In this document: positions 1 through 27,204 of the stretch, piece by piece | How the letters are laid out: every line of letters starts with the position of its first letter | How positions within the stretch are numbered: the stretch's first letter is position 1 | IMG/VR virus record: IMGVR_UViG_3300026321_000017 | Coordinates: 1 to 27,204 of that record | Direction: 5' to 3' (one strand) | Origin: a virus | Taxonomy: Duplodnaviria; Caudoviricetes | DNA length: 27,204 nucleotides | Notes under the pieces: model-generated | Seen by the model: only the letters and a program-made list of their open reading frames with translations | The model's database searches: none | What the model was told of the DNA's origin: nothing | Made by a program: the position numbers and the translations under genes

Positions 1-51
1 AAACCTAGTTTGTATGTGGTCATCACCCAAGTAGTGGGGGGAGGAAGACAT
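1..51 (-). CDS. 5' part of a hypothetical protein that runs off the left end (probably joins 26497..27204)
   Basis: AGGAG RBS at 61-65, ATG at 51, 17 open codons (MSSSPHYLGDDHIQTRF); the frame continues without a stop into 27204->26497 if the ends are joined. Confidence 0.6.
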   Translation of the reverse strand, partial: MSSSPHYLGDDHIQTRF

Positions 52-113
52 ATCTAAAAACTCCTATTACTTATTGACTTGTTTGTGCATGATTTAGGTT
101 CATGCAACCAATC

Positions 114-302
114 TCATAGAACCTCCCTTTTAGACAAAAAGTCATCACATTCACTACACCTCAACAACTCACGAGTCACCGCAGACTCAGGACTGTGACA
201 TCTGTCACAGTCCTCCACAACGGTACTTGCGTCATAATTAACTGACGCAACCGCACAATCACGGTTGTTGCAGAAAAGGGTCACCAAGGTTATTACTGTC
301 AT
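114..302 (-). CDS. small Cys-rich (putative zinc-binding) protein, 62 aa
   Basis: Start moved to the ATG at 302 after AAGGAG; CxxxxC, CxxC and CxxC motifs; directly downstream of promoter 345-374. Confidence 0.6.
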   Translation of the reverse strand: MTVITLVTLFCNNRDCAVASVNYDASTVVEDCDRCHSPESAVTRELLRCSECDDFLSKREVL

Positions 303-344
303 TTCAAAACTCCTTTTTTTCATTTCTTAACTTAACCTGAAAAG

Positions 345-374
345 ATTCTAGCATGGTTTATTTACATATGTCAA
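345..374 (-). promoter_or_regulatory. sigma70-type promoter with conserved TTGACATATGTAAA box
   Basis: TTGACA-N18-TAGAAT with a TG extended -10. Confidence 0.8.
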
Positions 375-377
375 TAC

Positions 378-620
378 TTATTTAATTAACCTGTATTTCC
401 CATTGGTTCTTTGCTCAATCCATATTTGAATATTGTCATCATTAAGATTGGTCTTCCAGTTCTTAGCATCTCTAATGGCTTGGTTGTTCCTTCCAGTAAA
501 TCCTGCATCCCCAACCTGATTACCTTCAATATCTTTTAATTGGATTGTCCAAATTTCAGCCTCATTGTTCCACCAGATATCAATCCAACTTACTTTGGCT
601 TGATGAATATTTATTGCCAT
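378..620 (-). CDS. hypothetical protein, 80 aa (MAINIHQ...)
   Basis: AGGAG upstream of the ATG at 620; the longer track ORF to 770 would run through a promoter and a terminator. Confidence 0.7.
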   Translation of the reverse strand: MAINIHQAKVSWIDIWWNNEAEIWTIQLKDIEGNQVGDAGFTGRNNQAIRDAKNWKTNLNDDNIQIWIEQRTNGKYRLIK

Positions 621-649
621 TTCTAAACTCCTGAACTTAATGTAAGTAC

Positions 650-679
650 ATCTTAATCTATACAGTTTACATATGTCAA
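650..679 (-). promoter_or_regulatory. sigma70-type promoter with conserved box
   Basis: TTGACA-N18-TAAGAT; TTGACATATGTAAA at 666-679. Confidence 0.8.
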
Positions 680-689
680 GCAGTTCTTG

Positions 690-734
690 AAAAGAAAAAG
701 GACTAGGGGAAGAAAAGGCTAAAACCCCTAGCCC
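690..734 (-). terminator. intrinsic terminator ending the replication operon
   Basis: GGGCTAGGGG...CCCCTAGTCC stem followed by TTTTTCTTTT on the minus strand. Confidence 0.75.
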
Positions 735-782
735 TAAAACAAGCCACATGGGGTTGGAAGGAGTTAGCAAACCTACCCATGT
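734..782 (-). ncRNA. candidate 3'-UTR-derived antisense/small RNA
   Basis: ACATGGG...CCCATGT stem enclosing the anti-SD TTGCTAACTCCTT, followed by GCTTGTTTTAG; both segments are complementary to the leader at 23691-23736. Confidence 0.4.
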
Positions 783-800
783 ATATCCATGGTACTCTAC

Positions 801-1112
801 CTATTGGAGCAACTCAATCTCCTGAATTAAAAAGGCTCTTGCCTTACTCCCCTTGGTATAGACCTTGACCACGCCGCCTTGGAGTTTCTCAGACTCTGTG
901 GCGGCTTGCTCCAGTTGCCCTAAAGCCTTTTTGAGCCATACTGGAACTGATGTCTGTGTACTCTTAACTTCATAAACATGTGTAGCATTTTCTACATCTG
1001 TGTGGGGTCTGGATTTATCCAGATTCCTCACACCTCCAACTGATGCGGCTACTCTTCTTTCATAAGACTTTCCCCTGTTTCTATTGTTAGCATTTCTTTT
1101 TTTAATATTCAT
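801..1112 (-). CDS. PD-(D/E)XK nuclease, Holliday junction resolvase (Hjc)-like
   Basis: RGKSYERRVA...DVE...YEVKS motif pattern; 103 aa; follows the helicase. Confidence 0.65.
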   Translation of the reverse strand: MNIKKRNANNRNRGKSYERRVAASVGGVRNLDKSRPHTDVENATHVYEVKSTQTSVPVWLKKALGQLEQAATESEKLQGGVVKVYTKGSKARAFLIQEIELLQ

Positions 1113-2416
1113 TAGAATCCCTCATACCTCCATCTTGCCTGTCCACTCTCATCAGTAAAGGACTTGAAGTCATCATGTCTGCTTAATGATGTCTGCAAGG
1201 AATCCAACTTGTCATAATGGATAGCCTGTCCAATCTCTTTAGTGGTCAAGCCACCATCCTGTTCCAGAATTGCCACTATGTCAGCGTCTGCACCCCCTGT
1301 ATAGAGGTTTATTACCTGCTTGGGGATAGATTCCCCTCTGCTCAATGAACTCTTCTTAATATCAATGTTTTCCACACTTATAAGAGATGGTTCATAAGTA
1401 ACCCTGAAAGCCTTGGGGTCTAATAATTTCCCCACATTGGTTTTCCTGTGATGCAGTGCAATCTCCATGTAGTTCCCATCAGTGTTTGGGGCTTTCTTTA
1501 ATTCAAAAGTATTTCTTGGCATATTAGTCCAGTAAACACTTCCAAACGGATTCCCATTGCTTCCAACCTTGGTGACATGAGCCAGTGTTAATGTGGTCAA
1601 TGGTTGCTCTGAATCAGTTAAACTTCTCAGGGCATTAAAGAACTTTAAAGTGGAATTTGCGTTCTCTGGTTCTCCACCACATGCAGGCCCTGCTGAATCA
1701 ATCAGAAGGAACTTAATGTCTAGGTCTGCAATCTGATTTTTAAGGCTCTCCACATCCTGATATAGAGGAGCAGAGCAATATCTGTAGTAAACCATCCTGC
1801 TTCCATTGCCAAGCCCATTTACTATGTCCCTGCTTCTTCTGTATGTCTCTTCCCATGAAGTCTCATAGTCCAGTACCAGAGCATTGCCCTGAATTACTCC
1901 AAAACTATTCTCCACTCCATGTCCATTATGAACTCCTGTAGCAATTGATAATCCTATTAAAGATTTACCAATTCCCCCATCTCCAAATATGAGAGAAGGT
2001 GTTCCCTGATAACAAAGCCCTGTGACCATCTCTGGCGGCTGTTCTGGGCTTGTCCTGTCATTAAGGTCAAGGACAGGCTCTCCTGCTCTTTCAATCTCCA
2101 AGACCATCTTGGCAACTTGAAGAAACCTCTGCTTCCATTCTTCTTTGGAACGCTCTGACACATCACCCAATTCTGTGATGATGCTTCTGGGTGACCTGTT
2201 CAGAGTCCATTTCATGGGACTCAGAAGATATGCTCCCCCAAAATTCATAAAGTCTTCTATTTGAATTTCACAGTTCGGGTCACCCCCTCTGGAAGTTTCC
2301 ACCCTGTCCAGAGTCCACTTCATGTCTGGGGAATCTATGTCCCCCCAGATGACCTCATATCGTGTGCCTACTTTTATTATTTCAGGGGTAGACAACCCTC
2401 CATCATAATCATTCAA
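1112..2416 (-). CDS. AAA/RecA-fold replicative helicase (RepA/AAA_25-like) with possible C-terminal HTH
   Basis: Walker A GDGGIGKS, LVLDYE, Walker B LLIDS, LAHVTK and PFGS motifs. Confidence 0.8.
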   Translation of the reverse strand: MNDYDGGLSTPEIIKVGTRYEVIWGDIDSPDMKWTLDRVETSRGGDPNCEIQIEDFMNFGGAYLLSPMKWTLNRSPRSIITELGDVSERSKEEWKQRFLQVAKMVLEIERAGEPVLDLNDRTSPEQPPEMVTGLCYQGTPSLIFGDGGIGKSLIGLSIATGVHNGHGVENSFGVIQGNALVLDYETSWEETYRRSRDIVNGLGNGSRMVYYRYCSAPLYQDVESLKNQIADLDIKFLLIDSAGPACGGEPENANSTLKFFNALRSLTDSEQPLTTLTLAHVTKVGSNGNPFGSVYWTNMPRNTFELKKAPNTDGNYMEIALHHRKTNVGKLLDPKAFRVTYEPSLISVENIDIKKSSLSRGESIPKQVINLYTGGADADIVAILEQDGGLTTKEIGQAIHYDKLDSLQTSLSRHDDFKSFTDESGQARWRYEGF

Positions 2417-2645
2417 AACTAACTCCTTTTTTAATCGGTCTATTCTCTACTTTCTCAGGATAACTTCCTGAAGAAGCAAGCCTTTCCATAAATCCAATCA
2501 TGTCTCTGGTGTTGACAAAAATCTGGTTGGACTCATCCATTGTCTTCTTTAGCATGAGAAGTGTCTTTTTATGCTCCTCATGCTCAAACTGATATGCCTT
2601 TTTCCATTGCTTTGCTTCAGGGCAAAGGTCCCCCTCATCTACCAC
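2409..2645 (-). CDS. hypothetical protein
   Basis: 78 aa; overlaps both neighbours, consistent with translational coupling. Confidence 0.6.
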   Translation of the reverse strand: MVDEGDLCPEAKQWKKAYQFEHEEHKKTLLMLKKTMDESNQIFVNTRDMIGFMERLASSGSYPEKVENRPIKKGVSFE

Positions 2646-3586
2646 GGCAAATCTCCTCCTTCCTGAATCTTATATTCTGATTCAACCCAGAGGCAAAAAT
2701 CAACCCATTCTGCTCCCTCTGCTTTCATCCAGTCATCTGCACTGGCATGGTCTGTTCCCTTCAAGGCTTCAGTGACAAAAGACACTGGGATACCCTTACT
2801 TTCAAACCACTCTTTTGCATCCACTTTGTTATGGACGCTTGGAATATCTGCCTCTTTTTGTTCCTGAGAAGCAGGTATAACATCTGGTATAACAACTGGT
2901 TCTGTTATACCCCAAGAAGCCATTGCTCCCTGAATATCAGAGAACAGGGCAAAGGTTTTGGAATTCAAACGGTGTGCAATTATATCTGCTATATCTTCCC
3001 AGTTATCCCCACTGTCAGACATAGCCTGCATAACTGCGGTTCTTTCATTCCGCATGATTTCCTCACTCATCTTGGCTATCTTCCCTGCATCTACAGGAAA
3101 GACGCTCTTTGGGGCTTGTGGGACGCTTACTGAAGCAGTTGGGGCAACTGGCTCTGCCGTTGCGTAGGCTGTTCCATTAACTCCATCTAAAACAATGCCA
3201 TCAATGTTCCAGTTGTAGTTATAATCCCTTGCAGGGTCTTTGACTGGTCTTCCATTGCAGTCTTCTTGGCATCTCTCATTCTTCTGCCAATCATGGGTGG
3301 TACACCCTGCTATTTTTAAATCTCCCCTTGTCATTGTGACAGTGGCATTTCTAATATCATGAGAACCATCTGTGCAGTTCTCTCTTGTCCATCCCCCTGC
3401 TTTCACACAGCCAGATAACCTGTCCAGAATATTTTTGGTGTCTTCTGCCATGTTTATCTTAACCATGGTGTAGTTGTTGTCTACGAACCCCGATATGGCA
3501 GGGACTTTCATCCCAATGGTGTAGACATATTTATTTGTATCTTTGAGGTAATGCACCTCTGCTTCATATTGTTCTGGCAATTTCAC
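2639..3586 (-). CDS. hypothetical replication/recombination-associated protein with acidic ...GDLPW tail
   Basis: 315-aa ORF upstream of the helicase; AGGAG near the start; C-terminus resembles an SSB tail. Confidence 0.6.
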   Translation of the reverse strand: MKLPEQYEAEVHYLKDTNKYVYTIGMKVPAISGFVDNNYTMVKINMAEDTKNILDRLSGCVKAGGWTRENCTDGSHDIRNATVTMTRGDLKIAGCTTHDWQKNERCQEDCNGRPVKDPARDYNYNWNIDGIVLDGVNGTAYATAEPVAPTASVSVPQAPKSVFPVDAGKIAKMSEEIMRNERTAVMQAMSDSGDNWEDIADIIAHRLNSKTFALFSDIQGAMASWGITEPVVIPDVIPASQEQKEADIPSVHNKVDAKEWFESKGIPVSFVTEALKGTDHASADDWMKAEGAEWVDFCLWVESEYKIQEGGDLPW

Positions 3587-3594
3587 TCCTTTTT

Positions 3595-3888
3595 TTAATA
3601 TTTACTTTCTTTAACATATGGGTCTACTTCTATTAACTTGCCGTCTACATCTCTTGTATGGCCCTTGACCCAATGTTTGGTTACTGTCATCTCAAATGGT
3701 TTTGGAATCATCCAGACTTGGCTTCCAGATACGACAGGGGAAAAAGCCTTTTCACATTCTCCTAATCTGCCCTGTAGTAAAAGTTGATGAATCCTTTGTC
3801 TGGAAATCCCAAAGTGTTTTCCACATTCCTTCATAGTCCCCCAGTTGTCTGGGTTGTATGTGTCTATGTGTTTTAACTGTTCTTGCAT
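3595..3888 (-). CDS. helix-turn-helix DNA-binding protein
   Basis: TMKECGKHFGISRQRIHQLLLQGRL is an HTH-like motif; first gene after promoter 3953-3982. Confidence 0.7.
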   Translation of the reverse strand: MQEQLKHIDTYNPDNWGTMKECGKHFGISRQRIHQLLLQGRLGECEKAFSPVVSGSQVWMIPKPFEMTVTKHWVKGHTRDVDGKLIEVDPYVKESKY

Positions 3889-3934
3889 ATTGTTGTCATT
3901 AGCACCTCCTTTATAGATTTAACTCCTTTCGCCT

Positions 3935-3948
3935 TTTACGTATGTAAA
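3935..3948. promoter_or_regulatory. extra operator-like near-palindrome TTTACGTATGTAAA
   Basis: Variant of the promoter box located just downstream of the -10 element, upstream of the HTH gene. Confidence 0.5.
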
Positions 3949-3952
3949 GGGA

Positions 3953-3982
3953 ATGTTAATTCATCCCCTTTACCTATGTCAA
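3953..3982 (-). promoter_or_regulatory. sigma70-type promoter with variant box TTGACATAGGTAAA
   Basis: TTGACA-N18-TAACAT. Confidence 0.7.
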
Positions 3983-3987
3983 CCTAA

Positions 3988-4269
3988 TCACCAAGTAATA
4001 TCAAATCTTTGCTCATCCCAAAGCGATACAAGGTCACCAACCCTTTTAATAGCTTGCTCTAGGGTGATAACTGGAGAATAGCTTCCTTCCCAGTCTCCTG
4101 TGCCAGTAAGCAGTTCCTTTATATCTGAATCTTCCATAGTTTCAATGACAAAATCCCATCCACCTTCCTCTTCATAATGAAGGTAAGCATGAGCCTTAAC
4201 CTTTTCCACTAATTCATCAATAGTGGGGTCTTCATTCCACCTATCAGTTCTTTGCAGTTCTACAGACAT
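3988..4269 (-). CDS. acidic hypothetical protein, 93 aa
   Basis: Start moved to the ATG at 4269 after AAGGAG and the leader hairpin. Confidence 0.7.
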   Translation of the reverse strand: MSVELQRTDRWNEDPTIDELVEKVKAHAYLHYEEEGGWDFVIETMEDSDIKELLTGTGDWEGSYSPVITLEQAIKRVGDLVSLWDEQRFDITW

Positions 4270-4275
4270 ATCCGT

Positions 4276-4316
4276 TCTCCTTTTTAGTAGGGGGCTTTCG
4301 CCCCCCTGCTTGTTTA
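4276..4316 (-). repeat. conserved leader: AAACAAGCA-GGGGGGC(GAAA)GCCCCCT-AAGGAG
   Basis: Near-identical to 23934-23975; similar to 23691-23736. Confidence 0.8.
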
Positions 4317-4655
4317 TTACCAAGGTAAATCTTCATCCTCATCTTCTTGTTTAGGTTCTGGAAGTTCTGCCCAAAATACTTGATGAACTCCTAGTTCATT
4401 AAGATGAGCCATATCTTCTTTTATTCGGTCTATTTCTTGGGATAGTTCCCCTATTTGGAGATGAGGCCCACATTCAAAATCCCAAGAACTGCCATGGGCT
4501 GTGATTGTTCCTCCATCAAATGGGTCTACAAATCGGGTGCAAGGCTCTTCTTTTAGGGTTTCTATTTTTGCTTCTGCCCAATTCAGTTCTTCTTGCAAAC
4601 AATAATTCTGAGTAAGAACTTTTACTTGAAGCTGTTTGATTGTTAGTTCTGGCAT
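4317..4655 (-). CDS. hypothetical protein with acidic DEDEDLPW C-terminus
   Basis: AAGGAG RBS; first gene after promoter 4731-4759. Confidence 0.7.
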   Translation of the reverse strand: MPELTIKQLQVKVLTQNYCLQEELNWAEAKIETLKEEPCTRFVDPFDGGTITAHGSSWDFECGPHLQIGELSQEIDRIKEDMAHLNELGVHQVFWAELPEPKQEDEDEDLPW

Positions 4656-4730
4656 TTTTTAACTCCTTGGGTCTGGTTTCGCTTAGTGCTTTTCTAATCC
4701 CAGACCCATGACTTGTTTGTTTATGTGTAC

Positions 4731-4759
4731 ATAGTAGACATGTTCTTTACATATGTCAA
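4731..4759 (-). promoter_or_regulatory. sigma70-type promoter with conserved box
   Basis: TTGACA-N17-TACTAT; TTGACATATGTAAA at 4746-4759. Confidence 0.8.
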
Positions 4760-4812
4760 GTAGTAATTCCATACATCAATGTTCATCAATGTATTCTTAG
4801 GGTATTAAGAGG

Positions 4813-4859
4813 TATAACATAACACCCCTTATAGGAATAAGGGGATGTTATGTCTTAAT
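4813..4859. repeat. long inverted repeat, copy 1
   Basis: TATAACATAACACCCC-ttataggaataa-GGGGATGTTATGTCTTAAT; second copy at 26424-26472. Confidence 0.8.
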
Positions 4860-5031
4860 TACCATCTGAAGTAATAACATCCTTAGAAAGAGCAATAATG
4901 CCTGCGGCACATACTCCAGATATTTCATTCATGTTATGAAAAATACCAAGGATTCCTGTAATCCCCAATACTATAATTGCCGTTAAAACTTGTGGTCTTA
5001 TGTGAATAATTTCCCACCATCTTTTAGGCAT
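4855..5031 (-). CDS. small two-TM membrane protein, possible holin, 58 aa
   Basis: AGGAGG RBS before the ATG at 5031; two hydrophobic stretches; last gene of the late block. Confidence 0.5.
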   Translation of the reverse strand: MPKRWWEIIHIRPQVLTAIIVLGITGILGIFHNMNEISGVCAAGIIALSKDVITSDGN

Positions 5032-5314
5032 AATAATCCTCCTGCATACACTTGAAGTGCCATGCCATATTAGCACCTTCCCAATGGATGTAATCTCCTG
5101 CTTTTATGTCTCCGCATCCTGTTACATATGCGTAATAGCAATCGCTATCGAACTTAGCAGTTAACTGAATTAATTTTTTTGGCGGCTTTCTTTTTCTAGG
5201 TTTTTCTTTAACAGGTTCTGGTATCTTTATCCTGCTAGGTTCAACCCATTGGAACGTAACCGTTCTTTGTCCACCTTTGCCATGTGCCTTCACAGTTTCT
5301 GTTTCTCCCTCCAC
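5024..5314 (-). CDS. hypothetical protein with Cys/His zinc-finger-like C-terminus (start uncertain)
   Basis: AKFDSDC...GCGDIKAGDYIHW...WHFKC. Confidence 0.5.
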   Translation of the reverse strand: MEGETETVKAHGKGGQRTVTFQWVEPSRIKIPEPVKEKPRKRKPPKKLIQLTAKFDSDCYYAYVTGCGDIKAGDYIHWEGANMAWHFKCMQEDYYA

Positions 5315-5708
5315 AATCGCATCCTGTTTCTAATGTCCATTCCCCAAATTCATTCTTACTTCCACCAAAGTATGGTCTTGCATGTCCCTCTGCAATAAGC
5401 ATGGAATTTAGAGACACTTCTGAGTCCATGGGGTATAAGTCCCCCAGAATCCTTCCAAACTTCCCTTTGCCCTCCTTAGAGGTCTTTAAATAGATGTTCC
5501 CCCTGTGCATGGCACATAATTCTTTCAATCTATCCTTGCTTGCCATTCCCAGTATTTTTTCTTTCTTGTTTCTGGTTCTAGACTCTGGAGTATCAATCCC
5601 CATAAGCCTGATTCTATCCCTGTAGATAATGTCAAAACCTAAGTCCAGTTCTGCATCTACAGTGTCCCCATCAACTACTCTTGTAATCTTCACTCTATAA
5701 TCAAACAT
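5241..5708 (-). CDS. thermonuclease (SNase-family) protein
   Basis: VVDGDTV, RIRLMGIDTPE and GKFGRILG motifs. Confidence 0.85.
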   Translation of the reverse strand: MFDYRVKITRVVDGDTVDAELDLGFDIIYRDRIRLMGIDTPESRTRNKKEKILGMASKDRLKELCAMHRGNIYLKTSKEGKGKFGRILGDLYPMDSEVSLNSMLIAEGHARPYFGGSKNEFGEWTLETGCDCGGRNRNCEGTWQRWTKNGYVPMG

Positions 5709-5868
5709 ATGAACTCACCTTGGTATTACATGCTTTGCACAATCCTTTTAATTGCCTTCTACCGTTATCTAAATGAACATAAGTGACTTCAGTAACTGAC
5801 TGAAGTCTTTTACATTTAAAACAATATCCCTTTTTAGGCTTAAACATGCTAGTAATCCAATTAAACAT
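5701..5868 (-). CDS. zinc-ribbon protein, DUF5679-like, 55 aa (below the ORF-track cutoff)
   Basis: Manual translation MFNWITSMFKPKKGYCFKCKRLQSVTEVTYVHLDNGRRQLKGLCKACNTKVSSYV; YCxKC...NGR...G.C..C.TK pattern. Confidence 0.7.
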   Translation of the reverse strand: MFNWITSMFKPKKGYCFKCKRLQSVTEVTYVHLDNGRRQLKGLCKACNTKVSSYV

Positions 5869-5876
5869 AGCTATCT

Positions 5877-7232
5877 TTATGGATTCGCAAGCTGTGTTGC
5901 AGGCTCAGTAAAGTTTAGTTCAAAGTTATCTATTAAACTCCAGTTACGAGATGTGGTGGTATTTAATATCTTGAAATCCTTAGTAGATAAATTATTATCA
6001 TGACCTACTTCATTCTCTAATATCTTCAAGACTCCGATGTCCAAATTTTTAAATATACACGGGCCCCCCTTGCTAAAAATATTTGATAAATTTAATGTGC
6101 CGATAGTTCCATTTACCCCACTTGTGCCTGCTATGATGAGCAACCTGTCAAAAGTACCTCCAGAAGTATTCATATTTTCACTGCTATGAGAGCCTGAAAG
6201 CTGTGTCCTGCGTGGGGCTGTGCCTGCTGTTTGATAAATACTCAGGCCATCAGCCACATTGAAATGGACTTCAGTCGTATGGATATCTGAATCTTCTAGC
6301 TGAAAAATCTTGCATCTCGATTTTGAGACTGTCATTTCGCCTATCCGTATTCTAGTGGCTACCTGTGCAGGAGTGTCTCCTGATGCGGCAATAGCAGGGA
6401 TTCCAGTAACCAATATTGCAGGGCATTTTGCATTTCCAGATTTGGCAGGATTTGTGGCATCGCAAACACTTGGAATAACAGAAGTGTTTCCTGCGTCTGA
6501 CCCTGCACTTCCTTTATAGATTTCACCAATGCTTATGTCATCTAATTTAATCTCTCTAACAGGAATTGCCCCCAAAGAAATAGCCAATGTATTTTCTTCA
6601 CTTAAAGCCTGCATTATTGGAGAAGGTAAGTCCTTGGTATTTAATGCTAGAGGAACATCACTGGGAGCATCATAAACCCCCGAATCTGAATTTGAGAATG
6701 ACTTGGACTGTGTGACCTCATTAACGGTCACCGCTGTTGTTGCGGTACTTCCTGCCACCAATAGCCCTATGGCCATTTGTGGACTTAGGCCCATAAATCG
6801 CAAGGCTGAATAAGGTGATTTTGCGATATTAAAAGCCCTTCTCCACTTGGCAGATTCACCATTAAGATATTCAATCTTGGCAAAGAGCCAATCACGCCAT
6901 GAACAGACTTTGCGGTATGCAGAGAGAACCTTACGAGGAAAGGCTTTGATATTTCTACGAGATTCGGGCTGTAGAAGCCCCATAGAGAGGAGTACGAAAG
7001 AGGTTGGCAGTGTTACTAACCAATTGGCGTTTAACGTCTCGATTACGCCACTTAGGTAAATGAGAGAAGGCTGAATCCAACATCCAACATAATCAATACA
7101 GGGAACAGTGTAAGGAATCCAATTTAGAGGATTAAAATAACTTAATATCAGTCCAACAATTCCCACCAGTATTAAGGAGATTGTCAAAGCAATCGCCATT
7201 ACTGTTGAAACTTTCATTTTCAACATGTCCAT
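5877..7232 (-). CDS. membrane-anchored hypothetical protein, 451 aa
   Basis: Several N-terminal hydrophobic segments and a Ser/Thr/Gly-rich, probably beta-rich C-terminal region. Confidence 0.7.
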   Translation of the reverse strand: MDMLKMKVSTVMAIALTISLILVGIVGLILSYFNPLNWIPYTVPCIDYVGCWIQPSLIYLSGVIETLNANWLVTLPTSFVLLSMGLLQPESRRNIKAFPRKVLSAYRKVCSWRDWLFAKIEYLNGESAKWRRAFNIAKSPYSALRFMGLSPQMAIGLLVAGSTATTAVTVNEVTQSKSFSNSDSGVYDAPSDVPLALNTKDLPSPIMQALSEENTLAISLGAIPVREIKLDDISIGEIYKGSAGSDAGNTSVIPSVCDATNPAKSGNAKCPAILVTGIPAIAASGDTPAQVATRIRIGEMTVSKSRCKIFQLEDSDIHTTEVHFNVADGLSIYQTAGTAPRRTQLSGSHSSENMNTSGGTFDRLLIIAGTSGVNGTIGTLNLSNIFSKGGPCIFKNLDIGVLKILENEVGHDNNLSTKDFKILNTTTSRNWSLIDNFELNFTEPATQLANP

Positions 7233-7567
7233 TAATTGCCTCCGTAATTTCCGTATTGTCTATTGTCTCCATATCCACTCTGGCCCAAATCTTTTAGTAC
7301 CTCATTGAAGCTAGAGTGGTCTGACATAATAGACCTCATTTCATTTTCTATAATGGCCTGTTTCTTCTCAATATCATCTAAACGGTTATCAAAGTCCTCC
7401 ATGGATTCTATAAGGGCAGTATCATCAAATACTTCAAGGCTTTCTATAGCAACAGTATTATTAGTTACTGTGGAATCAAGTTGGGCAATGTACCAAATCA
7501 TTCCAAATGCTTGGGCAACGATTGCAACAATAATTCCAATCATTACCTTCATGTTCTTGAAGTCCAT
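7232..7567 (-). CDS. TM plus coiled-coil protein
   Basis: N-terminal TM (VMIGIIVAIVAQAFGMIWYI) followed by a heptad-like region. Confidence 0.7.
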   Translation of the reverse strand: MDFKNMKVMIGIIVAIVAQAFGMIWYIAQLDSTVTNNTVAIESLEVFDDTALIESMEDFDNRLDDIEKKQAIIENEMRSIMSDHSSFNEVLKDLGQSGYGDNRQYGNYGGN

Positions 7568-7756
7568 TTATGGGCCGCCATCTCTTATGTGTCTGACTAA
7601 TAAATATGCAGTTATTGCCAATCCAGTTAGACCTATTCCTAATCCGTAGCCTGCTAATCTTTTGCTCATCTTTTCATCCTTCTGCATTCTTTCAATTCTT
7701 CTTTTTAGGTCATCCAACTGGTTGAGCAAAAAGCTGACATCGCTGTCCTTGCTCAT
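7568..7756 (-). CDS. coiled-coil plus C-terminal TM protein
   Basis: 62 aa; GLGIGLTGLAITAYLLV segment; AGGA RBS. Confidence 0.65.
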   Translation of the reverse strand: MSKDSDVSFLLNQLDDLKRRIERMQKDEKMSKRLAGYGLGIGLTGLAITAYLLVRHIRDGGP

Positions 7757-7767
7757 TTTTTATTTCC

Positions 7768-8571
7768 TTACACGGTTATCACATTTTCGTAAACACTCTT
7801 TCTGCCCCTGATATATCCAAGAGCCGTTGTCCACCCTGCCCCTTCAACCTGTGAAGTAACCCTTACTGCTGTTCCTCCTGTAGAGCCAATGAAATTTCTC
7901 CTAAGAGTTTGAACTTCTCCATACCCTGTAGGCCATACACTTGCTGTGGAATATCCCGTAATCGTCTGCTGTAAAACACCGCCAATATAAAGTTTCAATG
8001 TTACGTCAACAGTTTGATATGAACTGCTTCCAAATTGATTATTTCCAACAAATCCCCCCGCCACAATAGAAACTATCGAATTATTATCTGAAGCTGTATA
8101 GGTAGCGTTGTACATGTCATTTTCAGCAACATCCCCACTTCCAATGGCTGAAGTAGCAATGGTAGAACAGCCTCCGTCAACTCCTGTACTCAAAACGATT
8201 TGATGTTGATGATTTCCTGCCGCCGCCACAGTTCCTGACGTTCCAAGGCTTCTCAAGGATGCAGTCCCTGCCGCTTGGTCTGATGCCGTTAAATCAATAG
8301 CACTAGAACCATCATAATAAAGAATGTTAGCCCCATTTCTTTGGATAGTTCCTGTGACAGATGGGTTGGCTGATTGGTCTGCAAATTGATACCCTGCAAC
8401 ATTAGAAAAGGACACCCCTGTCAGAGTTGAAGAACCATCTCCTGCCGCTCCAGTATGAGCGTGTTGGTCTAACGCTAACATATTGTCCCTTAACTGTTCA
8501 TTAAGAGAACCACTTCCTGATGCCATTACTATTTGAGCCGTTGACCATGTTGCAGGTGCTGTCCAAGCCAT
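7768..8571 (-). CDS. putative tail fibre/receptor-binding protein
   Basis: Start MAWTAP at 8571 (TAATG coupling); N-terminus paralogous to 8807..9163; HxH motifs. Confidence 0.6.
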   Translation of the reverse strand: MAWTAPATWSTAQIVMASGSGSLNEQLRDNMLALDQHAHTGAAGDGSSTLTGVSFSNVAGYQFADQSANPSVTGTIQRNGANILYYDGSSAIDLTASDQAAGTASLRSLGTSGTVAAAGNHQHQIVLSTGVDGGCSTIATSAIGSGDVAENDMYNATYTASDNNSIVSIVAGGFVGNNQFGSSSYQTVDVTLKLYIGGVLQQTITGYSTASVWPTGYGEVQTLRRNFIGSTGGTAVRVTSQVEGAGWTTALGYIRGRKSVYENVITV

Positions 8572-8798
8572 TACACTATCTCCCATCCTGATAGATTTGA
8601 GTCCCCACCGTTTTTGGCAGTATTGAACTTTGTTTTTGCGTCTATTGAATCCACATTAGTAGCCACAGAAATATTACCGTCTATATCTGCGGAAACACTT
8701 AAATACTCTCCTGTTCCCAATGCTGAAACCTCAGAAGAAAAAAGAGTGTTTCTTACATAGTTTGCAGTTGTATTTATTTCTGTTTCTGTCTTAGCCAT
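8571..8798 (-). CDS. hypothetical virion-associated protein
   Basis: AGGAG RBS; lies in the tail block. Confidence 0.6.
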   Translation of the reverse strand: MAKTETEINTTANYVRNTLFSSEVSALGTGEYLSVSADIDGNISVATNVDSIDAKTKFNTAKNGGDSNLSGWEIV

Positions 8799-8806
8799 AA
8801 CATCTC

Positions 8807-9163
8807 CTAATGAGTATGATTTCCTGCGGCGGCTTGAGTTGCACCTGTTCCCAAGGTTCTTGCACTTGGAATAGCGGCATCAGCATCTGCTGAAAGCTGA
8901 ACAGTAACTCCATTAAAATACCTGACCTCATCTCCCTGTCTTCTAAGTTCTCCAAGTTGAGTCAGTGCTTCCGCATTACTTGCTAGGGTCATATTTGTCT
9001 GACCTGTATAAGTTCCACCAACATCTAAATTGCTGAACCCATCCCCTGATGCTCCTGTGTGCGTATGTTGGTCAAGAGCAAGGAAATTGTCCCTGATTTG
9101 CTCATTTAACATTGCCGCAGTTACAACAGTTTCATCCCAAGTTTTCGGAGCAGTCCAAGCCAT
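8807..9163 (-). CDS. short tail-fibre-like protein, paralog of the 7768..8571 N-terminus
   Basis: MAWTAP..LNEQIRDN.LALDQH.HTG shared with 7768..8571. Confidence 0.65.
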   Translation of the reverse strand: MAWTAPKTWDETVVTAAMLNEQIRDNFLALDQHTHTGASGDGFSNLDVGGTYTGQTNMTLASNAEALTQLGELRRQGDEVRYFNGVTVQLSADADAAIPSARTLGTGATQAAAGNHTH

Positions 9164-9172
9164 CTGTTTCTC

Positions 9173-10756
9173 CTAATATGCAGGAACGGTTGTGGTATCT
9201 AGCTTACCAGTATCTAATTTCCAAAACTGAGTATATCCCGAATCAGCAGGGCTTAGTTTCCAAGTTACCATATGAACTTGACCGCCATTTGTTACTGAAT
9301 GATTGACTTCCTCTATGAAGAAATCCTGAGACACTCCCAGTTCTGCATTCCCTGTTGCGACTAAGGTTATTCGGTCTGATATGTCTAATTCTAAAGCGGC
9401 ATCCATATTATTCTGAGAGACATTTGCGTTAAATGTCATTGTCATAATATTGATTGGGGTCGAATACATCTGAATCTGATAATTGCACCAACTCTGAGCA
9501 ATTGCCAAAGATGGGAAAAAAGGAGTATCAGCGGTGAATTTTCTTTCCCCATATTTCGCAACACTTGCACTATCGCTTTGAGTTACCAATGTCGTATCTT
9601 TTAATTTGATTGGAGTTCCTCTAGCCTTTAACGTAGTCAACCAAACTTGGGCAGGCAATCCTGTTGTTGCGTCAACATAATTATTCGTTACAGCTATCCT
9701 CATTTGATTGGAATCTTTTGTCTGGGTGATTCCCATACTACTAGAGGCATTTGTTCCCCCACCTGTGTAGGCAGTATTGGCAATAATATCTGCCCCTGCT
9801 ACTGGAGTGAGCCAAGCATCAACTCCAACCGCTTCGGGGTCTGACGAATTATTGGGATACTCTGCAATAAATATCTTTGTTTCTGCGGGCATCAAAGAAG
9901 GACTGTCAACACCAGTTTCGGGGTATGTCCACAGGTCAGGCTGACCTGTTATCAGATAAGCTGTGTAGTTAGCATCAAATCTATTAATAACGGTTTCTAT
10001 AGGGTCTTTCTGCTCAAGTTGAAGGTAAGTATGGGTTGCACTTGAAGAATCGCTAAATGTAGCTTGAGAGGTGGTGTATGGGGCAGAAAGCCTAGTATTT
10101 CTTGATTCAAAAGCTATATACCCATTAGCTTTTTCTTTTACAAAGCCATTCTCCGTTTCTTCAATAATTCTCAGGGCTGTAATTGTGTTTAATGAATCAG
10201 TCCACCATCTTGTCATTGTTGTCTGCCCTTCTGCCAGTTCCCTTTCGGCTAAAGGCCACCCTGCATCATCAAGAATTACTCCAATAGCTTCATCAGTTCT
10301 GATGTCCTCTTCCATAGAGGAAATCGGAATCAAATCATTGATATATCCCAATGGGCCAACTGCTGTTAAAACGGCTCTGTTTAACCCTGTCCCTGACGGT
10401 TCGGGTTTTATTGATTCCAGTTTTCCAGTCCATACTGGAATTGCTTCTGTAGAAAAATCAAAAGGAAATGTATAAGGAAAAGCACTTGATGCCCCACGAC
10501 CAAACCTAATGGGTCTACCAACCTCAAGGTTTCCTGCTAAAACAGAAGAGGAATTTGACGGTGAATATTTACCGCCTTCATTATTTAAATAAGCAGTTAA
10601 TTTTCCTGCCGTAGAGTTTCCTGAGACTTGAGATGCGTAATCCCTTCCCCTACGAAACTGGACTTCAAAGGTGTCAGTAGAGATATCATCATATGTCCCT
10701 AAAAAACTACCGCTGTTATCCCAATCAACTACTAACTGGTAGGTTGTCGTTACCAT
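9173..10756 (-). CDS. minor tail (hub/baseplate-like) protein
   Basis: 527 aa in the tail block; FPYTFP, SVAKYGER and LELDISDRIT motifs typical of siphovirus tail-tip proteins. Confidence 0.7.
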   Translation of the reverse strand: MVTTTYQLVVDWDNSGSFLGTYDDISTDTFEVQFRRGRDYASQVSGNSTAGKLTAYLNNEGGKYSPSNSSSVLAGNLEVGRPIRFGRGASSAFPYTFPFDFSTEAIPVWTGKLESIKPEPSGTGLNRAVLTAVGPLGYINDLIPISSMEEDIRTDEAIGVILDDAGWPLAERELAEGQTTMTRWWTDSLNTITALRIIEETENGFVKEKANGYIAFESRNTRLSAPYTTSQATFSDSSSATHTYLQLEQKDPIETVINRFDANYTAYLITGQPDLWTYPETGVDSPSLMPAETKIFIAEYPNNSSDPEAVGVDAWLTPVAGADIIANTAYTGGGTNASSSMGITQTKDSNQMRIAVTNNYVDATTGLPAQVWLTTLKARGTPIKLKDTTLVTQSDSASVAKYGERKFTADTPFFPSLAIAQSWCNYQIQMYSTPINIMTMTFNANVSQNNMDAALELDISDRITLVATGNAELGVSQDFFIEEVNHSVTNGGQVHMVTWKLSPADSGYTQFWKLDTGKLDTTTVPAY

Positions 10757-10907
10757 CAATTTCCTCTGGAATTTCTATTCCATTATTTTGAAGAAGTTCT
10801 TTTAGGGTGTTAGCCTCACGTTCTGCAACTATTCTTCTGAGTTGCTCACTAGCAACAGGATTTTCTCTTGTCAGTCTTTCGATATCTTCTTGAATAATGT
10901 TTCCCAT
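10725..10907 (-). CDS. hypothetical coiled-coil protein
   Basis: 60 aa with AAGGA RBS. Confidence 0.55.
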   Translation of the reverse strand: MGNIIQEDIERLTRENPVASEQLRRIVAEREANTLKELLQNNGIEIPEEIDGNDNLPVSS

Positions 10908-10916
10908 TTAATTTCC

Positions 10917-11519
10917 TTATGATGGTTTTCCTGCAGGGTCAGCTATGATTAGTTCTTCCCTGATATAACCACCATATTGCATATGCCCTTCATGGGTTCT
11001 TATGGTCAGCCTTCCTGCTGTAATTAGTGTGTTCACGCCTTCCCGAGTAACCTTGTTTGGGTCAGGAGCAACAGGAGGGTCAGCAGATGGCAATCCCTCA
11101 TCCTCTTTCAAATCTTCAATGGGAGTCCATCCACCTTGCACTCCAACAATCATTCTTTGAGAATTTAATAAAATTTTAAAATCATTGTGAATCCAATTGT
11201 CATCTATATCTACGACATGCCCCTTTAATCTAAGAGCAGAAATTTCTTCATCAGCAACTTCAATTGCATCCAAATCAACTGTCATGACTCTGTACATAGG
11301 GCGATTGGTCGTTGGGTGTTTTTGAACAACTTTGGTTAATGGGTCTTGTAGTAATGTTGTCCCTTGGTCTAAATCGACCTTGGTTAAATCGGTTGATGGA
11401 TATTTATCATCCATAGTTGTGAAGTAATTATTACAAAACTCATTCCACTTGGTTTCAATTGCCTTACATTGAGCCAACGTTGGACTCGTATTGTCAGTAT
11501 AGTTACAGCATTTCGCCAT
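10917..11519 (-). CDS. hypothetical protein
   Basis: 200 aa with GGGGAG RBS. Confidence 0.65.
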   Translation of the reverse strand: MAKCCNYTDNTSPTLAQCKAIETKWNEFCNNYFTTMDDKYPSTDLTKVDLDQGTTLLQDPLTKVVQKHPTTNRPMYRVMTVDLDAIEVADEEISALRLKGHVVDIDDNWIHNDFKILLNSQRMIVGVQGGWTPIEDLKEDEGLPSADPPVAPDPNKVTREGVNTLITAGRLTIRTHEGHMQYGGYIREELIIADPAGKPS

Positions 11520-11531
11520 GACTCCCCCTTT

Positions 11532-11900
11532 TTAATCTTTTGTTATAAATCCACCCATGTTGTAAGCAGGGGAGTAAGTCCCTGTATAACTAACATCTAT
11601 GTAATAGGTATTATTTATAGGAATTGCAACATTTTCAGATTCTGATGTTGTGGCTGAACCGTGGTATTCACTTTTCATGCTTGGTTTTAATTGATAACTA
11701 TTTCCATATCCATAATAAGTTCCTGCCACAATGCCATAAGCACTTCCCGAAGTAGAACTTGATACATGGTATGCGTACCCGTAATTAGTAGTTCCAAGAG
11801 GATACGTACACGCTGATTTAATAACGACCTCAACCCCTGATGATGGTCGAATGGTTGCACTACCTACCCCGAACATTATCCATTGGTCACCTACTGCCAT
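11532..11900 (-). CDS. hypothetical virion protein
   Basis: 122 aa, Tyr/Gly/Ser-rich, AGGAG RBS. Confidence 0.65.
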   Translation of the reverse strand: MAVGDQWIMFGVGSATIRPSSGVEVVIKSACTYPLGTTNYGYAYHVSSSTSGSAYGIVAGTYYGYGNSYQLKPSMKSEYHGSATTSESENVAIPINNTYYIDVSYTGTYSPAYNMGGFITKD

Positions 11901-11923
11901 TTTAAAATCTCCTGTTCACTAAT

Positions 11924-12820
11924 TTATATACCCACAAAATCTGCCCACGACAAACCACCTCCTGACGCAGTTGCCCATGAAGGAGCTACTCCTGCACCTC
12001 CCGAAGTTAGAACCTGTCCTGATGTTCCATAATTTGCACCACCGATACCAAGTTCACCCTGAGAAGTAAATCGGAATTTCTCTGTTGCCGCTTCCGTGTG
12101 TCCTGTTGAAAAAATAAGGTCTGTCTCGTTATTAGATGAACTAAAAGTAGCCTGTGCGATTGCCTCAATCTTTGCAGATACCAAAACCGCATCCCCCCCA
12201 CCCGCTTCAAGAGGTGCTTGCCAACTGATTTTACCAATAACATCAAGGGCGTTAACATCTGTCAGAGCCGTTGTTAGAAGTAACTTTCCTGTACTTGTTA
12301 CGGCATCTGCTGATGCTCCTCTTAATTCCAACTGGTCTGAGGCTTCAGTCCATTCAAAATATGCCCCTGCGGATGCTCCAAAGAATTTAACATTGTGACC
12401 TGTATCGTCAACACCAACCGTTATAGTTCCCAAGACTGTCAAACCACCACTTGCCAAGGTCATCAAATCTGTGTCAGAAGTATGTCCTATATAAACGTCA
12501 TTGATTATTACATTATCAACCGTGAGCGTGGTCAAAGTTCCTACTGTTGTGAGAGATGATGAGACAACATTAGATGCAAGAGTTGTTCCAGTTAAATCAG
12601 CCGCCGACACTCCTGCGGTAGCCGCCCATGAAGGAATTCCACCTGCCAAAGTTAATACATGACCATTAGAACCAACCCCAAGCCTTGATAATTGGGTTGC
12701 GGATGAGGCATAAATAATATCCCCTGTAGCTTGGGAATCAATGACATGACCACCGATTGCCTCATACTCTGACTGAGATAAAGATGTTCCAACTGATGCG
12801 TGTTTAAATTCGTTTGCCAT
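11924..12820 (-). CDS. tail fibre-like structural protein
   Basis: Gly/Thr/Ser-rich; repeated G..GxVLT..GG..PSWA motif; follows the tape measure gene. Confidence 0.6.
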   Translation of the reverse strand: MANEFKHASVGTSLSQSEYEAIGGHVIDSQATGDIIYASSATQLSRLGVGSNGHVLTLAGGIPSWAATAGVSAADLTGTTLASNVVSSSLTTVGTLTTLTVDNVIINDVYIGHTSDTDLMTLASGGLTVLGTITVGVDDTGHNVKFFGASAGAYFEWTEASDQLELRGASADAVTSTGKLLLTTALTDVNALDVIGKISWQAPLEAGGGDAVLVSAKIEAIAQATFSSSNNETDLIFSTGHTEAATEKFRFTSQGELGIGGANYGTSGQVLTSGGAGVAPSWATASGGGLSWADFVGI

Positions 12821-14760
12821 TAGTTAATAATCCTTTGGAATCCACCTCTTCTGACTCCATCTTTAATTGCTTCAGCTACCTTGTTTTCAAAATCGTCAAA
12901 GCCGTAAGTTGCACCCATTATATTAATAGTTATATTGGCTCCCATGCCACCACCGCCTTGTCCTAATGGTACAACAGCCTCTGGGCCTGATTCACCAATC
13001 ATGGCAAGAGTTGGACTTCTCACAATCCCACCTTCTGCAAGTCTTGGGATTTCGGGTAAGTTAAATCCGAAAGAACCCCCACCAAGCCAATCGGGTAAAT
13101 CAAAACTTATAGTATTGGCTAATCTCACAATTGAATTAATCATTTCAACTACACCGTTAACAATGGCTTTAAATCCAGAAATAATTAAATCTGTGTCTCC
13201 TGTGAATATCCCAACAATTACATCCCACATCCCCCCAAGTGCTTCAACAAGTCCTGAGAAATATCCTTTAACTGCTTCAACTACGTTGCCAATAATTTCT
13301 TTAAACTTGTCCCACTTATCTCCAAGTAGCTTTGTCATCAGTTCATCAAACTTATTCCAAACAAATCCAAAAAAGGTTGAGAACACTCCTTTAAGTGCAT
13401 CCCAAGCACCTTTGAAATGTTCTATTGCTCCATCTGTATCACCTTTGAATAAAGCAACGAACCCTTTAATGATTTCAGACCAAAACTCGATTACCCCACT
13501 AACCACATCTTTAATCATTTGCCAAGTTCCTGCGAAATGACCTGACATCCAATTATCAAGTTTTTCCCACGTTTCCCAAAACACCCGAACAATTGTGTCC
13601 CAATTCTTCCATATGAGAATTGCCGCCGTTACTGCCGCAACGATTCCAAGAATAATTAATGCAACAGGGTTCGCAGACATTACCGCATTAAATGCTAATT
13701 GCATTCCTGTCCATATTTTTGTTGCCGCTGATGCAACCATAGTAGAACTTGCTAATGCAGATACCCCGCCAATAAAAGCAGGGAGCATAACAACAAATGG
13801 CCCTGCGGCAGATGCCATTCCCGCAAGTGGCTCTAAGGCAAGTTTTGCCTTATCTTTCATCATGTCGAATCTTTCCCCTGCCGTAAGGGAACCTTCATTC
13901 ATTTCCGTTAAAACGCCAGAGGCGGCTTCAAGTGAATCTGCCATTGCGTCAATGTCAACAGCACCTTCTTGTATGGCAACCTTCATTCTCTGTGCCCCTT
14001 CAGCACCGAATAAATCAGTTGCCAAATTTAATGCTTCTGTCTCAGAAGTAGCGTTTTTAATGTCCTCCATACCTTCAAAGAGTGCTTGTCGTAAATCGGT
14101 CACCCCTGACTCTGCCAAACGCCTCATAGATGCGTTAATTCCGGGCATTACTCTTGTAATTGAGATACCTGCACCCTCTAATTGAGAGAACATGGCTGTT
14201 GCTTCATGGAAGTTTAATCCAAGGTTCTTCATTACAGGCCCAAACTCTCTCATGGTGGAGGAAAGTTGCTCCATTGGAACGCCTGTATCTTGTGATGCCA
14301 TGGCAAGAGCATCAAGCACTTGCCCTGTCTCAGAAACATCTACACCAAACACTCCCATAGAATCAGAAACAGTTTTTATCATGGGTTCTACTTCAGTCCC
14401 CATGAGTCGTGACATATCAAGGAATTTCTTGGTTGTGTTTTCTAAATCATCTCCAGTTAATCCCATCTTGGTACTAACGTCAGCGATAGCAGTAGAAACT
14501 GCATCCATATCTTGAGGAACTCTGCCTGCTAGGTCACGGAACTCTTGTTTTAATCCTTCAAGTTCTGCACCAGTTGCACCAGTTCCTGCCCTTATATTGT
14601 TATAAGATTTTGTGAAGTCATCTCCGATTTTGACAAGAGCAAGTCCAACACCTGCAACAGCAAGACTAACCCCTGCTACTGCTTTGCTTACTTTTTGGAA
14701 TTGGCCTGTTGCCTTACTTCCATCAGCGTTAACTAATATATTTACTGCATTAGCCGCCAT
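12820..14760 (-). CDS. tail tape measure protein
   Basis: 646 aa, Ala/Gly-rich helical sequence, periodic W/F repeats, LAEGGIV..PTLAMIGESGPEAVVPL motif. Confidence 0.9.
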   Translation of the reverse strand: MAANAVNILVNADGSKATGQFQKVSKAVAGVSLAVAGVGLALVKIGDDFTKSYNNIRAGTGATGAELEGLKQEFRDLAGRVPQDMDAVSTAIADVSTKMGLTGDDLENTTKKFLDMSRLMGTEVEPMIKTVSDSMGVFGVDVSETGQVLDALAMASQDTGVPMEQLSSTMREFGPVMKNLGLNFHEATAMFSQLEGAGISITRVMPGINASMRRLAESGVTDLRQALFEGMEDIKNATSETEALNLATDLFGAEGAQRMKVAIQEGAVDIDAMADSLEAASGVLTEMNEGSLTAGERFDMMKDKAKLALEPLAGMASAAGPFVVMLPAFIGGVSALASSTMVASAATKIWTGMQLAFNAVMSANPVALIILGIVAAVTAAILIWKNWDTIVRVFWETWEKLDNWMSGHFAGTWQMIKDVVSGVIEFWSEIIKGFVALFKGDTDGAIEHFKGAWDALKGVFSTFFGFVWNKFDELMTKLLGDKWDKFKEIIGNVVEAVKGYFSGLVEALGGMWDVIVGIFTGDTDLIISGFKAIVNGVVEMINSIVRLANTISFDLPDWLGGGSFGFNLPEIPRLAEGGIVRSPTLAMIGESGPEAVVPLGQGGGGMGANITINIMGATYGFDDFENKVAEAIKDGVRRGGFQRIIN

Positions 14761-14977
14761 TCTTATCCTTGTCTAATCCGATATTCACTATGTTCAACAT
14801 TTTCAACAGGCTGACATCCTCTCCCATTAGGGAAGACGGCAAACAACTGTATCTTTGACAGATACCGTCAATCATTTCTGCATTAACCAAAAGAGGTGGC
14901 TTAACAATAGGATTCCCATCCCTGTCAGTCCCACCTCCTACGGCTTTCCACTTGAGAATTTCAGCCTCTAGCCTTCC
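14750..14977 (-). CDS. -1 frameshift extension of the tail assembly chaperone (gpGT-like)
   Basis: -1 frame is open from GGGGGAA (14974-14980) to TAA at 14750: GRLEAEILKW...ICQRYSCLPSSLMGED...NGG*. Confidence 0.75.
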   Translation of the reverse strand, partial: GRLEAEILKWKAVGGGTDRDGNPIVKPPLLVNAEMIDGICQRYSCLPSSLMGEDVSLLKMLNIVNIGLDKDKNGG

Positions 14978-15321
14978 CCCACAGTTGCCGCATTTTCAGC
15001 CCATGATTGAATCATGGCTGTGCAGATATTGGGAGGCAGTTCCAAGAAGCCGTTTCCAGTAGCAGGTACAGGTTTGCCATCCTCATCATGTAAATTCCAC
15101 TCTTGGACAATCTCATCACCAAACTTTAAGAACATCATTTTCATGTCCTCTGCTGTATTGGTTTCTGAAACTGTTTGAAACTCCAAGAAAGTAGAAATAT
15201 TTACATCAAGTTTCACCCTGATTTCCAAACCGTGATATTCATGGTTTTCTGGAAACGTGAGATTGGCTTCCCTGCGTTGCAGGACAAACGGTTTTGTTCC
15301 TGTAGTATTCTTAACCACCAT
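14968..15321 (-). CDS. tail assembly chaperone (gpG-like), 117 aa
   Basis: TAATG overlap with the upstream gene; EWNLHDEDGKPVP motif; located between tail tube and tape measure genes. Confidence 0.75.
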   Translation of the reverse strand: MVVKNTTGTKPFVLQRREANLTFPENHEYHGLEIRVKLDVNISTFLEFQTVSETNTAEDMKMMFLKFGDEIVQEWNLHDEDGKPVPATGNGFLELPPNICTAMIQSWAENAATVGEG

Positions 15322-15740
15322 TATGATGCTGTACCCCAAGTTGGTACTGTTCCATCTTGCAGAGGCAGAGTGACAGACCAAGTTAATGCTCCGTCATTTC
15401 CCCTTGAAAGATTGTACTCACCAACAAGACATTCAGCCTCAAGTTCAGGGTATCCAGTAGTATTTCCACCAATTGCTATAGTCACTGTCCTAGTACCTGA
15501 TTTTGTCTTAAAGACATCATGAGCCATATTGGATGCGGCATCAAAGACACCACTCAGGGAAATAGTTAAATCCCCCAATCCAATAATTCTTTCCATAGCA
15601 GACTTGCTGATAGAAGTTGCGTCCAAGAGATTTTGGCTATTCCCAATTTCATAATTGGTTATATCCGTAGATAAATCTCTAGGCGTTCCTGCACTATCAT
15701 CAACCGCTATGTAATCACCTAATCCGCTTTGTTTAGCCAT
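15321..15740 (-). CDS. tail tube (major tail) protein
   Basis: 139 aa, beta-rich tube-like pattern; GGAGG RBS; precedes the chaperone. Confidence 0.7.
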   Translation of the reverse strand: MAKQSGLGDYIAVDDSAGTPRDLSTDITNYEIGNSQNLLDATSISKSAMERIIGLGDLTISLSGVFDAASNMAHDVFKTKSGTRTVTIAIGGNTTGYPELEAECLVGEYNLSRGNDGALTWSVTLPLQDGTVPTWGTAS

Positions 15741-15750
15741 TATGACCTCC

Positions 15751-16479
15751 TTAGAATCTAGCGAATCCTACTGCGATAACCGCATTAGTAAATGTTCCTG
15801 ATGAAGACACCCTCACATATCTATTGACTGTTCCTGTGACTTCACTTCTTTCCGCTGTTGGAACATCTGATGTTCCAATAGTTGAAAACGTAATTAAATC
15901 TGCCCATGTTACGTTGTCTGAACTGTGTTCAATCTTTACAACAACGCTTCCAGACCCAAGGGAAAGGAAATGGGCGTATCCTGCTCCCCCTGATGCTGAC
16001 GAGGCTGAATTATCAATGGCTGTTCCGTCAGTTGCAGATGAATGAGTATCATCAAATGCTGTGAGCATTTCACCGAACTCTCCACCAACTCCTGCCGTTC
16101 CTGAAAAACTAGCATTGGAAGTTATGGCTGACCCTGTTGAACCAGTTACATTGTAATCAGCTTCTTTGGCAATCAACCCTGCAAAATCAGAGCCAACAGC
16201 AGAGCCTAACGGAGCAGTAACGATTTGATTAGCTGTAGGAAGTTTTCCTGAGTTTGATGTAAAGGTTGAGTGAGACAAATTAGTTCCCGCATCAAAATAA
16301 CAGTTAATTGATAGGCTTCCATCTGACCTTCCTGTTATCCTTTTTGTTGCAAGGGTGTTCAAAGGAGTCACATCAAGAGTTTCCTGAGAATAACCCATTC
16401 CGTCCAGAGCATTAGCGTCACCGCTAATATCCCTACCCTGCACAAAGCACCTAACGTTTAATCCACTAACTTTTGCCAT
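15751..16479 (-). CDS. second tail-tube-like protein with C-terminal extension
   Basis: N-terminus resembles 15321..15740 (MAKxSGL..RD.S...LD.T....RI.G..D...S.S/N..FDA). Confidence 0.6.
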   Translation of the reverse strand: MAKVSGLNVRCFVQGRDISGDANALDGMGYSQETLDVTPLNTLATKRITGRSDGSLSINCYFDAGTNLSHSTFTSNSGKLPTANQIVTAPLGSAVGSDFAGLIAKEADYNVTGSTGSAITSNASFSGTAGVGGEFGEMLTAFDDTHSSATDGTAIDNSASSASGGAGYAHFLSLGSGSVVVKIEHSSDNVTWADLITFSTIGTSDVPTAERSEVTGTVNRYVRVSSSGTFTNAVIAVGFARF

Positions 16480-16488
16480 CTTGTTCTC

Positions 16489-16923
16489 CTATGGAGTAAT
16501 TGTAACTTCACCCATAATTTGTACCGATAACGGAATATCCAAAGTCCTGTAGGCCACTCCTCCAATATCTGTATATCCTGTTGAAGCACTTCCTATTTCT
16601 ATATTATCCGCATTGCCATTTAAGTCAGAATCACCACGCAATGCACTGTCTATATTTACAATCGCATCCCATACTTCTAACTCCACATCTTCTCTAATGT
16701 CTCTTGATATTTGCAGTCTCCAATATGCCCTGATTGTAAACTCTGTCAAAGATGATGAGTCTGCCAGTGTCAGAAAGTCAACTTCACGATTGGATAACCA
16801 GAACGCCACTGAGGGAGTCTGGGAAATCATCATTGGCTCTCCTCTCAGAACCGCCCCAAAGGTTGGGTTGGTCACTGATGCCAACAGAGTATCAATTCTA
16901 TCTATAACTCCTGACCTGCTCAA
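16489..16923 (-). CDS. tail terminator/completion protein
   Basis: Position, 144-aa size and ALRGDSDLNG motif. Confidence 0.6.
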   Translation of the reverse strand: MSRSGVIDRIDTLLASVTNPTFGAVLRGEPMMISQTPSVAFWLSNREVDFLTLADSSSLTEFTIRAYWRLQISRDIREDVELEVWDAIVNIDSALRGDSDLNGNADNIEIGSASTGYTDIGGVAYRTLDIPLSVQIMGEVTITP

Positions 16924-17321
16924 TTTAATTCCTTACTAACGTGATGTTCCATAATTTCTTTTACTTCTTTTGGTTGTCTTTGCAACCACTGGAAGACTTT
17001 CCAGAACATCTTATACCCTTTGAACCTGCTCCTCTTATTTCTTGATGAAACACCTTCCACCCAAGAGGCATAAACAACATTCTTTCCTTTCATCAATGCC
17101 CCTGCATCTATCTGTCCATGGAAATTCTTAACAAGCCCTCCATTGATAGAGCCTTTTAAATATCCAGTGACAAAACCATGTCCTCTGTATAACTGCTCCC
17201 TTACTTTCCCTGCCCCCAGAACAGATATGTCCAGAATTGATTCATTCAATGCTCTAGCAAACCGTTCATTTCGGTGGTCAAAGAAATTTCCCTGAGTTTC
17301 CACAATGGTTTTGCTTCTCAT
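16920..17321 (-). CDS. HK97 gp10-like tail completion protein
   Basis: TGYLKGSI...YASWVEG pattern; basic. Confidence 0.6.
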   Translation of the reverse strand: MRSKTIVETQGNFFDHRNERFARALNESILDISVLGAGKVREQLYRGHGFVTGYLKGSINGGLVKNFHGQIDAGALMKGKNVVYASWVEGVSSRNKRSRFKGYKMFWKVFQWLQRQPKEVKEIMEHHVSKELN

Positions 17322-18247
17322 TAAAAGAAAACCTGTGATTCTGTTGTGGTTGCCCTGTAAGTGTCTAAAGTTTTTAAAATATTGATTGCTTCCCTGTCGC
17401 TTCTTGTCACTCCCATTTCTGGAGTGCCAATTGTTTGAGTAACACCCAAATCCCTGTCTCTGAAATAAATCTTGGACAGGTCAAGACATGCCTGCACAAC
17501 AAGAGTGGGATACACATACGTATAAACAGAAGTTCCTGCCGTATGAGTTGCGGCAGTTGTTCCATTAACTCCACGTTCTACCGTGAGAGTGTTGGAAGAA
17601 ATTCCAGTTATATACATCTGCTCATCATCAACCTTAATTGTCTGGGCAGTGTTTAATGTGGAAGCGTCATTAACTCCCCAAGCCGTTTCTGTTGCTGTCG
17701 CTATTGTTCCTGTTGTTGTTTTCTCAGGAGAAAGGTCATTACTGTACCCCCAGACCCCTGTGACAGCCAGAGTTTGCTGTCCTCCATGGAAACCTTTAGA
17801 AGTATCCTCATTTAACTCTATTTCGACCTTGGGGCTAGTGTTATAGGGCAACAACCAGTAATCATTGTTATACCCCTCATCTAAAGACTCGCTTTCAGCC
17901 CTGTCAGTTGATTTATAACTGGTGATAGTCCCTGTTACTGATACCAACCAACTATCCAGAGGAACAGCGTTTACCATGGCACTGGATGGCCCGATAATAT
18001 TGCCTCCTGTGCTGTTGCGTATGTTCTGGGTTGACCTACGCAATGACCCACTTCCGATATCATAATATCTAGTCTCAGACCTTGGGCCAAAACTCTGCAT
18101 TCCCATGTAGTTGTCTATCCTCACAGATGAGGCTTCAACTATTCGGGTCATGATGGCACTGTCTGATGACCAGTTAGAAGAATAAGAAGTTCCTGCTAAG
18201 TAGTCTCTTAAATCATCTACACTAGCATAGGTGTGTCTGGTAGCCAC
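17321..18247 (-). CDS. head-tail adaptor with inserted domain(s)
   Basis: YASVDDLRDYL...ASSVRIDNY...PTLVVQACL adaptor motifs; unusually long at 308 aa. Confidence 0.7.
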   Translation of the reverse strand: MATRHTYASVDDLRDYLAGTSYSSNWSSDSAIMTRIVEASSVRIDNYMGMQSFGPRSETRYYDIGSGSLRRSTQNIRNSTGGNIIGPSSAMVNAVPLDSWLVSVTGTITSYKSTDRAESESLDEGYNNDYWLLPYNTSPKVEIELNEDTSKGFHGGQQTLAVTGVWGYSNDLSPEKTTTGTIATATETAWGVNDASTLNTAQTIKVDDEQMYITGISSNTLTVERGVNGTTAATHTAGTSVYTYVYPTLVVQACLDLSKIYFRDRDLGVTQTIGTPEMGVTRSDREAINILKTLDTYRATTTESQVFF

Positions 18248-18447
18248 TATTTATTTTCCTCTGTTGTTGCTTCTTTATTCTCTTCTGTTTCTGCACTCTT
18301 AGCAGTAGCTTTCTTTGTTGCATGAGTCTTGAAATATTCTCCATATGCTTTCGCTTCCTTGGCAGGAATGTCATATTCCTTACCTTCTACAAAAGCCATA
18401 TTAAGACTTCCAATTGTCACACTCTTCAAGCAGGTTACTTTTGCCAA
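18247..18447 (-). CDS. small protein following the capsid gene
   Basis: AAGGAG RBS, TTG start, charged C-terminus. Confidence 0.6.
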   Translation of the reverse strand: MAKVTCLKSVTIGSLNMAFVEGKEYDIPAKEAKAYGEYFKTHATKKATAKSAETEENKEATTEENK

Positions 18448-18523
18448 TTTCTCTTCTCCTTGTTAGAGGTAGGGAGGACAAGAGGGAGATAATCTTTTAT
18501 CCCCCCTACCAATTTATCCGCTA

Positions 18524-19375
18524 TTAGCTAGCGGCGGCTTTCAGAATCTTGAAGGCGGCGGCAAGTCCAACTTGACCATCACCACGCCTTGTACCGAAGA
18601 ATCCAATTTGGTCGTTCTCCATGTACAGGGAATCATTTCTTCTGATTGTGAATCCAATCCTGTCAAAAATGTAATAGTTTCGGAAATCTCCAAACACAGC
18701 AATTTCATCATTGGCTGTTATGGATGTTGCAAGTCCGTTTCCACTTACATCATTGTTGACTACCCTCTTACCAAGCAAAAACTCAGCAGGTGGAGTATTC
18801 AAGTCATTGACTGAATGAACACCTGCGGATGTTGCATTGATATTGTTGATTTCTTTCGATATCAACGAAGGCATTACCCACGTAGCACCTGCTCTGTGCT
18901 GTGCTTCTAAGGTATAGAAAATTCCAAACAGGTCAGCGGCGGTTACTGCTGTTGCAGATGCCATGACGTAATCTGAAGATGAACCTTGCAGAATACCTGC
19001 GTAGTTTGTGGTGTCGTTACCGTTTAAGATTCCGACATCTTCAAACCTTCCTGCCGCTTCTTGGAATATCTGAGACAACAGGGAAGGCAGATTAACAGCA
19101 GAGTCATCTAGCAACTCTCTTGTTACCTTAATTAGCCCACCTGACTTCTCTATACTGAATGGCACTTGGCCCGTCACGGGAGTTTGGTCACTAAAAGCCG
19201 CCTCTTCTGCGATGGCCCCCCAAGTTGCGGATGCAAGTGTTGGAATATATCCATCCTTGCTTGCAACACGGACAACTGTAGATGCACTCCTCAAAGCCCC
19301 TGACGGTAGCCCTGTGTCGTGTATCGTTGTAGGAATAAATTCCTCTGGTACAAAGTACCCACCTTCTGCATCTGT
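18524..19375 (-). CDS. HK97-fold major capsid protein, exon 2
   Basis: TDAEGGYFVPEEF, ELLDDSAVNL, LLGKRV, FGDF and RGDG motifs. Confidence 0.92.
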   Translation of the reverse strand, partial: TDAEGGYFVPEEFIPTTIHDTGLPSGALRSASTVVRVASKDGYIPTLASATWGAIAEEAAFSDQTPVTGQVPFSIEKSGGLIKVTRELLDDSAVNLPSLLSQIFQEAAGRFEDVGILNGNDTTNYAGILQGSSSDYVMASATAVTAADLFGIFYTLEAQHRAGATWVMPSLISKEINNINATSAGVHSVNDLNTPPAEFLLGKRVVNNDVSGNGLATSITANDEIAVFGDFRNYYIFDRIGFTIRRNDSLYMENDQIGFFGTRRGDGQVGLAAAFKILKAAAS

Positions 19376-19678
19376 CATAATACATGAAACTTAATTCATG
19401 AATCTTTGTTACTATTAGAATTTCTTCTAACGGGTCAATCATTTCTGTTGACCTCTCATAGTTTCCTATGAGTTCAGACTATCTCATCATCTCCTTGGAG
19501 ATGTTCGGCACTATTGGTGTATTACGTTCTGCGTTCTCAGAACCCCACCTAGTCGTTGAGCCTTCCCTGAAAGCGTTCAGGGCTTGGTTGCGGATTAGCA
19601 TATCCTTTTGGACGTAGCCTTCCCGACAATTCACCGAATTTGCAACAGTTATCACTAACTGAGGGGACACAGTATTTT
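19376..19678 (-). ncRNA. group I self-splicing intron (303 nt, no homing endonuclease)
   Basis: 5' splice site after U (GAGGAU|), terminal G; P AATTGTCGGGAAG, Q AATCCGCAACC, R CTCAACGACTAG, S GAGATAGTCTGA; removal gives in-frame ...MQED/TDAEGGY. Confidence 0.92.
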
Positions 19679-20140
19679 ATCCTCTTGCATAGCCTTGACT
19701 TCATCAGGCGTTGCATTTTTGAAAAAGATTTCCTGAGATGGTGACATCATCCACTTAGCAAATGTGTCTCTCTGGAACGTAGCTTCTTCTTTTTCCCTGA
19801 TTCCCATTTTCTCCTGCACCCATATTGGCTGTGCAACAGCAGGTAATCCTTTTACCCAAGAAGCAGGTTTGTAACTGGCTTTTAACTCAGCCCCATTGTC
19901 ATCTGGGTCGTATGTTGCAAGGTCACTGGATGCAACTGGAACAGTGTTGATAGGTTTTCCAAAATCACCTTTCATTCTGTCCAACTCAGCCTGTGCCTCG
20001 TCTTTTGCATCAGCATCTTGGATGGCTTTTTCAGCCTCCCCCATTTTTGCCTTTGCCTCTTCCACATTCCCCTCTTTGAGAGCCTCATCAGCTTTCTCAA
20101 GAAGGTAAGTGGCGTGGCTTCTAATTTCTGAAGTTTCCAC
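19679..20140 (-). CDS. major capsid protein exon 1 (delta/scaffold-like domain); spliced product 437 aa
   Basis: AAGGAG RBS and GTG start; charged coiled-coil; 154 codons in frame with exon 2. Confidence 0.85.
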
Positions 20141-20150
20141 AAAATTCTCC

Positions 20151-20804
20151 TTAATACTTTGGTTTCTTTTTCTTGCCCTTTAATTTGAGCAAATCTATTT
20201 GTGCCTGAAGCAATTCTGTGTCTGGGGCATCAGTCTCTTGGACTTCTGTGCCAGAGGCATTTTCTTCAGGAGTTTCACCTGTATAAATTTCCAACAAGGT
20301 TTTTGGCTTCTCCTCATCAGATTCTGCTTTGGAAGAAATTGTCTGTGTTGCAGGAGATGCCCCCCTGATAACAGTGCTTACTTCCACCCAGTCCAGTTCT
20401 TTTATTCTTCTGGTCTGGGACTTTCCACTTCCTTCAATTTCCCACCCTTCTTCTGGGACATTGAATCCAACTGACCACTCCCTGACAAAGTTTCCAGAAA
20501 CATTGGAAAATGCTTCCTTCCCTCCCTGAGTTTCCATGTTCATCTGCATGAGCGTGTATAACTTATACTCGTCATCAGCAATGTGAACTGGTCTTGCAGA
20601 AATAACCTTGCCAACCACTGAATGTTGGTCATGTCCTGCCAGAACTGGTAATGGCAGATTCTTGGCAATGGAACCATTGAAAGCAATAGGGTCAATTATG
20701 TCCCCATCTGAATCAACAACTCCCATTGTGTTTGTAAATGCTTCAACCAAACCCTGTGAAGCATCCACAGCCTTGGCATCTGACATCAATGTTTTCTTTA
20801 TCAT
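20151..20804 (-). CDS. HK97-family prohead protease
   Basis: VDSDGDII...AF, GHD, WSVGF and EVSTVIRGA motifs; start moved to the ATG at 20804 after AAGGAG. Confidence 0.88.
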   Translation of the reverse strand: MIKKTLMSDAKAVDASQGLVEAFTNTMGVVDSDGDIIDPIAFNGSIAKNLPLPVLAGHDQHSVVGKVISARPVHIADDEYKLYTLMQMNMETQGGKEAFSNVSGNFVREWSVGFNVPEEGWEIEGSGKSQTRRIKELDWVEVSTVIRGASPATQTISSKAESDEEKPKTLLEIYTGETPEENASGTEVQETDAPDTELLQAQIDLLKLKGKKKKPKY

Positions 20805-22864
20805 ACCGTTACTCCTTCTGGTACATAGTTTCTGGGCATTGGAATCCAAGATAGAGTCCCATTCGGATGGTCTTCTATGTCATATGCGTCTTCTACGTTA
20901 TATATCTGGTCATTCCTTTCAATGCAGGTTCTTCCATAAGGGTCACCTGCTGGAACATAAGTGTCATTGGGGTCACCATCTATATCAAAAGCCCTGACCC
21001 ACTCAAAACCCTGATTCTTAAACATGTTCACACTGGTCAGGTTCTGGCTTCTCATTATTTCTGTTCTGGCAATCAAAACCGCTCTTTTCTCAGTTTCCTG
21101 CATTACAGTCTTGATTCCCTTAAAGCCTTCATCTGGAACTCCTCTTGCAAGTTGCTCAATTGAATAGCCTCTTTCAAAAGCTGTATTGATAGCCCTCTGG
21201 ACATGCTTGTGTGTAGTGGAATGAATCATCTTGGCTCTGGTTGGCACAGTTGTTAAAACCTGTGCTACCACTGGATGGGCCTCTGACCATTCCAGTTGCC
21301 CTGCCAGTCCACTGGTGTTCACAATTCCAAAAGTATTCTTGGATACTTCCACATACATCTTCCAAAGTATTTCACTAAGATTGCCCAGTTCAGTATCTGG
21401 GATTAATGAGTCAGCAGTAAAAGGAAATCCTCCTGCTTTTTCTATTTCAAAGTCCCTACTAAGGAACCTTCCCAAGATTCCATCCACCCTGCTTTTCTGG
21501 CTCTTAAAATACTTGGTATAAACTGGGGTATATTTCTCAGTTAAGGCATCCCTGTCCCTGTTTAGTTCTTTCCCCATGGCTTTGCCCCTGTATGCCACAG
21601 GGTCATCTTTTTTTTCAGCCGAATAGAGAGCAGAAAAACCAGACATCCCTGCAAGGCTTTCTGTTGGAGACATGGACTCAATGATGTTGGCAGGCAATCG
21701 TCTTACCTCACCATCTGGAAGAGCGTCTTCCCCTACCATTTCCCTTGCTTCATTCAATGTAACAATTCCACTGGTAAACAGTTGAGCCGCTCTTGCGTTG
21801 ATGGTTTCCTTGTCATCAAGAAAGCCCCTCATCTCTGTAAGGTCTACAGCAATGGTTTCACCCATCTCCATGCCAACACAGTAATTAAGGAATCTAACAA
21901 TCTTGCTTATCAAGGGTTCTAGGGTTTCAGAATGGAAAGAAAACCTTGCTTCCCTATAGTTGGAGAAGGTTGACCTCTGTAATCCCACATTTGCCGATAT
22001 CAAAATTGGGGGAACTCCAAGAACTGAACAAATCCTTGATTCTGTATGGTTATGTAAATCAGTCAAAGCCATTTCGGCAGGGGCTGATGCCATCTGCTGA
22101 TAATCAGCGTCATCATCTAATACAGCAACCGAATGGAAGTTATTAGTGCCACCAAATGATGACCTCCACCTTGACCTGATTCTTGTAGCCTCTTCTTGGG
22201 AGGTAAGCCTGCGTTTTACTTTAAGCAGTCCACTTGGAACTCCTGCGTTCTGGAAGAACACCTTGGCAAAGTCCGTCATGGATAAATCAAGGTTAATTGT
22301 CTTGGTTAGAACATGTAATGGGGAAAGCCCATACAAATCCCCATTGGGGTTTGGAAAACTCATGTGTCCCACATCTTCAGGCTTCAGGAAATACTCTTTC
22401 CCATCTACTTCATAAGAATAGCCCTTAACACCTTCTCCTGATGGCATGATAGATACCCTGTCAGGCCGTAAGAGGTAAAGCCCAGTAATCTGGTTACCTC
22501 TGGAGCGTTCTTTAAGAATATAGGCGTTTCCAGAGACATATAGATAAGTTACCAGTCTTTCCAACCAATGATAGAAATCCTGAGTGCCGTTGGGGTACAT
22601 GATGAGATTAGCAAGGGGAGTTCCCTCCACCTCAACCAACCCATCTGTTGTATCTCTCTGTACATAGAATTTAGCGGCGGCTGTGCCAGTCGCAAGTTCC
22701 CTGATACAAGCATGGACTATTGCATTGCGTCCATAGCCCTCTTTTGCGTAGTTTCCATAGTTGTCTTCTGGATAGACAACATTAGATAAATCATTTACTA
22801 ATGGAACTGATGAAGCCACATCATATGTAACCTCTTTCTGGAAGAATGGAAACCAGTTTGGCAT
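20801..22864 (-). CDS. HK97-family portal protein fused to a MuF/SPP1 gp7-like minor head domain
   Basis: GNAY, LRPDRV, GLSPL and LGVPP portal motifs; C-terminal RAVLIARTE...HPNG motif. Confidence 0.88.
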   Translation of the reverse strand: MPNWFPFFQKEVTYDVASSVPLVNDLSNVVYPEDNYGNYAKEGYGRNAIVHACIRELATGTAAAKFYVQRDTTDGLVEVEGTPLANLIMYPNGTQDFYHWLERLVTYLYVSGNAYILKERSRGNQITGLYLLRPDRVSIMPSGEGVKGYSYEVDGKEYFLKPEDVGHMSFPNPNGDLYGLSPLHVLTKTINLDLSMTDFAKVFFQNAGVPSGLLKVKRRLTSQEEATRIRSRWRSSFGGTNNFHSVAVLDDDADYQQMASAPAEMALTDLHNHTESRICSVLGVPPILISANVGLQRSTFSNYREARFSFHSETLEPLISKIVRFLNYCVGMEMGETIAVDLTEMRGFLDDKETINARAAQLFTSGIVTLNEAREMVGEDALPDGEVRRLPANIIESMSPTESLAGMSGFSALYSAEKKDDPVAYRGKAMGKELNRDRDALTEKYTPVYTKYFKSQKSRVDGILGRFLSRDFEIEKAGGFPFTADSLIPDTELGNLSEILWKMYVEVSKNTFGIVNTSGLAGQLEWSEAHPVVAQVLTTVPTRAKMIHSTTHKHVQRAINTAFERGYSIEQLARGVPDEGFKGIKTVMQETEKRAVLIARTEIMRSQNLTSVNMFKNQGFEWVRAFDIDGDPNDTYVPAGDPYGRTCIERNDQIYNVEDAYDIEDHPNGTLSWIPMPRNYVPEGVTV

Positions 22865-22936
22865 AGAACCTCCATAGCTTTGGGGGTACTTGCCTTGACC
22901 ACTGGGTTTTTATTCTACCATATGAATCAAGTCCTT

Positions 22937-23389
22937 CTATGAAAAATTCCGAAATGTCTTCTTGGAAGACACAATTATTTCTTCTCCAGTCTTGGGAAAA
23001 TATATTGCTCTTATAAGAGTTCCTCTGACTTTGTTTCTGTCTTTATGCCATTCTGCATAGTCCCAAGTGCTGAAAGGTTTTCCATCAAACCCTGTCCTTT
23101 CAACTTGCTCATAATCAGCAGACCAGTCTATGCTTTCAATGCTCCCTTTAGAGCCAAAGACTCCAGTATGCTCAATCTCACTTCCTGTTCTAAGCAGATG
23201 CTCTATTTCTTTCTGATACCTCTGCCTCATAGTCAGTTTGTCTGGCTTTCCTGTTGCTATGTTCACCCCTGCTTGGTCAAGGTTGATTGAGCCATCTGGA
23301 AGTAAGTCTGTCTCACTTCCCATAACACAATGATGCTCAGCTTCATTGTTCTTATGGGCTATGAATATCGACAGTAATTTAGTTTTCAT
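22937..23389 (-). CDS. hypothetical protein
   Basis: 150 aa; TAATG coupling to the upstream gene. Confidence 0.65.
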   Translation of the reverse strand: MKTKLLSIFIAHKNNEAEHHCVMGSETDLLPDGSINLDQAGVNIATGKPDKLTMRQRYQKEIEHLLRTGSEIEHTGVFGSKGSIESIDWSADYEQVERTGFDGKPFSTWDYAEWHKDRNKVRGTLIRAIYFPKTGEEIIVSSKKTFRNFS

Positions 23390-23691
23390 TACTCTGCCTC
23401 CACCTGTATCTGTGTCCTCAATGTAAACGGCTTCTTGCCCTTCAGGATAGCCTTCTCTGTTTCCTTCAACTCAGAGCGTAGGTAATCAAATATCTTGGCA
23501 ACGTCATCTTCTGTGAAATTGTTTCTGGTGTTGGGCTTAGTGATGGCTAATAAATCATCAAACTGATTAGCTATACTATTCACCTTATTGGATATCCTCT
23601 TTCTTTTATTGTGAATCATGGTGCATCTATCTTCACAATGAGAATTACACTCAGCCTCATCTCTATGGTAATAAACATTATCCTTAAACAT
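23389..23691 (-). CDS. hypothetical protein
   Basis: 100 aa; AAGGAG RBS within the conserved leader. Confidence 0.7.
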   Translation of the reverse strand: MFKDNVYYHRDEAECNSHCEDRCTMIHNKRKRISNKVNSIANQFDDLLAITKPNTRNNFTEDDVAKIFDYLRSELKETEKAILKGKKPFTLRTQIQVEAE

Positions 23692-23736
23692 TGCTAACTC
23701 CTTGGGGGGAGTTGCCTCCCCCCTTGCTTGTTTTAG
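23691..23736 (-). repeat. conserved leader: CTAAAACAAGCAA-GGGGGGAG(GCAA)CTCCCCCC-AAGGAGTTAGCAA
   Basis: 8-bp GC stem with a GNRA loop between the AAACAAG box and the SD. Confidence 0.8.
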
Positions 23737-23741
23737 TTATA

Positions 23742-23927
23742 TCAACAGTACCAACATTCACAACAATTACATGGATATGAATTCAAAGGCTCATACCTAC
23801 ATTTATGAACCAAATTACAGACATATTCTTCTTCCTCAGAAACTGGGGAGGTGGAATCTACCGTATCCTCATTTAGTTCCAATATGTATTCCATATATTC
23901 AGTGTCTTGCTCTGTGAAACCTGCCAT
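23742..23927 (-). CDS. small acidic protein with Cys-rich C-terminus
   Basis: AAGGAG RBS; ends CNCCECWYC. Confidence 0.6.
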   Translation of the reverse strand: MAGFTEQDTEYMEYILELNEDTVDSTSPVSEEEEYVCNLVHKCRYEPLNSYPCNCCECWYC

Positions 23928-23933
23928 CTTTCT

Positions 23934-23975
23934 TAACTCCTTTTTGGGGGGCTTTCGCCCCCCTGCTTGTTTTAG
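23934..23975 (-). repeat. conserved leader: CTAAAACAAGCA-GGGGGGC(GAAA)GCCCCCC-AAAAAGGAGTTA
   Basis: Near-identical to 4276-4316. Confidence 0.8.
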
Positions 23976-23980
23976 TTTCT

Positions 23981-24208
23981 TTATAGAGAGCCTACAACAC
24001 CAGTGATGTAGTCCAAGCTGATTTCACCGTTCTTAACAATCCTAAGAATTTCAAGATTGTTTGTGAAGGAATCTTTCCATGTTTTGGAATTCACCCTAGT
24101 GCCATATACAGCTTCAAACTCACCAACATTATGGGTGGTAACCCTGTAAGTGGTAACCCTGTTCATATCCCTTTGTGCAGTGACTATGGTGTTTTCTTTG
24201 ATATTCAT
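23981..24208 (-). CDS. hypothetical protein
   Basis: AAGGAG RBS; first gene after promoter 24242-24270. Confidence 0.7.
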   Translation of the reverse strand: MNIKENTIVTAQRDMNRVTTYRVTTHNVGEFEAVYGTRVNSKTWKDSFTNNLEILRIVKNGEISLDYITGVVGSL

Positions 24209-24241
24209 GTTTAACTCCTTACTAAATTTGTTTATATGGGA

Positions 24242-24270
24242 ATCTTACCTGAACTATTTACATATGTCAA
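24242..24270 (-). promoter_or_regulatory. sigma70-type promoter with conserved box
   Basis: TTGACA-N17-TAAGAT; TTGACATATGTAAA at 24257-24270. Confidence 0.8.
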
Positions 24271-24289
24271 CACCTAATCTTACGAATAT

Positions 24290-24403
24290 CTAAGCAAAGT
24301 TTTTATGCTTGCATCTGGAGCAGACAATGATAGTTCCTTTTACTGCATATTCAGCCAGAAGTTTATTGCACATGGCACATCTGAAATACTTCACCATATT
24401 CAT
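24290..24403 (-). CDS. Mu Com-like zinc-ribbon regulator, 37 aa (below the ORF-track cutoff)
   Basis: Manual translation MNMVKYFRCAMCNKLLAEYAVKGTIIVCSRCKHKNFA; RCxxCNKLLA...CxRCKxxN pattern; ATGA overlap with the upstream gene. Confidence 0.75.
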   Translation of the reverse strand: MNMVKYFRCAMCNKLLAEYAVKGTIIVCSRCKHKNFA

Positions 24404-24639
24404 TTACCTGTCCTGATTATGGGCGTATTGGGGAATCTCTTATTGTATTGATTGATTAACTGAGCCACCCTTGACGCACTAACGTCAACATGGGTGGCTA
24501 TTTCAGCCAATGTGATTTTGGGGTTTTCAATACACAGGTTATTTATAACCTCATATCTTTGGTCTAATTTCCGTAAATCGTCAGCGTTAAACCGTCCATA
24601 GGGACGGTGAATATAATAAGAGGGCATATTCTTTACCAT
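24400..24639 (-). CDS. HTH DNA-binding protein
   Basis: NPKITLAEIATHVDVSASRVAQLI. Confidence 0.7.
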   Translation of the reverse strand: MVKNMPSYYIHRPYGRFNADDLRKLDQRYEVINNLCIENPKITLAEIATHVDVSASRVAQLINQYNKRFPNTPIIRTGK

Positions 24640-25964
24640 ACTCCAACTCCTGCCATGTCTACAAAGGTCATTGCCAGTGCATCTGCCTCATCTGGAGAGT
24701 TAGCCATCTTCTGCTTGCTCTCAAGAATTAAACTCCTGTCAGAACGGATTTCATAACGCCTGCTAACCAGTTGTCCAATTAAAGTGTCCTCATTGGGAAT
24801 CTGTGCATTTCCCCCCAACCAGTCCTTCATTGCAAACCAAGCCTCTGTGGTCTGGTTGCCGAATTGCTCTGCCCTACTAGCCTTTGCCCCTGCTCTAAAG
24901 GGGACTATGTTCTTATGCCCTATTGTTTCCCTCAATCGGTCTGTCACACCACCACCAAGTCCTGTGTCATCAATCACCACTGTGTCCACGTTGTTGTCTG
25001 TTGCGTACCTTCCAATCCATCCTGCTATCGTCATCAAGTCCCTGCCCTGAGTCTGCCACACCATCTCTGCCAAATCGCCTTGCCTCTTAACGACCACCGT
25101 CTTGTCTTTTCCGAATCTTGCTATGTCACACCCTAAGATAATCTCTCCCTGCGGCTCTGAGAGCCTTTGGGTGGCTTCTCTGACAGTAGACAGGTTAATC
25201 ACAGTGTCATCCAACTCCTCAACAAACTCAGCCAGTACACTTCCCCTAAACAGTGGGGAGTCTTCACCCCATTCCACCTTCCTTTCCTCAACATCGTCCA
25301 TGGTCATCATCCCTGCCACTATCACCTCATTCTCAATGACGTTGGGGGTGTCATATGCTGATATATTAATAGACTTCCAGACATCCCTTCTTCCATGGTG
25401 GCTATCGTAGAATTCTCCAGATGAAACAAAAGCGTTCCCTGTCATCAGGATACATTTCGGGTTGAGCCTTCTAAGGGCATTAATTTCTTCCCTTGATACA
25501 GCATGTGCCTCTGTAACAATGCAAAGCAAATTAGGACTGTGGAAGCCCTGCATGTGGAACTCATCACCTGATGAGAACCCCAAGGCATAGTGCTGTTCAT
25601 CAAGGTAGTATCTTGGAGTCTGGAACATCCTGCCCTTAAACGGAACTCTGGAGTTCCTGTAAGCATGTCTGACCTCATTCCAGACGATTTCATGGACTTG
25701 CCTATATGTTGGCCCAGTGACAATGACCTTAGACGGATATGCCATACACATCCACCACAACAGTGTCCTTGCGGCAGTCCAGTCTTTGCCAGAGCCGTTG
25801 CATCCAACAACAGACACCCTGCGGTTGTTTTTCACAGCTTCCATGATTTCCAGTTGCTTGTCATAGGGTGTTGCCCCTAAGACATTCTCCATGAAGAATC
25901 TAGGATTCTGTAAATTCTGGAAGACTACCTCTTGGGGGGATTTCTTCTTCTGGGAAATAACCAT
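24633..25964 (-). CDS. terL: terminase large subunit
   Basis: Walker A GCNGSGKD, VTEA Walker B-like motif, nuclease GCDIARFGKD, IDDTGLGGGV and SPDEADALA. Confidence 0.92.
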   Translation of the reverse strand: MVISQKKKSPQEVVFQNLQNPRFFMENVLGATPYDKQLEIMEAVKNNRRVSVVGCNGSGKDWTAARTLLWWMCMAYPSKVIVTGPTYRQVHEIVWNEVRHAYRNSRVPFKGRMFQTPRYYLDEQHYALGFSSGDEFHMQGFHSPNLLCIVTEAHAVSREEINALRRLNPKCILMTGNAFVSSGEFYDSHHGRRDVWKSINISAYDTPNVIENEVIVAGMMTMDDVEERKVEWGEDSPLFRGSVLAEFVEELDDTVINLSTVREATQRLSEPQGEIILGCDIARFGKDKTVVVKRQGDLAEMVWQTQGRDLMTIAGWIGRYATDNNVDTVVIDDTGLGGGVTDRLRETIGHKNIVPFRAGAKASRAEQFGNQTTEAWFAMKDWLGGNAQIPNEDTLIGQLVSRRYEIRSDRSLILESKQKMANSPDEADALAMTFVDMAGVGVW

Positions 25965-26367
25965 TTACTTCTGCCATCTTTGCTAGTTCATCAATGCTGA
26001 TTTTTAGTGGGCCACCATCAGCCCCTGTTACTTGTGTTGGGGCATCCAGACCTGCAATGGCTCTTTGCCCTCCCAATACCGATAAACACATCTCTGTTGA
26101 CCTGTAGTCCCCTGCCATTGCCTGATGCCAGTGAGCCTGTAAGAGTTTCTCATACCTTGCCATGGTCATTGCCCTGAGATGGTCTGCTTGCTTGGATGTT
26201 GCGTCTGCCATTTCACCAAGGACTTTCTTGATGTCATGGTGGACTTGGACATGGCTTATTCCTTGGACGTTAGCAATATCTCTGGTGGTACTGCCTGCCA
26301 GTTTCATTTCCAGTGCTTGATGTCTTCTCAACTGGATTTTTATGGTTTTCTCATTCTTCTTTGCCAT
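25900..26367 (-). CDS. terS: terminase small subunit
   Basis: N-terminal HTH-like region, GLDAP..VTGADGGPL motif, directly upstream of terL. Confidence 0.75.
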   Translation of the reverse strand: MAKKNEKTIKIQLRRHQALEMKLAGSTTRDIANVQGISHVQVHHDIKKVLGEMADATSKQADHLRAMTMARYEKLLQAHWHQAMAGDYRSTEMCLSVLGGQRAIAGLDAPTQVTGADGGPLKISIDELAKMAEVNGYFPEEEIPPRGSLPEFTES

Positions 26368-26423
26368 GTTAAGTTGCTGTAATGCTAAGTATATATTATT
26401 TCTATTTTCTATTACTTAATATA

Positions 26424-26472
26424 TATAACATAACACCCCCCCTCTGTAAGAGGGGGGGCGTTATGTCTTAAT
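26424..26472. repeat. long inverted repeat, copy 2
   Basis: TATAACATAACACCCCCCCTCT-gta-AGAGGGGGGGCGTTATGTCTTAAT. Confidence 0.8.
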
Positions 26473-26496
26473 AAGTATTAAACTAGTTTAGAACTA

Positions 26497-27204
26497 TTAA
26501 CTGTTATGCCATAATGAACCTCTGTTATATGCTAGGTTACTTAACTGGGAGCAGATTGATTTCCAGTCTCCTTCAACTGCTCTAAACTCACTCAAAACCT
26601 CATCACTAGAACCATGCCTTATTGCGATAACAGAATCACGTACTTCCAGTTTTAATGAAGCCGCTCCCCTTTCTTTTGGCACTGGGATTGGCAAGAAATT
26701 GTCATCTAATAGCGGTGTTTCTGGAATCTCCTTTGGTTGTGTGAGGGTAAAAGTAGATTCTGCATAAATTAATCCATACATTTTGCCTTCTAAAGTATGT
26801 TTCTTTTCAAGTAGCCTTCTTTCTGTAGCAGGCCACCATGGAGCGTTTTTTTCGGCTTCTGTTTCCAACTCTATTTTTACTTTGGTAAGTTCTTTTTGTA
26901 TTTTCTCATGAGCCACCGTCATTGCCTCTTCAAAGGTGGGTGTTTTGGGGGTTTCTGGCTCTGGGGGCATTTCCCCCAGAGAACCGTCTAGATTGCGGTG
27001 TGGGACTTCAAAGGTAGTGCTTTCATGGCATGCACTGCACATGTTCTCAATGTTCTCATCCTCATCTGCACCACAGCAGATAGAAAGCCTTTCTTCCTCT
27101 TCTGGTTGCTCCACTACTTGCTTGCTCTCTATGACTGTCAGGGTAAAGGCTTCCTTTTTCAATTCCCCTGTAATGAACCAAGCAATTACTGTGCTGTAGG
27201 TAGG
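26497..27204 (-). CDS. hypothetical protein with CC...CxxC motif; open to the right end (likely 252 aa together with 1..51)
   Basis: The 14 codons upstream of the track start (PTYSTVIAWFITGE) contain no stop. Confidence 0.65.
   Translation of the reverse strand, partial: PTYSTVIAWFITGELKKEAFTLTVIESKQVVEQPEEEERLSICCGADEDENIENMCSACHESTTFEVPHRNLDGSLGEMPPEPETPKTPTFEEAMTVAHEKIQKELTKVKIELETEAEKNAPWWPATERRLLEKKHTLEGKMYGLIYAESTFTLTQPKEIPETPLLDDNFLPIPVPKERGAASLKLEVRDSVIAIRHGSSDEVLSEFRAVEGDWKSICSQLSNLAYNRGSLWHNS

Follow-up and report, generated by a model that had tools for sequence, protein, structure and literature searches.

Loop-displayed complementarity to an extended ribosome-binding site of early genes in a conserved small-RNA candidate of a marine phage clade

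What is known of how small phages end early-gene translation comes mostly from protein systems, T4 RegB among them. RegB, an endoribonuclease, reads a Shine-Dalgarno (SD) sequence with a specific 3′ extension on early mRNAs and spares late mRNAs (PMC3014915). In cluster K mycobacteriophages, an extended ribosome-binding site (RBS) motif, SAS/ESAS, is restricted to non-structural genes and rare in the host, includes some bases that cannot pair with 16S rRNA, and often lies behind promoters with inverted repeats; a single copy stands in the opposite orientation, and the authors did not decide between RNA and protein as its reader (PMC3203893). These motifs were described in 2011 (PMC3203893) and were still called ill-defined in 2024–2025 (PMC11373665, PMC12699233). 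The c4 RNA of phages P1 and P7 (Rfam C4) acts in trans and displays two single-stranded seeds in loops, one directed at an RBS and one at a site upstream (PMC5320573, PMC12197685), while the PeSL cassettes of T4-like phages are repeated units of an early promoter and a hairpin with which variable small genes are swapped (PMC4122927). The phage antisense RNAs described in the review text act on one operon or on host genes (PMC12197685), and a literature search, with supplements and most subscription journals outside its reach, found no paper on the RNA described below or on any phage RNA directed against a shared early RBS.

The window, meaning the whole 27,204-base marine phage record analyzed here, carries all of its recognizable genes on the minus strand: terminase, portal, protease, capsid and tail genes, an AAA_25 helicase-like gene and, by a weak match, a resolvase. 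Complete relatives are 31–33 kb long, so part of the early region must be missing from the window; it is present in the relatives L158 and G006, and in L158 it includes a Mom-family DNA-modification gene (Pfam PF25680, 14647–15591). G006 is close kin of the window, so that together with the 31-kb genome G001 (terminase 73% and helicase 58% identical to those of the window) there are really two independent lineages. When the terminase was aligned against GTDB, the best 80 loci (37–56% identity) were all titled Dehalococcoidia or Chloroflexota/Chloroflexi, and these titles point to Dehalococcoidia as the likely class of the uncultured host. Among GenBank phages the element has no match, and the best terminase matches there reach at most 34% identity.

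The element lies directly behind the resolvase-like gene and has the layout of a small RNA (Table 1). Folded from position 782, it leaves both seeds open, with mean unpaired probabilities of 0.87 for seed B and 0.80 for seed A; when it is folded as read-through from the replication operon, seed B is still open and seed A is partly paired (0.42). Folds of the element in relatives have z values from −2.6 to −4.8, the last being that of G001. The candidate sigma-70-like promoter has a 17-nt spacer and 8 of 12 consensus bases, and so falls below the cut-off of 9 of 12 used in our promoter scan of the window. The window and 6/6 relatives (L160, L162, L163, L164, L165 and G001) all have a promoter-like site that ends exactly 6 nt ahead of the stem, against a background in which such a site precedes 0.56% of window positions, and the −10 hexamer is nearer consensus in three of the relatives (TAACAT in L164 and L165, TAAAAT in G001); conservation of the −35 hexamer is not independent evidence, since it lies in resolvase codons. 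Because of this recurrent placement, it is more likely that the RNA has its own promoter than that it is only the end of the replication transcript, as a sequence-only reading of the same DNA had proposed, but read-through from that transcript would stop at the same terminator. Rfam searches gave no match for the element in the window, in L162–L164 or in the G001 region. Two RNA runs contained 5–6% of words, and their five short pieces fall in the helicase gene, leaving the element uncovered. Two protein-coding candidates at this site were rejected: a 130-codon minus-strand ORF across the element (378–770) has an early stop or frame change in 6/6 relatives, and a plus-strand micro-ORF starting at 779 is altered and truncated in L164 and L165, with no plus-strand promoter listed upstream of it.

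Table 1 Coordinates in the window of the candidate RNA, its surroundings and its predicted targets
Feature	Position	Strand	Details
Predicted ~92-nt small RNA	690..782	-	Stem-loop 1, single-stranded linker and intrinsic terminator; fold z −2.3
Stem-loop 1 displaying anti-RBS seed	746..782	-	Fold prediction; 13-mer within 14-nt loop
Seed B, anti-RBS loop	758..770	-	11-nt core retained in distant G001
Seed A, linker complementary to AAACAAG leader motif	734..744	-	Clade-specific, absent from G001
Intrinsic-terminator-like G+C hairpin and U tract	690..734	-	Predicted; also closes replication operon
Candidate −35 hexamer	812..817	-	Putative; inside last resolvase codons
Candidate −10 hexamer, TACCAT	789..794	-	6 nt ahead of stem
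Resolvase-like gene	801..1112	-	PHROG 244, weak (E 0.004); closes replication block, directly upstream of element
Near-palindromic early-promoter motif	666..679	-	Just past terminator; copies at 361–374, 3969–3982, 4746–4759 and 24257–24270
Best predicted target, hairpin leader of gene 23389–23691	23692..23736	-	11+13 nt
Predicted target, hairpin leader of gene 23742–23927	23928..23975	-	11+9 nt
Predicted target, RBS of AAA_25 helicase-like gene 1112–2416	2418..2428	-	10 Watson-Crick pairs and 1 G-U
Predicted target, leader of gene 4317–4655	4656..4722	-	9-nt seed B match and AAACAAG
Weak predicted target, hairpin leader of gene 3988–4269	4270..4316	-	8+6 nt
Predicted target, RBS of gene 23981–24208	24212..24220	-	9 nt
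Predicted target, RBS of HTH gene 24400–24639	24643..24651	-	8 pairs and G-U
Predicted target, RBS of small gene starting at 302	308..315	-	8 nt
Weak predicted target, RBS of gene starting at 620	626..632	-	7 nt

The sequence-only reading had described perfect 13-nt and 11-nt complements to the two halves of one early leader, that of gene 23389–23691, in the order required for an antiparallel duplex, and the coordinates bear out both points. The plus strand at 758–770 equals the leader at 23691–23703 read on the minus strand (13 nt), and the plus strand at 734–744 equals the leader at 23726–23736 read in the same way (11 nt). The 11+9 match that it gave for the second leader also holds (23928–23975, 20 nt), as do the partial matches before 4655 and 4269, which score 15 and 14 nt. 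The two-seed match is beyond chance: the best score over 42 leaders is 24 matched bases and the second best 20, compared with a maximum of 20 and a second-best maximum of 17 when the 5′ 50 nt were dinucleotide-shuffled 2,000 times, and among 2,174 genomic 50-mers only two scored higher, both of them leader-to-leader copies. Nested co-folding with the target, which had been suggested as a check against shuffled controls, gave a net energy of −16.9 kcal/mol, and 5 of 25 shuffles did at least as well; the energy is unremarkable because the model must melt the stem-loop.

The element follows the resolvase in 8/8 metagenome loci with 89–100% resolvase identity and is absent from the 10 inspected loci at 67–75% (18 inspected of the 51 returned), as well as from 12 of the 14 viral loci found by resolvase relationship. 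In a seven-sequence alignment none of the 13 columns of seed B and 2 of the 11 of seed A vary, compared with 6/14 in the 5′ arm and bulge, 5/6 in the discriminator and 7/10 in the post-terminator spacer, and the four-fold sites of the adjacent resolvase gene differ at 19/41 positions in L164 and 20/41 in L165. The complementarity, which the earlier reading had staked on conservation, is thus kept in relatives. Covariation, also proposed as a check, fared less well: there is a single compensated pair, G-C to A-U in the terminator of L164, and it is not significant (64/500 shuffles).

In G001 the element occupies the same position, behind the final gene of the replication block and ahead of the first early promoter, and a 12-bp stem and a long terminator, both of different sequence, are built around the same 11-nt loop core; it has the RBS seed only and lacks seed A. 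Across the two lineages, then, the conserved core is by alignment one seed, the anti-RBS loop, and we judge from these comparisons that the element is real and selected and is a good candidate for a small RNA. A loose pattern scan of viral contigs returned at least 118 loci, among whose listed matches the single relative is a copy of G006, and a tighter pattern returned 3 loci from 2 known records. Scanning with the loop 16-mer gave 117 matches, 70 of which are merely the reverse strand of a real RBS; among these matches the loop is combined with at least 5 same-strand tagged starts only in G006, G007 and G001, and so no new lineage emerged.

Many early and replication genes carry an extended ribosome-binding tag, AAGGAGUUAG, that is complementary to the RNA loop, and the starts of the early cassettes and of the helicase have in common AAGGAG followed by TT(AG). 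With early and late classes set by hand from gene order and a simple ORF caller, TT follows the AGGAG core at 8/11 early or replication starts vs 0/10 late starts in the window (Fisher p 8e-4), 11/14 vs 0/10 in G006 (p 1e-4) and 15/17 vs 0/7 in G001 (p 1e-4), although these p-values overstate independence because the window and G006 are close kin and the cassettes share ancestry. Pooling the three genomes, two of them close kin, TT is found after AGGAG at 34/42 early and 0/27 late starts. At least 8 Watson-Crick pairs with the loop are possible at 7/15 early vs 1/32 late starts in the window, 11/21 vs 1/30 in G006 and 19/24 vs 1/26 in G001. Accessibility-corrected duplex energies likewise favor early over late starts, by 2.8, 4.5 and 6.0 kcal/mol, respectively, a gap that exceeds all 12 shuffles in each genome, although the number of shuffles was small and their scanning step coarser than that used for the real RNA. 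The 16S tails of 5/5 Dehalococcoidia genomes, taken as host stand-ins, complement AGGAG followed by GTG and would favor GTG after the core, so the TT extension is not explained by ribosome pairing.

Copies of the tag 8-mer number 7, 11 and 16 on the coding strand of the window, G006 and G001, vs 1, 1 and 2 in antisense, so that the opposite orientation is essentially single-copy and lies away from gene starts. AGGAG followed by TTA occurs at 3/132 candidate starts in 12 other family loci and at 6/1,069 in 80 GTDB loci, and family members without the tag are also without the loop. Similarly, AAACAAG is present in 4/15 early leaders of the window and 4/21 of G006, where seed A is present, vs 0/23 in G001, where it is absent. 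Compensatory changes linking the loop to its targets were not found; the loop of the window pairs with G001 targets, and the G001 loop with those of the window, equally well. The predicted targets thus form a whole class of starts that extends beyond the two best leaders to the helicase, whose RBS is of the same type in G006 and G001, and many of them pair over only 8–9 nt. The earlier proposal that the RNA masks the SDs of several early genes gains from the conservation, the loop display and the enrichment at early starts, but it needs amending in that the targets are broader and the second seed is clade-specific. By eye, the terminator loop also has a 7-nt match to the HTH leader.

The early cassettes lie behind near-palindromic promoters, in which one half of a near-perfect 14-bp palindrome, likely an operator, serves as the −35. 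A second, opposed palindrome copy at 3935–3948 stands ahead of the HTH gene 3595–3888, which suggests autoregulation, and G001 carries its own palindrome variant. Read in the direction of the early promoter at 24270, four small genes come first, three of them with predicted target starts, and then the portal gene. Between this promoter and the portal gene there is a single weak terminator-like site, so transcription alone may not separate early from late genes, which is one reason why control at translation would be worthwhile. The hairpin leader at 23692–23736 is followed by different genes in the relatives L226, L218, L123 and L216 (in L216 the RBS after the leader hairpin is lost), and cassettes are therefore exchanged by recombination at the leader, as with PeSLs.

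We propose, with somewhat better than even confidence, that the element encodes a multi-target trans-acting antisense RNA (~92 nt, 782 to 690) that would block ribosome loading on tagged starts and damp translation of early and replication genes; that it has a base-pairing function, whatever its timing, we regard as likely. We infer that the RNA is transcribed, that it pairs in vivo and that its action is timed as follows. Fed by a weaker promoter of its own and by read-through from the replication operon, it would accumulate later than the firing of the strong early promoters, and its level would climb with the number of genome copies. By capturing the single-stranded RBS, the loop would deny access to the 30S subunit; in the window clade, a further helix would form between the linker and the AAACAAG motif, which precedes the leader hairpin. 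Genes for structural proteins have no tag and would therefore be spared, while early cassettes, the helicase and the HTH regulator would be damped even where they apparently share a transcription unit with late genes.

A wider idea, which we hold tentatively and at a little short of an even chance, is that the early regulon is bar-coded in its RBSs by extra bases that the ribosome does not read and one small phage RNA does. The element would then be an RNA-guided counterpart of RegB that silences a dozen or more scattered, freely swapped genes, and the same logic would also explain the cluster K SAS. If true, a phage would gain global control over a module of constantly exchanged genes, since with an RNA-read tag insertion behind the standard leader is enough to bring any new gene into the regulon, and there would be a concrete answer to the function of the cluster K motifs.

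Comparison with the described systems is informative here. As with SAS, the RBS extension is confined to non-structural genes, contains conserved bases that cannot pair with the 16S tail (here that of the five stand-in genomes) and has a lone inverted copy away from gene starts. The phage, host phylum and sequence are nevertheless unrelated: the motif here is AAGGAGTTAG, the 13-bp SAS consensus is not matched and the AGGAG core alone is common to both. The available text on SAS proposes no RNA for the inverted site (PMC3203893), whereas the inverted copy here has promoter-like and terminator anatomy and is conserved across lineages. In 24.8 kb of the cluster K phage Anaya we find 14 sense SAS copies and 1 inverted, intergenic copy between gp96 and gp97 (L492 23871–23883; record about 59,870–59,883), which on the coding strand is predicted to fall in the loop of a hairpin; a second hairpin, long and stable, precedes it.

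The element would work like P1 c4 without belonging to that family, by analogy of design. The two RNAs are similar in size and, in the window clade, share a pair of unpaired seeds for an RBS and a site upstream, although G001 has the first of these only and the second seed is thus not conserved. There is no Rfam C4 match in the window (E≤1), in L162–L164 or in the G001 region; two stem-loops, one of them the terminator, stand in place of the three of c4, with no sign of an RNase P precursor; and where c4 acts on an antirepressor operon, the predicted targets here are a class of 8–15 starts spread over the genome. No antirepressor was recognized among these targets, though most of them have no family. 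With T4 RegB the parallel is that an SD extension marks early mRNAs for inactivation, but RegB is a protein nuclease that needs ribosomal protein S1, while we propose an RNA reader and implicate no nuclease. PeSLs fit the target leaders found here and concern those leaders, not an antisense RNA against them.

The same base-pairing RNA might instead serve persistence or immunity, being made steadily and repressing the early and replication genes while the phage persists as a carrier or lysogen, or blocking a superinfecting relative as c4 does for P1. Its promoter is free of the near-palindromic early-promoter motif and could therefore escape an early-promoter repressor, the helicase and HTH genes are among its predicted targets, and related terminases sit in Dehalococcoidia chromosomes. 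We nevertheless think this role unlikely: no integrase, partition protein or antirepressor was recognized among 39 proteins of the window and 29 selected early proteins of G006, G001 and L158 (weak evidence, since most of the proteins had no family), and no integrated copy of the clade was found, the GTDB terminase matches being as distant as given above. A type I-like antitoxin, neutralizing one or a few toxic early proteins, had been part of the sequence-only reading, and the best targets are indeed small proteins of no known function with 20–24 nt of complementarity. That idea found no support and we rate it very improbable, since no target belongs to a recognizable toxin family, the gene behind the best leader varies between relatives, and instead of one fixed small toxin gene as cognate target there are many, the helicase included. 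Least probable of all is a general anti-SD RNA for host translation shut-off. It is true that the last 9 bases of the G001 loop are also those of the Dehalococcoidia 16S tail, but the 10-nt tag is found 9 times in 15.6 Mb of the five Dehalococcoidia genomes, which may not be the host's (reversed control, 28), and 11 times in the 31-kb G001, and its AGGAG+TTA form is rare at the candidate starts of the GTDB loci.

A counter-example comes from one relative. G011 (terminase 74%; record 89% complete) carries AAACAAAG 13 times on its coding strand, and the 89%-complete record has no intergenic antisense copy on that strand; shared leaders therefore need no such RNA. Right after its helicase (L230 2905–3030) stands a hairpin with the phage's own motif in the loop in sense orientation, upstream of a tagged RBS, and this leader, at the element's position, carries both motif types in sense orientation. 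The simplest reading is that it is an ordinary leader, and no convincing promoter lies beside it on the other strand. Read on that other strand, the hairpin has an antisense loop followed by a pyrimidine run. No hairpin antisense to their own commonest RBS 8-mers was found in G002, G012, G013 or G014. The tag could be read by a protein of RegB or RegA type, or have spread by recombination of PeSL-like promoter/leader cassettes. The inverted copy would then have been retained on other grounds, perhaps as part of a terminator or of a stability hairpin, and would pair with no mRNA in vivo. G011 agrees with this, as do the different genes behind one hairpin leader in relatives and the precedent of T4 RegB reading the extended SD of early mRNAs (PMC3014915). 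We consider it rather unlikely, because it does not account for a loop core that is invariant while G001 has another stem and another terminator, for an antisense copy number of essentially one in each genome, or for the joint presence and absence of seed A and the AAACAAG leaders. The G011 leader also makes it plausible that the RNA originated by inversion of a leader, and there are hints that it did so. The earlier reading had offered as its alternative that the element is a decayed, functionless inverted copy of this kind, and both leader halves do stand in leader order. This version is largely refuted and we take it to be quite improbable, since seed B is invariant while about half (~47%) of the neighboring neutral sites have diverged, a stem enclosing the seed stands in place of the leader hairpin, and G001 still has this layout.

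Returning to the leaders as such, the hairpins at 23704–23723, 23946–23963 and 4290–4305 read as intrinsic terminators on the plus strand, in which direction no gene is transcribed. A 68-nt early leader is 82% identical between the otherwise distant phages L164 (1366–1433) and G002 (L215 845–912) and ends in a small hairpin over the SD. In G001 (L212 8226–8855), 630 bases of degenerate short repeats with no called coding-strand gene precede an HTH gene. The major capsid gene of the window is split by a group I intron (Rfam RF00028, 98 bits; 19455–19688, minus strand), at whose site G006 has ~295 bases fewer and an unbroken 436-aa capsid frame. Finally, the window has two long inverted repeats with similar outer arms (4817–4853 and 26427–26467), one of which closes the late region, and the other precedes the small terminase gene.
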